From the IMG/VR virus record IMGVR_UViG_3300042346_000356: a stretch of 64,000 nucleotides of DNA. The stretch is one strand, 5' to 3'. The notes under the pieces were generated by a model. It saw only the letters and a list, made by a program, of their open reading frames with translations. It made no database searches and had not been told where the DNA came from. This stretch comes from an uncultured virus (IMG/VR IMGVR_UViG_3300042346_000356). Its lineage: Duplodnaviria > Heunggongvirae > Uroviricota > Caudoviricetes. The translations under genes were made by a program, and so were the position numbers. Each line of letters begins with the position of its first letter. Positions within the stretch are counted from its first letter, which is position 1. Shown in pieces: positions 1 through 64,000 of the stretch.

Positions 1-25
1 TAACTTCAAGCGCCGTGCATCAAGA

Positions 26-1480
26 ATGTCAAAGGCTGAAGCAACACCAGCATATTTAGATTCTGCAAATGCCGTAAGCACAGGAATTGACGGGGCTAAG
101 TCAAAAGAAATTAATCCTGGAATGCTCTATAGAAATGGTTACGGACTATTTGATGTAATTACACCACCCTGGAATGTTTACGAACTTGCAAGTTTCTATG
201 ACACATCTTTTGCTAACCACGCTGCGATTGATGCAAAAGTAGAAAACATTGTCGGTCTTGGATATGACTTTGAGGTATCACCAAGAACAATGCTAAAACT
301 GGAGTCTTCTACTGATTCTGGAGCAACAGACAGAGCACGTAAAAGAATTGAAAGAGCAAAGATTGAGTTGACGGATTGGCTAGAGTCTTTAAATGATGAA
401 GACTCATTTACCTCTACAATGGAAAAAGTTTTTACAGATATGCAGGCAATTGGAAATGGATATCTTGAAATTGGTAGAACAGTCAAGGGTGAGATTGGCT
501 ATGTAGGTCACATTCCAGCAACAACAATGAGAGTTCGTAGACTTCGTGATGGATTTGTTCAGGTTATTGGAAACAAAGTGGTTTACTTCCGTAACTTTGG
601 TGCAAAGAATCAAAACCCAGTAACGGATGATCCAAGACCAAATGAGATTATTCATTTTAAGCAATATTCTCCACTAAATACTTTTTATGGAGTTCCAGAT
701 ATTATTTCTGCAATCAGCGCTTTGCATGGTGACTCTCTAGCATCACAATACAACATTGATTATTTTCAAAATAAAGCAACTCCAAGATATGTTGTAACTC
801 TTAAAGGTGCAAAGTTGTCAGCAGATGCAGAAGATAAAATGTTTAGATTCTTACAGACTGGTCTTAAAGGACAAAACCATAGAACACTCTACATTCCGCT
901 TCCTGGAGATTCAGAAAATAACAAGGTTGATTTTAAGATGGAGCCTATTGAAAATGGTGTTCAAGAGGGATCCTTTAAGGAATATCGTAAATCAAATAGA
1001 GATGACATCCTTGTAGCGCATCAAGTCCCTCTTTCAAAATTAGGTGGCTCTGACTCTTCTGCAATTGCCTCTGCATTGTCACAAGACCGCACATTTAAGG
1101 AGCAGGTTGCACGACCTGCACAAAGAAATTTAGAAAAAATGATCAATAAAATTATGCGTGAAAAGACAGATATCTTAGAATTTAAGTTCAATGAACTAAC
1201 CCTAACAGATGAAATTGCTCAGTCTCAGATCCTTGAAAGATATGTGAAGACTCAGGTAATGACTCCAAACGAAGCAAGAATTGCGCTCAGATTGCCACAG
1301 CGTGATGGCGGAGATAAGGTTCTTGACCTAAAGCCACAACAAGTTTCAAGTGACAATGCTAACCGTGACCGTGATGGGGAAAGAGTTAATAATCAGTCAG
1401 ACGGACCAGCCACGACCACTGGAAGAAATCCAAAGGGCGAGGGAAGAAAATCTGACGATGTGTCTGAATTGTCCAAATAG
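26..1480 (+). CDS. Portal protein (probably 5'-truncated; the frame is open from position 2)
   Basis: NEIIHFK...YGVPD and YFQNKATP motifs of HK97/PBSX-type portals; first gene of the head module. Confidence 0.9.
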   Translation: MSKAEATPAYLDSANAVSTGIDGAKSKEINPGMLYRNGYGLFDVITPPWNVYELASFYDTSFANHAAIDAKVENIVGLGYDFEVSPRTMLKLESSTDSGATDRARKRIERAKIELTDWLESLNDEDSFTSTMEKVFTDMQAIGNGYLEIGRTVKGEIGYVGHIPATTMRVRRLRDGFVQVIGNKVVYFRNFGAKNQNPVTDDPRPNEIIHFKQYSPLNTFYGVPDIISAISALHGDSLASQYNIDYFQNKATPRYVVTLKGAKLSADAEDKMFRFLQTGLKGQNHRTLYIPLPGDSENNKVDFKMEPIENGVQEGSFKEYRKSNRDDILVAHQVPLSKLGGSDSSAIASALSQDRTFKEQVARPAQRNLEKMINKIMREKTDILEFKFNELTLTDEIAQSQILERYVKTQVMTPNEARIALRLPQRDGGDKVLDLKPQQVSSDNANRDRDGERVNNQSDGPATTTGRNPKGEGRKSDDVSELSK

Positions 1481-1511
1481 TAAGATATTGTAAAAAAGGG
1501 CTTATAATATA

Positions 1512-2879
1512 ATGGTGAACAGTATATCTAAAGCCCATTGGAGTTCAGATGGGGAAAATGTCCGTCTCTCAATGCCTTTAACAAAAGTCGACAAAGAGCG
1601 AAGAATCGTATCTGGATTTGCATCACTTGATAACCTAGACAAGCAAGATGACATTGTCACAGCAGAAGCATCAATGGATGCGTTTGCAAAATTCCGAGGT
1701 AACATTAGAGAAATGCATCAGCCACTAGCAGTAGGTAAGATGGTATCATTTAAAGAAGATAAGTATTTTGATCCAGAAACAAAGAAGTTTTATAACGGAG
1801 TATTTGTATCAGCATATGTTTCAAAGGGTGCACAAGACACTTGGGAAAAAGTTCTAGACGGAACACTAACTGGTTTTTCTATTGGTGGACGAATGAACAA
1901 GTGGGATGATGCTTATGATGAAAAATCAGATAAGTCAATTAGAGTTATTAAGGAATATGATTTAGTAGAGTTGAGTCTTGTTGATTCCCCTGCTAATCAA
2001 TTTGCAAATATTGTTTCAGTAGAAAAGGTTGATGGTATGGATATTATTAAGGGTGATGAAACAGTTTTAGAGAATGTGTTTTGGGATCAAGAGACTGGTC
2101 TCGTAATGGTTTCAGAAAATGAGTCAGAAGTTAGCCCAACAACAGGTGAGCAAATGACCAATATAGGGTTCGTTGAAAAAACGGATAGTGAAAAACTAAA
2201 TATGATAAAGTTCTTAGTTGATAGTGCTAAAGGCATTAATACTTCTAAGATGAACAAGGAGGAAAACCTTATGGCAAAAGCAACAAAAAAGACAACAGAA
2301 GAAATCGTTGAGAAGACAGATGTTGTAGCAGAAGTAGTTGAAACTATTGAAGCAGTTGAAGCAGTAGAGGTCGCTCCAGAGGCAGATGCAAAGGCAGATA
2401 CCGTAGAAGCAGAAGAAGAAACAACAGAGAAGGCTGCAAAGCCAGGATCTGCTGAAGAAACTCCTGAAGAAGATGCTAGTGAAACACCAGCAGATGAAGA
2501 AGCGGAAGATAAGAAGCCAATGGCATCAAAGTCAGATGAAGTAATTGCAGAGTCAATTGCTGAAATCAAGAATACTCTAACATCAGCCTTTAGCGATCTA
2601 GTATCAACAGTAAAATCTTTGCAGGCAGAAGTAGAACTTCTAAAGTCTTCAAAGGTAGATGTAGATACAGTAAAAGATTCATTTGAAGCAGTCGCAAAAG
2701 ACATCGCTTCAGCAAGAGTCGAATTTGACAAGTTTGGTAAGCGAGTAGACGCTGTTGAAGCAGACACGGCTTTCCGAAAGTCTGGTGATCTCGGCGAGAT
2801 TATCCAGAATCAACCTGAAATGGTTGAAAAATCCCTATGGGGCGGACGTTTCCTCAAAACAGCCGATCTATTCAATTAG
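1512..2879 (+). CDS. Prohead protease fused to an acidic coiled-coil scaffold
   Basis: REMHQ, TGFSIGG and ELSLVDSPAN protease motifs followed by an E/A-rich region; lies between portal and capsid. Confidence 0.88.
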   Translation: MVNSISKAHWSSDGENVRLSMPLTKVDKERRIVSGFASLDNLDKQDDIVTAEASMDAFAKFRGNIREMHQPLAVGKMVSFKEDKYFDPETKKFYNGVFVSAYVSKGAQDTWEKVLDGTLTGFSIGGRMNKWDDAYDEKSDKSIRVIKEYDLVELSLVDSPANQFANIVSVEKVDGMDIIKGDETVLENVFWDQETGLVMVSENESEVSPTTGEQMTNIGFVEKTDSEKLNMIKFLVDSAKGINTSKMNKEENLMAKATKKTTEEIVEKTDVVAEVVETIEAVEAVEVAPEADAKADTVEAEEETTEKAAKPGSAEETPEEDASETPADEEAEDKKPMASKSDEVIAESIAEIKNTLTSAFSDLVSTVKSLQAEVELLKSSKVDVDTVKDSFEAVAKDIASARVEFDKFGKRVDAVEADTAFRKSGDLGEIIQNQPEMVEKSLWGGRFLKTADLFN

Positions 2880-2902
2880 AAAATCACTTGGAGGTGAAAT
2901 AT

Positions 2903-4054
2903 ATGTCGGAAGAAATTAAGAAGAATCAGCCTGGAACAGCAGGTGAACTAGGCGGAACAGCGCCAGGACTTTATCAAGGACAAGGTGCATTCGCATCTGG
3001 ATCCGAGGCAGGTTCAAATATCCCTGGTAACTACACAGACGGTGGAGCAGTTGGAAACATTCCAAACGCAACATTTGGTGTAACATCAGGCGCAAATGCA
3101 GTAAATCCTTCAGGTGATACTGGAAGCGGTATTCTACGCCCTGAACAAGCACGTCGTTTTATTGACTACGTGTGGGATGCAACTGTATTGGCTCAGGATG
3201 GTCGCAAAGTGACCATGAGAGCAAACACCATGGAACTTGAAAAGGTTAACGTTGGTGAGCGTGTAATTCGTGCTGCTGCTCAGGCAGATGGCGCATACAC
3301 AAATGCTGGTGCAACATTCTCAAAGGTGGAACTTACAACAAAGAAGATCCGTCTTGACTGGGAAGTATCATCAGAAGCACTTGAAGACAATATCGAAGGA
3401 GCAGCACTTGAAGATCACGTCGTAAGATTGATGACAAATGCTTTTGCTAATGATATTGAAGATCTTGCCATTAATGGAACAGGTGCAGGATCAGACAACT
3501 TCCTTTCAATCATGAACGGTTTCGTAAACCGTGTCAAGACTGAGGGAGATGCACATGAATCTGTAGTCACCGTTGCTAACAACGCATGGACTCCAGAAGT
3601 TATGCAGAACATTATCCTAGCAATGCCACGTAAGTATCGTGCTATCAAGTCTAACTTGAAGTTCTATGCAGGAACAGATGCGTTCCAGGGTATTGTAAAG
3701 AACAACGGAACATTGGCAGATGCTATTGCAGAAGCCTTTGGTTCACATCCAGGCGCAGCAGGAACTCCTGCTATGCGTCAATCATACCTTGACGGAAACG
3801 CTCAGACATTGGGATCAGCACGAACAACTCGTGTTCTTGGAATCGATGTTCAAGAAGTTCCATACTACCCTGCAGGATATGTCGACTTGACATTCCCACA
3901 GAACCGTGTATGGGGATTCCAGCGTGACATCACTGTAAACCGTGAATACAAGCCAAAGAAGGATACTGTAGAATATACAGTCTTCGTCCGCTTCGGTATT
4001 CAGTGGGAAGAGCAGGATGCAATTGCATTCGCTGACGCTGCAGCAGACGCATAA
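2903..4054 (+). CDS. Major capsid protein (HK97 fold)
   Basis: GILRPEQARRF and EDNIEG...FANDIEDLAING motifs; GGAGG RBS before ATG 2903; strong codon bias. Confidence 0.92.
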   Translation: MSEEIKKNQPGTAGELGGTAPGLYQGQGAFASGSEAGSNIPGNYTDGGAVGNIPNATFGVTSGANAVNPSGDTGSGILRPEQARRFIDYVWDATVLAQDGRKVTMRANTMELEKVNVGERVIRAAAQADGAYTNAGATFSKVELTTKKIRLDWEVSSEALEDNIEGAALEDHVVRLMTNAFANDIEDLAINGTGAGSDNFLSIMNGFVNRVKTEGDAHESVVTVANNAWTPEVMQNIILAMPRKYRAIKSNLKFYAGTDAFQGIVKNNGTLADAIAEAFGSHPGAAGTPAMRQSYLDGNAQTLGSARTTRVLGIDVQEVPYYPAGYVDLTFPQNRVWGFQRDITVNREYKPKKDTVEYTVFVRFGIQWEEQDAIAFADAAADA

Positions 4055-4074
4055 TCTGTAAACAGTAAATATTA

Positions 4075-4106
4075 GGGGAGTAGGAGTTAACGCTCCTACT
4101 CCCTTT
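4075..4106 (+). terminator. Intrinsic terminator after the capsid gene
   Basis: 11-bp stem GGGAGTAGGAG/CTCCTACTCCC followed by TTT. Confidence 0.75.
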
Positions 4107-4143
4107 AATAGTTTAATGATATAATACTAACAAGGAGGCTAAT

Positions 4144-4629
4144 ATGTCAGAAATTAATAATGAAAATGAGTCAACTCCTTTAGCAGTAGATCCTATTGTA
4201 GAATCTCCAGTTGTAGAAGAAGCAGTTGTGGAAGCGCCAGTCGTTGAAGCACCAGTTGTTGAAACAGTTGAAGAAGCACCAGTAGTTGAAGTTGCTCCAG
4301 AAGTTGAACCAGAAGCACCAAAGCAGGAAGTTGTAGAACGTCCAGTATACGGTGCAAGAGAAGAAGTTCAGGGAGTTGGAGTCACCGCAGGTGGCGCTAT
4401 TGGAACAACAGTTTCAGCACCAGCACCACGCAAGACTTTTGCTCAAAAGGATAAGCCAAAGGAAGAAAAGATTGCTCTATATTCAACCAAGAATGTTACT
4501 TGGGCTGAAGTTGGCAAGGTTTATCGTGGATACAACATTGTTCCAGTATCTGCTGCAGACAAGTGGCTCACTCGTGACCACGTTCGTGTAGCAACACCAG
4601 AAGAAGTTGCGAAGGAATTCGGTAAGTAA
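4144..4629 (+). CDS. Head-associated hypothetical protein with acidic VVEAP repeats
   Basis: AGGAGG RBS, upstream TGATATAAT, low-complexity N-terminus. Confidence 0.7.
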   Translation: MSEINNENESTPLAVDPIVESPVVEEAVVEAPVVEAPVVETVEEAPVVEVAPEVEPEAPKQEVVERPVYGAREEVQGVGVTAGGAIGTTVSAPAPRKTFAQKDKPKEEKIALYSTKNVTWAEVGKVYRGYNIVPVSAADKWLTRDHVRVATPEEVAKEFGK

Positions 4630-4632
4630 TCC

Positions 4633-5550
4633 ATGGAGATGTTGAGAGTTCCGCCATATGATGATATTGTAGTAACCTTTGTAGTTCCTTCCTCTGGAAG
4701 TAACCCAAGAGATTTCTATGCAAATATAACAGATATGGCGGATCTTTCAGTCACAACAGAAAACTTTTTTGGAATGTCAACTGGAGAAAATATCAACATT
4801 ACTCTTCCAGGAAGATATGATAATAATTACAGGGTAGAGATTTATAGGATTAGTGAATCAGACGAACTTGTATACGAAGAATACTACGAGTTAATCCGAC
4901 CATATGTAGACCCAAACACATTAGGAACAACAGCATCAGAGATTGCTGAATACACAACATTAGAATTAGTAGCAAGGTCAATGATAGATACATTCTGTCC
5001 AGAAGGATTTTACAATAAAAAAGTTACAGTTATAGGCACTGGCAATGGGTCAGACTATTTTCCTTTATGGGAAAAAGTTTATAGAGTATTCAAGGTTTAT
5101 GAAAACAATGAATTAGTCTACGATAGAGCAACTCCAGAATTAAATAAGTATGAATATGCGATCACTGCAGATAAGACCGCTATACAGAAGGTTTCTTCAG
5201 ATCAACTAAACAGATATGAGTCAACCGCTCCAAACCTTCCTATTGGAAGAGGAGACCTTGGATATTATGGCTATGAGGGTGTTGGGTTTCCACAAGGTCA
5301 CGACTATACATTTATTGTTGACTACGGATACATAACAATTCCAGCAGACATTGAGTATGCAACAAAGTTACTCATTGAAGATCTTAAGTGTGGAAAGTTA
5401 GACTACTACAAGAGATATATAACATCCTACAACACCGACCAATTTAGAATTCAGTTTGATAAGGTAATGCTTAGTGGCACTGGTAATTTCCTAGTAGATA
5501 AGATACTTGACAAATATGTTAAGACCATTGTTAAGCCAGGGATAATTTAA
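4633..5550 (+). CDS. Head-tail adaptor (putative)
   Basis: Position; YGY..IPADIEYA motif typical of adaptors. Confidence 0.65.
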   Translation: MEMLRVPPYDDIVVTFVVPSSGSNPRDFYANITDMADLSVTTENFFGMSTGENINITLPGRYDNNYRVEIYRISESDELVYEEYYELIRPYVDPNTLGTTASEIAEYTTLELVARSMIDTFCPEGFYNKKVTVIGTGNGSDYFPLWEKVYRVFKVYENNELVYDRATPELNKYEYAITADKTAIQKVSSDQLNRYESTAPNLPIGRGDLGYYGYEGVGFPQGHDYTFIVDYGYITIPADIEYATKLLIEDLKCGKLDYYKRYITSYNTDQFRIQFDKVMLSGTGNFLVDKILDKYVKTIVKPGII

Positions 5551-5996
5551 TGATATGCGAATCAACCGATTTTATATTTCCGATGCAAGCAGATATTTTT
5601 TATCCTATTGTTGAGCAAGGTGCATATGGAAATGTTAAAAAGCAATGGATTCAAGATAGGACTATAGCCTGTAACTTTAATGCTGCTGGATCAGCAACAA
5701 AAGAAGATGTTCTTCCAAACGTAAATATTACAGAAGAAAAACTATTAATTGGAAGATGCAAGACAGATCCAAGAATAGCCTCAACACAGGGCTCAAACTC
5801 AATCACAAATGTTATTGTTAGCAATGTTCAAGATAGAAATTGTAATCCAGTATACATTGAAACTTCTGGTCCAAGATCTGGCAAATCTACTATCTTTGAG
5901 ATTGCCAAGATAGAGCCATACATTGGGCCATTTGGAAGTGTAGAGTATTACAGCATAATTATACGTAGGTCTGAGAATCAGTCGGTAGACATATGA
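5550..5996 (+). CDS. Head closure/stopper protein (putative)
   Basis: Position, size, coupled start. Confidence 0.55.
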   Translation: MICESTDFIFPMQADIFYPIVEQGAYGNVKKQWIQDRTIACNFNAAGSATKEDVLPNVNITEEKLLIGRCKTDPRIASTQGSNSITNVIVSNVQDRNCNPVYIETSGPRSGKSTIFEIAKIEPYIGPFGSVEYYSIIIRRSENQSVDI

Positions 5997-6667
5997 TAAA
6001 AATAAAGTTTGATTCAAAGATGTTTAATAGAGAAATGAACAATATAATAAACTACTCCATCGGGTTCCTTGATGGCGCTCAAGCAGGTAAGATTCAGTTC
6101 ATGAGGGCCCTAGGAGAAGAGACTGCGCTATTGCTAGGAGAATTCATAGATGCCAATGCCAGAGTCTCTCCAGCGACCTTACAGCACGTTTATGAGTGGT
6201 ATCAGACTGGCAGCCCAGAGGCAAGATTATTTGATATTGTTTATGTGTCAAATTCAAAATCTATTAACTTTAAAACAAACTTTAAGCAGTCAACTACAAT
6301 CCAAAGTGGATCTAATACGCCATTTTATAATAAAGCCTCAATTATGGAAAGTGGACAGACGGTTGTTATCAAGCCAAGAAACTCAGATGTCCTATCTTTT
6401 GATGTAGATGGAGAGCAAGTTTTTACAAAGACACCAGTCATAGTAGAAAATCCAGGTGGACAGCAGGCTCAAAGAGGGTTTGAGAATGTTTGCAATATAT
6501 TCTTTTCAAGATACTTCACTCAATCATTTTTAAAGACAAGCAAGGTTGCAATGCACTTGAATAACCCAGTTGAGTTTAAGAGAAGTCTACAAGCAGGAAA
6601 AAGAAATGGCCGTGGCGCAGGATTAAAGGCTGGGTATAATTGGATGACTAAGGTAGGTGTAGCATAA
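5993..6667 (+). CDS. Neck/tail completion protein (putative)
   Basis: Position; VVIKPRN...ENPGG motif. Confidence 0.5.
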   Translation: MIKIKFDSKMFNREMNNIINYSIGFLDGAQAGKIQFMRALGEETALLLGEFIDANARVSPATLQHVYEWYQTGSPEARLFDIVYVSNSKSINFKTNFKQSTTIQSGSNTPFYNKASIMESGQTVVIKPRNSDVLSFDVDGEQVFTKTPVIVENPGGQQAQRGFENVCNIFFSRYFTQSFLKTSKVAMHLNNPVEFKRSLQAGKRNGRGAGLKAGYNWMTKVGVA

Positions 6668-7236
6668 TGGCAAATGACGACTTGTTAAATACACCAGTTC
6701 TATGGATAAATAAATATCTACAGGCAAAAATTCCGTTAATGACAGGGCTAGAACTACCATTCTTTCCATCCACCCCATCCACACTTGAGACTCTTCAGAA
6801 GGAGTTTCCACCAGGTGGGGCAATGGCTACGTGGGATAGACTTGTAAAAATGAATAGAACTGGTTTTCCACATATTAAGTGTGAACAATTAATGTATTAT
6901 TTCTATGCTCAAGGCTCAGAACCAATAATTACAATGGTAAAAATACAAGAAGCAGTTCTTAGACTAATGGACAGATTTGATGAAACGGCAGAAGAGTTAA
7001 ACGCTTGGTGCGCTAATAGACAAATACGGTTAGACGATGGATCCGTCATAGATAACATGTTCTATTTTCACAACTTCAAGGTCTACCAACTGGAAGAAAC
7101 CAGAGACATAATTGATTTTGGAACAGCCCGAACATATGGCGGAAACAAGATAATTATTGATTTTGACTATCACCACATGAACGATCTAATCCCATCTGGC
7201 CCAGAGCCAAGACAAGCCACAAAAACAATAATCTAA
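6667..7236 (+). CDS. Tail terminator protein (putative)
   Basis: Directly upstream of the major tail protein. Confidence 0.45.
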   Translation: MANDDLLNTPVLWINKYLQAKIPLMTGLELPFFPSTPSTLETLQKEFPPGGAMATWDRLVKMNRTGFPHIKCEQLMYYFYAQGSEPIITMVKIQEAVLRLMDRFDETAEELNAWCANRQIRLDDGSVIDNMFYFHNFKVYQLEETRDIIDFGTARTYGGNKIIIDFDYHHMNDLIPSGPEPRQATKTII

Positions 7237-7312
7237 TCATTAAAAAGGCTGTTATACTTATAACTGAGGAAACACGCCTACAATTTCAACAAAGAAAAAA
7301 GAGGTGAAATAT

Positions 7313-7933
7313 ATGGCATACACACGTGGTAGCAACGCTAACATTATCGTTGGCGCAGCAGCCCTCTTCACATACGAAGCAGGCACACTAACAGACACAG
7401 ACCTTCCAGCATACGTAGCAGGAACATCATTCAAGGAGACTCTCTCTAATGACTCTGATTTCCGTAACGTAGGTTACACAATGAATGGTTTGGAACTACA
7501 GTTCCAGCCAGACTTTGGTGAGGTTGCAGTTGACCAGGTTCTTGACGTTGCTAAACTTTTTAAGCAAGGCATGCAAGTTAACCTAAACACCACATTCGCA
7601 GAATCTACACTAGAGAATCTCCTATTTGCAATCGCAGGTAAGGATGCAGATCTAGCGTCAGTTTCAGGAAACCCAACACTTAATCTTTCAGCAGGAGACA
7701 TCGGCGAATGCCCTGTCGAACGTGGATTGGTTGCTGTAGGCCCAGGAACTGGAGACTGTGCAATTGGATCAGAATTGGAACGCATTTATGTTGCATACCG
7801 TGCACTCTCAATCGAGAATGTTTCAGTATCAGCAAAGCGTGACGAAGCGACAATGTTCGAAGTATCATTCCGTCTTCTTCCAAACGATGATGCGTCATAC
7901 GGTAAGATCGTAGACCGCACTATCCCAGCATAA
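7313..7933 (+). CDS. Major tail tube protein
   Basis: NIIVGAA, VGYTMNG and VDQVLD motifs; GAGG RBS; capsid-like codon bias; followed by a terminator. Confidence 0.85.
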   Translation: MAYTRGSNANIIVGAAALFTYEAGTLTDTDLPAYVAGTSFKETLSNDSDFRNVGYTMNGLELQFQPDFGEVAVDQVLDVAKLFKQGMQVNLNTTFAESTLENLLFAIAGKDADLASVSGNPTLNLSAGDIGECPVERGLVAVGPGTGDCAIGSELERIYVAYRALSIENVSVSAKRDEATMFEVSFRLLPNDDASYGKIVDRTIPA

Positions 7934-7951
7934 TACAACTTAATATGAGAA

Positions 7952-7980
7952 GCCCAACCCTTCGGGGTTGGGTTTTTCTT
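7952..7980 (+). terminator. Intrinsic terminator
   Basis: CCCAACCC-TTCG-GGGTTGGG followed by a T tract. Confidence 0.9.
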
Positions 7981-7996
7981 TTGGTATACTTATATA

Positions 7997-8680
7997 ATGG
8001 CCACAGAAGTTTATAAAACAAAAAATATGATTCTAGTTGATGATAGAGAACTAGAGTTGTCTCCATCAAAAATTAAATATCTTAGAATGATTATGAATTA
8101 TTTTGATAACGTTAGAAACTCTCAAGATGACATTGAGGCAATTACTCACCTGACAGAATGTGCTAGATTTGCAATGAAGCAGTTTTGTCCAGAAATAGCA
8201 GTGAGTCCAGAAGTTTTTGAAAACTATGTAGATATACATATGGTTTATGAGATACTAGATATTGCTGCAGGAATTAAAATAAATGAGCAGTCAGACGATA
8301 CTGTGAAAAAACAGGCAGTTAAAGGTGGAAGTGCTTGGGAAGATTTAGACCTAGCACAGTTAGAGGCAGAAGTATTTTTGCTGGGTATCTGGAAAGACTA
8401 TGAAGAACTAGAGAGATCTCTGTCTATGGCAGAACTAATGAAGACTCTAGAGGTAAGCCGTGAAGCAGATTATTCAAACAAAAAATTCTTAGCAGCAATG
8501 CAGGGGGTTGACTTAGATAAAAATACAAAGAAGAGCAATGCTTGGGAAGAAATGAAAGCAAGGGTATTTAGTGGTGGCGCATCAGGCGATCCAAATGATA
8601 TACTTGCATATCAAGGAACTAATGCTCAAAAGGCTGGTTTTGGTATTGGGATGGGCCTACAATACGAAAGAGTTGATTAA
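7997..8680 (+). CDS. Tail assembly chaperone, long (GT-like) form
   Basis: Between the tail tube and tape measure genes; N-terminal ~100 aa is paralogous to 8732..9049. Confidence 0.7.
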   Translation: MATEVYKTKNMILVDDRELELSPSKIKYLRMIMNYFDNVRNSQDDIEAITHLTECARFAMKQFCPEIAVSPEVFENYVDIHMVYEILDIAAGIKINEQSDDTVKKQAVKGGSAWEDLDLAQLEAEVFLLGIWKDYEELERSLSMAELMKTLEVSREADYSNKKFLAAMQGVDLDKNTKKSNAWEEMKARVFSGGASGDPNDILAYQGTNAQKAGFGIGMGLQYERVD

Positions 8681-8731
8681 AAATAGGCTCGATTATGGTA
8701 TAATTATTTTACTAACATGGGAGGCATTACA

Positions 8732-9049
8732 ATGGCAGAAAAAGCAAAAGATAAGAAGAAAGTTACATTAATCGACGGGACAGAAATTGCCGTTCAACCA
8801 CTAAAGATTTCACTTCTAAAACCATTTATGAAGAAGTTTGCAGAGTTGACTGGCGTAGCAGAAGATAACGAAAAGTCTATGGACGTTCTTCTAGAGTGTG
8901 TTCAAATTGCACTCAAGCAGTATAGTCCAGAACTTGCAGAAGATAGAGAGAAAATCGAAGATAACATTGACCTACCAACGGTTTATGAAATCATCGACGC
9001 AGCGTCAGGAATTCAACTTGGCGATTCAGCATCTCTGTTAAATATTTAA
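8732..9049 (+). CDS. Tail assembly chaperone, short (G-like) form
   Basis: GGGAGG RBS before ATG 8732; directly upstream of the tape measure gene. Confidence 0.7.
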   Translation: MAEKAKDKKKVTLIDGTEIAVQPLKISLLKPFMKKFAELTGVAEDNEKSMDVLLECVQIALKQYSPELAEDREKIEDNIDLPTVYEIIDAASGIQLGDSASLLNI

Positions 9050-9077
9050 AAAATAAAAAGTAAAGAGGGTGTGATGA

Positions 9078-12000
9078 TTGGCTGATGTAAATGCAAATAT
9101 TGACGTAAATTTAAATACGCAAGAAGCGTTAGCAAATCTACGCAATTTACAGGCAGGCCTCAGCCGATTTAATCAGTCCCTAACGCAGGGCAATGTTGCT
9201 GCCATGGATGCCCAAAAGGGCCTCAACCAACAACTAATTCAGTCAATCAATGCTACTGGAAAGTTTGTTGCAAGCCAAAGAAATGTTTCGTCTAGCACAG
9301 GAGCATTTACTGAGGCACTTGAGAAAAACAAACTCTCAATGCGAGAGTATTTTAGGTTTACAGCAGCAGCAGCCACTGCAAATACTAAATCATTAAAGGG
9401 TGTCTTTGCACAAGAAAGAGACATAATTAACCGTGCTCGCAGAGACAGAGTAAAGGCTTTACAGACACAATACGTTCAACTTACAAATGCCAATGGCGAC
9501 CTTGTCAAGGTTTTGCAGGTAGTTCCAAAACACCTTCAGATGGTGAATGGCAAGTATACTGACTATGCTACAAGAGTTCAGATGGCTGCACAAAGGCAGC
9601 AATTCCTTAATCAGTTACTAAAGCAGGGATCAACACAACTCCTAAACTTTGGTAAGAACACTCAGTGGGCAGGTCGCCAGTTGATGGTTGGTCTAACTGT
9701 TCCGCTTACAATGCTTGGATCATATGCTTCCAAGGCATTTATGGAAATGGAAAAGGCTGTAATTAAATTTACCAGAGTCTATGGCGACATGACGACTAGT
9801 ATGGGTGAAACTGATGCAGCGGTAAAACAGATTCAGACACTTGCAAAAGAATTTACAAAATATGGTATTGCAGTTGTAGATACAGTTACAATGGCAGCAG
9901 ATGCTGCAGCGATGGGTCTAACTGGAAGCGCTCTTACCGCACAGGTTACAGCAGCAACAAGGCTTGCCGTTCTTGGTCAGGTAGAGCAACAGCAGGCACT
10001 AGAAACAACCATATCTTTACAAAATGCTTTTGGAATTTCCTCTGAAGAATTAGCGCACAAAATTAACTTTCTTAACGCAGTTGAGAACCAAACAGTTCTA
10101 TCTATTGAGGATTTAACTACAGCAATTCCAAAGGCTGGACCAGTTGTAAAGCAACTTGGTGGATCTGTAGAAGACCTTGCATTCTTTATGACTGCAATGA
10201 AAGAAGGTGGAATCAACGCATCAGAAGGTGCTAACGCACTTAAGTCTGGTCTTGCGTCTATGATTAACCCAGCAAAAAAGACAAGCGAATTTCTTGCTGG
10301 TCTTGGAATCAACATTAAAGGAATAGTAGATAATAATGCTGGCAATTTAAAAGGAACTGTTGTTGGACTTGCCCAGGCACTTGATACACTAGATCCACTA
10401 AACCGTGCTAGAGCAATTGAGCAACTATTTGGTAAGTTTCAGTTTTCTCGTCTATCAACATTGTTCCAAAACGTTGCAAAAGATTCTTCTCAAGCAGCCA
10501 GAGCATTAGGGTTAGCAGGAGCATCTGTTGAAGAGTTGGCAATTCTATCTGAGAGAGAACTTGGTAAAGTAGAAGATTCAGTAGGCATAAAGTTTAAGAA
10601 ATCCCTTGAAGACCTTAAACTTCAACTTATTCCAGTAGGAAAAGCATTTCTGCAAGCGATTACTCCAATTGTAAAATTTGCAGGAAAAATTCTTGAAAAG
10701 TTTAATAATCTTGGGGACGGAACAAAGAGAGTAATTACAACAATTATTGGCGTTCTAGGATTAGTTGCTCCAGCAGCCCTTATGACATTTGGTCTTGTTG
10801 CTAACGGAGTTGCAAACCTTATTAAGTTGTTTGCAATGATGAGAAATGGTATTGCAAAGTTAAACGGACAAAACAACATTCTTGGCGGAGGGTTTGATTA
10901 TCTTACTCAGGCAGAAACTGAAAACCTTGCACAGTCAAATGCACTTCACCTAACTCACAAAGATCTTATTGATACTTTTAACGTAGAAACAGGAGCAGTA
11001 AATGCTCTTGCATTAGCATATACAAATGCAGCAAGTCAAGCAAGAACTCTTGCCTCTAGTGCTCCAGGCTTGTTTAACACGGTTCCAGGTCCTGCAGGTG
11101 CTGTTTCAGGATTACCAAAAGTAAAGAAGTATGCAGAAGGAATTGTTAGCGTTCCAGGAACTGGTAACAAAGACACGGTTCCAGCAATGCTCACACCTGG
11201 TGAGGCAGTAGTTCCAGCAGGAATTGCACAAAGTCCAACTGGCAAGGCAATGCTTTCTGCACTCATGAATGATAATGTAAGAAAATATAACGGCGGAACT
11301 CTTGGGGTAAACACAAAACAAACAGCAGAAGAATTAGTTAGATTAAATAGAGAAGACTTTGTAGCAGCAGTATCAGCAATGGGTCCAAACCCTAGATCTC
11401 AGGCAGCAATTGCAAAAGAGTTAACAGAAGAATTAACTAAGGCAGCAGAAAGAGTTGGCCCAGAGTTTGCAGATAGACTTAAGTCTGCAATCGCTCAGGG
11501 CTTAGCGGAATTAGAAACTGTTACAGCAAAGGCAATTGAAAACCTTACAAAGCAAACAGACTCAGTAACACAAAGACCTTTTAGAGAACAGTATCATGCA
11601 GCATCTGCTACAAGGTTTGAAGATGAGAATTATGTATTTGGCCATGGGGCTGCTCCAAAGGCAGAGGTAACAGATCCACAAGAATTGCTAAGACTTTCAA
11701 CACAAGCACAAAGAGTAGCAGCAGATGGAACAAGAACTGACACTGGTCTATCAACTTCACTTCGGGGCGCAGCAGAAAATGGTGGTCGTGCGTATGGATT
11801 AAGTAGTTTTGGGTTTATGCTTCCTGAAGCAGCAAATAAAAGAGACGACGGTGGAAACTTTGAAATGCCAAAGGATGAGATTGCTGCTTTGTTTAATGGT
11901 CCAAATGCAGGAAAAACTCTTTCTCCTATCTACCAAGAATGGGCAAGAATACAGGGAACAACTTTAGAAGAAGTATTAAAGGATCCAGCACAATTTGCAA

Positions 12001-15000
12001 GAATGCAACAAAGCATGGAAAGTTATGGAGGAATACTTTCTGATGAAATTAGCAGACTTCCAGAAAATTTTGGAGAAGAAGAGTTTTATGCAGCAGTCGC
12101 TAGAGCAAATGATAGAATTGCTGCTGCTGATACACAGTTAAGTCAAGCAGTAGATAACCTATTAAAGACAACTACATACGCTGTATTTGATCCCAATGAT
12201 GGCAGAGGTGGTCAAGGAAATAGAATTGCAGTTCCTAAAAAGTCTGATGTTCCACTAAGGCAAGAACTTGGATTACAAGATGAAGTTGAAGTAAATGGAA
12301 AAACAGTAAAGTCTTTGCAGGGGACATACCAAAAACAAAATACTGCAAACCTAACGGTTGGATCTACTATAGATCAGGCAAGAGCAGATGGCGCTGCTTT
12401 AGGGGCAGCAGTAATTGATGGCCTCAGAGGTTCAGATGGAACTGCAGCAGGATCTCCCTCTAGGAAAGGTATTAAGGCTGGCAAGGAAGTTGCTGAAGGT
12501 TTGGCTCTTGGAATGCAAGAGGGAACTCCATCAGTCGTTTCTCAATCTGCAAGACTTGGAAATGCAGCAGTTCCTACGGCAGCAGAAACACAAGCAAGAG
12601 TTGACAGGATGGATCTTACTAATAAGGCATTCTACGATGACCTAAACACTCCAGAACTCCTTGAGCAAAGACAGATACTTAAGTCACAAGATAGACAAAG
12701 AAGAAAGCGTGGAGCAACTGCAACGGTAGACTCTATGTCCGATACCCCAGTTTCAACACAAACTACATCATTAACAGTTACATCATCAAAGAGAACAGCA
12801 GATGCTGCTGAAACATTAGCAGTTAAAACAGAAGAAGCAGCAACTGCACAGGCTCAAGTTGTGACACAGATAAAAGATGAAAGTCGTTCACGCATTAAAA
12901 TTAAAGGCAACACGATTAATATTGGTAAGGCTCGTGAAGATGCTGACAAGGCTGAAAATGAAGCAGCAATGACTAGAGCCAGAGCAGCAGCAATTGAAAA
13001 AGAACAGGCAGCACAAAAAGCAAGAAACTCTCCAACAACTATTACTGATGAGCAAGTAAAGGCTGCTAAAGAAAAAGCAAATGAAGCAGAACTAAGATAC
13101 GCTGAAGCAAAACAGAAATGGGCAGAAGCAGAAATTGCTAATGCAGAACAAGATTCTTCACAAGATCCAGTCAAAGCAGCAACAGATGTTAAAAAGGATC
13201 AGCAAATTATTTCTAATGGAACACAAGATCAAGGCGATGGCCTCAGACGTATTGTTGAAGGAACAAATGATACAGCAGAATCTACAACCTTAGTTGCAGA
13301 CAAGACTGATGAACTAGTAGATGCAACATCTGAAACTGTAGATGCACAAACAACCCATGCAGACAATGTTGTTACAAGTAGTGAACTAGCAAATGCAACA
13401 TCTAATAATTTAGAAAATGTAGTTAATGCAACACAGCAGACTGGAATTTCTCAAGAAGATATAGCAAATTCATCAGAAGAGATATCTCAAACCAATGATA
13501 AGATTTCAAAAGAAAAAAGAGAAGCACTTAGACTTGAAGAAGAGGCCAACAGAAAGAAGAGAGCAGAACTTGGTCAGCCACCTTTAAATGGTCCAATACC
13601 GCCAGGAAGTCAGGCTGGTAATAAAATTCCTTCAACCTATGTTGATATTGACAAAGCACTTGCAGAGGCATATGGAACAGATACAACACAGGGATTTACC
13701 CAAAATAAAAAAGGACAGATTATCCTTGATCCAGAAACTGGACAACCAACAACTCTTAGTGAAAAACAAGTTCTTAAGAAGAAGCGTGGAATGCGTAGAG
13801 AAAAGGCTAGTAAGTTTTCTGGAAAAGCAGCAGGTGCTCTTGGTATGGCGACAATGGTTGCAGGTGCAGTTGGTGCACCACCAGCAGTAACTGGCGCTCT
13901 TGGAACCGCAGCAGGTCTTGCACAAATGGCCCCAATGCTTGCTGGCATGGGTCCAGTTGGATGGATTACAGCAGCAATTATAGCAGTTGGTTCTGGACTG
14001 GCTTTATTAAATAAAAGACTTCAAGCATCGTATGCTGCACAAGCAAAATTTGTTCGTGAGACATCTGCTTCAACGCAAAAGATGAAAGAAATTGGAATGA
14101 TAACTGGCAAGGTTGGATCATCTGAATTGATGGAGCGTAAGAGGTCCAGTGGAACTACAAGAGATTACATAGTTAGAGAAAGAAAAGGTTCAGACTTTGG
14201 CGATACCTTCATGCAGTCTGAAGTTGGAAAAAAGATGGGCAAAACACTTCAAGAAAACATTAAAAAGTCTGGTGGAAAAGAAGCAGCACAAGTATTTGCA
14301 ACAGAACTTGCAGCATATGTCCAAGATGGAGTATTAAGCGCAGAGCAAGCACAAAGCATTGCTTATCAGATTGGTGTTAACTTTAAGGACACATCCCTTG
14401 GCATAAAAGTCGATGCATCACTTGCAGCACTTATTGGACCTAATGGAGAAGATCTTACAAAAGATCCTCTTATAGTAGCACTAAGACTAAATACATCAGC
14501 ACAAGGAAAATCAGAAAAGTATTTAGCAGATATGCAAAATGCTATGTATAACGGTAAATCAGGTGCAGTAGAGGCAGCAGGATTAGCAGCATCAGACGCA
14601 GTCGCAGTTCAAACGGCACAAATGCAAGCAGATGCAATTGCCAGAAGGTATGACGATGAAATCAGAACCTTAGAGGCTCAACTTGCACAGACTACAAATA
14701 AAAAGCAACAGATTAAACTTGAAGGTGAGTTAACTGCATTAAAAACAAAGGCAGCAGATGCAGAATTACAAATGAACAATCTTATTGCCAATGCAACAGA
14801 TAATGCAATGAAAAGGTTTAATGAACAAATACAGTATCAAAATGTGTTTATGGATGCAGCAACTCTTGGTTTATATAAACTTTTTGGTGGTGGAAATCAA
14901 AGAGAAGCAGCATACACTCAATCTCTTAATGCAGCGGTAACCGATAAGTATGCAAATACAGAGCAAGCAACACAAGCCACAACAGTTTCGGACAGACTTT

Positions 15001-18000
15001 CAAAGTTTGCCGACGGTAAGACTCTGGGCTTTGGAACAAATAATTATGAAGACGCAGGCTTTGAGAGTGGTAAAGAAGCGCAGTCTTTTGAGATAAAAAT
15101 GAAACTATTGATGGCAAATGGAACTCTTACTCCAAACCAAACAACAGCAATGCTTGATTTATTTGAAGGAAGTCTTCCACAATTAGAAACAGTCTTAAAT
15201 ATTGGAACCAGAATGCATGGCGCTGCTGGCACTACTGAGTTTATGATGCTACTAACAAACTTTCAAGATAAAGAATACGCACAGCAGATAGCACTTGAAG
15301 TAACAACACAGGATAACGATTCATTTAAGAAATTGTCAGACTTGTTTGGTCTTGCATCTTGGCTAGATGGAAAAGAAATTAATATGGAGGTTGTTGTTAA
15401 AGAAATGGGTGGAGTTTCTGGAATGCAATACTACATTGACAGACTGGACGAACTTGAGGTTAAGATTAAGGACCTTAAGGGTGGAGAAGTAACTCTAGAT
15501 GTCGTAACTCAATTTACAAATGATACAAGTGTAAAGGTTGATCAGGGATTCTTAGATTATATAAATAAAGAGTTTAAGGGAGATGCTAAAAAACAATCAG
15601 ATGCAATAAGGACATACACAATGGTTTACAACCAGATCATGTCTATGGACTATGCAAGTCAAGAAGCAAGAAATTACTTTGAGGCACAAGCAAATCAAAT
15701 AGCGGTTGATAAATTAAATGAACTTAGAAAAGCGGGAAATGCTCCAGCAGACATTAATACTTATATTGTTCAGCAGACCAAACTTGAAATTGATGCATTG
15801 ATTACAAAGGTAAAGGTAGATCCTACTGCTGTAGCCTCTGCAAAAACTCAGATTGCATTAGGAACTCTTCCAGTAATTGATCCAAATGCAGCAGGCGCTG
15901 TAAAGACTCCAACTGGAGGCAAAGCAGATAATCCATTAGACTTCTTGGATGCTCTTGGAATGCGTATTAAGATGATCAGAGATCAATCATTTAAAGCAAC
16001 TAAGTCAATTGAGTCTATGCTTGCAGCGTTTAGAAGTAAGGCTGCACAAAAAGATGCTTCCAATATGTTTACTTTGTTTGACGGCTTGCAACAAAGACTT
16101 ATTGCTTTAAAGGCACCAAAAGAGTTTAGAGATTATATTGCAGGGCTTGACGCAAAGGGATTAGAGGCATTAAAAAATAAAGATGCTGACCCAACTAAAA
16201 AGGGTAATCAGTCAATGTTTACCTATGAAACTAAAAAAGTTAAAGGTAAGACCGTTGTTGATAAAAGTAGAATTGCTGGTTTCTCTGAAGCAGGAAAAGC
16301 ATTTATGGCAGCATACAATGAGGCTCCCCTAGCAGAGTTTAATGTTGAACAAGCAGAAGCAATTCAAAATACAAATAATCAGTATAAGGCTTTTGCAATG
16401 CTTAAGGCTGGAGGAGTAGACACTGCAAAGGCTTTAGATGCTGTGTCTAATGCAGCAGTTGCTGCAGCCCTAACCTCTGGCTTACTTGCAAAAACAGACT
16501 TAAAGAAGTATATTGAAGATATAAAAACTTCCAATGCTGCATTACAAAAACAAGCAGTAATTAATGACCTACTAGCAAAAAATTCAGCAATGGAGTTTGC
16601 TGCAGGCACTATGCCAAAACTTGCTTCTGCACTAAAGGTTGCTGGATACTCTGTTGAACAAATTGCAACAGTGTTAGAAGATCCAAACCTTGCAAAAGAA
16701 TTAATGGATGATCTTGCAGATGGAAAGATTGACTCAAAGGCAATCTCAGATTATTTAAATAATATCAAGGGTCAAAAGATTGTTGAGATTAAGGGTAAGT
16801 TTAATGCTGGCGACTTTGCAGCAGCAGCAGCACCTGGTATGGAACTTGTTAACAGAATGTTTGCTGTTCAAGAACAACTTATCAGAACTGGTGTGGATGC
16901 TAGATCTACAGCAATGGTTAAGAGATTAAAGGATAATAAAGCAGCCAATGAAAAGGCTCAGTTAGATATTCAGAATATAACATTTAATCAGATTAGACCA
17001 ATTCAAAAAACAATTGAAGACATGCAACGAAAGATGGAACTTGAGATTATTCGTGTTATTGAAGCATATCAGGAAGAAATCAGCGACATGCAAAGAGTTA
17101 TTGAACTTGCATTCGAAAGACCGATTCAAAAGATTAATGAACAGAATGCACAATTAACTCACGACCTCGATGTAATGAATCATGCTGCAGAGCAGATCAA
17201 TAAGAGTTATGATGATCAGGCTACAGCACTTTCTAAGGTAGCAGAAGTTAATGCTCAAATTGTTAATCAGCAAAAGCAGCAGTTAGGTCTTGCGGACGCT
17301 CTATCACAAGGTGACATTGCAGCAGCAGCCCGTGCAGCGCAAGAAATGAGAGCATCTCAGGCAGATACAAATGCAGAGAATGCATCAAAGGCTTTAGAAC
17401 AATCTAGACAAAACGAACTTAATAGCCTTAGAGGAGAAAAGTCTGGACTAACAAGAGATGAGATTTTAGAAAAGCAATATCAGAATGCTCAAAAGATATA
17501 TGAACTTGAAAACACAGCAACTACCAAGGTTGGCAATGAAATGCTTACAAGGCTACAACTCCTCGACAGAATTCAGACAAAGCAAGATGATATATATGCC
17601 TTAGAAGAAAAAAGAGAGGCAGCGCAACTTGCTATTCGTGCAAAAGAAGACGAGATTTATAATATAAATAAAAAGCAAATAGAACCTTTGCAAGATGGAA
17701 TAGATGCAAGAAATAACCAAATTGCAAATGACGAATACTCTATGCAACAACTTGTTGATAATATTAGAGTTCAAGGTCAGACTAGAGATCACTGGGATGC
17801 AGTCGCAGCAAAGATTGAGGCATCTTCAGTCGCAGGACAAGACTTTGATAACCTTATGGGATCAATGCTTGCTTCAGTTCAAAAAATTGAAGATGGTTGG
17901 TCAAAGATTAATGAAACTATTGGATTAAATGCTAATGGTGTTACCATGGGTGCTGCAGCAGTTAAAAAGGCTATACTTGAAGAGTCTGCTGCCCTTGACA

Positions 18001-19283
18001 AGGCTGCAAAAGAAGAAGCAGATAGAGCAGCAGCAAAACAAGCAGCAGCCCTTGCAGATTACGAAGCCAAGAAAAAAATCTATGATGCTGAAATGGAAGC
18101 AATAAAAGCATTAAGAGCAGCAGGGGATAATGGAGTTGCTAATGCACGAGCATCAGCGCTTGGTGCTGGACCAGTCAAGCCAAACTTTGATCCTACTGAA
18201 GCAGCGGACAATCCAAATGTTTCTTACAATAATACATCTGTTAATACCGCAGATCAATACAGAAAAGATAATCTTAAGGGTGTAAAACCATCAACATCCA
18301 ACGGCACATCATCAGGCGGTGGCTCAGGTGGCTCTGGTGGCGGTGGCGGTGGCGATCAAAACACTAAGCCAGTATGGAAACCAGCAACATATACTAAGGA
18401 TTCAAAAAAGCCAGTTTTGGCAGACTACACTAAAAAATATGGAGCCGATGAGGGTAAGAGAGCATACTATGCTGATGCAGCCGCCTGGTCAAAAGCAACA
18501 GGAAAATCTTCTGGAATTAAATTTACTCCAACAACATATACAAAGAATTCAAAAAAACCAGTTATGGAAGATTATGAAAAATATGATGTTGATAGAAATA
18601 AAAATTATTACGTAGATCTTGCTGCATGGGAAAAAGCAACAACTGGAAAAGTTACGCCTTCAATTACTGCAGCAAAAGATCCAGCAAATGCAGGAGAAGA
18701 TCCAAGAAACTATAGCATGAAAAAACCTTTGGGGTCATACCAAAATCCATGGCAGTTAATTGCCAATAGGTCACTATCCAAGGAAGAACAAGAGACAAAG
18801 ATGCTCGTTATTGATAAGCCAGATACTATAAATGACCCAAATGACTATGTGACTAATGGCATTTTAAATAAACATGGACTAGCCATGATCGGGATGCAGA
18901 TGAACACTTCCTACAATCCAGACAAGAAGAGGGAGGGAACGCACGTTAGATATGGAAACTACATATATAAACTTATTAGTGGAAGACTAAACAAACTTGC
19001 TTCTGGTGGAATGGTTATGCAAAACATTCCTTCATTTGGAACAGACACAGTCCCCGCCATTCTTAGTCCAGGAGAATTTGTAATGAGCAAATATGCTGTT
19101 AATGCTCACGGAGCAGATAATATGAGAGCCATTAATAATGGCACAGCAATTGGCGAATCAGTGTATAATTATAACCTAAGCGTTAATGTAAAATCTGATG
19201 CAAATCCTGACGACATTGCAAGAGTCGTTATGGCACAAATCAGGGGTATTGACTCACAAAGAGTTAGGGGAAATAGACTATAA
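9078..19283 (+). CDS. Tape measure protein (3401 aa)
   Basis: TP901-like core, Ala-rich helices, two DTVPAxLxPGE motifs, position; TTG start after GAGGG. Confidence 0.93.
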   Translation: MADVNANIDVNLNTQEALANLRNLQAGLSRFNQSLTQGNVAAMDAQKGLNQQLIQSINATGKFVASQRNVSSSTGAFTEALEKNKLSMREYFRFTAAAATANTKSLKGVFAQERDIINRARRDRVKALQTQYVQLTNANGDLVKVLQVVPKHLQMVNGKYTDYATRVQMAAQRQQFLNQLLKQGSTQLLNFGKNTQWAGRQLMVGLTVPLTMLGSYASKAFMEMEKAVIKFTRVYGDMTTSMGETDAAVKQIQTLAKEFTKYGIAVVDTVTMAADAAAMGLTGSALTAQVTAATRLAVLGQVEQQQALETTISLQNAFGISSEELAHKINFLNAVENQTVLSIEDLTTAIPKAGPVVKQLGGSVEDLAFFMTAMKEGGINASEGANALKSGLASMINPAKKTSEFLAGLGINIKGIVDNNAGNLKGTVVGLAQALDTLDPLNRARAIEQLFGKFQFSRLSTLFQNVAKDSSQAARALGLAGASVEELAILSERELGKVEDSVGIKFKKSLEDLKLQLIPVGKAFLQAITPIVKFAGKILEKFNNLGDGTKRVITTIIGVLGLVAPAALMTFGLVANGVANLIKLFAMMRNGIAKLNGQNNILGGGFDYLTQAETENLAQSNALHLTHKDLIDTFNVETGAVNALALAYTNAASQARTLASSAPGLFNTVPGPAGAVSGLPKVKKYAEGIVSVPGTGNKDTVPAMLTPGEAVVPAGIAQSPTGKAMLSALMNDNVRKYNGGTLGVNTKQTAEELVRLNREDFVAAVSAMGPNPRSQAAIAKELTEELTKAAERVGPEFADRLKSAIAQGLAELETVTAKAIENLTKQTDSVTQRPFREQYHAASATRFEDENYVFGHGAAPKAEVTDPQELLRLSTQAQRVAADGTRTDTGLSTSLRGAAENGGRAYGLSSFGFMLPEAANKRDDGGNFEMPKDEIAALFNGPNAGKTLSPIYQEWARIQGTTLEEVLKDPAQFARMQQSMESYGGILSDEISRLPENFGEEEFYAAVARANDRIAAADTQLSQAVDNLLKTTTYAVFDPNDGRGGQGNRIAVPKKSDVPLRQELGLQDEVEVNGKTVKSLQGTYQKQNTANLTVGSTIDQARADGAALGAAVIDGLRGSDGTAAGSPSRKGIKAGKEVAEGLALGMQEGTPSVVSQSARLGNAAVPTAAETQARVDRMDLTNKAFYDDLNTPELLEQRQILKSQDRQRRKRGATATVDSMSDTPVSTQTTSLTVTSSKRTADAAETLAVKTEEAATAQAQVVTQIKDESRSRIKIKGNTINIGKAREDADKAENEAAMTRARAAAIEKEQAAQKARNSPTTITDEQVKAAKEKANEAELRYAEAKQKWAEAEIANAEQDSSQDPVKAATDVKKDQQIISNGTQDQGDGLRRIVEGTNDTAESTTLVADKTDELVDATSETVDAQTTHADNVVTSSELANATSNNLENVVNATQQTGISQEDIANSSEEISQTNDKISKEKREALRLEEEANRKKRAELGQPPLNGPIPPGSQAGNKIPSTYVDIDKALAEAYGTDTTQGFTQNKKGQIILDPETGQPTTLSEKQVLKKKRGMRREKASKFSGKAAGALGMATMVAGAVGAPPAVTGALGTAAGLAQMAPMLAGMGPVGWITAAIIAVGSGLALLNKRLQASYAAQAKFVRETSASTQKMKEIGMITGKVGSSELMERKRSSGTTRDYIVRERKGSDFGDTFMQSEVGKKMGKTLQENIKKSGGKEAAQVFATELAAYVQDGVLSAEQAQSIAYQIGVNFKDTSLGIKVDASLAALIGPNGEDLTKDPLIVALRLNTSAQGKSEKYLADMQNAMYNGKSGAVEAAGLAASDAVAVQTAQMQADAIARRYDDEIRTLEAQLAQTTNKKQQIKLEGELTALKTKAADAELQMNNLIANATDNAMKRFNEQIQYQNVFMDAATLGLYKLFGGGNQREAAYTQSLNAAVTDKYANTEQATQATTVSDRLSKFADGKTLGFGTNNYEDAGFESGKEAQSFEIKMKLLMANGTLTPNQTTAMLDLFEGSLPQLETVLNIGTRMHGAAGTTEFMMLLTNFQDKEYAQQIALEVTTQDNDSFKKLSDLFGLASWLDGKEINMEVVVKEMGGVSGMQYYIDRLDELEVKIKDLKGGEVTLDVVTQFTNDTSVKVDQGFLDYINKEFKGDAKKQSDAIRTYTMVYNQIMSMDYASQEARNYFEAQANQIAVDKLNELRKAGNAPADINTYIVQQTKLEIDALITKVKVDPTAVASAKTQIALGTLPVIDPNAAGAVKTPTGGKADNPLDFLDALGMRIKMIRDQSFKATKSIESMLAAFRSKAAQKDASNMFTLFDGLQQRLIALKAPKEFRDYIAGLDAKGLEALKNKDADPTKKGNQSMFTYETKKVKGKTVVDKSRIAGFSEAGKAFMAAYNEAPLAEFNVEQAEAIQNTNNQYKAFAMLKAGGVDTAKALDAVSNAAVAAALTSGLLAKTDLKKYIEDIKTSNAALQKQAVINDLLAKNSAMEFAAGTMPKLASALKVAGYSVEQIATVLEDPNLAKELMDDLADGKIDSKAISDYLNNIKGQKIVEIKGKFNAGDFAAAAAPGMELVNRMFAVQEQLIRTGVDARSTAMVKRLKDNKAANEKAQLDIQNITFNQIRPIQKTIEDMQRKMELEIIRVIEAYQEEISDMQRVIELAFERPIQKINEQNAQLTHDLDVMNHAAEQINKSYDDQATALSKVAEVNAQIVNQQKQQLGLADALSQGDIAAAARAAQEMRASQADTNAENASKALEQSRQNELNSLRGEKSGLTRDEILEKQYQNAQKIYELENTATTKVGNEMLTRLQLLDRIQTKQDDIYALEEKREAAQLAIRAKEDEIYNINKKQIEPLQDGIDARNNQIANDEYSMQQLVDNIRVQGQTRDHWDAVAAKIEASSVAGQDFDNLMGSMLASVQKIEDGWSKINETIGLNANGVTMGAAAVKKAILEESAALDKAAKEEADRAAAKQAAALADYEAKKKIYDAEMEAIKALRAAGDNGVANARASALGAGPVKPNFDPTEAADNPNVSYNNTSVNTADQYRKDNLKGVKPSTSNGTSSGGGSGGSGGGGGGDQNTKPVWKPATYTKDSKKPVLADYTKKYGADEGKRAYYADAAAWSKATGKSSGIKFTPTTYTKNSKKPVMEDYEKYDVDRNKNYYVDLAAWEKATTGKVTPSITAAKDPANAGEDPRNYSMKKPLGSYQNPWQLIANRSLSKEEQETKMLVIDKPDTINDPNDYVTNGILNKHGLAMIGMQMNTSYNPDKKREGTHVRYGNYIYKLISGRLNKLASGGMVMQNIPSFGTDTVPAILSPGEFVMSKYAVNAHGADNMRAINNGTAIGESVYNYNLSVNVKSDANPDDIARVVMAQIRGIDSQRVRGNRL

Positions 19284-19948
19284 TGGCTACAGCAAACTAT
19301 ATGGCAGGTCGTAAAAAGTATACAAGACCACAGGCTATACTATTTTCTGAAAACTCAGGAACACTTGTAGCAGCCCCAACACAGTCTAATCCAGACTATA
19401 AGGTTTATATTCCAAATGGCTACGAGATAAATGCTGATCCTGGCTCTGAAACTAGTCCATCCATGCTAGACCAATTTCTTATTCTTTCAGACGACAATAG
19501 ATCGCCAATTGATATTTCTACAACCAGAATTGAAAAACGGGAAAGAATGATCAATGGCCGTATGAGATCATACCATATTGCAGATAAGTTGACAATCTCA
19601 ACATCATGGGAAATGCTACCATCAAGATCACATTACTTTAATCCTGAATTTGGTAGCGATGGAAAGCCAAAAGAAATAATTACCCCATCTCTACAATATA
19701 CAACTGATGGCGGTGCAGGTGGAGTAGAACTTTTAGATTGGTATGAAAATCATATCGGCTCATTTTGGGTATACCTTGCTTACGATAAGTATTCTAATTT
19801 TGGCAAAGATGATAATGCCTACGCACATTTGAATCAATACAATCAGGTAGTAGAGATGTTTATTTCAGATTTTAAATACACTGTTGTAAAGCGTGGAGCA
19901 AGCAATCATGACTTTTGGAATATAAATATAACTCTGGAAGAAGTATAA
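19283..19948 (+). CDS. Distal tail protein (putative)
   Basis: Follows the tape measure gene; ends in ITLEEV. Confidence 0.6.
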   Translation: MATANYMAGRKKYTRPQAILFSENSGTLVAAPTQSNPDYKVYIPNGYEINADPGSETSPSMLDQFLILSDDNRSPIDISTTRIEKRERMINGRMRSYHIADKLTISTSWEMLPSRSHYFNPEFGSDGKPKEIITPSLQYTTDGGAGGVELLDWYENHIGSFWVYLAYDKYSNFGKDDNAYAHLNQYNQVVEMFISDFKYTVVKRGASNHDFWNINITLEEV

Positions 19949-22900
19949 TGTTTAATAGCGAGGAACTAAAGAATCACCTAGAGACTTCTTCTGCTGTAAG
20001 AACTCAGTCTGCAATTATTGCTGAGTGGAACATGAACATACCAAATAACATTCAAAAGATTGGTAATTATAGATATAGACCAGCAACTTCAGACTCACCA
20101 TTTAAAACATTGATAAATTCATATGATAAAAATGATGCAGCAAATGCATATACAAAAGCAACAGACGCAGACGTTGTTATTGATGGTGGCTTTGAGAATG
20201 AAGACATGATACCTATAGTATTAAAAGAAACAAAAGATAAGATTAAAATGCTTTATTCTTTAGAAGACTGCTTTGGCCCTTTAAGACCAAGATCTGGAAT
20301 CAACAAGGCTTCATTTTTTTCTGGTTCATACCTACATCATGCAAATTTAAATATGGCTAAGCGTCCAAGGTATTATATGCCAGATAAGGATGATGGATTT
20401 AAATACTGGACTTCATATAGAACTGAAAATGGTAAAGAGTGTGGCATCTCATCTGCACAGTCAAACGGCTCATACTTTATAGAAGATGCTGCACCATTTA
20501 TTGTTTATAAAGATCTTGTTCCAACAAATAGAATTGTTGTAAAAATGCAAACTCATATTGGGACAATCGATCTTGGACCATTTTCTAATTCATCTTCTAC
20601 ATTTTCAGATCCACTATACGGACAAGCAAATGCAAAAATTCCTACAAAGTGGAAAATTCAAAAGATGATAAACAATAATTGGTCAGATATTATATCCTTT
20701 GATTCTAATTCACGAAGAAAGGGTGGGGAGCCTATTATTGGGCCAGACGGATATGTTGAGATTTCTTATGGTCTTAAAATTCCTAATAAGTATTCTGAAA
20801 TTTTTATTTATGCAGAAGAGTATGACTCTGAATTATTTTTACCAGATGAGGCTGTCACTGGATACGCATATTTAATTAAAGCAGATAAAGAAGATGTTGG
20901 GACATATTACATTTGGTATAACGGTCAGTGGGAAACTTTTTCTCCTTCATATGGATGGCAGTTACAGGAAGAAACTGTAGATAGGTTAACTAATTTTGTT
21001 ACAGATCTTACTGACCCAGTAATGTTTCAGGATAATGCAGATTCAAAAATTAAGTATAGGGAGTTCGAGTATATTCAGGGTCTAAGAGTTGTGGCAGAAA
21101 AAATGAATGTTGCAAACGCCTCATTTGATCTTATAGAATTATCTCCAAGACTTTCGGTTAACCTATCTAATCAAACAAAGTCTTTCTCTATTACAAAGAG
21201 TGCATCTGATCTTGGGATTAGCGGAATGCCAGTTGGACAACTTTTAGCATCTACAGGATCCCTCACTATTTTTGACATTGATGATGCCTTTAACCTAAAC
21301 AATACAAAGAGCATTGTCCACAACTACCTAACAAGAAATATTCAGTTTAAATTTTATGAAGTTATTGTTGATGTAGCAGGGTATGATTATTACATACCAA
21401 TTAAAACCTTATACTCAGAAGGATTTCCAAAGATAGATCATAATAGCAAAAAGGTGTCTTTAGAACTTAGAGATATGTTCTTTAGGTTTGAATCTATGAC
21501 TGCTCCGCAGATGTTGACAACAAATACATCAGTTAGTTCTGCCGTATCTCTTCTTCTAGACTCAGTTGGGTTTTCAAACTACGCATTTAAAAGATTGCCG
21601 AACGAGCCAGAACTAATCATTCCATATTTCTTTATCCCACCAAATAAGACTGTGGCTGAGGTATTGCAGGATCTTGCAATATCTACACAAACAGCAATGT
21701 TTTTTGATGAGTATAATAATTTTGTTATGATGAGCAGAAACTATATCATGCCATCATTAAATGATAGAGCAACAGATATTGGAGTGTATGGCGTAGATGA
21801 TCAGGCAGATACTGGGGTATTGGAAAATGAAACCACTAGATCTGTTCTATCAAATATTATCGGCGTGGCATCTCATGACAACTCCGTATATAATGGCGGA
21901 ACAATCACATACGATGTAAGGTATATACAGAGATCGGTTGGATCCATAAAGCAAGCAAGTATGATAGATAACGATAAGGTTTGGGTATATAAGCCTGTGC
22001 TTCTTTGGGAAGTTAGTGGTAGCGAAAATACAAAATCAATTAACCAAGAGGTAGGCGCTCAGTCTAGTTATGTATTAAGTGCAATCCCAATGAACTCATC
22101 ATTGTCTGACGCTGTTCCAACAGTATCGAACCATGTTGTTATAAATAACGTTATTGATTTAGGAGAGGGGGTCTACTGGATCCCAAGATATAATGGATAT
22201 TTTTATGCAAATGGGGAGATTATAAAATTTGATGCAGTAGAGTATAATGTTGCTGGTGTTGGTAACGTATGGATTAACGGTGTAGAAGAATATCAAAACT
22301 ACTTCTCAAAACTTCCTTTTAATGGAAAGATCTACCCAACTGGATTAGTCAGAATATATTCAGAACCCAACTACGAAACAATTAATGGAACTACACGACT
22401 TACTAACGGATCTGTAGCAAAACATGGTCGTGGTCAGTTTAACACAAAGATAGTATCTCACGATGCTGGAATAAACGAATACTGGACCAACGATAATAAT
22501 GTTAGAGGTTGTGTCATGGACTCAGACTTACTATTCAATTCTGTAAAAGTTACTGCTGATGGAAAGGATTACCAGACAGCAAAAACATCGGGACTTACAA
22601 CTTTAAAGGAGTTCACATTTGATTTAGAAGATGGCCCTGCTGGAATAAGTTTAGACACTGCAAAAAAGTCTTCACGTAATGGTATTATTAAAAACTTCTT
22701 ATCTTCTTCTTATAAAAATGAAAATGATGTAAAGTCTTTGCTATCAACACAAAGTGGAACAATTCAGTCTTCCGCACTTGTATTTAACGGTCCAACCTTT
22801 AATACTGCTGAAACATCTGCAAACTATGTTTCATATGTTTACAAAAAACTAACAGATAGTTATAAGAGTTTTGGAACAAGGATGAGAATTGTTGGTAAAA

Positions 22901-24297
22901 TTGAATCAAACAAGGATAAAACTCAAAGCATGGTTGGAGGAAGTCAATACTATACCGTTACGGGGCTAACCCCAGATACCGATATTTATGTTACTGGAGG
23001 CTCTGGCGGAATTGCTGTATTGCTAAATCCAGAAACAAACAACGGATATTACTTTGAAATCGGAGCACTTAGCACATACAAGGTTGACTCAACTAATACA
23101 AATGTAAACAATATATTCTTTTATAAAATTGCAAAAGAAGTTGGATCTTCAAATTCAGATAAGGCCATCCCAATTAAGTTGTGGGAAGGCTTAACAAATA
23201 TAGTTGTTGATGATGGAAGATTTACTGGTCAATATAGAATGGTTGCGGAACAAACTCCAACAGTCTATGACTTAAATGTTGAGTATGAAAAAACTTCTAG
23301 CGGATTAAGGTTTTATCTATTTATAAACGGAAACCAAGTTGCAGTAGTTGACGACACAAGCCCACTGCCAGTATACTCAAATATGGCACTTTTTGTCAGG
23401 GGATCTGCAAAGTGTATGTTTGAGCACATATATGCTATTACAAATAACTATACACAAAATACTGCCTATTCTATAGATACACCAGTAAATAAGATTTATG
23501 CAGATAAGGAGATAGATACCAATGCTGCATTCTCTAAGTATGCTATGTCTGGAGTTGTTCAAGGGACATACTTATCAGGTATAAGTCCATACCAGCCACC
23601 AGAGCACAGAATGTATTTTGATGAATTTGGAACAATCATGAGAGAGGCAGCGCTATTTGATGTTAAGTATGACAAGGCTTGGCCAGCACTTTTTGCAAAG
23701 ATGTCGCCTACTTTTAATAGGCTAAAGGGATACACTGTATCTGGTTTCCGTGCAGGGTCCTATGGTGCAGAGTTTATGGTTTTTAATGCTACAGATACTG
23801 CACTTAGTTTAGACGAAACAACTGGAAACTATCTTAGGATTCAAGGAATTACATTTACTCAAAATTCTCAAAACGATTTAACTGTAGATTCTTATTTTTC
23901 TAAAAATAGCGACTTTTCAAATCCAGAACTTTCTGGAACAACAGTTCTTGTTTCTCCAGAAAAAACCAAACAAGAGTATCAAGACATTAAAATAAGCAGA
24001 ATGACACATGGTAAAAAAGAATTCTCATTAAACGTTCCATATATACAGACGCAGGATGATGCTAATAGTTTAATGGGCTGGATGATTAAAAAAATTATGA
24101 AGCCTAGACAGTCCATTGGCTTACAGATTTTTGCAAACCCAATGATTCAACTTGGAGATATTGTAGAGGTATCATACGTTAAAGACAATATTGATATTTT
24201 AGGATCACTTGATAAAAGGTTTGTAGTATACAATATAGAATATAGCAAAGATGAGTCAGGCCCATCAATGTCGCTATACGTTAGTGAGGTATTGTAA
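19948..24297 (+). CDS. Large tail tip/baseplate hub protein
   Basis: ~1450 aa, beta-rich; C-terminal NPMIQLGDIV motif; TAATG coupling. Confidence 0.7.
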   Translation: MFNSEELKNHLETSSAVRTQSAIIAEWNMNIPNNIQKIGNYRYRPATSDSPFKTLINSYDKNDAANAYTKATDADVVIDGGFENEDMIPIVLKETKDKIKMLYSLEDCFGPLRPRSGINKASFFSGSYLHHANLNMAKRPRYYMPDKDDGFKYWTSYRTENGKECGISSAQSNGSYFIEDAAPFIVYKDLVPTNRIVVKMQTHIGTIDLGPFSNSSSTFSDPLYGQANAKIPTKWKIQKMINNNWSDIISFDSNSRRKGGEPIIGPDGYVEISYGLKIPNKYSEIFIYAEEYDSELFLPDEAVTGYAYLIKADKEDVGTYYIWYNGQWETFSPSYGWQLQEETVDRLTNFVTDLTDPVMFQDNADSKIKYREFEYIQGLRVVAEKMNVANASFDLIELSPRLSVNLSNQTKSFSITKSASDLGISGMPVGQLLASTGSLTIFDIDDAFNLNNTKSIVHNYLTRNIQFKFYEVIVDVAGYDYYIPIKTLYSEGFPKIDHNSKKVSLELRDMFFRFESMTAPQMLTTNTSVSSAVSLLLDSVGFSNYAFKRLPNEPELIIPYFFIPPNKTVAEVLQDLAISTQTAMFFDEYNNFVMMSRNYIMPSLNDRATDIGVYGVDDQADTGVLENETTRSVLSNIIGVASHDNSVYNGGTITYDVRYIQRSVGSIKQASMIDNDKVWVYKPVLLWEVSGSENTKSINQEVGAQSSYVLSAIPMNSSLSDAVPTVSNHVVINNVIDLGEGVYWIPRYNGYFYANGEIIKFDAVEYNVAGVGNVWINGVEEYQNYFSKLPFNGKIYPTGLVRIYSEPNYETINGTTRLTNGSVAKHGRGQFNTKIVSHDAGINEYWTNDNNVRGCVMDSDLLFNSVKVTADGKDYQTAKTSGLTTLKEFTFDLEDGPAGISLDTAKKSSRNGIIKNFLSSSYKNENDVKSLLSTQSGTIQSSALVFNGPTFNTAETSANYVSYVYKKLTDSYKSFGTRMRIVGKIESNKDKTQSMVGGSQYYTVTGLTPDTDIYVTGGSGGIAVLLNPETNNGYYFEIGALSTYKVDSTNTNVNNIFFYKIAKEVGSSNSDKAIPIKLWEGLTNIVVDDGRFTGQYRMVAEQTPTVYDLNVEYEKTSSGLRFYLFINGNQVAVVDDTSPLPVYSNMALFVRGSAKCMFEHIYAITNNYTQNTAYSIDTPVNKIYADKEIDTNAAFSKYAMSGVVQGTYLSGISPYQPPEHRMYFDEFGTIMREAALFDVKYDKAWPALFAKMSPTFNRLKGYTVSGFRAGSYGAEFMVFNATDTALSLDETTGNYLRIQGITFTQNSQNDLTVDSYFSKNSDFSNPELSGTTVLVSPEKTKQEYQDIKISRMTHGKKEFSLNVPYIQTQDDANSLMGWMIKKIMKPRQSIGLQIFANPMIQLGDIVEVSYVKDNIDILGSLDKRFVVYNIEYSKDESGPSMSLYVSEVL

Positions 24298-24788
24298 TGG
24301 TTGAAGCAACACCCAATTTGCCAGTCCCACCTCTTACTACGCCTCCAGAAATGCCAGTAAAAGTTGCAACACCAGACCTCCTAATATTTAGAGACGAAGT
24401 TTTGCCTATTGAAATAATGACAGATTTAATTTTTGAAGATATTGGTGGACAAGAGTTAATCAATATAGCAAGAAGCGATATACTAAATGGAATTGACATT
24501 TTGTATAATCCAATTAAGAATATCTCAAGTTTATATTTGCAGTATAACCCAAACAACATTTTAGCGCTACAAGGAATCTCTGAGGCATACTTTAGTCAGT
24601 TTGCAATTAATTTTGGATCCAGAGTCCCATCAACTGGAACGGGCCCAAACAGTTCTATCGTATATCTAGATGAAGAAGGTAACTTGATTATAGAATTGGT
24701 AAATATGAAAGATTCAGAATCTGTAGAAGTCCAGATTCAGGTAAATGGATCTAAGTTTAGTGATACAATATATGAGGTGAATGAATAA
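24297..24788 (+). CDS. Minor tail protein (putative)
   Basis: Coupled ORF in the tail module. Confidence 0.55.
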   Translation: MVEATPNLPVPPLTTPPEMPVKVATPDLLIFRDEVLPIEIMTDLIFEDIGGQELINIARSDILNGIDILYNPIKNISSLYLQYNPNNILALQGISEAYFSQFAINFGSRVPSTGTGPNSSIVYLDEEGNLIIELVNMKDSESVEVQIQVNGSKFSDTIYEVNE

Positions 24789-26023
24789 TGATAACTAATA
24801 CTGGTAAAAATATTTTAGGTAAATACCTAATTGGGCAGGCTCCATCTTATGCTTCTTATATAGCCATCGGCTGTGGACCCCAACCAAAGGCCTCAGACCA
24901 CGTTTTTAGCCCTTCAGAGAGGGAAGACTACCAGAACAGAACATCCCTAGAGTTTGAGATGGACAGGTGGCAAATTACTTCTCGTGGATATATTACAGAA
25001 AATCAAATAATTACTGTAGACGGTGTCGAGGTAGTTGTTCCAGTATCGAAGATAGTTTTTACCACAGAAATACCTTCAGATCCAAGATATGAAATCACAG
25101 AGGTTGGTGTATTTTCAGCAGGGGCAAACCCAGCAGCAGGCGCATTCGATAGTAAAATGCTTTATTCATTTACAACATCAGAAACATGGGAGTATCACAA
25201 CTCTGAGGGCAAAGAGGATATCCCGCTGATTGAGACTCCACTAGACTATAACTCAGATACTGACAATAAGGACAATGTAATCCTTGGAGAATACAATATT
25301 TTAAGTGAAACTGTTCCTCAGTTCTGTCCAGTGTTTAGGGCATATGCTGATGATAGAGTGTTTAATGATGAAGACAGACTTGCCAGATACGAAAGGCCAA
25401 GATTTTTAAATGATGCAATGATGATTGTTGGAAACTTATCAAATCTAAGTGTTGGTAGCGATGGAAGAATTGTTGTGAATGAAACTACTCCTGGTGGACA
25501 CATTCACAATATAGATCCATCTTTTAATCTAACCAAAAACTCCCCATTAGATGAGATTAAATTAGCCTTTTCAGTTGTTAATAAAAATCCAACAAATGAT
25601 GAGTTTCCAGACCAAGTTATTCTTATGGCTGAATTTTCTAATTCTGATACTCAGGATCAAGGAGAATGGTCTAGAATGGAAATCATTATGAATAATGGAA
25701 CAGATCCAGGAGAATATGATTTTACACAAAACAGATATTTTTCAATTTCTAAAAAGTTAAGCGAGTTGCACTCTAGCATTGGTGCAAACTGGGGAGACGT
25801 TTCTATTGTAAAGATATATGGATGCACAAAAAAGAATGGCCTGCTATCGGATAACTTCTATATATCTTTGGATGCAATGAGATTAGAAAATGTTACAAGT
25901 TTTAATCCACTATATGGACTCAGTGGATATTCAGTTATTAGTAACATTGGGTCTCAGCCAATAACAAAAGAAAAGGGAACCACTTCATATCTAGAATTTA
26001 GATTTGCTGTGGATGTTGTTTGA
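24788..26023 (+). CDS. Minor tail/baseplate protein
   Basis: MITNTGK...YIAIG...ITEVGVF pattern typical of tail fibre attachment domains. Confidence 0.6.
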   Translation: MITNTGKNILGKYLIGQAPSYASYIAIGCGPQPKASDHVFSPSEREDYQNRTSLEFEMDRWQITSRGYITENQIITVDGVEVVVPVSKIVFTTEIPSDPRYEITEVGVFSAGANPAAGAFDSKMLYSFTTSETWEYHNSEGKEDIPLIETPLDYNSDTDNKDNVILGEYNILSETVPQFCPVFRAYADDRVFNDEDRLARYERPRFLNDAMMIVGNLSNLSVGSDGRIVVNETTPGGHIHNIDPSFNLTKNSPLDEIKLAFSVVNKNPTNDEFPDQVILMAEFSNSDTQDQGEWSRMEIIMNNGTDPGEYDFTQNRYFSISKKLSELHSSIGANWGDVSIVKIYGCTKKNGLLSDNFYISLDAMRLENVTSFNPLYGLSGYSVISNIGSQPITKEKGTTSYLEFRFAVDVV

Positions 26024-26454
26024 TGGCTGAGGTTATTAAAAGGGTTAAGATATTAAAAAAGGATCTTCCTTTTAGAAATTCAACAACAAACTCTTATAAC
26101 ATTAGGTATAGGATTGTTGAAGAAGAGGGAAATAAGAGTAGCCACTGGTCTCCAATATACAATATCTACATACCTAAAGAAAATATTGTAGACGCAGTAT
26201 TATCATTTGATCCGTCCACAAAGGTATTTAATTTAGTTTGGCAGCCAGATGAGTCAGATATCTCATTTGATGTTTATATAAGTTATGATAATAAACAAAC
26301 TTGGCAATATATAAATACTGCCTATTCTCCATATTATTCTGGAATAGTAAAACCCACAGCAACAAATTTTGCGGTATGGGTTCAAAAAACTACTTATCCA
26401 AAATTAGAGTCAGAAAGGGCAAGACTATACGTGTCTGGAATACAGACACTGTAA
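26023..26454 (+). CDS. Minor tail protein (putative, FN3-like)
   Basis: IRYRIV...SHWSP motif; position. Confidence 0.45.
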   Translation: MAEVIKRVKILKKDLPFRNSTTNSYNIRYRIVEEEGNKSSHWSPIYNIYIPKENIVDAVLSFDPSTKVFNLVWQPDESDISFDVYISYDNKQTWQYINTAYSPYYSGIVKPTATNFAVWVQKTTYPKLESERARLYVSGIQTL

Positions 26455-26468
26455 TGGTATAATATATT

Positions 26469-26912
26469 ATGGCTAAAATTCCACTACCAGAAAGAGGGCA
26501 ACCGCTAGACGTTGCCTACATTTATCAATTAGCAAATGCTATTAATGATTTGGCCTCTCAGTCATCATCATCCACATATAAGTATGTAACTGTAGATACT
26601 AAAGACTTAGGGCCACAATATGTAAAGGTGTCCGAGTCTAGAATTATTGGTGGATATATAGATATCTACAATAATACAAATATTACTGCTAGCGAAGAAA
26701 AGCCATTCTCGTATGACTTTAAGGTAGACTTCAAGTATGCCCCTATTGTAACGGCAACAGTAGTCAACAATGGAGATTCTGACCAAGGAAACGATGTATC
26801 TGTTGTAATTAAAAGAGTTACAACAAGCAAGGTTGAGGGCATTGTAAGATTTAATAAGACTGGAAAGATGTCTGTTGGATTAAACATAATCGTAGTTGGT
26901 ATACCTAACTAA
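26469..26912 (+). CDS. Putative tail fibre-associated protein
   Basis: FKYAPIVTAT beta domain; leaderless start after TGGTATAAT. Confidence 0.45.
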   Translation: MAKIPLPERGQPLDVAYIYQLANAINDLASQSSSSTYKYVTVDTKDLGPQYVKVSESRIIGGYIDIYNNTNITASEEKPFSYDFKVDFKYAPIVTATVVNNGDSDQGNDVSVVIKRVTTSKVEGIVRFNKTGKMSVGLNIIVVGIPN

Positions 26913-27103
26913 TGTTAAAGTGCATAAAGTGTCGTGGAAGAATGTTTGTTGATAGAACTCATAGTTCTGCTATACATCTAGAAACATACTGTATGTCTTG
27001 TGGATATAGAAAATTTTTTAATCCACCTGTAGATTCTGAAGAGGGAAGATGGCTACTAAAAAAGGAACAATTGAGAGCGAAGGTTACAATCTCGCCCCTA
27101 TAA
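26912..27103 (+). CDS. Small zinc-ribbon protein
   Basis: CxxC...CxxC. Confidence 0.6.
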   Translation: MLKCIKCRGRMFVDRTHSSAIHLETYCMSCGYRKFFNPPVDSEEGRWLLKKEQLRAKVTISPL

Positions 27104-27594
27104 TTCCTGGCAATAAAAAAGTCTGGTTTTTAAATGGGGACCTAGTTCGTTTGCATCATCTCAATAAGTCTAATGGGATCATGTCGGTTTACAATATCAC
27201 AAAAGATCAGATTGAAAGTTGTTTAGTTTCTGATTTTAAAAATAAAAGAGAGCGAGCCTATACTGTAGGTCAGACTGCTGATTTAGTTAATCGTCATAAA
27301 AAGTATATGCCATCACTAATGAAACGAGGAGTCATTCCATTTCCAACGGGATCTCAAAAAGGTGGAGCAAGAGGCTTTCAAGTAAGATCATATTATTCAG
27401 AATCCCAGGTCCATCAGATTCGTGATATACTTGCTACATACCATATTGGTAGACCAAGAAAAGATAATTTAATAACAAATGATATAACTCCTTCACGCCA
27501 AGAGTTGACAAGGCGAATGGGAGACGGTATACTTACATATACGAGAACAGAAGATGGTAGATTTATTCCAGTGTGGAGTGAATCAATCAAATAG
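27049..27594 (+). CDS. Putative MerR-like HTH DNA-binding protein
   Basis: YTVGQTADLV...GVIP...RSYYSE pattern. Confidence 0.5.
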   Translation: MATKKGTIESEGYNLAPIIPGNKKVWFLNGDLVRLHHLNKSNGIMSVYNITKDQIESCLVSDFKNKRERAYTVGQTADLVNRHKKYMPSLMKRGVIPFPTGSQKGGARGFQVRSYYSESQVHQIRDILATYHIGRPRKDNLITNDITPSRQELTRRMGDGILTYTRTEDGRFIPVWSESIK

Positions 27595-27609
27595 TCCCTT
27601 GGAGGGTAA

Positions 27610-27819
27610 ATGGAAAACGATAATACAAAGGTCTCAGTAACTCTGGGATACACGCTCAATCTTGGAAACTTTCAGTCTCTTAGACTTGACCTAGGAGTAG
27701 TAGACTCAAAGCGTGATGGAGAAAATACGGATCAGGCTTTTGAGCGTGTCTACAAGTTTGTTGAAGACAAACTAACTGCTAAAATTGTAGAAGCACAAGC
27801 GGAGGCTGACGAAAAGTAA
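27610..27819 (+). CDS. Hypothetical protein
   Basis: GGAGGG RBS; TLNLGNFQSLRLD. Confidence 0.7.
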   Translation: MENDNTKVSVTLGYTLNLGNFQSLRLDLGVVDSKRDGENTDQAFERVYKFVEDKLTAKIVEAQAEADEK

Positions 27820-28127
27820 TGGCCGAACGCAAAGACCGAATGGCTTTGCTTTCACGCTACAGCAAACACCATACTGCAAAGTATGAGCAAAAGCCATCAC
27901 TTAATTTAAATGTTGAACAATGGGCGTCTGACGCTCTCATTGAATCTTATGGAATAAGCAAGTGCTACGACTTATTGGAGTATTACTTTTCTGTTTCTCA
28001 ATCTCCGTCTTGGAACTATTTTGCATACAATGCTGAAAAGATATTGCAGGCAAGGCTTGATAAAGAGCAAGATGATAAAGACAGATCAGAGAGGCGCAAA
28101 AAGGCTAAGGAATGGTTGAATGGATAA
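27819..28127 (+). CDS. Hypothetical replication-region protein
   Basis: Coupled ORF. Confidence 0.65.
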   Translation: MAERKDRMALLSRYSKHHTAKYEQKPSLNLNVEQWASDALIESYGISKCYDLLEYYFSVSQSPSWNYFAYNAEKILQARLDKEQDDKDRSERRKKAKEWLNG

Positions 28128-28818
28128 TCTTGTAGTTGCATTTCTTACATGTGGAAGAGAAGAATATCTGGATGATACAATCTCGTCCTGGGAATCTTTG
28201 TCTAAGATAGATGAGTATGCTCGAATTATATTTGATGATTCTGGTAATGCAGATTACAGAAGTATGCTATCTAAAAAATATCCACAATATAAAGTTGTTG
28301 CGATATCAGATAGTAATCTTGGATTAAACTATGCCTACAATTTTGCTTTTAAGTATTTAAAGCAGTCAGGGTTTGAGTTCACTCTTTGGATTGAAGATGA
28401 TCAGAAGTTATTAAAGTCCCTTGACTTAGAAGATATGGTAGATGTATTAAAGAATAACAACCTGTTGCAGTTGTCTACAATTAGAAAGCCTTTCTTTTAT
28501 AATGAGTTAGGATATAAAAGTGTTGTAGAATTTTTAGTTAAGACTGGTTGGCCCATTGAACAAAGAGATAAGTTTGTTATTCATTCTGCAATGTGGGCAA
28601 ACCATCCAAATATTTTTATGAATAGCATTTTAGAAGTAGAGTATCCAGCAGACCTTGACACAGCAACATCGGAAATGAGATTTGGTAAAAAACTTTTAAG
28701 TTATTTTCCACGCAGAACCTTTGGGTTTTATGGTAATATAGATGATGAACCGCAATCAGAGCACATAGGAAAAAATAGTATGAATACGATCAATTATTAT
28801 TGGGGGGAAGATGAATAA
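28120..28818 (+). CDS. GT-A fold glycosyltransferase
   Basis: LTCGR, IIFDDSG, WIEDD and EHIG motifs. Confidence 0.7.
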   Translation: MDNLVVAFLTCGREEYLDDTISSWESLSKIDEYARIIFDDSGNADYRSMLSKKYPQYKVVAISDSNLGLNYAYNFAFKYLKQSGFEFTLWIEDDQKLLKSLDLEDMVDVLKNNNLLQLSTIRKPFFYNELGYKSVVEFLVKTGWPIEQRDKFVIHSAMWANHPNIFMNSILEVEYPADLDTATSEMRFGKKLLSYFPRRTFGFYGNIDDEPQSEHIGKNSMNTINYYWGEDE

Positions 28819-30037
28819 TACAGAGTCAAAACTAATTTCAGCGTTACTAGAAGATAAGCAGTTGCATGTTCTTTTACAGGCAAACATAGACTCTCTCCTA
28901 AGAACTCACAGCGACATCTGGAATTTTATTCGTCTTTATGCAGAAAATAATGGAGCAGTCCCACCAACATCACTTGTTGTAGAGAAGTTTAGAGACTTTG
29001 AGCCAGTTAAGGGCATAGGGTCCACAAAACATCATCTTTCAGAGTTACAAACAGAATATTTAAATGATAGCCTAAAGGATATTCTTAGGGGTGCAGCATC
29101 AGAGGTTCAGCAAGGTCAAGGTCCAAAAGCACTAGACGAACTAATTACAAGAACATCAGAGTTAAAGAAGAACACATCAAACATACGTGATATTGATGTC
29201 ACAGATCTTGAATCAGCAGTGGCTTACTTTGAAAACATTAAAGAGCAGCAGGCTCTTGGACATAGAGGAATTAAAACTGGACTGCCAGGATTTGACAACT
29301 ACTTACCTTCAGGAATTATGCCAGGACAACTAGGAGTGTTTCTTGCATATCCAGGTATTGGAAAGTCGTGGCTTGCACTTTACTTTGCGGTTCAAGCATG
29401 GAAGCAGGGCAAGTCGCCAATGGTAATTTCCCTTGAAATGTCTGAGACAGAGGTTCGCAATCGTGTATTTACAATTATGGGTGAAGGCTTGTGGTCACAC
29501 AGAAAGATCTCTAATGGAGAGATTGAGTTAGATATGCTAAAGTCTTGGCATGCTAAAAATCTTGTGGGTAAACCAGAGTTTCATATTATCTCAAATGATA
29601 ACGGTGGCGAGATCAATCCTTCTGTTCTTCGTGGAAAGATAGATCAGTATAAGCCAGACTTCGTAATTGTTGACTACCTTCAGTTGATGAGTCCTAATCA
29701 GAAGTCAGATAATGAAACGGTAAGAATGAAGAACCTCTCACGAGAACTTAAACTTATGGCTATTGGCGACGAGGTTCCAATTATTGCTATCTCATCTGCC
29801 ACACCTGACGATGTCAACGACCTATCTACAGTGCCTACACTTGGACAAACTGCCTGGTCTAGACAGATTGCCTATGATGCTGACTGGGTGCTTGCCCTAG
29901 GTCGTGGAACTAATAGTGATATTATTGAATGTGCTTTTCGTAAAAATCGTAATGGATTTATGGGAGATTTCCTAGTCCAGTGTGACTTTGACAAGGGCTA
30001 CTATCGATACAAGGATTTTGAAGATAAGACGGTATAA
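28811..30037 (+). CDS. dnaB: Replicative DNA helicase
   Basis: AYPGIGKS Walker A, SLEM, IVDYLQLM, KNRNG. Confidence 0.93.
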   Translation: MNNTESKLISALLEDKQLHVLLQANIDSLLRTHSDIWNFIRLYAENNGAVPPTSLVVEKFRDFEPVKGIGSTKHHLSELQTEYLNDSLKDILRGAASEVQQGQGPKALDELITRTSELKKNTSNIRDIDVTDLESAVAYFENIKEQQALGHRGIKTGLPGFDNYLPSGIMPGQLGVFLAYPGIGKSWLALYFAVQAWKQGKSPMVISLEMSETEVRNRVFTIMGEGLWSHRKISNGEIELDMLKSWHAKNLVGKPEFHIISNDNGGEINPSVLRGKIDQYKPDFVIVDYLQLMSPNQKSDNETVRMKNLSRELKLMAIGDEVPIIAISSATPDDVNDLSTVPTLGQTAWSRQIAYDADWVLALGRGTNSDIIECAFRKNRNGFMGDFLVQCDFDKGYYRYKDFEDKTV

Positions 30038-30043
30038 TATAAT

Positions 30044-30370
30044 GTGGAAAAATTTCATCATAGACCAATTAAAAAGTTTAACCTCAACGGGGTCATTCAC
30101 GATGACTCTGCTATTGGTAGGCTTAAAGGAGAATATATAAGACTACTAGTCTCAGAAATGAGACTGTCTGGATATGTTCCAAAATTTGAAATTGATCCAG
30201 ATTTTACTATAGACTTTAACGAGACAAAAAAATATTTTGAATTTGAGATAACATTATACGGAATATATGTAGGGAAAAGGAAAAGCGAATGGATAGCAGG
30301 AATAGACGGAAACAAGGCGATATATATACAAAAGAGCAAATCAAACGAATTCTCGCAGGAACAGGTATAG
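30044..30370 (+). CDS. Hypothetical protein
   Basis: GTG start 5 nt after TATAAT. Confidence 0.6.
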   Translation: MEKFHHRPIKKFNLNGVIHDDSAIGRLKGEYIRLLVSEMRLSGYVPKFEIDPDFTIDFNETKKYFEFEITLYGIYVGKRKSEWIAGIDGNKAIYIQKSKSNEFSQEQV

Positions 30371-31233
30371 ATGTAGCCTCTGAAGTAGATTCAGACTATA
30401 TAATTTTTTGCCCCTATCACAATAACCACCATACACCAGCAGGTGAAATAGATAAAACAAAAGGAACTTTTTTCTGTTTTTCATGTAGAAAGATTGCAGA
30501 TTTAGTAGAGTTTGTTATGCACACTTCTGGTAGAACATATTTTGAGTCTGTTAGATTTATTAAGAGTAAAGAGCAAGAGCAAGACCTAGAAAGACAGATC
30601 AGCCAGCAACTAGTTCATAAGCCAGAGTTTACATTGTTTGATGAGTTAGTATTAAAAAGACTTCATAACAATCTATTAAGTTTTGACAGAGCAAAAGAAT
30701 ATCTTAAGTATAGAAAGATTAACTCTAATTCTTGGTCAAAGTTTTCTTTAGGGTATTCAGAAAAACAGGACATGGTAACTATTCCAGTTCACAGCCCAGA
30801 CAACTTGCCAATTGGATTTGTTGGTAGATCTATTGAAGGCAAAGAGTTTAAGAATACTCCAGGTCTTCCAAAAAGTAAAACCTTATTTAATTTAAATAGG
30901 GTAAAGACTTCAAGCAGAGTTTATGTAGTGGAGTCTTCGTTTGATGCTATCAGGCTTGATCAGGTTGGATTTCCTGCAGTAGCAACATTGGGTGCAACAA
31001 TATCAAATGCACAAGTAGACTTGCTTCAAAAGTATTTCAATGATATAATTGTCATTGCAGATAACGATGTCGCAGGCAGCAACATGAAAGACAGGCTTAT
31101 TGAAAGGCTTGGATCTCGTGTTTCTGTTATTGAATTACAAAAACAATATAAAGACATTGGCGATATGGATGATGAAGCAATTAAGGAACTTGAGTTCCAG
31201 TTTGACAAATCTATATCGTTTATGCTAAACTAA
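30289..31233 (+). CDS. dnaG: DNA primase
   Basis: CPYH...CFSC zinc finger; TOPRIM motifs VESSFD and DNDVAG. Confidence 0.9.
   Translation: MDSRNRRKQGDIYTKEQIKRILAGTGIDVASEVDSDYIIFCPYHNNHHTPAGEIDKTKGTFFCFSCRKIADLVEFVMHTSGRTYFESVRFIKSKEQEQDLERQISQQLVHKPEFTLFDELVLKRLHNNLLSFDRAKEYLKYRKINSNSWSKFSLGYSEKQDMVTIPVHSPDNLPIGFVGRSIEGKEFKNTPGLPKSKTLFNLNRVKTSSRVYVVESSFDAIRLDQVGFPAVATLGATISNAQVDLLQKYFNDIIVIADNDVAGSNMKDRLIERLGSRVSVIELQKQYKDIGDMDDEAIKELEFQFDKSISFMLN
31202..31231 (+). promoter_or_regulatory. Sigma70-type promoter for SSB/DnaE, inside the primase 3' end
   Basis: TTGACA-18 nt-TAAACT with extended TG. Confidence 0.65.
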
Positions 31234-31258
31234 TATAACAACACAAAGGAGAAATAAT

Positions 31259-31915
31259 ATGAGCGTAGTAAAGGGATTAAAAGCAATCAACGCCCTGCTC
31301 GACAAGCCAAAGTATGACGAAAACTCACCAAAGGTTAAGTGGCTAAAACTTGCCGATGGTCAATCAGTAAAGATCCGATTCATTGAAGAGTTGGACGAAG
31401 ACTCTGCAAACTATAGCGAAGAGCGTGGACTTGCACTTGTTGTAAAGGAACACACAAATCCAAAGGACTATAAGCGTAAGGCTGTAGACACAATGGATAC
31501 AGAAGGCCGTGACTGGGCTGAAGAAATGCATCGCAAGGATCCAAAGGCTGGCTGGAGAGCACGTCTTCGTTTCTATTGCAACGTTCTAGTTGACGACGGC
31601 ATTGAAGCACCATATGTTGCTATCTGGTCAATGGGTATCAGTAAGCAATCATCATTTAACACAATTCGTGAGTATGCACTTGAAACAGGAAGCATCTCAA
31701 ACATTCAATGGAAGTTAAAGCGTAATGGTCAGGGAACTGAAACAAACTATACACTTATTCCATCTGCTCCAGACAAGGAGCCTTTTAACTGGGGAGAGAT
31801 TAAGCCTTATCCCCTAGAACTTGCTTTGCGTAAGGTTCCATATGCTGAACAAGAAGCGTTCTACCTTGGATTTGATTCACCATCAATCACTTCGTCAACG
31901 AATGCTGACTGGTAA
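31259..31915 (+). CDS. Single-stranded DNA-binding protein (gp32-like)
   Basis: WLKLADGQSVKIRF and LKRNGQGTETNY; between primase and polymerase. Confidence 0.7.
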   Translation: MSVVKGLKAINALLDKPKYDENSPKVKWLKLADGQSVKIRFIEELDEDSANYSEERGLALVVKEHTNPKDYKRKAVDTMDTEGRDWAEEMHRKDPKAGWRARLRFYCNVLVDDGIEAPYVAIWSMGISKQSSFNTIREYALETGSISNIQWKLKRNGQGTETNYTLIPSAPDKEPFNWGEIKPYPLELALRKVPYAEQEAFYLGFDSPSITSSTNADW

Positions 31916-31918
31916 TCA

Positions 31919-34900
31919 ATGAACTATGTAGGCTTACATGTCCATACACACTATTCATTATTTGATGGTGTCGCTACTCCAGAAGAATACATTGACCGTG
32001 CAGTTGAGTTAGGGATGCCAGCAATTGCCATCACTGACCACGGAACTTTATCTGGGCATAGGGAACTGCACCGTATTGCAAAAGCGAAGGGTATTAAGCC
32101 TATACTTGGTGTAGAAGGCTATATGTGTCAAGATAGATTTGATACTAGAGATAAGTCTGAAAGAGATGGAGATCTAGATCTAGTCTACAACCATATAGTC
32201 CTTCTCGCCAAGAACCAAATTGGTTTAGAGAATCTAAATAAGATTAATGAAATTGCTTGGACAGAAGGGTTTTTCAAGAAGCCAAGATTTGACTTTGAAA
32301 TTCTTGAAAAATATGCAGAGGGTATTATTGTTACTTCTGCTTGCCCAAGTAGTGTTTTAGTAAAGGCACTTGAGAACAACGAGTTTGCTATTGCTAAGAA
32401 GCACATTGAATGGTTTAAACGTGTATTTAATGATGACTATTATATTGAGGTAATGCCACACAATCCAGCAGAAATTAATAAGCAACTTATTGCTTTGGCT
32501 GATGAGTTTGGAGTCCAGGTTGTTGTAACTCCTGACTGCCACCACAGCACAACAGATCAAAAAGAAATTCAAGAATTTAAACTTCTTCTTAATACACACG
32601 TAAAGATTGACAAAGAGCATACATTTGAAAAATCTAAAAAGCAACCAGATATGATGAAGCGTCTTGATTATTTGTATGGCGAAGATAGACAGATCACTTT
32701 TAATAAGTTTGATATTCATTTGCTATCTTATGAAGAAATGAAATCTGCTATGGAAGCACAGGGAATTAACCGTCCAGATATCTACTCTAATACGCTTGCT
32801 ATTGCTGAAAAAGTTGGGGACTATGGAATTCAAGAAGGACTAAACCTACTTCCAGTCCAATATAAGAATCCAGATAGAGAGTTAAGAGAAATTGCCTTAG
32901 AGGGATTGATTCAAAGAGGCATCGTAGATAACCAGGAATACCTAGATAGACTAGATGAAGAACTCTCAGTCATTAAAGATAAAAAATTTGCTCCATACTT
33001 TCTTGTAGTTAGAAATATGATTGCTTGGGCCAAGAAGGAAGGAATCATGGTTGGTCCTGGCCGTGGTTCTGCTGCAGGATCTTTGTTATGCTATGCACTA
33101 AGCATTACAGATATTGATCCAATTAAGCACGGACTTCTCTTCTTTCGTTTTATTAATCCAGATCGTAATGACTTCCCTGATATCGATACAGACATTCAAG
33201 ATTCTCGTCGTGAAGAGGTTAAAGATTATCTAGTTAGACAGTATAGGCACGTTGCATCTATTGCTACTTTTCTTTCCTTTAAAGACAAAGGTGTTGTAAG
33301 AGATGTTGCAAGAGTTTTAAACATTCCACTTACAGATGTTAATAAGGTTTTAAAGTTAGTTGATACTTGGGATGATTTTTGCACATCAAAAACAACACGT
33401 GAGTTTCGTGAAAAATATCCAGAGGTAGAGATTTATGGAGAGCAACTCCGTGGTCGTATTAGAGGCACTGGAATTCACGCTGCTGGTGTTGTTACTAGTA
33501 AAGATCCTATTTTTAGATTTGCACCAATGGAGACCCGTTCTTCTACAGGTAGCGATGAGCGCATTCCCGTTGTTGCGGTTGATATGGAAGAGGCAGAAAG
33601 AATTGGTCTGATTAAGATTGATGCTTTGGGTCTTAAGACTTTATCCGTTCTTAAGGATACCGTAGATATGATTAAAACAAATCATTACAAAGACATTAAC
33701 TTGTTGGAGATTGACATGTCAGATGCCAATGTTTATGAGATGCTATCTAGTGGTTATACAAAGGGTGTGTTTCAGTGTGAAGCAACGCCATACACAAACC
33801 TTCTTGTTAAGATGGGTGTAAAGAACTTTAATGAACTTGCTGCATCTAATGCTCTTGTTAGACCAGGCGCTATGAATACAATTGGAAAAGACTACATTGA
33901 TCGTAAACATGGTCGTCAAAATATTAGTTATACTCACCAAGTATTGAAAGAATTTACGGAGGAAACTTATGGTTGTATTCTTTACCAGGAACAAGTTATG
34001 CAAGCATGCGTATCTCTTGGAGGTATGTCCATGTCGGAAGCAGATAAAGTTAGAAAAATCATTGGAAAGAAAAAAGATGCTAAAGAGTTTGACCAGTTTA
34101 AAGACAAATTTGTCGAAGGTGCTTCTCGTTTTGTTTCTCCTAACACTGCTCGTGATTTGTGGCATGATTTTGAAGCACACGCAGGGTATTCATTTAATAA
34201 GTCTCACGCAGTAGCATACTCTACACTGTCTTATTGGACAGCATGGTTAAAGTATCACTATCCTCTAGAATTTATGTTTGCCCTTCTGAAGAACGAAAAG
34301 GATAAAGATGGTAGAACTGAGTATCTGATTGAGGCAAAGCGTATGGGAATTTCTATCAAACTTCCACACATCAACGATTCAGATGCAGACTTTAAGATTG
34401 AAGGCAAGGGCATTAGGTTTGGGCTGACTGGAATTAAGTATATATCTGACAACATTGCCAGCAAGTATATTGCAGGAAGACCCTTTACATCTTACAAGCA
34501 ACTAGAAGAGTTTACCTTTACTAAGGGTAATGGAGTAAATAGTCGTGCACTCCAGGCACTAAGAGTTATTGGAGCAGCAACATTTACAGACAATCCAAGA
34601 AACGACAATGAGATAAAAGAAAATCTATATGAATACTTAAACTTGCCAGAGTTTAATCTGGTTGTTCCTTCACACTACTATGCGTTTATACAGGATGTAG
34701 AGGAGTTTGAGGAAAAGGGATCCTACATTTTACTTGGCATGGTAAAATCAATTAAGAGAGGAACGGGGTGGTCACGAGTTGAAGTTTTGGACAAGACTGG
34801 CAGTATTGGTATATTTGACGATGAAGCAACCACTATTGAGACTGGTCGTAGTTATCTTATTCTTGCAAACGATAATCGGATTGTATCTGCAATACCGTCT

Positions 34901-35191
34901 GACGAGATAAATGGATCATCAAATGCGTTGGTAAAGTTTTTAAATTATAAGCAGTTACCTTTTTCAGAAGATGAGATGTTTGTTATTTCTTTTAAGCCAA
35001 GAATTACTAAGGCTGGAAAGAAGATGGCATCCCTAACACTTGCAGATACGTCTAGAGATCTTCACTCTATTACCGTATTCCCTACTGCTTTTGCAAAAGC
35101 ATATATGAGGTTAGAAGAAGGAAAGTCTTATAAGTTTAGTTTCGGAAAGACTAAAGATGGAACAGTTATATTGGAGGATATAAATGCTTGA
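31919..35191 (+). CDS. dnaE: DNA polymerase III alpha subunit
   Basis: PHP motif LHVHTHYS, GRGSAAGS, PDIDTD, YSFNKSH. Confidence 0.97.
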   Translation: MNYVGLHVHTHYSLFDGVATPEEYIDRAVELGMPAIAITDHGTLSGHRELHRIAKAKGIKPILGVEGYMCQDRFDTRDKSERDGDLDLVYNHIVLLAKNQIGLENLNKINEIAWTEGFFKKPRFDFEILEKYAEGIIVTSACPSSVLVKALENNEFAIAKKHIEWFKRVFNDDYYIEVMPHNPAEINKQLIALADEFGVQVVVTPDCHHSTTDQKEIQEFKLLLNTHVKIDKEHTFEKSKKQPDMMKRLDYLYGEDRQITFNKFDIHLLSYEEMKSAMEAQGINRPDIYSNTLAIAEKVGDYGIQEGLNLLPVQYKNPDRELREIALEGLIQRGIVDNQEYLDRLDEELSVIKDKKFAPYFLVVRNMIAWAKKEGIMVGPGRGSAAGSLLCYALSITDIDPIKHGLLFFRFINPDRNDFPDIDTDIQDSRREEVKDYLVRQYRHVASIATFLSFKDKGVVRDVARVLNIPLTDVNKVLKLVDTWDDFCTSKTTREFREKYPEVEIYGEQLRGRIRGTGIHAAGVVTSKDPIFRFAPMETRSSTGSDERIPVVAVDMEEAERIGLIKIDALGLKTLSVLKDTVDMIKTNHYKDINLLEIDMSDANVYEMLSSGYTKGVFQCEATPYTNLLVKMGVKNFNELAASNALVRPGAMNTIGKDYIDRKHGRQNISYTHQVLKEFTEETYGCILYQEQVMQACVSLGGMSMSEADKVRKIIGKKKDAKEFDQFKDKFVEGASRFVSPNTARDLWHDFEAHAGYSFNKSHAVAYSTLSYWTAWLKYHYPLEFMFALLKNEKDKDGRTEYLIEAKRMGISIKLPHINDSDADFKIEGKGIRFGLTGIKYISDNIASKYIAGRPFTSYKQLEEFTFTKGNGVNSRALQALRVIGAATFTDNPRNDNEIKENLYEYLNLPEFNLVVPSHYYAFIQDVEEFEEKGSYILLGMVKSIKRGTGWSRVEVLDKTGSIGIFDDEATTIETGRSYLILANDNRIVSAIPSDEINGSSNALVKFLNYKQLPFSEDEMFVISFKPRITKAGKKMASLTLADTSRDLHSITVFPTAFAKAYMRLEEGKSYKFSFGKTKDGTVILEDINA

Positions 35192-35507
35192 TAGTTTAGC
35201 AGTTGATTTACATAGGGTTGCAGTTGAAAAAGGATTTTGGCCAAAGACAGAAGATGTGGATGACATCTTTGTTGCAAAACAAATGATGATGATCGTATCA
35301 GAGGTTGTTGAGGCAATGGAAGCAATTCGCAAAGAAAAGGGTGAAGAAGAGATTACAAAAGAGTTTGCTGATATTTTTATTAGAACTCTAGATCTCTATG
35401 CAGGACTTGTTGAAGCAGGGTATACTAGATTATCACTAGATCATGTATTAAAAGAAAAATCAGAATTTAATCAGACTAGACCAGAGAAGCACGGAGTAAG
35501 ATTCTAA
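35184..35507 (+). CDS. MazG-like NTP pyrophosphohydrolase
   Basis: SEVVEAMEA...EFADIFIR. Confidence 0.8.
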   Translation: MLDSLAVDLHRVAVEKGFWPKTEDVDDIFVAKQMMMIVSEVVEAMEAIRKEKGEEEITKEFADIFIRTLDLYAGLVEAGYTRLSLDHVLKEKSEFNQTRPEKHGVRF

Positions 35508-36517
35508 TGACAGTAACAGTTGAAGAAGCAATGGCGTCACTTGACCCAAAGTTAAGAAAAAAATTGGGGACTGGAGTTGGAGTTAACTATGAATACCAAC
35601 CTACACCTAGTTACGGATTAAACCGTGCTCTAGGTGGAGGTCTTCCTTATGGGAGACAAGTTCTTATCTGGGGCTCTAAGTCCTCTGCAAAGTCTTCTAT
35701 GTGCCTTCAGATGATTGCTCTAGCACAAGCCGAAGGTAAACTATGTGCATGGATTGATTCAGAAATGTCATACTCTGAAGACTGGGCTAGAACTTTGGGG
35801 GTAGATCCAGAAAAATTAATCTACTCACAAGCAAGAACTATTAGTGATATGGTAGATGTTGGCGTTGGATTAATGAATGCTGGTGTTGACCTAATCGTAG
35901 TAGATTCTATTACATCAATGCTTCCTGCCATCTATTTTGAAAAAGATACAGATGAAATGAAAGCCTTAGAAAATACAAAACAGATTGGAGCAGAATCCCG
36001 TGACTTTAGTAACGCATGGAAAATGCTTAACTATGCAAACAATAAAGTTAAGCCAACTTTGCTTGTTCTTATTTCTCAGTCTCGTAACAATATCAATGCT
36101 ATGTATACTAGCCAGCAGCCTTCTGGTGGTCAGGCTACTAAGTTTTATTCCTCATGTATTGTTAAACTCTTTTCTTCAGAGTCAGATAATCAAGCGATTA
36201 AGGGCAAGATCAAGGTAGGAGATAAATTAATTGAAGAAAAGATTGGTAGAACTATTAAGTGGGAACTCCAGTTCTCCAAAACCTCTCCAGGGTTCCAGTC
36301 TGGTGAGTATGATTTTTATTTCAGAGGTGACAATATTGGTCTTGATACCATTGGTGATTTGGTTACTACCGCAGAACTAAATGGCATTGTAGAACGCACA
36401 GGTGCTTGGTATATACTTCCTGACGGCACAAAGGTTCAAGGTAAAGAAGCATTCGTTAATCGTGTAAGAGAGGATCTTGACTTGCAAGAATCAATTAAGT
36501 CTAGGTTAAATGACTAA
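35507..36517 (+). CDS. recA: RecA-like recombinase
   Basis: LGGGLPYGR, GSKSSAKS, WIDSE, IVVDS, GAWY. Confidence 0.92.
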   Translation: MTVTVEEAMASLDPKLRKKLGTGVGVNYEYQPTPSYGLNRALGGGLPYGRQVLIWGSKSSAKSSMCLQMIALAQAEGKLCAWIDSEMSYSEDWARTLGVDPEKLIYSQARTISDMVDVGVGLMNAGVDLIVVDSITSMLPAIYFEKDTDEMKALENTKQIGAESRDFSNAWKMLNYANNKVKPTLLVLISQSRNNINAMYTSQQPSGGQATKFYSSCIVKLFSSESDNQAIKGKIKVGDKLIEEKIGRTIKWELQFSKTSPGFQSGEYDFYFRGDNIGLDTIGDLVTTAELNGIVERTGAWYILPDGTKVQGKEAFVNRVREDLDLQESIKSRLND

Positions 36518-36686
36518 ATATAGTATATACGAAGGAAAGTTTCCTTGTAAGACTTGTAAAAAAGAAGTAAAGACTATGAGAGTTTATATGGAAACTGGTA
36601 TGGCGTCTTGGATGTGCTCAGAAAAACATTTATCAGAAGTATTGTTATTTAGAAAAGGATACAAAAAGGTAAAAAGAAATGACTGA
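36510..36686 (+). CDS. Small Zn-binding protein (58 aa, not in the ORF track)
   Basis: Manual translation MTKYSIYEGKFPCKTC...WMCSEKH; overlaps both neighbours. Confidence 0.65.
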   Translation: MTKYSIYEGKFPCKTCKKEVKTMRVYMETGMASWMCSEKHLSEVLLFRKGYKKVKRND

Positions 36687-36960
36687 GAAGAGCGAAAGCA
36701 AAAGAATCGGTGCAAAGCAGCACAAGAATTCTGGACGCAACACCCAAAAGGGTGATGCTTCTTGGAAAACCTTTGTCGTAGACTTTAAAGAGGTGGGTAA
36801 ATCTTTTACCTTAAACAAAGAGGTTTGGGCTAAGGCTACTACAGATGCCATGAAGAATGGCAAGGATCCAGCCATAGTGGTCGTAATGGGCGAGGGTAAT
36901 GCAAAAGTAAGACTTGCTATAATTGAAATGAGCATACTAGAAGATATGATGGAGGAATAA
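36679..36960 (+). CDS. PD-(D/E)XK resolvase-like nuclease
   Basis: NSG...KGD...VDFK. Confidence 0.6.
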   Translation: MTEKSESKRIGAKQHKNSGRNTQKGDASWKTFVVDFKEVGKSFTLNKEVWAKATTDAMKNGKDPAIVVVMGEGNAKVRLAIIEMSILEDMMEE

Positions 36961-37265
36961 TGGAACAAGAAAAAACAACAATAGAGATGATAAATGGGTT
37001 GGCAGAGATTGCTGATTATATGGATGATGAAGAGTTAACTACTGCCCTTACCTTCATTGCTAAGATAATTATTAAGCCAGATATCCCATTAAATGTAGCA
37101 ACTGTAGAGATTGTAAGGTTGCAGGCCATTGCAGCAAAAATGGCTTTTAAGGCTACGTGGATGGCAAATGTAGACAAGTCAGATCGTGGAAAGAAGAACC
37201 TTTACTATACTGCTGCAGAGTCAATCAACAATCTTGTTTCTGCTTTGAAATATATAACCAGATAA
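36960..37265 (+). CDS. Hypothetical protein
   Basis: GGAGG RBS; coupled start. Confidence 0.65.
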   Translation: MEQEKTTIEMINGLAEIADYMDDEELTTALTFIAKIIIKPDIPLNVATVEIVRLQAIAAKMAFKATWMANVDKSDRGKKNLYYTAAESINNLVSALKYITR

Positions 37266-37300
37266 TCTGGTATACTTAATAGAACAGAAATGGAATTGCT

Positions 37301-38119
37301 ATGACAAAAAATTTACTAAAAGGCGTTATGATTAAAGCAGAAAAGGATGCAGTGGACACAATCGGCAAGAACGAAATGATTGAAAAAATTCAGCACGGAT
37401 ACATCATTAACCGAGGTCCAAAGCATACGCAAAAGAAAACTTTTGCCCCATCTACAATTGCTTATGGTCATGGAGAGTGCCCAAGATATTGGTATCTTGC
37501 ATTTGAAGGCCAAACATTTGAAGACAATACAGATGCATATGGTGCAGCAAATATGACTGCTGGAACATTGTCGCATGCTAGAATTCAGGATGCTATGATG
37601 AATTCTGGAATTGCTAAAATCTATCGAGATGATGAAAATCAACCAACTACAGAGTTTAAGATTAGACACGACGATCCTCCAATCTTTGGATATGGAGACG
37701 CTATGCTTGACTGGAATGGCGAAGAGATCGTTGGAGAAATAAAAACCATGATGAATGAAGGCTTTGAGTATCGAAAAGCAAAACAAAAGCCAAAGACTAG
37801 TCACGTTGTCCAGTTGCTTATTTATATGAAAATTCTCAAGAAGGCAAGGGGAGTGTTAATTTATGAAAATAAAAATAATCACGAACTACTTGTCCTTCCT
37901 GTAGAAGTAAACGATCATTACCGTCGGTGGGTAGACCAGGCATTTGATTGGATGAGGGCAGTTCGTAAGGCTTGGGTTGACAAGACCTTGCCTACAAAAA
38001 ACTATAGATCTAATTCTAAGATTTGTAAGTCATGTCCAATTCAAAAAGCATGTGCAGAGGCAGGCGCAGGAGAGTTAAAACTTAAATCCTTGGAGCCTCT
38101 AGAAGATGAAACATTGTAG
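37301..38119 (+). CDS. Cas4-like/RecB-family exonuclease
   Basis: CPR...GD...EIK...QLLIY...CxxCxxxxxC. Confidence 0.85.
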   Translation: MTKNLLKGVMIKAEKDAVDTIGKNEMIEKIQHGYIINRGPKHTQKKTFAPSTIAYGHGECPRYWYLAFEGQTFEDNTDAYGAANMTAGTLSHARIQDAMMNSGIAKIYRDDENQPTTEFKIRHDDPPIFGYGDAMLDWNGEEIVGEIKTMMNEGFEYRKAKQKPKTSHVVQLLIYMKILKKARGVLIYENKNNHELLVLPVEVNDHYRRWVDQAFDWMRAVRKAWVDKTLPTKNYRSNSKICKSCPIQKACAEAGAGELKLKSLEPLEDETL

Positions 38120-38390
38120 TTGGTGCGATAACCAATTTAGTCCGACAGTATCTTATCAGATATACTGCTCTACATCTTGTAGAGATCAAGCAACGAAGCA
38201 AAAAATTGCAGATAGATACATATATACAAGAAGGCAAAAGCGTGTTGGTAAAAATAGGAAATGTAGAAGTTGTGATCTAGATTTATCAATATATAATGAT
38301 GAATCTCTTTGCAACAACTGCGTAGTTGATCCAAAAGAAGTAAATAAAGCATTAAAAGATATGAAAGGTATTGCAAATGGTAAAGAATAA
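38106..38390 (+). CDS. Cys-rich zinc-binding protein
   Basis: Several CxxC motifs. Confidence 0.65.
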   Translation: MKHCSWCDNQFSPTVSYQIYCSTSCRDQATKQKIADRYIYTRRQKRVGKNRKCRSCDLDLSIYNDESLCNNCVVDPKEVNKALKDMKGIANGKE

Positions 38391-38973
38391 GTGGGGAATA
38401 GAAATGATTCCAAAGCGTATTTGCGCTATTGACGCAAGCACCAACAGTCTTGCATTTGCTATGTTTGATACTTTTACAAAAGAAATTATAAGTGTTGGCA
38501 AGATTACCTTTGAAGGCAAAGATACCTACGAAAAGGTTATGGATGCTGGGAAAAAGGTAAAAGCATTTCTTGAAATATATGGCGGTTTTGAAGCAATTAT
38601 TATTGAGCACACTGTGTTTATGAATAGCCCAAAGACTGCTGCAGACCTTGCTTTAGTCCAAGGGGCTATACTTGGTGCTGCAGGACAAACTGGAACGACT
38701 ATAATTGGTAAGGTTGCTCCTATTACTTGGCAAAACTTTATTGGTAACAAAAAGATATCCAAGGATGAAAAGTTGTTTATTAAATCACAAAATCCAGGGA
38801 AGTCAGAATCTTGGTTAAAATCTCACGAAAGAGAACTCAGAAAGCAAAGGACCATTAGGTATATTAATACTATATATGATAGAACTATTACTGATAACGA
38901 CGTAGCAGATGCTTGTGGCATTGGTCATTGGGCACTATCAAACTGGAGCAAGGCAATAGGGGTTGACAAATAG
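38377..38973 (+). CDS. RuvC-like Holliday junction resolvase
   Basis: AIDAS, IIIE, DVADA. Confidence 0.8.
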   Translation: MVKNKWGIEMIPKRICAIDASTNSLAFAMFDTFTKEIISVGKITFEGKDTYEKVMDAGKKVKAFLEIYGGFEAIIIEHTVFMNSPKTAADLALVQGAILGAAGQTGTTIIGKVAPITWQNFIGNKKISKDEKLFIKSQNPGKSESWLKSHERELRKQRTIRYINTIYDRTITDNDVADACGIGHWALSNWSKAIGVDK

Positions 38974-38977
38974 TATT

Positions 38978-39133
38978 ATGGCTGCTAAACTATATACAAG
39001 CGAAGTCTATATGCGTAAGAGATATCTTATGGATAAAAAGACTCCAGAAGAGATTGCAAAGGAGTGCGGAGTTAGTCTAGAAACTATCTACGTATACCTT
39101 GCTAAATTTGGATTAAGGAAATCAAAGCGATGA
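38978..39133 (+). CDS. Small HTH protein (51 aa)
   Basis: Manual translation TPEEIAKECGVSLETIYVYL. Confidence 0.7.
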   Translation: MAAKLYTSEVYMRKRYLMDKKTPEEIAKECGVSLETIYVYLAKFGLRKSKR

Positions 39134-39264
39134 ATAAGATTCAGAAAGTAATTGTTGCAGCAACAATAGCAGGTGCCGTTGGTGTTTCCTATGCACTATA
39201 CACCTTAAGAGGTTTGCCAGAAGCATTTGATTGGGAAGACGATGAGGAAGAGTCGTATGAGTGA
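39130..39264 (+). CDS. Small membrane protein with an acidic tail (44 aa)
   Basis: Manual translation; ATGA coupling. Confidence 0.55.
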   Translation: MNKIQKVIVAATIAGAVGVSYALYTLRGLPEAFDWEDDEEESYE

Positions 39265-39499
39265 AAACCTAAACATCACCGTTGATCAAGTTAATCACCC
39301 ACAGCACTACACAACAGATCCTTCTGGTGTAGAATGCATTGAAATTACTCGCCATCGTAACTTTAATATTGGTAATGCTTTTAAGTATCTTTGGAGAGCA
39401 GGACTCAAAGATGAGTCAAAAACAATTCAAGATCTAGAAAAGGCAATTTTCTATATTAAAGATGAAATTAATAGACTAGAGGGAAAATATGTCAACTGA
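39257..39499 (+). CDS. DUF3310-like protein
   Basis: VNHPQHY, GNAFKYLWRAG, DLEKA. Confidence 0.85.
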   Translation: MSENLNITVDQVNHPQHYTTDPSGVECIEITRHRNFNIGNAFKYLWRAGLKDESKTIQDLEKAIFYIKDEINRLEGKYVN

Positions 39500-40022
39500 A
39501 GATGATTTAGTTAAGCATTTAGATCAAGTCAACCTTGTTGTTGAAGAGTATCTTAAAGGGAACGATCCAACTGTAATCTCTAAGCAGTTATCGATACCAA
39601 GACAAAGAGTGGTAACACTTATTAACGAGTGGAAGGTTATGGCATCTGCTAATGATGCTATTCGTGCTCGTGCCAAAGAAGCGCTTGCTGCAGCAGATAC
39701 ACACTATAGCAAGTTGGTTTCTCGAACATATGAAGTTATTGATGAAGCATCTATGACTAATAACCTTAGTGCTAAGACTGCTGCAATTAAACTTGTAATG
39801 GATATCGAATCAAAGAGAATTGACATGCTTCAAAAGGCTGGACTGCTTGAAAACAAAGAACTGGCTGAAGAGATGATGGAAATTGAAAAGCGTCAAGAAG
39901 TTCTTATGTCTATTCTAAAAGACATTGCAGCAGAATATCCACAGGTTCGTGATGACATTATGCGTAGACTATCTGCAGTATCTAAAAAGGATGAGGTAAT
40001 AACTGTTGTCCACGGAGTTTAA
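39489..40022 (+). CDS. Terminase small subunit (putative)
   Basis: N-terminal HTH; directly upstream of TerL. Confidence 0.65.
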   Translation: MSTEDDLVKHLDQVNLVVEEYLKGNDPTVISKQLSIPRQRVVTLINEWKVMASANDAIRARAKEALAAADTHYSKLVSRTYEVIDEASMTNNLSAKTAAIKLVMDIESKRIDMLQKAGLLENKELAEEMMEIEKRQEVLMSILKDIAAEYPQVRDDIMRRLSAVSKKDEVITVVHGV

Positions 40023-41787
40023 TGATTTCTTTGAAGCACTTAAAGATAATCACTTTGCAGAAACACCAGTAGACGCAAAGACGTTTGTTGAGGGTGAGCA
40101 ATATCTAAATCAGCCTGGACTATCTGATATTCAATACGATATTGTTGAAGCAATGAGCCAGATATATCGTAAAGAAGACCTTATAGATCTTTTGGGTGCT
40201 GAAGAAGGTGCCAGATATTATGAAAAATATACTAAAAATGAAATCATTCTGCAACTTGGCAAGGGATCTGGAAAAGACTTCACATCAACAGTAGCCTGCT
40301 CATACATAGTATACAAACTACTGTGTCTAAAAGAACCTGCAAGATACTTTGGAAAACCTGTCGGAGATGCTATCGACCTTATTAACGTTGCTATTAACGC
40401 TCAACAGGCAAAGAATGTTTTCTTTAAAGGATTTAAGAATAAGATTGAAAACTCTCCCTGGTTTGCTGGAAAGTTTTATGCAAAGGCTGACTCTATAGAG
40501 TTTGATAAGTCAATCACAGTTTATTCTGGTCACTCAGAAAGAGAATCCCACGAAGGTTTGAACCTTATTCTTGCAGTTCTTGATGAGATTTCTGGTTTTG
40601 CATCTGAAATTGGAAGTGGTAATGATCAGGGAAAGACTGCGGAAAATATCTACAAGGCTTTCCGTGCATCTGTAGACTCTCGTTTCCCTGACCTTGGTAA
40701 GGTTGCACTGCTTTCATTCCCACGATATCCAGGTGACTTTATTTCAGAAAGATATGATGCGGTTATTGCTGAAAAAGAGGCTGTAGAAAAGACTCACAAG
40801 TTTGTTATTAATCCTTTACTGCCAGATGATTCAGCAGATAATACTTTTGAAATTTCTTGGGATGAAGATCATATTCTTTCATACAAATACCCAGGAGTAT
40901 TCGCATTAAAAAGACCTACCTGGGAAGTAAATCCAACACGCAAGATTGATGATTTTAAGATTGCATTTATGACTGATCTAGGAGATGCTATGCAGCGTTT
41001 TGCATGTGTCCCTACGTTTGCATCTGATGCATTTTTTAAGCAGATTGAAAAAGTAAGAAACTGTATGGTGTCAAGAAACCCTATCGATACCTTTAAAAGG
41101 TTTGACGAAAACTTTAAGCCAGATCCAAACAAGATATACTATGTCCACGCCGACCTTGCACAAAAGCATGACAAGTGTGCAGTTGCTATTGCCCATGTTG
41201 ACAAATGGGTTAATGTTCAGGTAATCAAAGACTACGAGCAGGTCGCACCCATAGTAATAGTAGATGCTGTTGCTTGGTGGGAGCCAAAGGTTGAAGGCCC
41301 AGTAAATCTTTCAGAAGTAAAACAGTGGATCCAAAATCTTCGTAGACTAGGATTTAATATTGGAATGGTTTCGTTTGACCGTTGGCAATCTTTTGATATT
41401 CAAAATGAATTGAAGCAAGTAGGAATGAGAACTGATACTGTTTCTGTTGCTAAAAAACATTATGAGGATATGGCAATGTTAGTGTATGAAGAAAGACTTC
41501 TTATGCCAGCCATTGAACTTCTGTTCGACGAACTAACACAACTAAAGATCATGAAAAATGATAGAGTTGACCACCCCCGCAAAAAGTCAAAGGACTTGGC
41601 TGATGCTGTGTGTGGAGCAATATTTGGGGCAATATCACATACCCCAAGAGACCTTAACCTTGAAGTTGATATTCACACAATTAGTGATCGACCTAAGCAA
41701 GTTGACAGGCCTGAAGACAATGTGATACAATATAAACCTATGCCAAACGATGTAAAAGATTATTTGGATAGACTAAATCTACTATAA
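40006..41787 (+). CDS. Terminase large subunit
   Basis: GKGSGKD Walker A, VLDE Walker B, nuclease motifs HADLA, FDRWQS and KDLAD. Confidence 0.92.
   Translation: MSTEFNDFFEALKDNHFAETPVDAKTFVEGEQYLNQPGLSDIQYDIVEAMSQIYRKEDLIDLLGAEEGARYYEKYTKNEIILQLGKGSGKDFTSTVACSYIVYKLLCLKEPARYFGKPVGDAIDLINVAINAQQAKNVFFKGFKNKIENSPWFAGKFYAKADSIEFDKSITVYSGHSERESHEGLNLILAVLDEISGFASEIGSGNDQGKTAENIYKAFRASVDSRFPDLGKVALLSFPRYPGDFISERYDAVIAEKEAVEKTHKFVINPLLPDDSADNTFEISWDEDHILSYKYPGVFALKRPTWEVNPTRKIDDFKIAFMTDLGDAMQRFACVPTFASDAFFKQIEKVRNCMVSRNPIDTFKRFDENFKPDPNKIYYVHADLAQKHDKCAVAIAHVDKWVNVQVIKDYEQVAPIVIVDAVAWWEPKVEGPVNLSEVKQWIQNLRRLGFNIGMVSFDRWQSFDIQNELKQVGMRTDTVSVAKKHYEDMAMLVYEERLLMPAIELLFDELTQLKIMKNDRVDHPRKKSKDLADAVCGAIFGAISHTPRDLNLEVDIHTISDRPKQVDRPEDNVIQYKPMPNDVKDYLDRLNLL
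41702..41731 (+). promoter_or_regulatory. Promoter inside the terL 3' end driving 41806
   Basis: TTGACA-18 nt-TACAAT with extended TG. Confidence 0.6.
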
Positions 41788-41805
41788 TGAAAAGGAATAA
41801 ATTAA

Positions 41806-42945
41806 ATGAACTCATTTAAGAAAATCGCACTAGCCGTGGTTGCAGCCATGACTTTGGGCACAATGGTAGCAACACCTGCAAGTGCTGCTGTAATGTCAGT
41901 TGCTGTAGATCTTGCTGGAACGGCTAATACAACCGCTTCATCAATCTCAACACCTGCATCATTGCCAGTCCCTGCAGACAACACAGTTGACGCTGCTGAC
42001 GCACTAAAGTTCGTCGCAACAGTTGACACAGGAACAGTCGTTTCTGTGGTAGCAACAAACGCAACAATCGTGTCTGCACTACACACATCTGCTGCACCAG
42101 TAGGAGCATCATCAGGTTCTTCAACTTTGACAATCGCAACTGGCACAGGAACAACTGCAACATTCTGGGTATACACAAAGACCACAGCAATTGGAACAGT
42201 AACAGTTACCAATCAGGGAACTACATTTACATACTACGTTCAGGGAACTGCTGGTAAGATTAATAACCTTACACTTTCAGCACCTGCAACTGGCGCTGCT
42301 GGAACAAAGCAGGACATCACTGTAACAGCAACAGACGCATTCGGAAACAAAGTTTCTGGTAAGTCAATTACTGCAACAGTATTTGCTGCAACAGCAACAC
42401 TAGACACAGCAACAGCAACAACTGGTGCTACACTTTCAGACTTTGGAGTTGCTACATTTAAGGCAACACTTCCAACAACTGGAACACGCTCACTTATTAC
42501 ATTTGCTCCAACAACATCTTCAGATGCTGTGGCTGCTGCTGTAACAGGTTTGACCGCTCCAACACTCGCACCGTTTGCAGAGATTACAGTTCGTGATCTA
42601 GCATCAGAACTTTCTGCACAGGTTGCAGCAAAGGATGCAGCGCTTGCTGCAAAGGCTGCTGCAGATGCTGCACTTGTTAAGGCAACAGCAGAGCATACTG
42701 CTCTAATTGCTGCTGAGAAGGCTGCTTCTGCTAAGGCACTTGCCGATGCAAAGATTGCTTCAGACAAGGCACTTGCAGATGCAAAGGCTGCTTCTGACAA
42801 GGTTATCCTTGATAAGGATGCAACAATTGCTAAGTTGACTGCAGATAATGCTGCTGCACTTAAGGCAATTAAGACATCATTCAATGCACTTGCTAAGAAG
42901 TGGAATGCAAAGAATCCAAAGGCTAAGGTTACTTTACTTAAGTAA
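41806..42945 (+). CDS. Secreted Ala/Thr-rich Ig-like protein with C-terminal coiled coil
   Basis: Sec signal MNSFKKIALAVVAA...PASA; VTATDAFGN motif; capsid-like codon bias. Confidence 0.75.
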   Translation: MNSFKKIALAVVAAMTLGTMVATPASAAVMSVAVDLAGTANTTASSISTPASLPVPADNTVDAADALKFVATVDTGTVVSVVATNATIVSALHTSAAPVGASSGSSTLTIATGTGTTATFWVYTKTTAIGTVTVTNQGTTFTYYVQGTAGKINNLTLSAPATGAAGTKQDITVTATDAFGNKVSGKSITATVFAATATLDTATATTGATLSDFGVATFKATLPTTGTRSLITFAPTTSSDAVAAAVTGLTAPTLAPFAEITVRDLASELSAQVAAKDAALAAKAAADAALVKATAEHTALIAAEKAASAKALADAKIASDKALADAKAASDKVILDKDATIAKLTADNAAALKAIKTSFNALAKKWNAKNPKAKVTLLK

Positions 42946-42960
42946 TTAATCCAACAACTA

Positions 42961-42992
42961 AGGGGATTGGCTAAGTGCTAGTCCCCTTTTTT
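42961..42992 (+). terminator. Intrinsic terminator
   Basis: AGGGGATTGGC/GCTAGTCCCCT stem followed by a T tract. Confidence 0.85.
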
Positions 42993-43050
42993 GTGCAATA
43001 AAATGGTATAATCATCCTATCAGACATCATGTCTGCAAGGGGGAAAGGTA

Positions 43051-45180
43051 ATTAAACGACTACTAAGAATAGTAACAGCCACAGTTTTAGCCTTTGGCTG
43101 GCTACTTATAGCCCCCCAAGAAGCCCACTCTGATGATCCACTAACAGTGGCAGCACAAGAAATACAAGAACTTAACGATAGTGTATATGATCTTGGCTAC
43201 CAAGATGACCTTATAGATCTTATAGACATAGCAGAAAATAAGTTTGCCTTAGCCACAAATGCGAAGGAACTTAAAGATGATGCCTATGATGCCCACGAAG
43301 ATGCAGTAGAGGCAGAAGCCACAGCCTTAGAAGCAAAGAACCTTGCCCAGTCAAATGTGGATGGTCAGACAGCCACAGTAGCCTTGGCCCTTGAACATAA
43401 AGACAACGCCCTTGAAGAAAAGAATGATGCTCAAGATGCACTCAGCATAGCCAATATTAATGTTCAAACTACTCAATCAAGTATGCAGAGTGCTGGAGGA
43501 ACAGGTTTGGCATACACTGTTTATACTCTTGTTAGGCAGGGTAATGTTGCTACCCCAGGATCTGTTCTTTGTTCTGGCACCTGGAACTCAGGCCATATGA
43601 GTCTTCCAGTGTGCGGAAATAGATATGAAAACCTTATAGTTAAATTTACTGGACAGATAACAGCCCCTTCATGGTTTACACAAACCTACTTTGCAGGATA
43701 TACGGATGATGGTTTTAGAATGTATGTTGACGGGCAACTTGCTGTTGATAACTGGGTAGAGCAAGGGACAACTTGGAGCGATTACTCTCCCGTATATGAT
43801 GTTAGTGAAGACAAAACTTTAGATGTAGAAATATGGTGGTACAACGGAGGAGGCCCTGGATCCTACCTTCTTGGCTGGGGAATCCCTGGAGGATGGACTG
43901 GTGCAGGTTGTGACTATGCTGGAAATCCAAGAGTATGGGGACAAAATTTTAGTTGTAATCTTAATACATTTTCTTCTGGATCAGGACCAACTCAATCACA
44001 AATAAATGCTTACAATGATGCTGTTGCAGCACAGGCTATAGCACAAACAAACTATAACAATAAATTGGCAGTATACAATGACAAACTAAGCGTATACAAC
44101 TCTGAGAATACAACACTGTCATCAATGAATCAGGTTTTGCAAACCAAGACACAGGAACATCTTGATGCCATTGCAGATACAGAAGATGCCTTAGACTTGA
44201 AGAATAGCAGAATAGAAATATACAATCAGTCAATAATTGATTTAAATAATGCTATTAGTGATGCATGGGAATATTATTATAAGCAATCAGAAAGAGAACT
44301 TAATGCTGCTATTGCTCAAGCAGCAGCCAATGCTGCAGCCAATCAGCCTACCCCAGAACCCACCCCAGAACCTTCTCCAGAACCGACTGAAGAGCCAACT
44401 GAAGAACCTACACCAGAGCCATCCCCAGACCCAACTGAAGAACCTACACCAGAGCCTTCTCCAGAGCCTACAGTAGACCCTACAGATGAGCCTACACCTG
44501 AACCTACCCCAGAAGTTACCCCAGATCCAGAACCAACTGAAGAGCCAGTTGTAGACCCAACTGAAGAGCCTACTCCAGAGCCTTCCCCAGAACCTGGACC
44601 AGATCCAGAGCCAGAAGATAATCCTTGGACTGAACCAGATGTAGAAATCAAAGATGAAGTATTAGCAGCCCTAATTCCTGAAAAGGGAACTGGAACTTCA
44701 GAAGATTTATCTGGAGTTATTGCCAACCTTACAAGCAAGGATAATAAGTTAGTTACTCTTTCCCCTGAACAAATTACGGCAGTAAGTCAAACACTCAAAG
44801 CATTGACGCAAGAAGCAAAAGTAGAAGTTGCAGAAGACCTTGGTATTAAGCCGTCAGAAGTTGCACAGATTGCTGAGCAGATGAAGTCTAACCCAGCACT
44901 TGCAGAAGCATTTGTTGAGTTCTCAGATAGAGCAGGGGATGCAGGAGAAACCCCAATGCCATTTACATTAGCAGATGCAGTAACAGAAGTGCAAACAGAA
45001 GAATTCTTAGCAGACCCATTTGGAGCAGTATTTGAAGTGGATGTTACAGAACTCCTATCTAATTTCTCTGAATTAGGTATGGACATGACAGATGATCAGA
45101 GAGAAAAGGCCCAAGAAGTCATTATCCCAGTAATCATTGTTTCACAGATTGCAAATGTAATGATTGGGATGAGGAGGTAA
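43051..45180 (+). CDS. Exported PA14-domain protein with coiled coils, Pro/Glu/Thr stalk and C-terminal hydrophobic anchor; proposed ATT start
   Basis: PA14 motifs TDDGFRMYVDG and WWYNGGG; in-frame signal peptide from ATT 43051. Confidence 0.75.
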   Translation: MKRLLRIVTATVLAFGWLLIAPQEAHSDDPLTVAAQEIQELNDSVYDLGYQDDLIDLIDIAENKFALATNAKELKDDAYDAHEDAVEAEATALEAKNLAQSNVDGQTATVALALEHKDNALEEKNDAQDALSIANINVQTTQSSMQSAGGTGLAYTVYTLVRQGNVATPGSVLCSGTWNSGHMSLPVCGNRYENLIVKFTGQITAPSWFTQTYFAGYTDDGFRMYVDGQLAVDNWVEQGTTWSDYSPVYDVSEDKTLDVEIWWYNGGGPGSYLLGWGIPGGWTGAGCDYAGNPRVWGQNFSCNLNTFSSGSGPTQSQINAYNDAVAAQAIAQTNYNNKLAVYNDKLSVYNSENTTLSSMNQVLQTKTQEHLDAIADTEDALDLKNSRIEIYNQSIIDLNNAISDAWEYYYKQSERELNAAIAQAAANAAANQPTPEPTPEPSPEPTEEPTEEPTPEPSPDPTEEPTPEPSPEPTVDPTDEPTPEPTPEVTPDPEPTEEPVVDPTEEPTPEPSPEPGPDPEPEDNPWTEPDVEIKDEVLAALIPEKGTGTSEDLSGVIANLTSKDNKLVTLSPEQITAVSQTLKALTQEAKVEVAEDLGIKPSEVAQIAEQMKSNPALAEAFVEFSDRAGDAGETPMPFTLADAVTEVQTEEFLADPFGAVFEVDVTELLSNFSELGMDMTDDQREKAQEVIIPVIIVSQIANVMIGMRR
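44347..44616 (+). repeat. Coding tandem repeat of PTPE/PSPE/PTEE units
   Basis: 12-nt periodic units. Confidence 0.9.
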
Positions 45181-45182
45181 GA

Positions 45183-45389
45183 ATGAAAATAATAACAAAG
45201 GTTGTGAAGGGATTCTTCACATGGCTTAAGGACGCAGGCATGGAAGTAATTGCACAAGCATTTACCCTCCTTGGATTCTTTATCGCATGGTTAACTTTGA
45301 CGGGATCAGCAAGAGATATTGTTGGAATTGCTGTAATGGCAACAACAATTATTTGGCTAATTACAATCCCGCTAAGGAAGGAGAAATAA
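45183..45389 (+). CDS. Small two-TM membrane protein
   Basis: Two hydrophobic helices; GAGGAGG RBS. Confidence 0.7.
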   Translation: MKIITKVVKGFFTWLKDAGMEVIAQAFTLLGFFIAWLTLTGSARDIVGIAVMATTIIWLITIPLRKEK

Positions 45390-45390
45390 A

Positions 45391-45675
45391 ATGGCAACTA
45401 AAAAAATAGTAGAACCCCCAAAGAAAGAACACCCACAAAAAGCAGTAACAAATATCTTGATGAGAATTCTTGCGGTATTCGCAGCATCAGGACTATCAGT
45501 CCTAGGAGCAGGAGCAGTAGTAGGAATTGATACTATGCAGGCAGTATTCTTAGCAGGACTATTAGGCGTAGCAACAGTCGTTGAAAGGCTGGCTAGGGCT
45601 TTTTTGGACGATGGAAAACTCACATTGGCAGAGATCAATGATGCGTTTAAGACGGTAGACAAAAAGGCTAATTAG
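45391..45675 (+). CDS. Small membrane protein
   Basis: Two hydrophobic helices plus a DDGKLTLAE motif. Confidence 0.7.
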   Translation: MATKKIVEPPKKEHPQKAVTNILMRILAVFAASGLSVLGAGAVVGIDTMQAVFLAGLLGVATVVERLARAFLDDGKLTLAEINDAFKTVDKKAN

Positions 45676-45691
45676 TCATTATTGACGGTAG

Positions 45692-45747
45692 TTGACAGCC
45701 CTCTCTAGGTAATGGTATACTTGAGTATCACCTATCTGGAGAGGGCT
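45692..45747 (+). promoter_or_regulatory. Promoter embedded in an inverted repeat
   Basis: TTGACA-18 nt-TATACT; arms AGCCCTCTCTAG and CTGGAGAGGGCT. Confidence 0.7.
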
Positions 45748-45754
45748 TTATGCC

Positions 45755-46279
45755 ATGACTTGTATTGCTGTAGTAAAACATGAAGATAAGATCTACATGG
45801 CTGGAGATCGTGGAGCATCAGATGATGGAACGATTCTATCACTTTCTGCTCCAAAAGTTTGGAAGATTGGTCCATATCTGATTGGGTATGCAGGATCAAT
45901 GGACGGAGAAAGAATCCGTTATAACTTTAAGCCAACCCCTCCCAACATTAAAGATACAGATAAGTTTATGCAAACAAAATTTATTAAAGAACTTAAAGAA
46001 TTTTATAATGAGTTCTGGGTTGACACATCCAAAGATGGAGATCTTGGTTTGATTATCGCAGTCCGTGGAGAAATCTACGAACACAGTTCTGCAGATATGT
46101 CTTTGTCTAAATACTCACTTCCATATTTGGCTATGGGATCAGGTGCAGAATATGCTTTTGGAGTTCTGTATGCAACAGATAAACAAAAAAATGCTAGAAA
46201 CCGTGTTGTTTCAGCGGTGACTGCAGCAATTAAATTTAACCCATCCTGTATGGGTCCAGTTGACGTTGTCAGTCTTTAA
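45755..46279 (+). CDS. HslV/proteasome-beta-like Ntn threonine protease
   Basis: N-terminal MTCIA, AGD, K, and AMGSG motifs. Confidence 0.8.
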   Translation: MTCIAVVKHEDKIYMAGDRGASDDGTILSLSAPKVWKIGPYLIGYAGSMDGERIRYNFKPTPPNIKDTDKFMQTKFIKELKEFYNEFWVDTSKDGDLGLIIAVRGEIYEHSSADMSLSKYSLPYLAMGSGAEYAFGVLYATDKQKNARNRVVSAVTAAIKFNPSCMGPVDVVSL

Positions 46280-46294
46280 GGGTATACTTTATAT

Positions 46295-46498
46295 ATGGAT
46301 CACATTCACGAAGATTTATCTCCAGAAGAGCAAGAATTTGGTATCTGGCTGTCAAGTGGCATTGATAGAGGTTGGGTAACCCCTCCTTATTGCAATACCC
46401 ATGATGGTGGATACGAATATATGGGTGAAGAAGAGTTAGAAGAGTGGGACGCAGGTGGCGACCCATGTTGTCATGTCATCAGATTGATGATATCGTAA
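46295..46498 (+). CDS. Hypothetical protein
   Basis: Leaderless start; CNTHDG...DPC. Confidence 0.65.
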   Translation: MDHIHEDLSPEEQEFGIWLSSGIDRGWVTPPYCNTHDGGYEYMGEEELEEWDAGGDPCCHVIRLMIS

Positions 46499-46514
46499 AT
46501 AGAAAAGGAATAAA

Positions 46515-47291
46515 ATGAAGAAGATCGTAGCACTAGTAGCAGTATTATTTTCAGTAGTAATCCCAGTTCAATCACAAGCAGCAGTTGGTGAAAGAGTTGT
46601 AATCATTGATAATGCATTTAATTTATCTCAGATCAGCGGTAGTGTTGAGTTTGTTTGCGTGGCATCAGATCGATGTGTCAATAAAACAAATTCTACTATG
46701 GATCATGGAACTCAAATGGCACTTGTTGCTCGTCAACAAAATCCAACAGCAACTTTGGTTTTAGTTCAAGGTGCTCCAGTAAGCAAGAAGGGAACCTCTT
46801 CAGAGGTTAATTTAATTGGTCTAATCTCCGCACTTGATTTTGTAAACAGCAATCCATCTAATGTTTCTTCTGTTTCTTTTTCAAGGTTTGTTAACAACAC
46901 TACTGCGAAGTTGGTAGGTCAGTGTTTCCCACCAGCCACAGCACCATATACACCGCAGACAGGATTTGATCGAGTTAAGTCTTCTGTTGTTTCACTAAAC
47001 TCAAAGGGTATTCAGGTATATGCAGCAGCAGGAAATACTGCATCAAAGCCTATTGATTTTCCAGCATGCGTTTCAGAGGTAGTATCTGTTGGCTCATACA
47101 TTTATGGAAAAACATATAAGACTGGTGAAGTAGATATGCTTGCATCTCTTGTAACACCAGATAAAACTTCAACAATTAAAAACCTTATTCAGGGTTCTTC
47201 TATTCAGTTTTCAACTTCAGTAGCAACTGCTGCTGTTGCTGCTAACTCAGTCAGTCCATCTTTAAAGGTGGCGACAATCCTCTCTAACTAA
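46515..47291 (+). CDS. Secreted subtilisin-like (S8) peptidase
   Basis: Signal peptide; VIID, HGTQMA, AAAGN and STSVAT motifs. Confidence 0.7.
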   Translation: MKKIVALVAVLFSVVIPVQSQAAVGERVVIIDNAFNLSQISGSVEFVCVASDRCVNKTNSTMDHGTQMALVARQQNPTATLVLVQGAPVSKKGTSSEVNLIGLISALDFVNSNPSNVSSVSFSRFVNNTTAKLVGQCFPPATAPYTPQTGFDRVKSSVVSLNSKGIQVYAAAGNTASKPIDFPACVSEVVSVGSYIYGKTYKTGEVDMLASLVTPDKTSTIKNLIQGSSIQFSTSVATAAVAANSVSPSLKVATILSN

Positions 47292-47299
47292 GAGGGTGG

Positions 47300-47372
47300 T
47301 GGGGTGTAACTCAGATGGTAGAGTGCCGAACTGTTAATTCGGATGTCGCAGGATCGATGCCTGCCACCCCAG
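47300..47372 (+). tRNA. tRNA-Asn(GTT)
   Basis: Cloverleaf with TGGGGTG/CACCCCA acceptor and CCGAA-CTGTTAA-TTCGG arm; atypical T-loop ATCGATG; no CCA. Confidence 0.88.
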
Positions 47373-47391
47373 CAAATGGTATACTTGTTAA

Positions 47392-47475
47392 ATGAGCATA
47401 ATTAAAAAAATTAAATGGTATATCTGGCAAAGAAAATATAAAAAGAAGATGAAAAATAAAAGGTATATTTACTAG
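47392..47475 (+). CDS. 27-aa basic peptide ending in YIY
   Basis: MSIIKKIKWYIWQRKYKKKMKNKRYIY; ATG 6 nt after TGGTATACT; stop overlaps the GTG of the next gene. Confidence 0.7.
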   Translation: MSIIKKIKWYIWQRKYKKKMKNKRYIY

Positions 47476-48896
47476 TGATTATACTTGGCATAAATGAGAC
47501 ATCTCATGACGCATCTGTTTCTTTAATTAAGGATGGCGAGATACTTTTTGCAGGGCATGCAGAAAGATATAGCAAACAAAAAAATGACTGGTATGTCAAT
47601 GATAGTTTAATAAAAGATGCTTTGCAGTATGGTAGACCAGATCATATTGCTTACTATGAAAAACCCCTTCTAAAGGCCTCTAGGCTGGCTCTAAAGGGTG
47701 GTGTAGGAGAATGGAAACCTAGATTTAATATACCAGGAATTCCTAGAAAATCATTTAGCCATCATTATTCACACGCAGCAGCAGGATACTTTACAAGTGA
47801 TTTTAACAATGCAGTAATTGTTGTTTTGGATGCAATGGGGGAATACAATACTTCTACAGTTTGGGTTGGAGAAGGAAACAACATTAAACTAAAATATAAG
47901 CAGAACTATCCAGTGAGTTTTGGATTGTTCTACTCTGCATTTACTCAACTTATAGGGCTAATGCCAAACCAAGAAGAATACATCATGATGGGTATGGCTG
48001 CATATGGAGACTGGACAAAGCATTATAAAAAAGTTAATGAGTATTTTCCTTCTTACGATCAACAAAAGTATAACTTTCATAAGGGCATTACAGATTGGGG
48101 CTGGATATCAGAAGAAGATAAATTTGATATAGCAGCAGCAGTCCAAATGGTTTACGAACAAAGACTTAACGATTTTATGCGTATGGCAAAGTCAATTACG
48201 GGCAAAAAGAATTTAGTTTTTATGGGTGGATGTGCCCTTAACTCTTCAGCCAATACTTTGCTGTGGAAAATATTTGATATGATTTGGATTATGCCAAACC
48301 CTGGAGACGCTGGAAGTTCTTTAGGAGCAGCAGCAGCATTATATGGTAAGCATCTTGAATGGAAGAATCCATATCTTGGTTATGATCTTGGAGGAAAATA
48401 TCCAATTCAGGAAATAGTTGACGGTATATTAAAAGACGGAATTGTAGCAGTAGCATCAGGCCGAGCAGAATATGGTCCAAGAGCATTGGGAAACAGAAGC
48501 ATACTTGCAGATCCAAGAGATCCAGACATTAAGGACAAGGTTAATCTTATTAAGCAGAGAGAATTATTTAGACCATTTGCCCCTGTAGTTATGGCTGAGT
48601 ATGCGTATAAATGGTTTGATATGGACTTTGAAAGCCCTTATATGCAGTATACGGTTAAATGCTTAAAGCCAGACAAGATACCTTCAGTTGTCCATGTCGA
48701 TGGAACTTCCAGAGTTCAAACAGTTACAAAAGAACAACACTACGGCCTATGGAGAGTTCTTAATAAATTTTTTTTGCAGACTGGTGTTCCAGTATTACTT
48801 AATACAAGTTTAAATATTAAGGGCCAGCCACTGCTAAATGATGGAAATGATCTTGCTGAATGGGAAGTGCATTATGGAAGTAGGATAGTTACATGA
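47475..48896 (+). CDS. NodU/CmcH-family carbamoyltransferase
   Basis: SHDAS, HHYSHA, GGCALN, GDAG, GPRALGNRS and NTSLN motifs. Confidence 0.95.
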   Translation: MIILGINETSHDASVSLIKDGEILFAGHAERYSKQKNDWYVNDSLIKDALQYGRPDHIAYYEKPLLKASRLALKGGVGEWKPRFNIPGIPRKSFSHHYSHAAAGYFTSDFNNAVIVVLDAMGEYNTSTVWVGEGNNIKLKYKQNYPVSFGLFYSAFTQLIGLMPNQEEYIMMGMAAYGDWTKHYKKVNEYFPSYDQQKYNFHKGITDWGWISEEDKFDIAAAVQMVYEQRLNDFMRMAKSITGKKNLVFMGGCALNSSANTLLWKIFDMIWIMPNPGDAGSSLGAAAALYGKHLEWKNPYLGYDLGGKYPIQEIVDGILKDGIVAVASGRAEYGPRALGNRSILADPRDPDIKDKVNLIKQRELFRPFAPVVMAEYAYKWFDMDFESPYMQYTVKCLKPDKIPSVVHVDGTSRVQTVTKEQHYGLWRVLNKFFLQTGVPVLLNTSLNIKGQPLLNDGNDLAEWEVHYGSRIVT

Positions 48897-49774
48897 ATTT
48901 TTTAAAAGAGTTTGATGATGACTTTTTAGTTGGGACAGAACTAACAAGAGAACAAAGTGAATATGCAAAATTACACAGAACAGAAAATGATTATTTATAT
49001 ACAGATAATATAGGATGCTTTGGAGTTATAGAAGGTCCACAGGTTGTATATAAAATAAATAAAGATGGTTTTAGATCTAATCATTTCAGTGAATTCAACA
49101 AAGATAAGGATAGCATTCTCTTTGCTGGATGCTCTATTACTATGGGGGAGGGTCTACCAGAAGATCTGACGTGGTATAAGCAAATTTCTAAAGAACTATC
49201 TATAGATAGTTTTTATAATGTATCTTCAACTGGGGCATCTACAAGACTTATAGTAAAAAATATACTTACTTTTATTAGGAAGTATGGCTCTCCTAAATTT
49301 ATATTTGTATTATTCCCAGATTTTGCAAGAGATTTACAATATGACCCAACATCCAAAAAGATAGTCAGTTGTTTAGTTCATCCACAATGGATAAGCGCTC
49401 CCAAAAAGTTTATAACTCACAAAGTTTATACATTAAACTATCGTGAAGAGTATGGTGCATTTAATGCCATTGAGCATATAAGGATATTAGAGGATGTCTG
49501 TGATTATTTAGGCATAAAACTAATTTGGTCTAATTGGAGTAAGCCAGCAAACGATGTTCTTGAAAATATAAAATTTAGGAATTACTTTAAGATCGATGGT
49601 TCTTTTTCGTTTAATGATAAAGATAAGGCGTATGATTCAAATAAAATAGATGAGGATGTTCCTTATTGGTCAGTTGCACAAGATGGGATTCATCCAGGAT
49701 CTGGCTGGAATAAAAGGGTCGCAGAAAATTTCATTAATGAGTTTAATAGGATGGGCTATGATAAAAAAGATTAA
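48893..49774 (+). CDS. SGNH/GDSL-fold protein
   Basis: FAGCSITMG (block I Ser), NVSSTGAS, QDGIHPG (DxxH). Confidence 0.7.
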   Translation: MNFLKEFDDDFLVGTELTREQSEYAKLHRTENDYLYTDNIGCFGVIEGPQVVYKINKDGFRSNHFSEFNKDKDSILFAGCSITMGEGLPEDLTWYKQISKELSIDSFYNVSSTGASTRLIVKNILTFIRKYGSPKFIFVLFPDFARDLQYDPTSKKIVSCLVHPQWISAPKKFITHKVYTLNYREEYGAFNAIEHIRILEDVCDYLGIKLIWSNWSKPANDVLENIKFRNYFKIDGSFSFNDKDKAYDSNKIDEDVPYWSVAQDGIHPGSGWNKRVAENFINEFNRMGYDKKD

Positions 49775-49847
49775 GTTTTTATGGTTTGTTGTCAGACACC
49801 CCAAAAAATATAAAAGAATCAAAAAGTCGACAAATTATATTTACTAA
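49758..49847 (+). CDS. 29-aa basic peptide ending in YIY
   Basis: MIKKIKFLWFVVRHPKKYKRIKKSTNYIY; overlaps the end of the SGNH gene. Confidence 0.65.
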   Translation: MIKKIKFLWFVVRHPKKYKRIKKSTNYIY

Positions 49848-49886
49848 ATATGGTATAATAATAAAAAGGTCTAAGGAGGACTAAAG

Positions 49887-50597
49887 ATGGCAACAAAAGG
49901 TAGTCTAGAAGCAATCATAGAGGTTGCAAAGAAAGAAGTTGGGACCATCGAAGGTCCAAAAGATAATGAAACAAAGTATGGAAAATGGACTGGAATGAAT
50001 TTTCAGCCATGGTGCCAGTCATTTGTTTCTTGGTGTGCATTTACATCTGGATTAGATGCAAAGAAGTATCCAAAGTCTGCATCAACAGTAGCAGCATCAG
50101 ATTGGTTTAAGAAGAATAATCGTTGGGCAGATGCTCGTAATGATGATCCAACACCAGGAGACTGGATTTATTTTGATTTCCCAGAAGATGGTGTAAATCG
50201 CATTTCACACGTTGGTATTTGCATTAAGAATAACGGAGATGGAACCATTCAAGTTATTGAAGGAAATACTTCAGGAACTGCAAAGGGAGATCAACGCAAC
50301 GGCGGAATGTGCGTAGAAAAAACTCGTGCATATGTCAAGAACAACAAGAAGAAGTTAATTAATGGCATTGTTGGCTGGGGTCGCCCAGTTTATACTGGTG
50401 AAGAAAATGCTCCACTACTAAACAAGTTGGCCTCTGATAAAATTAATACTGGAGAGGTTGTTCCACTAACATACTGTCCATCACTTGGAAGAAATGTTCC
50501 TACAAGTGGATTCCCAGGAAACTGCCCAGGAGCATCAACTACCCCTGCTAAAAAGGCAGCGCCAGTTAAAAAGGTTGCTCAAAAGAAGGCAAAGTAA
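49887..50597 (+). CDS. Endolysin, CHAP/NlpC-type
   Basis: PWCQSFVSW, SHVGI, IEGNT. Confidence 0.85.
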   Translation: MATKGSLEAIIEVAKKEVGTIEGPKDNETKYGKWTGMNFQPWCQSFVSWCAFTSGLDAKKYPKSASTVAASDWFKKNNRWADARNDDPTPGDWIYFDFPEDGVNRISHVGICIKNNGDGTIQVIEGNTSGTAKGDQRNGGMCVEKTRAYVKNNKKKLINGIVGWGRPVYTGEENAPLLNKLASDKINTGEVVPLTYCPSLGRNVPTSGFPGNCPGASTTPAKKAAPVKKVAQKKAK

Positions 50598-51463
50598 TGA
50601 TAACACCTCTGTATGCAAATCATCCAAATCCTGATAACATTGACTGGAAGTATTCTTCTAAGGAAGAGTATATTGCTGTTGAAAAAACACTAACAGATGA
50701 TGTAGTATTTTTTGAGCCATTCTTGGTAGAGGATTTCTTTCCTAAAGAGATGTTTGATGAATTAGTAGAGATATTAACCTCATATAAACTTGACAACGTA
50801 GATTTTTCTCATCAGATGAATAAGTGGGAAGAGGGAGTTAATATACCTCAAAAGTTTATTGATTATGCTGTAGAAAAGGTTAAGATTTTAGTTGGTGTTG
50901 AAGACGTTGAGTTTGGATATCATATGTATGCTCACCATCAGATAACCTCTGAAGGTAGAGTTCCAAGACTGCCTTTGCACATTGATCACGCTCCAGGACC
51001 ATACATGGTTGACTTACATATTGGCGGAAACCGTGACTGGGGATTTGTTGCTGGTAATACAAACTTTATTACCAAGCCAAATCAGGCTATTATCTGCCAG
51101 CCACAGTTTGATTATCATTATAGACCATCTTGGAATAATGACGATCCAGCCGAATATTACCAGGCATTATTTTTTCACTTGATTAACAAAAATCACTGGT
51201 GCGTTCCAAATGAAAGCCCAACTCAATCAAGGCCAAAAGAAATTAATGATATGTTTCAGTTTGGTAAACTTTTTAGAGAAAGTGAAGCGTTTAACAACTT
51301 TGCCATGCAAAGAAGATACATGTTTGACAAACTTTATTTAGATGAGAATACAAAAATTGGTTTACCTCCAATACCTTGGTCTGAAATTCCTACTGCAGAG
51401 GATGCAGACATTCACCAAAGAAAGGGCGTAAGCCCACTATCTGATCTTGACAAAGACAAGTAA
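50597..51463 (+). CDS. 2OG-Fe(II) oxygenase-like protein
   Basis: LPLHID (HxD) and distal HYR. Confidence 0.55.
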   Translation: MITPLYANHPNPDNIDWKYSSKEEYIAVEKTLTDDVVFFEPFLVEDFFPKEMFDELVEILTSYKLDNVDFSHQMNKWEEGVNIPQKFIDYAVEKVKILVGVEDVEFGYHMYAHHQITSEGRVPRLPLHIDHAPGPYMVDLHIGGNRDWGFVAGNTNFITKPNQAIICQPQFDYHYRPSWNNDDPAEYYQALFFHLINKNHWCVPNESPTQSRPKEINDMFQFGKLFRESEAFNNFAMQRRYMFDKLYLDENTKIGLPPIPWSEIPTAEDADIHQRKGVSPLSDLDKDK

Positions 51464-51481
51464 GGCTGGTATAATTGTATT

Positions 51482-51682
51482 ATGGAATCAACTAAAAGAA
51501 CACTGCTAAAAACAGCAAGTTGGGAAACCTTTCACCTTGTTGGTGTTGCTGGAGTTATTTATTTATTTACTGGTGAATGGGAGTATGCTAGTTTAGGTGC
51601 TCTTATTTATATTGGGTGGGAAGCCCTTGGATATTTTCTACATGAGAGGGTCTGGGCTAAGTTCGGACATAAGGTAAAATAA
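51482..51682 (+). CDS. DUF2061-like membrane protein
   Basis: KTASW...YFLHERVW. Confidence 0.75.
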   Translation: MESTKRTLLKTASWETFHLVGVAGVIYLFTGEWEYASLGALIYIGWEALGYFLHERVWAKFGHKVK

Positions 51683-51786
51683 TGAGAATTAAAATTATTA
51701 AGTTTGTTGTAAAGGCACTTGGATACGAATGGGGCGGGGATCAACTTAAGGCTCCAGTCTGGACAGTTAAAGCAAAGAAGAAGTAG
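51682..51786 (+). CDS. 34-aa hypothetical peptide
   Basis: Fills the gap with one-base overlaps on both sides. Confidence 0.5.
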   Translation: MRIKIIKFVVKALGYEWGGDQLKAPVWTVKAKKK

Positions 51787-52091
51787 TGCCATATGTTGTA
51801 ACTGACGCATGTATTGACGTCAAAGATAGATCATGCATTGCAGAATGCCCAGTTGACTGTATATACGAAGGTGGAAGAATGTTATACATTAATCCAGAAG
51901 AGTGTATTGACTGCGGGGCATGCGAACCTGCTTGTCCGACAGATGCAATTTATTGGGCAGATGATTTGCCAGAAAATAAAAAAGAATTTAAAAGGATAAA
52001 CAAAGAATTTTTTATACCGATTGGCAATCTTCACGGATCAAACAAACTAAAAGATACCACTATGGATCATCCAGAGATAAAGGATAGGTAA
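51786..52091 (+). CDS. fdxA: 7Fe-type ferredoxin
   Basis: CIDVKDRSCIAECPVDCIY...CIDCGACEPACP. Confidence 0.9.
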   Translation: MPYVVTDACIDVKDRSCIAECPVDCIYEGGRMLYINPEECIDCGACEPACPTDAIYWADDLPENKKEFKRINKEFFIPIGNLHGSNKLKDTTMDHPEIKDR

Positions 52092-52276
52092 TGCCATCAT
52101 ACGAATATGACTGTATGCCTTGTGGAACAAGATATACAAAAATTAGATCTATTTCGGAAGAAGATCCAGGGTATAAATGTGAGACTTGCAATCTGACTCT
52201 AGTTCGTGTATACTCTAATGTAGGAGTTGTTTTTAACGGCTCTGGATATTATTCCACTGACAACAGAAAGAAGTAG
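52091..52276 (+). CDS. FmdB-family zinc-ribbon protein
   Basis: MPSYEYDCxxC...CxxC...FNGSGYYSTD. Confidence 0.85.
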   Translation: MPSYEYDCMPCGTRYTKIRSISEEDPGYKCETCNLTLVRVYSNVGVVFNGSGYYSTDNRKK

Positions 52277-52280
52277 TATA

Positions 52281-52511
52281 ATGTTTACAATGATTAAAGA
52301 TGAGGTTAAGCAAGAATGGCAACTATCTCCACATGACCGTTGTGATAGATGTAGTGCGGAAGCCTTAGTTAAGGTAACTGGTATTAGCGGAGACCTTTTA
52401 TTCTGTGGGCATCACTATAATAAAATTATGGCAATCCCAGATGGATATAACAGCATGATGTCGTTTATGATTAGCATCATCGATGAGCGAGAAAAACTAG
52501 TTAAGGAATAA
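52281..52511 (+). CDS. Small Zn-binding protein
   Basis: DRCDRC...LLFCGHH. Confidence 0.7.
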   Translation: MFTMIKDEVKQEWQLSPHDRCDRCSAEALVKVTGISGDLLFCGHHYNKIMAIPDGYNSMMSFMISIIDEREKLVKE

Positions 52512-52513
52512 AA

Positions 52514-53275
52514 ATGATTATTCAGATTATTGGCCTACCTGGTTCTGGTAAAACAGAATTAGCAAAAGCCCTAAAAGAGCGTATTAATGCTATCCACCTT
52601 AATGCAGATGAAGTCCGTGCAACTGTAAATTCAGATTTAGGGTTTAGCCCTGAAGATAGAATTGAACAAGCACGACGCATGGGAGAGATAGCAAGACTTA
52701 TCTCTAAACAGGGTGTTGCGCCAGTAATCGTTGATTTTGTTTGTCCAACAGATTTAACTCGTGCAGCATTTGGTAAGCCAGATATTCTTATTTTTATGGA
52801 TACAATTGCTGAGGGTAGATTTGACGATACAAATAAAATGTTTGAGCGACCAGAAGAAGCCAATTTCTATTTTACTAATCATGAACAAAACGCTGAAGAA
52901 AAGGCATCTCGTATTATTGAAAAGTTTAGGCTACACGACTGGTCTGCTCCTACAACACTTATGCTGGGAAGGTATCAGCCCTGGCATGAAGGCCACCACG
53001 CTCTTTACAAAGAGGCAGGGAAGAGAACAGGGCAAGTCCTTCTTGGAGTCCGTAATACATACAATACAAGCGAAAAGGATCCCCTTAAGTTTGATCAGGT
53101 AAAAGAATATATTGCCAAGGATGAATTTATGGATGGTGCATTAGTCCTAAGACTACCTAACATTACTAACATTGTATACGGCAGAGATGTTGGATACAAT
53201 ATTGAACAGGTTGATTTAGGATCAGATATCCATGCTATCTCTGCTACACAAAAGCGCAAGGAGATGGGTATATGA
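52514..53275 (+). CDS. APS-kinase-like P-loop domain fused to an HxGH nucleotidyltransferase domain
   Basis: GLPGSGKT, NADEVR, DLGFSPEDR; GRYQPWHEGH and ISAT. Confidence 0.8.
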   Translation: MIIQIIGLPGSGKTELAKALKERINAIHLNADEVRATVNSDLGFSPEDRIEQARRMGEIARLISKQGVAPVIVDFVCPTDLTRAAFGKPDILIFMDTIAEGRFDDTNKMFERPEEANFYFTNHEQNAEEKASRIIEKFRLHDWSAPTTLMLGRYQPWHEGHHALYKEAGKRTGQVLLGVRNTYNTSEKDPLKFDQVKEYIAKDEFMDGALVLRLPNITNIVYGRDVGYNIEQVDLGSDIHAISATQKRKEMGI

Positions 53276-53475
53276 ATGTAACCAAACAAAGATCAGCACT
53301 AAAAGCAATTACTTGGCGTATAATTGGAACAGCAGATACATTTGCTATTGCTTGGTTTATAACCAAAGAGCCAGTTACGGCAGGTGCAATCGCAAGTTTC
53401 GAGGTAGTTACAAAAACAATCCTTTATTACTTCCATGAGCGTGGTTGGAATAAAGTTAAATGGGGGAGAAAATAA
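53272..53475 (+). CDS. DUF2061-like membrane protein
   Basis: KAITWRIIGT...YYFHERGW. Confidence 0.8.
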   Translation: MNVTKQRSALKAITWRIIGTADTFAIAWFITKEPVTAGAIASFEVVTKTILYYFHERGWNKVKWGRK

Positions 53476-53882
53476 TGTATGAATATTATGTAAGAAAAGT
53501 AGAGAACGTAGTAGATGGGGATACCATTGATGTTCTAATTGATTTAGGGTTTGATATTTTGTTTCAATCCCGTGTAAGATTGGCGGGTATTGATACCCCA
53601 GAGTCTCGCACAAAGGATCTTAAAGAGAAGGCCCTTGGCCTTGAATCTAAAGAGTATCTAAAGAAGCACCTAAAGGATGCAAAGTCTGTTGTAATCAAAA
53701 CTGAGAAGATGGACTCATCTGAAAAGTATGGTCGCATTTTAGGCTGGGTATATGTAGATGGTAATACAGAATCTCTTAATGATAAGATGATCAATGATGG
53801 ATATGCCTGGGGCTATATGGGTGACACTAAGGTTAAGGATTTTGAGGCACTTGCAAAGGCCAGAAAGAAGTCTGGCAAGTGA
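53475..53882 (+). CDS. Thermonuclease (SNase-like)
   Basis: VVDGDT, RLAGIDTPE, KYGRILG. Confidence 0.9.
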   Translation: MYEYYVRKVENVVDGDTIDVLIDLGFDILFQSRVRLAGIDTPESRTKDLKEKALGLESKEYLKKHLKDAKSVVIKTEKMDSSEKYGRILGWVYVDGNTESLNDKMINDGYAWGYMGDTKVKDFEALAKARKKSGK

Positions 53883-54133
53883 AGCATGTCCTATACTTTA
53901 CTGCAGAATGGTGCAAGCCATGCGAAAAAGTAAGGCCAGTAGTAGAGCAATTAAACCGTGATCAAATAACTGCTAGATTCTTTATGATTGACGCTGATTC
54001 TGAGACTGAAATGGTTGAAGATTTTGGAGTTAGATCTATTCCAACCTTTATATTGATTGAAGATAATAAGGAAGTTGGAAGAACTAATGGTGCAAAAACA
54101 AGAGAAGAACTAATTACTTTTATAGAAGGATAA
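53879..54133 (+). CDS. Thioredoxin
   Basis: WCKPC and SIPTF. Confidence 0.9.
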   Translation: MKHVLYFTAEWCKPCEKVRPVVEQLNRDQITARFFMIDADSETEMVEDFGVRSIPTFILIEDNKEVGRTNGAKTREELITFIEG

Positions 54134-54134
54134 A

Positions 54135-54353
54135 ATGGATATAAAAAATCAAGCACTAGTTGAGCATCTACTTAATCAGGGTGCTATAGAGGTTGCAGGG
54201 ATTGATAATGACGGCCTTCTTACTTATAAGATAACCGACAAACTTAAAAATGTTAGCCCATCTCTTTACGATGATTTACGGGATCAATTTGAGCATCATA
54301 TGTTTAGGTTAATTAAGCGTGGACCAGAAACAATGACTTGGAGACTAAGGTAA
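54135..54353 (+). CDS. Hypothetical protein, paralog A
   Basis: QGAIEVAGID motif shared with the next gene. Confidence 0.7.
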   Translation: MDIKNQALVEHLLNQGAIEVAGIDNDGLLTYKITDKLKNVSPSLYDDLRDQFEHHMFRLIKRGPETMTWRLR

Positions 54354-54682
54354 TGGATGAAGAGTCAAAGATCATTGAAGATCTTATATTACAGGGAGCG
54401 CTTGAAGTAGCAGGAATTGACCTTGATACTGGAGAGCCATTATACAATTTTACAAATAAACTTCAGCATATAAACCCAAAACTTCATAATGAATTCTCTA
54501 AGTATTTTTCTTCAGAGACTATGGCTTTATGGGAGTATGGATTTCTTGATATGGATATAACAAATATAAATCCAATAGTAAGAGTTACAAAAAAGGCTTT
54601 TGATCCAGAAGCAGTTTCTAAACTAGAAAAGGGACATCAGTATACCCTTAAAGAAATTATCAGAGTTTTGCTGGAGGATTAA
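54353..54682 (+). CDS. Hypothetical protein, paralog B
   Basis: QGALEVAGID; TAATG coupling. Confidence 0.7.
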   Translation: MDEESKIIEDLILQGALEVAGIDLDTGEPLYNFTNKLQHINPKLHNEFSKYFSSETMALWEYGFLDMDITNINPIVRVTKKAFDPEAVSKLEKGHQYTLKEIIRVLLED

Positions 54683-55083
54683 TGTCTTATTTTGTTGGAG
54701 CAATGACTACACTTATAGTATTTTTTGCTGCAACAAAGTTTGTAATGAGAACTAATACTATTAAGAAAAATACTGGGATAATTTATAGACAAAGTCATAT
54801 ACACGAAATCGTTAGACCAATCCTTCCACTTATTGAATCATACCAAGAGCCTAAAATAATTAAGCGACAATCAAAGAACCATGAAAATAAAATAAATGTA
54901 AAGGTTTTAATTGTAAATGATATCGCTTATTGGATTAAAGATAACGCATTTTATATGGCACCAATGAATGGATTTTTTATAGATAAGGATCAAGCAACAA
55001 TAGTTGACACAATGGGTATGGATAAGGTAGAATTAGATAAGATGCTTTTTATAATGGATGAACTAAGAAAGGATACAGAATAG
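54682..55083 (+). CDS. Membrane-anchored hypothetical protein
   Basis: N-terminal hydrophobic helix. Confidence 0.6.
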   Translation: MSYFVGAMTTLIVFFAATKFVMRTNTIKKNTGIIYRQSHIHEIVRPILPLIESYQEPKIIKRQSKNHENKINVKVLIVNDIAYWIKDNAFYMAPMNGFFIDKDQATIVDTMGMDKVELDKMLFIMDELRKDTE

Positions 55084-55433
55084 TGATTGTTGTAATTCAA
55101 GGCACACAGGCTTTTGCTGACTATCAGGTCTTTTTAAGAGCAATGGGTGTAGCGATGTCTACAATTAAAGATGATGATCCATACTTTTATGTTTATTCTG
55201 CAGGACCAGGAAATATAAACGCTATGGCATCAGAATTTACTAACCTATCTGAGCGTGGAATGAAGGCTCGTGGTAAGAAAATAAAGTTATACAAGGTTGC
55301 ACCAAGTTGGGTTGAAGAAAACATAAAGGATGTTAATTACTTTGCTTTTCTTTCAAACCCAAAAGAGCCAGTCTCCAAACTTGCTGCTACTGCCCAACTC
55401 AAAAATATTGATGTTGGATTATTTAGATACTAG
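55083..55433 (+). CDS. Hypothetical protein, possibly SLOG/YspA-like
   Basis: IVVIQGTQAFADY N-terminus. Confidence 0.45.
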   Translation: MIVVIQGTQAFADYQVFLRAMGVAMSTIKDDDPYFYVYSAGPGNINAMASEFTNLSERGMKARGKKIKLYKVAPSWVEENIKDVNYFAFLSNPKEPVSKLAATAQLKNIDVGLFRY

Positions 55434-55441
55434 GGAGAAAA

Positions 55442-55651
55442 ATGCTAGTAAAGTCGTTAGAACAAATGGAGACAATTGTCTCTAAGTCACCAATCCTATC
55501 GTGGGATGGATGGTCAGTTATTGAATTACAGCGCTCTGAAAAGGGTAGAACATCAGCAAGTGGTGTTTATGTTAACGGTAAGTGGCACCTAAAAAAGGTT
55601 TTTGATCCTTCACGCATGGGGTGGGAGATTCCAAATAAGTATGTGATGTAA
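55442..55651 (+). CDS. Hypothetical protein
   Basis: GGGAG RBS; WDGW motif. Confidence 0.65.
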   Translation: MLVKSLEQMETIVSKSPILSWDGWSVIELQRSEKGRTSASGVYVNGKWHLKKVFDPSRMGWEIPNKYVM

Positions 55652-55936
55652 ATGAAAAGGCATGATTGGAAAGATGATGCTGTCTGTTTAGATTACGACA
55701 CAAATTTATTTTTTGAAAAATATGAAGATGATGAGACACTTCGTCCTGCAATAGATAGGCTATGCTCTGAATGCCCTGTAAGGAAACACTGCTTTGCTGT
55801 TGGTGTTTCACAAAAAGAATGGGGAGTTTGGGGAGGAGTTTATCTAGAAAATGGCTCTATATCTAGAGAGTTTTCTCGTCACAGATCCAAGGCAGCCTGG
55901 GCTGAAACTTGGCAAACCCTTACGCTAGGAGATTAA
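55652..55936 (+). CDS. whiB: WhiB-family Fe-S transcription factor
   Basis: W..AVC...CxxCPVxxxC...GVWGG. Confidence 0.92.
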   Translation: MKRHDWKDDAVCLDYDTNLFFEKYEDDETLRPAIDRLCSECPVRKHCFAVGVSQKEWGVWGGVYLENGSISREFSRHRSKAAWAETWQTLTLGD

Positions 55937-55939
55937 TTT

Positions 55940-56170
55940 ATGATTCAATGGATTGCTGACTATGCACACTGGGTCCTTGCTTGTATTGGCGTATCTGGTA
56001 TATATTTTGTTGGAAGAAAAACTCTTTGGGGGTGGTTTGTTCTATTATTCAATGAGTGTTTATGGATAGCCTATGCCTTAGTGACAGACCAATATGGTTT
56101 TATCTTTGCAGCAGTAGCGTATGGCGCTGTCTATATTAAATCATACCTACATTGGAGAAGAGAAGATTGA
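55940..56170 (+). CDS. Small three-TM membrane protein (PnuC/SemiSWEET-like)
   Basis: Three hydrophobic helices; WGW...LW pattern. Confidence 0.5.
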   Translation: MIQWIADYAHWVLACIGVSGIYFVGRKTLWGWFVLLFNECLWIAYALVTDQYGFIFAAVAYGAVYIKSYLHWRRED

Positions 56171-56406
56171 TGTATACAGAACAAATGCGTATGGCATTTC
56201 ACTCAATCCGTGCTCCTAAAAACTTTAAGTTGACTATTGTAGACAATGATCACTTTATAACTGTTCGTGCTTCTGAAAAAGACTTTGTAGTTCTATCACA
56301 TGATGACAAAATTCAAGCAGTTGAATACATGATTAGGGTAAAAAAGGCTCTTGAAGACAATGGGGCAATAGTAATGCTAGTTAGAGAAGGAGGAAAAGAT
56401 GTTTGA
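56170..56406 (+). CDS. Hypothetical protein
   Basis: TGATG coupling. Confidence 0.6.
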   Translation: MYTEQMRMAFHSIRAPKNFKLTIVDNDHFITVRASEKDFVVLSHDDKIQAVEYMIRVKKALEDNGAIVMLVREGGKDV

Positions 56407-56836
56407 TTTTATTTTTTTTATATTGTTTATGTCTTTTTTCTTTTTAATTATTGTTGATAATGTAAAAATGAGAATTAATCAAAAGGAGTTGTTGGTAAAA
56501 CTTGCTCAGGCTGATGCTGATAATGAATTGCTTTTAAATAAAATTAGTATGAATTATGATAAAGATCAGATTGAAAATACAGATGGATTTGTAAAGTTTT
56601 TAAATCAGTCTAGGGATTGGGCATTTGACTATATCTACACAGTTCAAAGCGGAATATATGATTTTACTCAGAAGGTTGGATCAGAGATAGCCTACTTTGA
56701 TAAATATGGAGATGCTATATGGACCCCATTAACAGATCATATGAAAAAAATATCAGAGGCCTATAAGGATCTTGAAAAACTTATACCAGATGATTACTCT
56801 AGGGCTATTGAGGATTATGGTAAACTAGATACATGA
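56399..56836 (+). CDS. Membrane-anchored coiled-coil protein
   Basis: N-terminal TM helix; GGAGG RBS. Confidence 0.65.
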   Translation: MFDFIFFILFMSFFFLIIVDNVKMRINQKELLVKLAQADADNELLLNKISMNYDKDQIENTDGFVKFLNQSRDWAFDYIYTVQSGIYDFTQKVGSEIAYFDKYGDAIWTPLTDHMKKISEAYKDLEKLIPDDYSRAIEDYGKLDT

Positions 56837-56997
56837 TAACCTTTAAGTCATATAATGATCTTGCCTTTGATGCATTTTATTCTTGTCATGTATTAGGATG
56901 TGAACTTGAAGCAGAAAAATTATATTCAACAGAGACACAAATAAGAGATGTATGTTTAAATCATTATAAAGAGTTAGCAGAAAAGGAATACAAGTGA
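56833..56997 (+). CDS. Small Cys/His protein (54 aa)
   Basis: Manual translation CHVLGC...CLNH; ATG 6 nt after TGGTAAACT. Confidence 0.55.
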   Translation: MITFKSYNDLAFDAFYSCHVLGCELEAEKLYSTETQIRDVCLNHYKELAEKEYK

Positions 56998-57152
56998 AAG
57001 AAATTATATTATCAGTTATAACAGGTTTTGGATGTGGCATTATATTTGCTGCATTCAAATTGCCAGTGCCAGCACCACCAGTTTTTGCGGGAGTCGCAGG
57101 AATTATTGGTTTATGGCTTGGCTATGATATACTAGTAAGAATCATATCCTAG
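56994..57152 (+). CDS. XapX/DUF1427-like small membrane protein (52 aa)
   Basis: KLPVPAPPVFAGVAGIIG. Confidence 0.75.
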   Translation: MKEIILSVITGFGCGIIFAAFKLPVPAPPVFAGVAGIIGLWLGYDILVRIIS

Positions 57153-57163
57153 GAGGAATAAAT

Positions 57164-57439
57164 ATGAATAAGCAAATCAAAGCAGCACTAGCGTCATACG
57201 GAAGATCAGTTCTTGGAGCAGCAACAGCAATGTATGCCTCTGGAGTAACAGATCCGCAGACACTAGCATACTCACTACTTGGAGCACTTGTCCCCGTCGT
57301 ATTGAGAGCAGCAAACCCTTCAGATACTGCATTTGGCAAGATGCCATCAGTAGAAGAAGTGGATAGAGCAGTAAAGACTGCTAAGGTAGTAAAGAAGTCA
57401 CCTGCTAAGAAGGCTGCCCCTAAGAAGGCTGCAAAGTAG
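57164..57439 (+). CDS. Holin-like protein with a Lys/Ala tail
   Basis: ASYGRS...LRAANPSD..FG; two hydrophobic segments. Confidence 0.55.
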   Translation: MNKQIKAALASYGRSVLGAATAMYASGVTDPQTLAYSLLGALVPVVLRAANPSDTAFGKMPSVEEVDRAVKTAKVVKKSPAKKAAPKKAAK

Positions 57440-57443
57440 TTGG

Positions 57444-57471
57444 TAGGGGCATCTGAAATATGGTGCCCCTA
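57444..57471 (+). terminator. Hairpin after the holin-like gene
   Basis: TAGGGGCATC/GGTGCCCCTA stem; weak T tract. Confidence 0.55.
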
Positions 57472-57480
57472 TAATTAATT

Positions 57481-58038
57481 ATGCTATATAACGACAATTT
57501 TTTAAATGAAGATGACATTAAAAAACTACAAAAGGTTTTTTATGAAGACTCTAACTCACTTTTTCCATGGGTTATAGATAATAGTAATTTTAAATCAGGA
57601 ATTTTTAGACTTACCCATAAAGCAATTGTAGATAAAAAGACAGTGAGCCCACTTTCAGACGAATCCAAAAGAATACTTTCTAACTTTTGTTATGAGAAGA
57701 TGATAAAGTTGGGGGAGATACTTGAATCAGAAGCGCAACTACATATCTTTGGATTAAATGGAGTTGACTTATCACTAGAAGAACAATTACCAAAAGAAGA
57801 TCAGCATCTTTTTATATATTTTGTTAATGAGTCTAGTGCTAAAATAAAAATAACAAATGATGTCACCAACGCTGAAGAGATCCTGTCTGCTAAATCAGGA
57901 CGTGCTGCCTTAATTAAAGCAGGAGAGAAAGTGTTTATATCTCCTTCAGGACCTAACGAATTTCAGTCAATTCTTTTAGTATTGTTTACTGGCCATGTTC
58001 CAGAGTTTGTATTGTCTAACATAGTTATATCAAACTAA
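57481..58038 (+). CDS. Degenerate 2OG-oxygenase-like protein
   Basis: FPW, HLFIYFVNES and KSGRAAL resemble phage 2OG oxygenases, but there is no HxD. Confidence 0.4.
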   Translation: MLYNDNFLNEDDIKKLQKVFYEDSNSLFPWVIDNSNFKSGIFRLTHKAIVDKKTVSPLSDESKRILSNFCYEKMIKLGEILESEAQLHIFGLNGVDLSLEEQLPKEDQHLFIYFVNESSAKIKITNDVTNAEEILSAKSGRAALIKAGEKVFISPSGPNEFQSILLVLFTGHVPEFVLSNIVISN

Positions 58039-58728
58039 ATTATTTTTAATTTCTTCTATTAGGGCTTTGTGCTTTTTATTTAAAATAAATCTATTATAGT
58101 TTTCAGCCAAAGGCAAGTTTGGGAATTTATCTTTCATCATCACACATTCATGCATAATTTTTTTAATTTGTTCCGTTTCTTTGAATTGTTTTAATATAAC
58201 CTTTTTGTCAGTAATAAAATTAACATAGGCTAAAGGATCATCCTTAGATATCACCAATTCTCTTGAAGAATCCCATAACGAAAATGTTGGAACAATGGGC
58301 CTAAACCATTTACTAATATTGAATTCACCACTCAGGACTGTGGCATATTCTGATGCCTTTGTCTTATGAAAGTATGGTGGGGTTAACTGAATATTAATGT
58401 CATCCTCAGAAAAGAATAGCCATCTAGAGTCGTAGTCTACTGCAGGACCATCTTCAAATACTGGCATTCTTGGTCTAAATTTTTTAGCATCTCTAGTATT
58501 CAATAATTTACCACCACTAAACAATATGTGAAGATTTTCTGTAGATGGAAGTATAAAAGTATTATTAAACATTTCTTGTGCAGACTTACATTTATAATAT
58601 GAAGATCCAGGATCAGTATTCTTATTTCTTTCGCTAACAACACTATTAAAAAGTGGCAGGATGGGCTTAGACGGTCCTAAAGTGGGTAGGTCAGTATCTA
58701 TACACCAATATACTGCAGAAGTGTCCAT
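58030..58728 (-). CDS. Hypothetical protein (start moved downstream of the tRNA)
   Basis: AAGGGGG RBS before ATG at 58728; GEFNISKWFRP. Confidence 0.65.
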   Translation of the reverse strand: MDTSAVYWCIDTDLPTLGPSKPILPLFNSVVSERNKNTDPGSSYYKCKSAQEMFNNTFILPSTENLHILFSGGKLLNTRDAKKFRPRMPVFEDGPAVDYDSRWLFFSEDDINIQLTPPYFHKTKASEYATVLSGEFNISKWFRPIVPTFSLWDSSRELVISKDDPLAYVNFITDKKVILKQFKETEQIKKIMHECVMMKDKFPNLPLAENYNRFILNKKHKALIEEIKNNLV

Positions 58729-58751
58729 AATCCCCCTTAGAGTCTTTCTAG

Positions 58752-58824
58752 CACCCCTGGCAGGAATTGAACCTGCGACGCTTGGCTTAGAAGTCCAACG
58801 TTCTGTCCACTGAACTACAGAGGT
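58752..58824 (-). tRNA. tRNA-Arg(TCT)
   Basis: ACCTCTG/CAGGGGT acceptor, CTTCTAA loop, GCAGG-TTCAATT-CCTGC T-arm. Confidence 0.9.
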
Positions 58825-58832
58825 ATACGCTA

Positions 58833-58875
58833 AGTATACACCCAGGAAGTCTTGTATGTCAAACTGTGATATAAT
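58833..58875. promoter_or_regulatory. Back-to-back promoters for tRNA-Arg (-) and 58882 (+)
   Basis: Minus strand TTGACA-18 nt-TATACT; plus strand TGATATAAT 6 nt before ATG. Confidence 0.7.
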
Positions 58876-58881
58876 TATAAA

Positions 58882-59211
58882 ATGTCTGAAAATCCAATAA
58901 TGCCAACAAGCACATACCAAGGCTGCGAATGTGAGACCTGCAAAGAACTTAATGTAGACTGCCCAGACTGCCCTGTATGCTCTCCAAACGCCGATTCAGA
59001 GGTTGCTATGGCCATGTATGACTCATCAATTGGGAAGGCTGATCCGTGCTGGGATGGGTATGTCCAGCGTGGGATGAAGCCAGGAGAAGATGGTAGCCCA
59101 GTCCCTAACTGCGTTCCAGTAGAAAAAAATGAATCATTGTTTAGTGCAATAAAAGAAGATGCAAAAGATTATTCAAAAGATACAAGAATTACTAGTTTAT
59201 TTAAGGGGTAA
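58882..59211 (+). CDS. Cys-rich protein with a CWDGY...PNCVP module
   Basis: CECETC...CPDCPVC; leaderless start. Confidence 0.7.
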   Translation: MSENPIMPTSTYQGCECETCKELNVDCPDCPVCSPNADSEVAMAMYDSSIGKADPCWDGYVQRGMKPGEDGSPVPNCVPVEKNESLFSAIKEDAKDYSKDTRITSLFKG

Positions 59212-59213
59212 GA

Positions 59214-59345
59214 ATGCCAAAGAAAAAAGCAACAGCGTTTAATCCAATTCAGATAAAAGATGGATGGATTGTAAGACTATATAAAGATGGTCGTGTTAAG
59301 TCTAAGATTGCACCATATGAACCAAAGCACCCTAAGAAGTCTTAA
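59214..59345 (+). CDS. 43-aa basic peptide
   Basis: MPKKKATAFNPIQIKDGWIVRLYKDGR; AAGGGG RBS. Confidence 0.6.
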   Translation: MPKKKATAFNPIQIKDGWIVRLYKDGRVKSKIAPYEPKHPKKS

Positions 59346-59778
59346 GTAGCAATACCTTATCACTACAAATTCCATAAATATTATTGTAGTTTCTTGTATC
59401 AGTTGTTTCTAGATCAACTATAATTGAGTTGGGTCCAACTTCCATTCCTGGATATGTCCATACCTTGTTATTACTTGTTAATGTAAAATCATCTAATTGA
59501 TGCCAAAAGTAATTGTATGTTGGAAAATATTTGATGAAATGGTTTAAGGCTTCTAGATTTTTACAATGAAACCAGGAGTGACTAGATATCCTATAAAAGT
59601 CTTCTGGTGAAAGTAAATGTTTAGGTTCATCGTGTCCAAGGTATAGTTTGCCATCTATTGCCCAAATATCTACTTCAACATTAAACCCTAGGTTGATAGC
59701 ACTTGTTAGTTGATCTACCGTGTTTTCTGTTTCTGGGTTTGGACCAGAGATATTTCCTCTATGCGCTATTAATATCAA
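59332..59778 (-). CDS. Glycerophosphodiester phosphodiesterase-like protein
   Basis: IAHRGN, EN, VEVD, LGHD, GICSD; TTG start coupled to the upstream stop. Confidence 0.75.
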   Translation of the reverse strand: MILIAHRGNISGPNPETENTVDQLTSAINLGFNVEVDIWAIDGKLYLGHDEPKHLLSPEDFYRISSHSWFHCKNLEALNHFIKYFPTYNYFWHQLDDFTLTSNNKVWTYPGMEVGPNSIIVDLETTDTRNYNNIYGICSDKVLLLKTS

Positions 59779-61112
59779 TTGTGCTTCTCCAAAAATATTG
59801 CAAGGTCCTCTGGAGTTCCAAGTCCCCACATCTCATAAATCTTTTCAGATTTAATAATCTTTTCATCTTTAATTGCCTCATTGTAGACTGGACATATATA
59901 AAATTCATTATTTGTTTTATTTCCAGATGAAATCATTTGATTTGTATATTTAATAAAGTCTGCTCCAGTTTTCCAATAATATATGCCACACGTAGCCTCA
60001 TCACTAATAGCATTTTTTTCAGCAACAGCCCCAACAAATCCAAACTTATTTTGTTTTACAAACGACCACTTGCTGTCAGTAGCAGAAAATGTTAGGATTC
60101 CCCCATCAATACCACTTCTTATAAATTCTTTTATTGTCCTCTTACTATTCCATACAACATACTGATCAGAGTTTGCAATAATAAGTGGTGAATCATTATC
60201 TATATAATCTTTTGCTAAAAGTGCAGATTTTGCAGCACCATCTAATCTGCCGTCTTGTAATATTAAGGTGAAGTCTTTGCACATTAGAGACAGATGACCA
60301 GATATATTATGCTTATCTTCGTCTTCTTTTCTTGCAACAAAGATATAGTGAGCATCTATACCTATATTATCTATGACTAATTCAATCATACTTTTATCGT
60401 TTACATTTATTAATGGTTTGGGCATATGATAACCAACCGATCTAAATCTAGATCCTTCGCCTGCCATTGGAATCAACACATTTGGCTTTTGTTTTAAACC
60501 AGATAATTCATTTTGTATTTTTGTTAAGGTTAGGTCTGATCTATTTTTTATTGTTACTAGACGTGCACCAGAAAGTATTGCTGCCGTTCTTCCAGTGTAA
60601 CTATCTTCAAATATTGTTGTTGAATGCTTGCTTGCTTCAAGTTTATCTATGCACACATTATACATATCTGGGCTCGGCTTTGGATTGACTACATCCTCAT
60701 TGCTTATATAGAAGTCAATTATATCAATAACTCCAAGAGATGTTAGACAGGCCTTAAGGGTTTTATTAATACTATTACTTGCCACTGCCAACTTTATGTT
60801 ATTATTTTTGATTGTAGTAAATATCTGAATAAGTTCTTCATCTTTTTTTAGCATCTCAAAAAAAGATATAGACTTTTCTTGCTTAGACTTCCAAATTTGA
60901 TCGTAATAGTGCTCTGGTAATCCACGTGTATCTGTAAGTATTTTTAATTTCTGATTTGTTGTTAATCCCTCAAAGGTATTCTTTTGATCATCCTCATTGA
61001 TAGTATATTTAGGGTCAACCTGCTCTAAGGCTTGGTTTAAAGATAGGTGGTGTATTTCTTTACTATCCACCAAAACACCGTCTAAATCAAAAACAAAAAG
61101 TTTATTGCTCAC
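59775..61112 (-). CDS. HAD phosphatase fused to a sugar nucleotidyltransferase-like domain
   Basis: FDLDGVL, KPSP, FEDS; IPMAGEGSRF, PKPLI, LGTPEDL. Confidence 0.85.
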   Translation of the reverse strand: MSNKLFVFDLDGVLVDSKEIHHLSLNQALEQVDPKYTINEDDQKNTFEGLTTNQKLKILTDTRGLPEHYYDQIWKSKQEKSISFFEMLKKDEELIQIFTTIKNNNIKLAVASNSINKTLKACLTSLGVIDIIDFYISNEDVVNPKPSPDMYNVCIDKLEASKHSTTIFEDSYTGRTAAILSGARLVTIKNRSDLTLTKIQNELSGLKQKPNVLIPMAGEGSRFRSVGYHMPKPLINVNDKSMIELVIDNIGIDAHYIFVARKEDEDKHNISGHLSLMCKDFTLILQDGRLDGAAKSALLAKDYIDNDSPLIIANSDQYVVWNSKRTIKEFIRSGIDGGILTFSATDSKWSFVKQNKFGFVGAVAEKNAISDEATCGIYYWKTGADFIKYTNQMISSGNKTNNEFYICPVYNEAIKDEKIIKSEKIYEMWGLGTPEDLAIFLEKHN

Positions 61113-61152
61113 AAAATCTCTTTCCTAGTCTATACTATTATACACCAGATAG

Positions 61153-61226
61153 TAGAGCAGGTAGGACTTGAACCTACGATAACCGAATTATGAGTTCGGG
61201 GCCTTAACCAACTTGGCTACTGCTCC
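61153..61226 (-). tRNA. tRNA with CAT anticodon (elongator Met or Ile2)
   Basis: GGAGCAG/CTGCTCT acceptor, CCGAA-CTCATAA-TTCGG arm, GTAGG-TTCAAGT-CCTAC T-arm. Confidence 0.9.
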
Positions 61227-61236
61227 TTATACAGTA

Positions 61237-61265
61237 AGTATACTGTCGCTAGCGGCTATTGTCAA
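61237..61265 (-). promoter_or_regulatory. Promoter for tRNA(CAT)
   Basis: TTGACA-17 nt-TATACT. Confidence 0.8.
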
Positions 61266-61880
61266 CTATTGTTTGTTATATCTATCAATAACCTTATTAT
61301 AAAGTGATTCTGAAATAGAAAGATATTCTTTTATTTCTTTCAACTCTAAAATTTTTTGAACATTTTCAACACCCTTATCTGATTTGTCTCTTGGGTATCT
61401 TCTTTTATCAGTAGTTAGACTATTTAATATTTCAGAAAGAGGATTATCAAAAAAGTTATTATTTTTTATTTTTGTTTTTTGAATTTCTGATAAATTATTG
61501 TCTATTGCAAGTTTTATAAAAATATCTTTTGTCTTTGTTGTAAAGTCTTCAAATGACAATATGTAAAAATTTTCATTATCTAATATGTCATTAAAGTAAC
61601 CTATCTGTCTATCAATTAGTTGTTTAGCAACAAAAGTTAGATCCTCTTCGTGTCCATACTCATTCTCATTTATTCCAAAAAGCAACGAAGACGTTAGTGT
61701 CTTTTTTGGATCCCTAGCAGTTACAAATACCTTGTAGTCTTTATAGTTTATATCTGTTCCAATTGTAGAGTCCTTGCTTTTATTGTGTGTAGTTATTACA
61801 TCATTAAATATATGATTAAGGCAGTGTGATACAAAATGGGTTCCAGTTCTTTCTAAAGTGTAAACAAGTATTGGCTTCAT
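61266..61880 (-). CDS. Sulfotransferase-like protein
   Basis: LERTGTHF (5'-PSB-like), ARDP...S (3'-PB-like), LSFEDF. Confidence 0.6.
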   Translation of the reverse strand: MKPILVYTLERTGTHFVSHCLNHIFNDVITTHNKSKDSTIGTDINYKDYKVFVTARDPKKTLTSSLLFGINENEYGHEEDLTFVAKQLIDRQIGYFNDILDNENFYILSFEDFTTKTKDIFIKLAIDNNLSEIQKTKIKNNNFFDNPLSEILNSLTTDKRRYPRDKSDKGVENVQKILELKEIKEYLSISESLYNKVIDRYNKQ

Positions 61881-61888
61881 CTGATTGT

Positions 61889-62359
61889 CTACTGCCCCTT
61901 AGTTAATCTAATTACTTTGTCTCTAGAGATATCGCTTGTCTTGCTAAGTTCTCCATTTAAATACATATTTTTTACATCGTCAGATGTTACAGTCCAATAC
62001 TCAACAACAGGAAATGTTGTAATATCAGCAAGGAAATACCCATCAACCAGATCCAACTTATCAATGAAACCTTTTTCATCAAAACTTCTACCGCTACCTT
62101 TCATATTGCTGGGGCAAAAATAAACTCCCTGTTTAGTAACTGATCTAACTTCCCATATCCTACCGCTGTGATCCTTAAAGTCATATGGAGCGCCTTCAGA
62201 TTCTGGCAGGGTTCCAAAAGCAACTTCATTGCAAAGTCTGCGTTCAATTAAGAATGATATGCGCCTTCCATCAGTAAAATACTTTATTGTATCTTCTTCA
62301 GATATGCCCATTGCTGTTGAAAGTAGTTTAACATCCCAAATAAGAACGCCTTTATACAT
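61889..62359 (-). CDS. Hypothetical protein, possible PD-(D/E)XK nuclease fold
   Basis: E...YD...WEVR. Confidence 0.4.
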   Translation of the reverse strand: MYKGVLIWDVKLLSTAMGISEEDTIKYFTDGRRISFLIERRLCNEVAFGTLPESEGAPYDFKDHSGRIWEVRSVTKQGVYFCPSNMKGSGRSFDEKGFIDKLDLVDGYFLADITTFPVVEYWTVTSDDVKNMYLNGELSKTSDISRDKVIRLTKGQ

Positions 62360-62520
62360 TATTTGGCCAACAAACCGATTAGAAGGCCAATGAGAAAAGA
62401 TCCAATACCAATTACCCAGTGATATGATTGTTTTAGATAATCTCTAATAATTCTAAGTTGAATATCTTCTGGAACATCAATCTCATACTTAGAATCAACA
62501 TCGATAGTGTATATACGCAT
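62359..62520 (-). CDS. 53-aa protein with a C-terminal TM helix
   Basis: Manual translation; TAATG coupling at both ends. Confidence 0.6.
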   Translation of the reverse strand: MRIYTIDVDSKYEIDVPEDIQLRIIRDYLKQSYHWVIGIGSFLIGLLIGLLAK

Positions 62521-62624
62521 TAGTGCTCCTTTTTAATATGACGATTAAGGGTTTCCATTGCAAATATTCCCCATCTAACTTCTATACCACGCTTACATTT
62601 TGGACAAGTAACTTCTCTACTCAC
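62520..62624 (-). CDS. 34-aa single C2H2-type zinc-finger peptide
   Basis: MSREVTCPKCKRGIEVRWGIFAMETLNRHIKKEH. Confidence 0.55.
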   Translation of the reverse strand: MSREVTCPKCKRGIEVRWGIFAMETLNRHIKKEH

Positions 62625-62709
62625 CCTGATCAACTCCGTATGTCATTTGAATGTAGCATACTGCCCATCCCGCAAGAAAAGCGGGAATTAAAAATAGTGC
62701 GTGAATCAT
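62617..62709 (-). CDS. 30-aa hydrophobic peptide
   Basis: AGGAGG RBS; downstream of the TTGACT-17 nt-TATACT promoter (62737..62765). Confidence 0.55.
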   Translation of the reverse strand: MIHALFLIPAFLAGWAVCYIQMTYGVDQGE

Positions 62710-62767
62710 GTTATCCTCCTAAATGGTTATATATAAAGTATACTCCTACTTACTTAAAAAGTCAAAT

Positions 62768-62883
62768 TGAGCAGTTTATAGACGACTGCTCAGGTCTATT
62801 AGCCACGAAGGTTCGACTCCTGCCAACTCTCCACTCGAAGGAGCATCCGTTGTAAAACCTTTTAAAGTCTCATAGCGGAATGC
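62768..62883 (-). ncRNA. Candidate structured small RNA 1 (~116 nt)
   Basis: Own TATAAT, three stem-loops including a T-loop-like TTCGAGT, 3' pseudoknot motif. Confidence 0.6.
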
Positions 62884-62906
62884 TATATATTATACTATAG
62901 TTTTAA

Positions 62907-62974
62907 TGAGCAGTTTTTTACAGTCATGCTCAGGACCATACCAGTTATTTATTGTCGCTGTCTCCCCCGACAAT
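62907..62974 (-). ncRNA. Candidate structured small RNA 2 (~68 nt)
   Basis: Same CTATAGTATAAT element, 7-bp hairpin, same 3' pseudoknot motif. Confidence 0.55.
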
Positions 62975-62983
62975 TAGATTATA

Positions 62984-63388
62984 CTATAGAATTTCTATAG
63001 TCTTGGGTAGTTTGTCTTCTGGGATCTGCTTTTCAAGTCTGATATCTAGGATACCGTCCTTGAATTCAGCCCCAACAACTTCTACAAACTCAGGAAGGGT
63101 GAAGATATCTGTGAACTTGCGAGCAGCAATTCCCTTGTGTAGATACTCTGCGCCCTCTGGCAATTCAGCATCCTGCTTCTCGCCCTTGATTGTAAGTTTG
63201 CGATTGTCTAGCGATACTGAAACATCATCCTTAGAGAACCCAGCCAAAGCAAATGAAAGAATATACTCTGTATCATTTAGTTTGATTTGGTTATAAGGTG
63301 GATAGTTTGTTGTTGTTGTTACCTTCTGTAGATTTGAGAAGGTGTTAAAAAATGGATCATTAAAAAGATCCAGTGCTGTTTTTACCAT
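62984..63388 (-). CDS. Small heat shock protein (Hsp20/IbpA-like)
   Basis: NYPPYN, ALAGF, YLHKGIAAR, DGIL. Confidence 0.95.
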   Translation of the reverse strand: MVKTALDLFNDPFFNTFSNLQKVTTTTNYPPYNQIKLNDTEYILSFALAGFSKDDVSVSLDNRKLTIKGEKQDAELPEGAEYLHKGIAARKFTDIFTLPEFVEVVGAEFKDGILDIRLEKQIPEDKLPKTIEIL

Positions 63389-63389
63389 A

Positions 63390-63440
63390 TTATTCCCCTT
63401 TCAAGCGAATAAGTTAATTTACCCCCCATTTGGGCAGGTA
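63390..63440 (-). promoter_or_regulatory. Structured Hsp20 5' UTR (RNA thermometer candidate)
   Basis: Shine-Dalgarno sequence inside the imperfect hairpin TTATTCGCTTGAAAGGGGAATAA. Confidence 0.55.
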
Positions 63441-63474
63441 TAAATATTATAGCACAGTATGCTACAATTGTAAA

Positions 63475-64000
63475 ATGAGTATAGAGTTTTATCTGGGAGT
63501 TGACAAATTTTTAGTTCAAAACAAGCCAAACGCCACAAATATTATCAATAAAGACCCATATAATATATATATAAACTTTTGGAGAGGTGGATACTCCAAA
63601 CCTATCATTGAGTCTGTAACTTCATCAATGCCAAATCTCTACATATATGATCATTTAACTATTATAAGTGAAACGGACTCTGGAGTTGAAGAAGTAGTTA
63701 AGGTTGATACAAAGAATCCAACCCTCTTGTCTGTTTATAATTCAAATTATTTGCATTTTTTATATGAAACTATAGGAAGAGTATTGTATTTAAGATATTT
63801 GGGCTTAGACTTTTATACAAAGATATTGGTCCAGGGATATCTAGATAATTTAATATTTTCAAAGTCAAACTGGGAAGAGTTTGGAATTTTACAAGATGAT
63901 ATATTATATACAACTCAATTTAAAGAATTAAGTTTGTCTAAATCAATTAACACATCTAGCAAAAGCCTCATACATTTAGAAAGTTACTCAATAACATCTA
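63475..64000 (+). CDS. Partial ORF, possible GT61/DUF563-like glycosyltransferase
   Basis: Leaderless ATG 6 nt after TGCTACAAT; NYLHFLYE motif; runs off the window end. Confidence 0.5.
   Translation, partial: MSIEFYLGVDKFLVQNKPNATNIINKDPYNIYINFWRGGYSKPIIESVTSSMPNLYIYDHLTIISETDSGVEEVVKVDTKNPTLLSVYNSNYLHFLYETIGRVLYLRYLGLDFYTKILVQGYLDNLIFSKSNWEEFGILQDDILYTTQFKELSLSKSINTSSKSLIHLESYSITS

What the first reader, a model, noticed from the sequence alone, without database searches (positions are those of the whole stretch)
62768..62989. Tandem pair of small RNAs sharing an identical promoter 12-mer and a covarying 3' pseudoknot
Seen on the minus strand, in a ~220-nt gap with no credible ORF: CTATAGTATAAT occurs twice (62978-62989 and 62889-62900). 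Each copy is followed by a different hairpin domain and then the same motif: GTC-CTGAGCAT-GAC-TGTAAAAAAC-TGCTCA and GAC-CTGAGCA-GTC-GTCTATAAAC-TGCTCA. The stem-1 arms are swapped (GTC/GAC versus GAC/GTC), and the loop TGAGCA pairs perfectly with the downstream TGCTCA across an A-rich linker, which describes an H-type pseudoknot. RNA 1 also has GCATTCCG/CGGATGC, a T-arm-like CTCC-TTCGAGT-GGAG, and GTTGGC/GCTAAT stems. Inference: modular phage sRNAs with a protective or terminating 3' pseudoknot; possible roles are tRNA/Y-RNA mimicry, antitoxin mimicry or protein sponging.
Basis: partly seen in the sequence, partly recalled or inferred. Interest (0 to 1): 0.78.

Follow-up and report, generated by a model that had tools for sequence, protein, structure and literature searches.

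The report
Phage small RNAs ending in pseudoknots
Next to its heat-shock gene, a lake phage carries two short non-coding RNA cassettes that each end in the same tiny knotted fold, a fold that many unrelated phages place at the ends of genes and that closely resembles a plant-virus RNA known to stop enzymes moving along RNA.

Summary
The 12-mer occurs exactly twice. The CUGAGCA...UGCUCA element also occurs exactly twice in 64 kb, and both copies are on the minus strand in the gap after hsp20.

The element is a real H-type pseudoknot. It belongs to a family found in at least 131 viral contigs. Both helices show compensatory changes, and no Rfam 15 family matches.

The 115-nt RNA (62883-62768) has four covariation-supported helices and a conserved -10 element. 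It lies on either side of hsp20 in relatives. The upstream unit is a short form of a second widespread cassette. The tandem looks like an 89-bp cassette inserted between identical promoter 12-mers.

The knot's core matches the published plant-virus "coremin" Xrn1-resistant motif in its Watson-Crick variant, but it lacks that motif's second hairpin.

Most likely (about 0.5) the knot marks and shields the 3' end of the RNA upstream. It moves with the upstream unit, lies at least 5 nt after stop codons, and sits 12 nt before the next promoter. The main rival is a 5'-to-3' roadblock. The function of the small RNAs is unknown.

Earlier reports of this scan found the same knot and RNA in other genomes.

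The parts
62984..63388 (-). hsp20 (small heat-shock protein) gene. Its TAG stop lies inside the first 12-mer.
   Evidence: Pfam HSP20, E 1.6e-16. 245 relatives in viral contigs, 80 of them fetched.
62978..62989 (-). 12-mer copy 1, CTATAGTATAAT: a -10-type promoter element (TATAAT) that overlaps the hsp20 stop.
   Evidence: Exact repeat. TAnAAT is kept 5-8 nt before the same hairpin in 94 distinct contexts, including one with a full TTGACA-18-TATAAT (L395). No -35 here.
62954..62971 (-). 5' hairpin of unit 1: GUCG-GGGGAGACAG-CGAC (extendable to 62973-62952).
   Evidence: The window has the short form, lacking the extra 5' hairpins of the long forms.
62907..62937 (-). Pseudoknot 1. Stem 1 is GGUC (62937-62934) with GACU (62925-62922). 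Loop is C-UGAGCA-U. Linker is GUAAAAAAC. The 3' strand UGCUCA (62912-62907) pairs with the loop.
   Evidence: Model R1: 31.5 bits, E 6.3e-07. Family covariation. Relatives have AGUC/GACU.
62889..62900 (-). 12-mer copy 2: -10 element of unit 2. It is the right-hand copy of the direct repeat that flanks the 89-bp unit-1 cassette.
   Evidence: The T..TA.AAT columns are invariant in 38 homologues. Most relatives have this element directly at the hsp20 stop.
62798..62883 (-). Body of unit 2 (RNA2). Stem A is 62883-62876 with 62849-62843 and encloses an inner hairpin. Hairpin B is 62843-62829 (loop UUCGAGU). Stem C is 62827-62822 with 62803-62798 and encloses hairpin GGAG-UCGAAC-CUUC.
   Evidence: 38 distinct homologues with 98.3% of cells paired. 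Compensatory changes at 72-86, 75-83, 90-115 and 91-114 of alignment A2. Invariant G.U pairs fix the strand. The MFE fold agrees.
62768..62797 (-). Pseudoknot 2. Stem 1 is AGAC (62797-62794) with GUCU (62783-62780). Loop is C-UGAGCA-GUC. Linker is AUAAAC. The 3' strand is UGCUCA (62773-62768). The GU of the insertion can extend stem 2 to 8 bp.
   Evidence: Model R1: 38.4 bits, E 7.4e-09. Invariant in 38 homologues apart from the third inserted base. RNAalifold finds the 8-bp form.
62737..62765 (-). Sigma-70-type promoter TTGACT-17-TATACT, starting 3 nt after pseudoknot 2, for the small downstream ORFs.
   Evidence: 10 of 12 consensus matches.
62617..62709 (-). First downstream ORF (30 aa, hydrophobic), preceded by AGGAGG.
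   Evidence: No Pfam or PADLOC family.

Best explanation
The gap after hsp20 holds two non-coding cassettes in tandem. Each consists of a -10 promoter, a structured RNA body and one copy of a roughly 30-nt H-type mini-pseudoknot.

The knot has this anatomy:
- a 3-5 bp stem 1 closed by C-G;
- a loop C-U-GAGCA-W;
- an A-rich linker ending in AAAC;
- a 3' strand UGCUC that pairs with the loop.

It is a widespread phage module. In this phage lineage it is the fixed 3' end of several unrelated small-RNA bodies and is followed about 12 nt later by the next promoter.

Most likely the knot defines and shields the 3' end of the RNA upstream of it. It would act as a compact mechanical block to 3'-to-5' exonucleases after read-through transcripts are cut in the A/U-rich stretch behind it. 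For copy 2, whose stem 2 can reach 8 bp before a U-rich tail, it may also act as a weak terminator. RNA1 and RNA2 would then accumulate as stable small RNAs.

The tandem arose when an 89-bp cassette (unit 1 body + knot + promoter) was inserted by recombination between identical promoter 12-mers.

Shown here: the sequence features, both helices, the RNA2 fold, and the way the knot moves with the upstream unit.
Inferred: transcription starts, RNA ends, nuclease resistance, and the function of the RNA bodies (unknown; the conserved loops suggest a protein partner).
For: The knot is real:
- Stem 1 pairs in register in 93 of 129 distinct copies, against 3-13 of 129 at shifted offsets.
- Two stem-1 pairs are 82 of 82 paired: one shows four pair types, the other three.
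- Stem 2 shows compensatory changes at 3 of its 5 core pairs, and four of those five pairs are 36 of 36 paired.

The knot belongs to the upstream unit:
- All 38 distinct RNA2 homologues end in it, whether RNA2 lies after or before hsp20.
- hsp20 keeps the same promoter and leader with or without a knot upstream.
- A DUF932 gene keeps its knot with or without the following tRNA.
- 78 of 115 copies lie within 40 nt after a same-strand stop. The minimum stop-to-CC distance is 8 nt, which is about 5 nt from the stop to stem 1.
- One variant copy sits at a convergent gene junction.

A 5'-side role makes no sense for copies followed by a promoter: 30 of 44 contexts in hsp20 loci have TAnAAT 11-14 nt after the knot.

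It is not an efficient terminator:
- tRNAs start 4-13 nt after 14 of 115 copies, and none lies upstream.
- 84 of 115 copies have a co-oriented ORF starting within 120 nt.

Cassette insertion: 4 of 80 hsp20 loci have the tandem, 3 have unit 1 alone, and the other 48 of the 55 matching loci match the unit-2 part.

RNA-library contigs from two studies span most of the stretch, and a third touches 32 nt of it.
Against: - No RNA ends could be mapped; only contigs were available, and DNA carry-over is possible.
- The closest published relative, coremin, is known to block enzymes that come from the 5' side, not the 3' side (PMC6546385, PMC10520033; passages read).
- Any stable hairpin could cap a 3' end, so the strong sequence conservation of loop, linker and stem 2 is not explained.
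- In many relatives unit 1's knot is followed by a Shine-Dalgarno sequence and a gene with no promoter between, so there it sits in a 5' leader.
- Folding energies of the two RNAs are not better than shuffles.
- The 12-mers lack a -35.
Confidence: 0.5

Rival explanations
1. The knot is a coremin-like roadblock for machines that arrive from the 5' side: RNase J exonuclease, scanning RNase E, or ribosomes leaving the upstream stop codon. It would insulate and protect the RNA downstream (the next cistron or a tRNA), as xrRNAs do in eukaryotic viruses.
For: - The core matches the published Watson-Crick coremin variant: a C-G closing pair, a 1-nt first loop, a GAG/CUC stem-2 core, a UUAAA-type linker and a trailing A (PMC10321173, passages; compared).
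- Coremin stalls Xrn1 and scanning ribosomes and stimulates -1 frameshifting (PMC10520033, PMC10321173).
- The 5-nt minimum spacing after stops places the knot at the ribosome's mRNA entrance (ribosome geometry is from my own knowledge).
- Copies lie 4-13 nt before tRNAs, and often about 10-15 nt before a Shine-Dalgarno sequence (by eye; an SD-like motif lies within 30 nt downstream in 34 of 139 copies against 14 upstream).
- True copies in genome contigs come from Clostridia, Saccharibacteria, Actinomycetota, Chloroflexota, Aminicenantes and Cyanobacteria. None of the 15 comes from Pseudomonadota or Bacteroidota, which by my count of titles make up 45 of the 119 loci.
- RNase J is present above cut-off in 4 of 5 such genomes.
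Against: - The second hairpin that coremin needs for Xrn1 resistance is absent. Only 17 of 114 copies have any hairpin starting 0-4 nt after the knot, against 33-44 of 114 at control offsets.
- At the 3' end of a non-coding RNA followed by a new promoter, as for both window copies, a 5'-side block protects nothing of the cassette itself.
- The knot moves with the upstream unit, not the downstream one.
Confidence: 0.2
2. The knot is a transcription terminator of an unusual, pseudoknotted kind. Stem 2 would play the part of the terminator hairpin, pre-organised by stem 1.
For: - In hsp20 loci a U-rich tail follows the knot directly (for example AUUUCUUAU), and a new promoter comes next.
- A minority of copies elsewhere are followed by runs of 5 or more U.
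- Copy 2's stem 2 can reach 8 bp.
- One copy lies at a convergent junction.
Against: - tRNAs and co-oriented genes follow most copies with no room for a promoter.
- Copy 1 has no U-tract.
- The terminator scan lists neither copy.
- Stem 2 has only 5 bp in most copies.
Confidence: 0.1
3. The knot is a specific binding site for a protein or small molecule that controls neighbouring genes. Comparable cases are the T-even gene 32 operator pseudoknot and a preQ1-I-like aptamer.
For: - Loop, linker and stem 2 are far more conserved than a purely structural role needs.
- The architecture resembles the T-even gene 32 pseudoknot and preQ1-I, with a 1-nt first loop and an A-rich last loop (recalled, not tested).
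- Copies cluster in a few kb of small early-type genes rather than after all genes: 1 to 8 copies per genome record among 5 records, 4 of them at least 98% complete.
Against: - No Rfam riboswitch matches at E<=10.
- Neighbouring genes are diverse: DUF932 in 16, Hsp20 in 3 and ribonucleotide reductase in 3 of 78 upstream ORFs, and most have no family.
- Copies before tRNAs and after non-coding RNAs do not fit gene-specific control.
- No co-occurring protein was found.
Confidence: 0.1
4. The knot mimics a tRNA acceptor arm and is cut or tailed by tRNA enzymes (RNase P, RNase Z, the CCA-adding enzyme). It would then serve as punctuation of phage operons, like tRNAs in mitochondrial transcripts.
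For: - Stacked stems 1 and 2 give about 9-11 bp.
- The 3' strand is followed by A-CCA in 16 of 115 copies, and G is almost absent from the next three positions.
- Copies stand directly before tRNAs.
Against: - CCA follows in only 14% of copies, and many of these come from related loci.
- The base after stem 2 is variable.
- There is no tRNA-model hit.
- This reading was not tested further.
Confidence: 0.05
5. The repeat acts at the DNA level, as an inverted-repeat operator (TGAGCA...TGCTCA) or a recombination site, and the RNA fold is incidental.
For: - It has perfect 6-bp inverted half-sites.
- It lies at about -20 to -50 of the next promoter in hsp20 loci.
- Cassette shuffling occurs around it.
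Against: - Stem 1 covaries between a position outside the inverted repeat and one inside its spacer, which no operator model predicts.
- G.U pairs and the strict co-orientation with genes fix a strand.
Confidence: 0.03

Closest known systems
Coremin motif (xrRNA-C) and its Watson-Crick variant xrRNA-WCC of beny-, cucumo- and picorna-like RNA viruses (Dilweg, Olsthoorn and co-workers: PMC6546385, PMC10520033, PMC10321173; passages read)
   Same: - A short first hairpin of 3-5 bp with a pyrimidine-purine (C-G) closing pair and a freely covarying stem.
- A single bridging base.
- Loop bases GAG pairing with CUC downstream.
- A UUAAA-type A-rich spacer and a trailing A.
- Total size under 30 nt.
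- Occurs in tandem or in several copies, in untranslated or intergenic RNA.
   Different: - Found in DNA phages, not eukaryotic RNA viruses.
- The loop is 8 nt, and stem 2 has 5 bp instead of 3.
- The obligatory second hairpin is absent.
- It is placed at the 3' side of genes and small RNAs.
- Resistance to any nuclease is untested.
PeSL composite terminator/promoter cassettes of T4-like phages (PMC2839356, search listing only; PMC4122927, abstract and introduction read)
   Same: - A small structured element directly followed by an early-type promoter.
- It is repeated between small genes of a variable region.
- Indels are bounded by the repeats; here the 89-bp unit lies between two 12-mers.
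   Different: - The structured part is a pseudoknot, not a stem-loop.
- This phage is not T4-like: it has a portal, a protease, an HK97-type head protein, DnaB and a large polymerase.
- The cargo here is non-coding RNA.
Compact H-type pseudoknots of luteovirus frameshift sites and of the T-even gene 32 mRNA operator (recalled from my own knowledge; no sequence compared)
   Same: - A classical H-type fold with a 1-nt first loop across the deep groove.
- An A-rich last loop lying along stem 1.
- About 28-36 nt long.
   Different: - Those act on a translating ribosome or bind gp32 at a single locus.
- This one lies after stops, before tRNAs and at the ends of small RNAs, in several copies, with no reading-frame pattern in its spacing.
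Intrinsic terminators and intercistronic mRNA-stabilising hairpins such as REP-type elements (own knowledge)
   Same: - Position just after stop codons and at the ends of units.
- The proposed protection of the upstream RNA.
   Different: - The fold is a pseudoknot with a conserved sequence.
- Most copies have no U-tract.
- Downstream genes and tRNAs must be read through it.

Membership tests
xrRNA-C / xrRNA-WCC (coremin) | First hairpin of 3-5 bp whose loop-closing pair is 5' pyrimidine - 3' purine; stem sequence free | tested here: met
   C-G closing pair in 82 of 82 and 36 of 36 copies. The neighbouring pairs covary with three to four pair types.
xrRNA-C / xrRNA-WCC (coremin) | Loop consensus YGAD or YGNNAD (octaloops tolerated in one tested case) | tested here: inconclusive
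   The loop is CUGAGCAW (8 nt). It contains UGAG but does not follow the published 4- or 6-nt consensus (PMC10520033).
xrRNA-C / xrRNA-WCC (coremin) | Conserved A-rich spacer (UUAAAC...) after hairpin 1 | tested here: met
   The linker ends in AAA in 36 of 36 copies, followed by C in most, and is preceded by W-rich bases.
xrRNA-C / xrRNA-WCC (coremin) | Loop-spacer pseudoknot (3 Watson-Crick pairs, GAG/CUC, in the WCC type) | tested here: met
   GAG/CUC is part of a 5-bp stem 2. Compensatory changes occur at 3 of the 5 pairs.
xrRNA-C / xrRNA-WCC (coremin) | Second hairpin directly after the spacer, required for Xrn1 resistance | tested here: not met
   17 of 114 copies have a hairpin starting 0-4 nt downstream, against 33-44 of 114 at control offsets.
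xrRNA-C / xrRNA-WCC (coremin) | Stalls a 5'-to-3' exoribonuclease | not testable with these tools
   Needs an enzyme assay.
Intrinsic (Rho-independent) terminator | G+C-rich hairpin immediately followed by a U-tract | tested here: not met
   The scan lists neither copy. Copy 1 is followed by UUAAAAC and copy 2 by AUUUGACUUUUU.
Intrinsic (Rho-independent) terminator | Stands at the end of a transcription unit | tested here: not met
   A tRNA lies 4-13 nt downstream of 14 of 115 copies. A co-oriented ORF starts within 120 nt of 84 of 115 copies.
PeSL (promoter-early stem-loop) cassette | Structured element plus early promoter as one composite repeat that bounds indels | tested here: met
   TAnAAT lies 11-14 nt after the knot in 30 of 44 contexts. 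The 89-bp unit lies between 12-mers and is present in 4 of 80 loci.
PeSL (promoter-early stem-loop) cassette | Found in hyperplastic regions of T4-like myoviruses | tested here: not met
   Window genes are portal, protease, HK97-type head protein, DnaB and polymerase families, not T4 core genes.
Any Rfam 15 family (tRNA, YrlA/Y RNA, preQ1-I, DUF805 and others) | Match to the family covariance model | tested here: not met
   0 matches at E<=10 in 62600-63100. Only 3 tRNAs in the window at gathering score. 0 matches at E<=1 in 9 related loci.
Type III toxin-antitoxin RNA (ToxI-like) | Fixed-period tandem repeats next to an endoribonuclease toxin gene | tested here: not met
   The two knots lie 139 nt apart behind different bodies. 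No toxin model hits 10 neighbouring proteins.

The most novel reading that the evidence does not exclude
The phage mini-pseudoknot is the prokaryotic counterpart of the coremin-type xrRNA of eukaryotic RNA viruses. It would be a knot of under 30 nt that mechanically stops enzymes moving along RNA. Phages of many phyla would use it as general punctuation between genes, tRNAs and small RNAs, and here as the portable 3' cap of a family of modular, promoter-driven small RNAs linked to hsp20. RNA2 would in addition carry a stretch antisense to a tRNA's anticodon-to-T-arm region, which could let it pair with tRNA or tRNA fragments.
Probability: 0.3. Interest if true: 0.8.

Novelty: new variant of a known kind. 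Interest (0 to 1): 0.6.

Why it matters
If the knot does stop nucleases or ribosomes, it would be the first coremin-like resistant RNA known in DNA phages and in bacteria. It would also be one of the smallest natural RNA roadblocks. Its reach across phages of distant hosts would point to a general, uncatalogued way for phages to set the ends and lifetimes of their transcripts.

It would also give a ready-made 28-nt part for stabilising RNAs in bacteria.

The two RNA bodies belong to large, uncatalogued families of lake-phage small RNAs tied to hsp20. Their function is open, and it can be tested once a host-phage pair is in culture.

Tried and rejected
- Rfam at gathering score and at E<=10 found nothing for the region or for 9 related loci.
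- BLAST of 62600-63400 against 50,697 phage records gave no match.
- The window's own assembly is not held. The nearest record, G001, does not reach this region.
- I tested for a helix between the two flanks of the knot. The observed mean was 3.95 against 3.85 +/- 0.08 for shuffled partners, so there is none.
- I tested for a coremin-type second hairpin and found none.
- Upstream gene families do not unify the copies.
- Read-through or frameshift signal: stop-to-knot distances of 8, 9, 10, 11, 12, 13... show no period of 3.
- Folding z-scores are not informative.
- RNA runs: no contig of the four RNA libraries lay on 62300-62750. The tool states that this proves nothing.
- Papers: searches for the motif letters, for phage/pseudoknot/intergenic, for pseudoknot/intercistronic/exonuclease and for coremin/xrRNA found no description of this element in phages. 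Three papers on structured-RNA discovery were searched by term (pseudoknot, phage, tRNA and similar) and none of the passages shown describes it. bioRxiv supplements are closed, and I did not open the supplementary tables of PMC10690425, so a listing there cannot be excluded.
- RNase J in host genomes (4 of 5) is too weak to weigh either way.
- Complex prediction, structure prediction and the protein homology searches were not needed.
Full report
**What is at the site**

On the minus strand the order is as follows:
- hsp20 (63388-62984);
- the 12-mer CTATAGTATAAT (62989-62978, containing the TAG stop);
- a hairpin GUCG-GGGGAGACAG-CGAC (62971-54);
- a first pseudoknot (62937-62907);
- the second 12-mer (62900-62889);
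- a 115-nt structured stretch that ends in a second pseudoknot (62883-62768);
- a TTGACT-17-TATACT promoter (62765-62737);
- small ORFs.

The 12-mer is exact twice and occurs nowhere else. The knot pattern is found twice where 0.02 is expected. No minus-strand ORF of 30 aa or more lies in the gap.

**The knot is a family, not a coincidence**

These gave 137 matches and 129 distinct copies, 82 of them of one length class.

Stem 1:
- The three bases before CC pair with the three bases two positions after CCUGAGCA in 93 of 129 copies, against 3-13 of 129 at other offsets.
- In a gap-free alignment of the 82 copies, two stem-1 pairs are paired in 82 of 82. One of them shows four pair types and the other three.
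- 0 of 500 shuffles reach the observed covariation.
- A model built from these copies finds only the two window sites, at 38.4 and 31.5 bits.

Stem 2:
- Stem 2 was fixed by my pattern, so I tested it on copies found in other ways.
- A descriptor that leaves stem 2 free found 215 GAGCA/UGCUC, 8 GGGUA/UACCC and 1 GGGCA/UGCCC copies in the held loci, plus one AAAUA/UAUUU hit in L047. A shuffle of the same loci gave 1 hit in total, so that single hit is at the chance level.
- Copies beside the unit-1 hairpin and in four phage genome regions added GAGUA/UACUC, AAGCA/UGCUU and UAGCA/GGCUA.
- I hand-picked 36 of the 74 distinct model hits: all variant forms of the 25-nt length class plus typical ones. 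The frequencies are therefore not population estimates.
- In that set, pairs 12-32, 13-31, 14-30 and 15-29 are 36 of 36 paired, and three of them show compensatory changes. Pair 16-28 is paired in 30 of 36. The outermost U-A (11-33) is not a conserved pair, at 22 of 36.
- Two copies of other length classes break a stem-2 pair (L395, L404).

AGAC/GUCU is invariant and is the register the model aligns. The inserted GU can instead extend stem 2 to 8 bp.

**Context of the family**

After dropping 14 of the 129 copies that lack stem 1, 115 remained.
- 78 lie within 40 nt after a same-strand open frame of at least 60 codons.
- Among those 78, the distance from the stop to CC is never 0-7 nt. It piles up at 8 (19 copies) and 9 (10 copies). 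Two copies at -5 are overlaps.
- 14 copies are followed by a same-strand tRNA 4-13 nt later, and none has one upstream.
- 84 copies have a co-oriented ORF starting within 120 nt.
- The flanks are G-poor and do not pair with each other.

In 5 phage genome records, 4 of them at least 98% complete and one an estimated 35% fragment, there are 1 to 8 copies. Where there are several they lie mostly within a few kb of small genes, so the knot does not follow every gene. Upstream genes are diverse.

Genome contigs also hold true copies:
- 15 of 121 pattern matches pass the stem-1 test. The rest look like chance, with a flat length spread.
- By their titles these 15 come from Clostridia, Saccharibacteria, Eggerthellaceae, Anaerolineae, Aminicenantes, Calothrix and others.
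- None comes from Pseudomonadota or Bacteroidota, which by my count make up 45 of the 119 loci.

**The two RNA bodies**

RNA2 (62883-62798 plus knot 2):
- It has 38 distinct homologues among the held loci.
- A structure of stem A with an inner hairpin, hairpin B, stem C with an inner hairpin, and the knot is 98.3% paired.
- There are compensatory changes in hairpin B and stem C, and invariant G.U pairs fix the minus strand.
- The MFE fold agrees, but its energy is ordinary.
- The -10 element is invariant.

Of the 80 hsp20 loci, 55 match the window's 301-nt stretch:
- 4 match the whole tandem (L132, L133, L135, L139);
- 3 match unit 1 only;
- 48 match the RNA2 part, which lies either directly after the hsp20 stop or about 70 nt before the hsp20 start.

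By my count of the table, 77 of the 80 loci have a knot within about 140 nt of hsp20. Other bodies share RNA2's AUUCCG...CGGAU stem and the knot but carry different inner domains.

Unit 1:
- In 94 distinct contexts it stands 5-8 nt after a TAnAAT element, usually at the end of an hsp20 homologue.
- At least 57 of the 94 are followed by the knot. My pattern missed variant knots, so this is a lower bound.
- Many others run into a different RNA that precedes a tiny HNH gene.
- Long forms carry one or two extra 5' hairpins, and the window has the short form.
- The genes after unit 1 vary: nuclease, zinc-ribbon, Dps-like, kinase-like and HNH. It is therefore not a gene-specific leader.

**Expression**

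Four RNA-library runs from four studies hold parts of the stretch as contigs.
- One 314-nt contig (X23) covers 62768-62971 with 18 differences and continues into unlike sequence on both sides, including the long-form 5' hairpin.
- X19 has several contigs within 62792-62996.
- X21 touches 32 nt.
- hsp20 is covered in all four runs.

Contigs show neither RNA ends nor strand, and DNA carry-over cannot be excluded.

**Comparison with known elements**

Earlier reports of this scan on other genomes described the same knot and RNA2-like RNAs. Some of them named the plant-virus coremin motif, and I checked that lead in the papers.

Coremin is a 3-4 bp hairpin with a C-G closing pair and a YGAD loop (longer loops are tolerated). 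It is followed by a conserved UUAAAC-type spacer and then a second hairpin that Xrn1 stalling requires. It stalls Xrn1 and scanning ribosomes and promotes -1 frameshifting (PMC6546385 and PMC10520033, passages). A Watson-Crick variant pairs loop GAG with spacer CUC and is followed by A (PMC10321173, passages).

The phage knot shares:
- the closing pair;
- the single bridging base;
- the GAG/CUC core;
- the A-rich linker;
- the trailing A.

Its stem 2 is lengthened to 5 bp. It lacks the second hairpin: the region just after the knot is depleted of hairpins, with 17 of 114 copies against 33-44 of 114 at control offsets. I therefore do not file it as a coremin member, but I treat it as a close structural analogue.

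In hsp20 loci a -10 element follows the knot by 11-14 nt in 30 of 44 contexts. Together with the 89-bp unit bounded by the 12-mers, this parallels the PeSL terminator/promoter cassettes of T4-like phages (PMC4122927, abstract and introduction). This phage itself is not T4-like.

**Mechanism**

Two readings remain.

The knot may serve the RNA upstream, as a 3' end mark and shield. For this reading:
- it moves with the upstream unit (RNA2 in both positions; the DUF932 gene with or without its tRNA);
- hsp20 keeps the same promoter and leader with or without a knot before it;
- both window copies end a non-coding body and are followed by a promoter, where a block to 5'-entering enzymes would protect nothing of the cassette;
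- the 5-nt minimum after stops fits a fold that must stay intact while ribosomes terminate (ribosome geometry is from my own knowledge).

It cannot be an efficient terminator, because tRNAs and genes are read through it.

The knot may instead serve the RNA downstream, as a roadblock to enzymes or ribosomes arriving from the 5' side. For this reading:
- the published activity of coremin;
- the positions before tRNAs and ribosome-binding sites;
- the absence of true copies from Pseudomonadota and Bacteroidota;
- RNase J above cut-off in 4 of 5 genomes that hold copies.

I give 0.5 to the 3'-end reading and 0.2 to the 5'-roadblock reading. The rest goes to the terminator, specific-ligand, tRNA-mimic and DNA-level readings. 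None of this was tested at the RNA level.

**Verdict**

The element is ordinary in the sense that this scan has met it repeatedly. It is absent from Rfam 15 and from the papers I could search, and its likeness to coremin gives a concrete, testable mechanism.

Noticed in passing
window 61889-62359 (-): The 156-aa ORF three genes downstream matches PADLOC's type II restriction enzyme model (REase_II, E 1.7e-38), so this is a phage-borne restriction-endonuclease-like gene. It has no Pfam or PHROG hit.
   Followed up: partly
window 62768-62830 (+ strand, antisense of RNA2 stem C and knot 2): The antisense strand aligns with the phage's own tRNA-Arg from the anticodon loop through the T arm (score 32; 0 of 300 shuffles reach it). 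It aligns more weakly with tRNA-Met and tRNA-Asn T arms. No tRNA is called there. RNA2 may have captured, or may pair with, a tRNA 3' half.
   Followed up: partly
window 63389-63460 (-); L147, L169 and others at 2431-2500: The hsp20 promoter (TGnTATAAT) and a 5' leader with a CCUGCCC-AAAU-GGGGGG hairpin are the same in the window and in relatives, whatever lies upstream. This could be a temperature-sensing leader; I did not examine it.
   Followed up: no
L332, L344, L376, L402 and similar loci: In many contigs the unit-1 hairpin is followed not by the knot but by another conserved RNA-like stretch that runs into a tiny HNH endonuclease gene. No Rfam match.
   Followed up: partly
L150 4753-4779 (-) and 8 similar loci: A knot variant with two compensatory stem-2 changes (GGGUA/UACCC) lies 13 nt after a minus-strand gene's stop, at a convergent junction that overlaps the stop of the opposing gene.
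   Followed up: partly
window 63000-63450: hsp20 of this phage group is strongly represented in contigs of four freshwater, river and estuary RNA libraries (summed contig depths in the hundreds to thousands in three of the four runs). This suggests it is among the most abundant phage messages there.
   Followed up: no
window 59775-61112 (-): A 445-aa fusion of a HAD-type phosphatase and a sugar-nucleotidyl-transferase domain sits next to tRNA-Met.
   Followed up: no
window 61226-61270 and 61120-61151 (-): By eye, tRNA-Met is preceded by a TTGACA...TATACT promoter-like pair and followed by TGGTGTATAAT. The tRNA seems to be its own small unit, without a knot.
   Followed up: no
window 9078-19283 (+): A single 3401-aa ORF lies in the structural region. 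I did not examine it.
   Followed up: no
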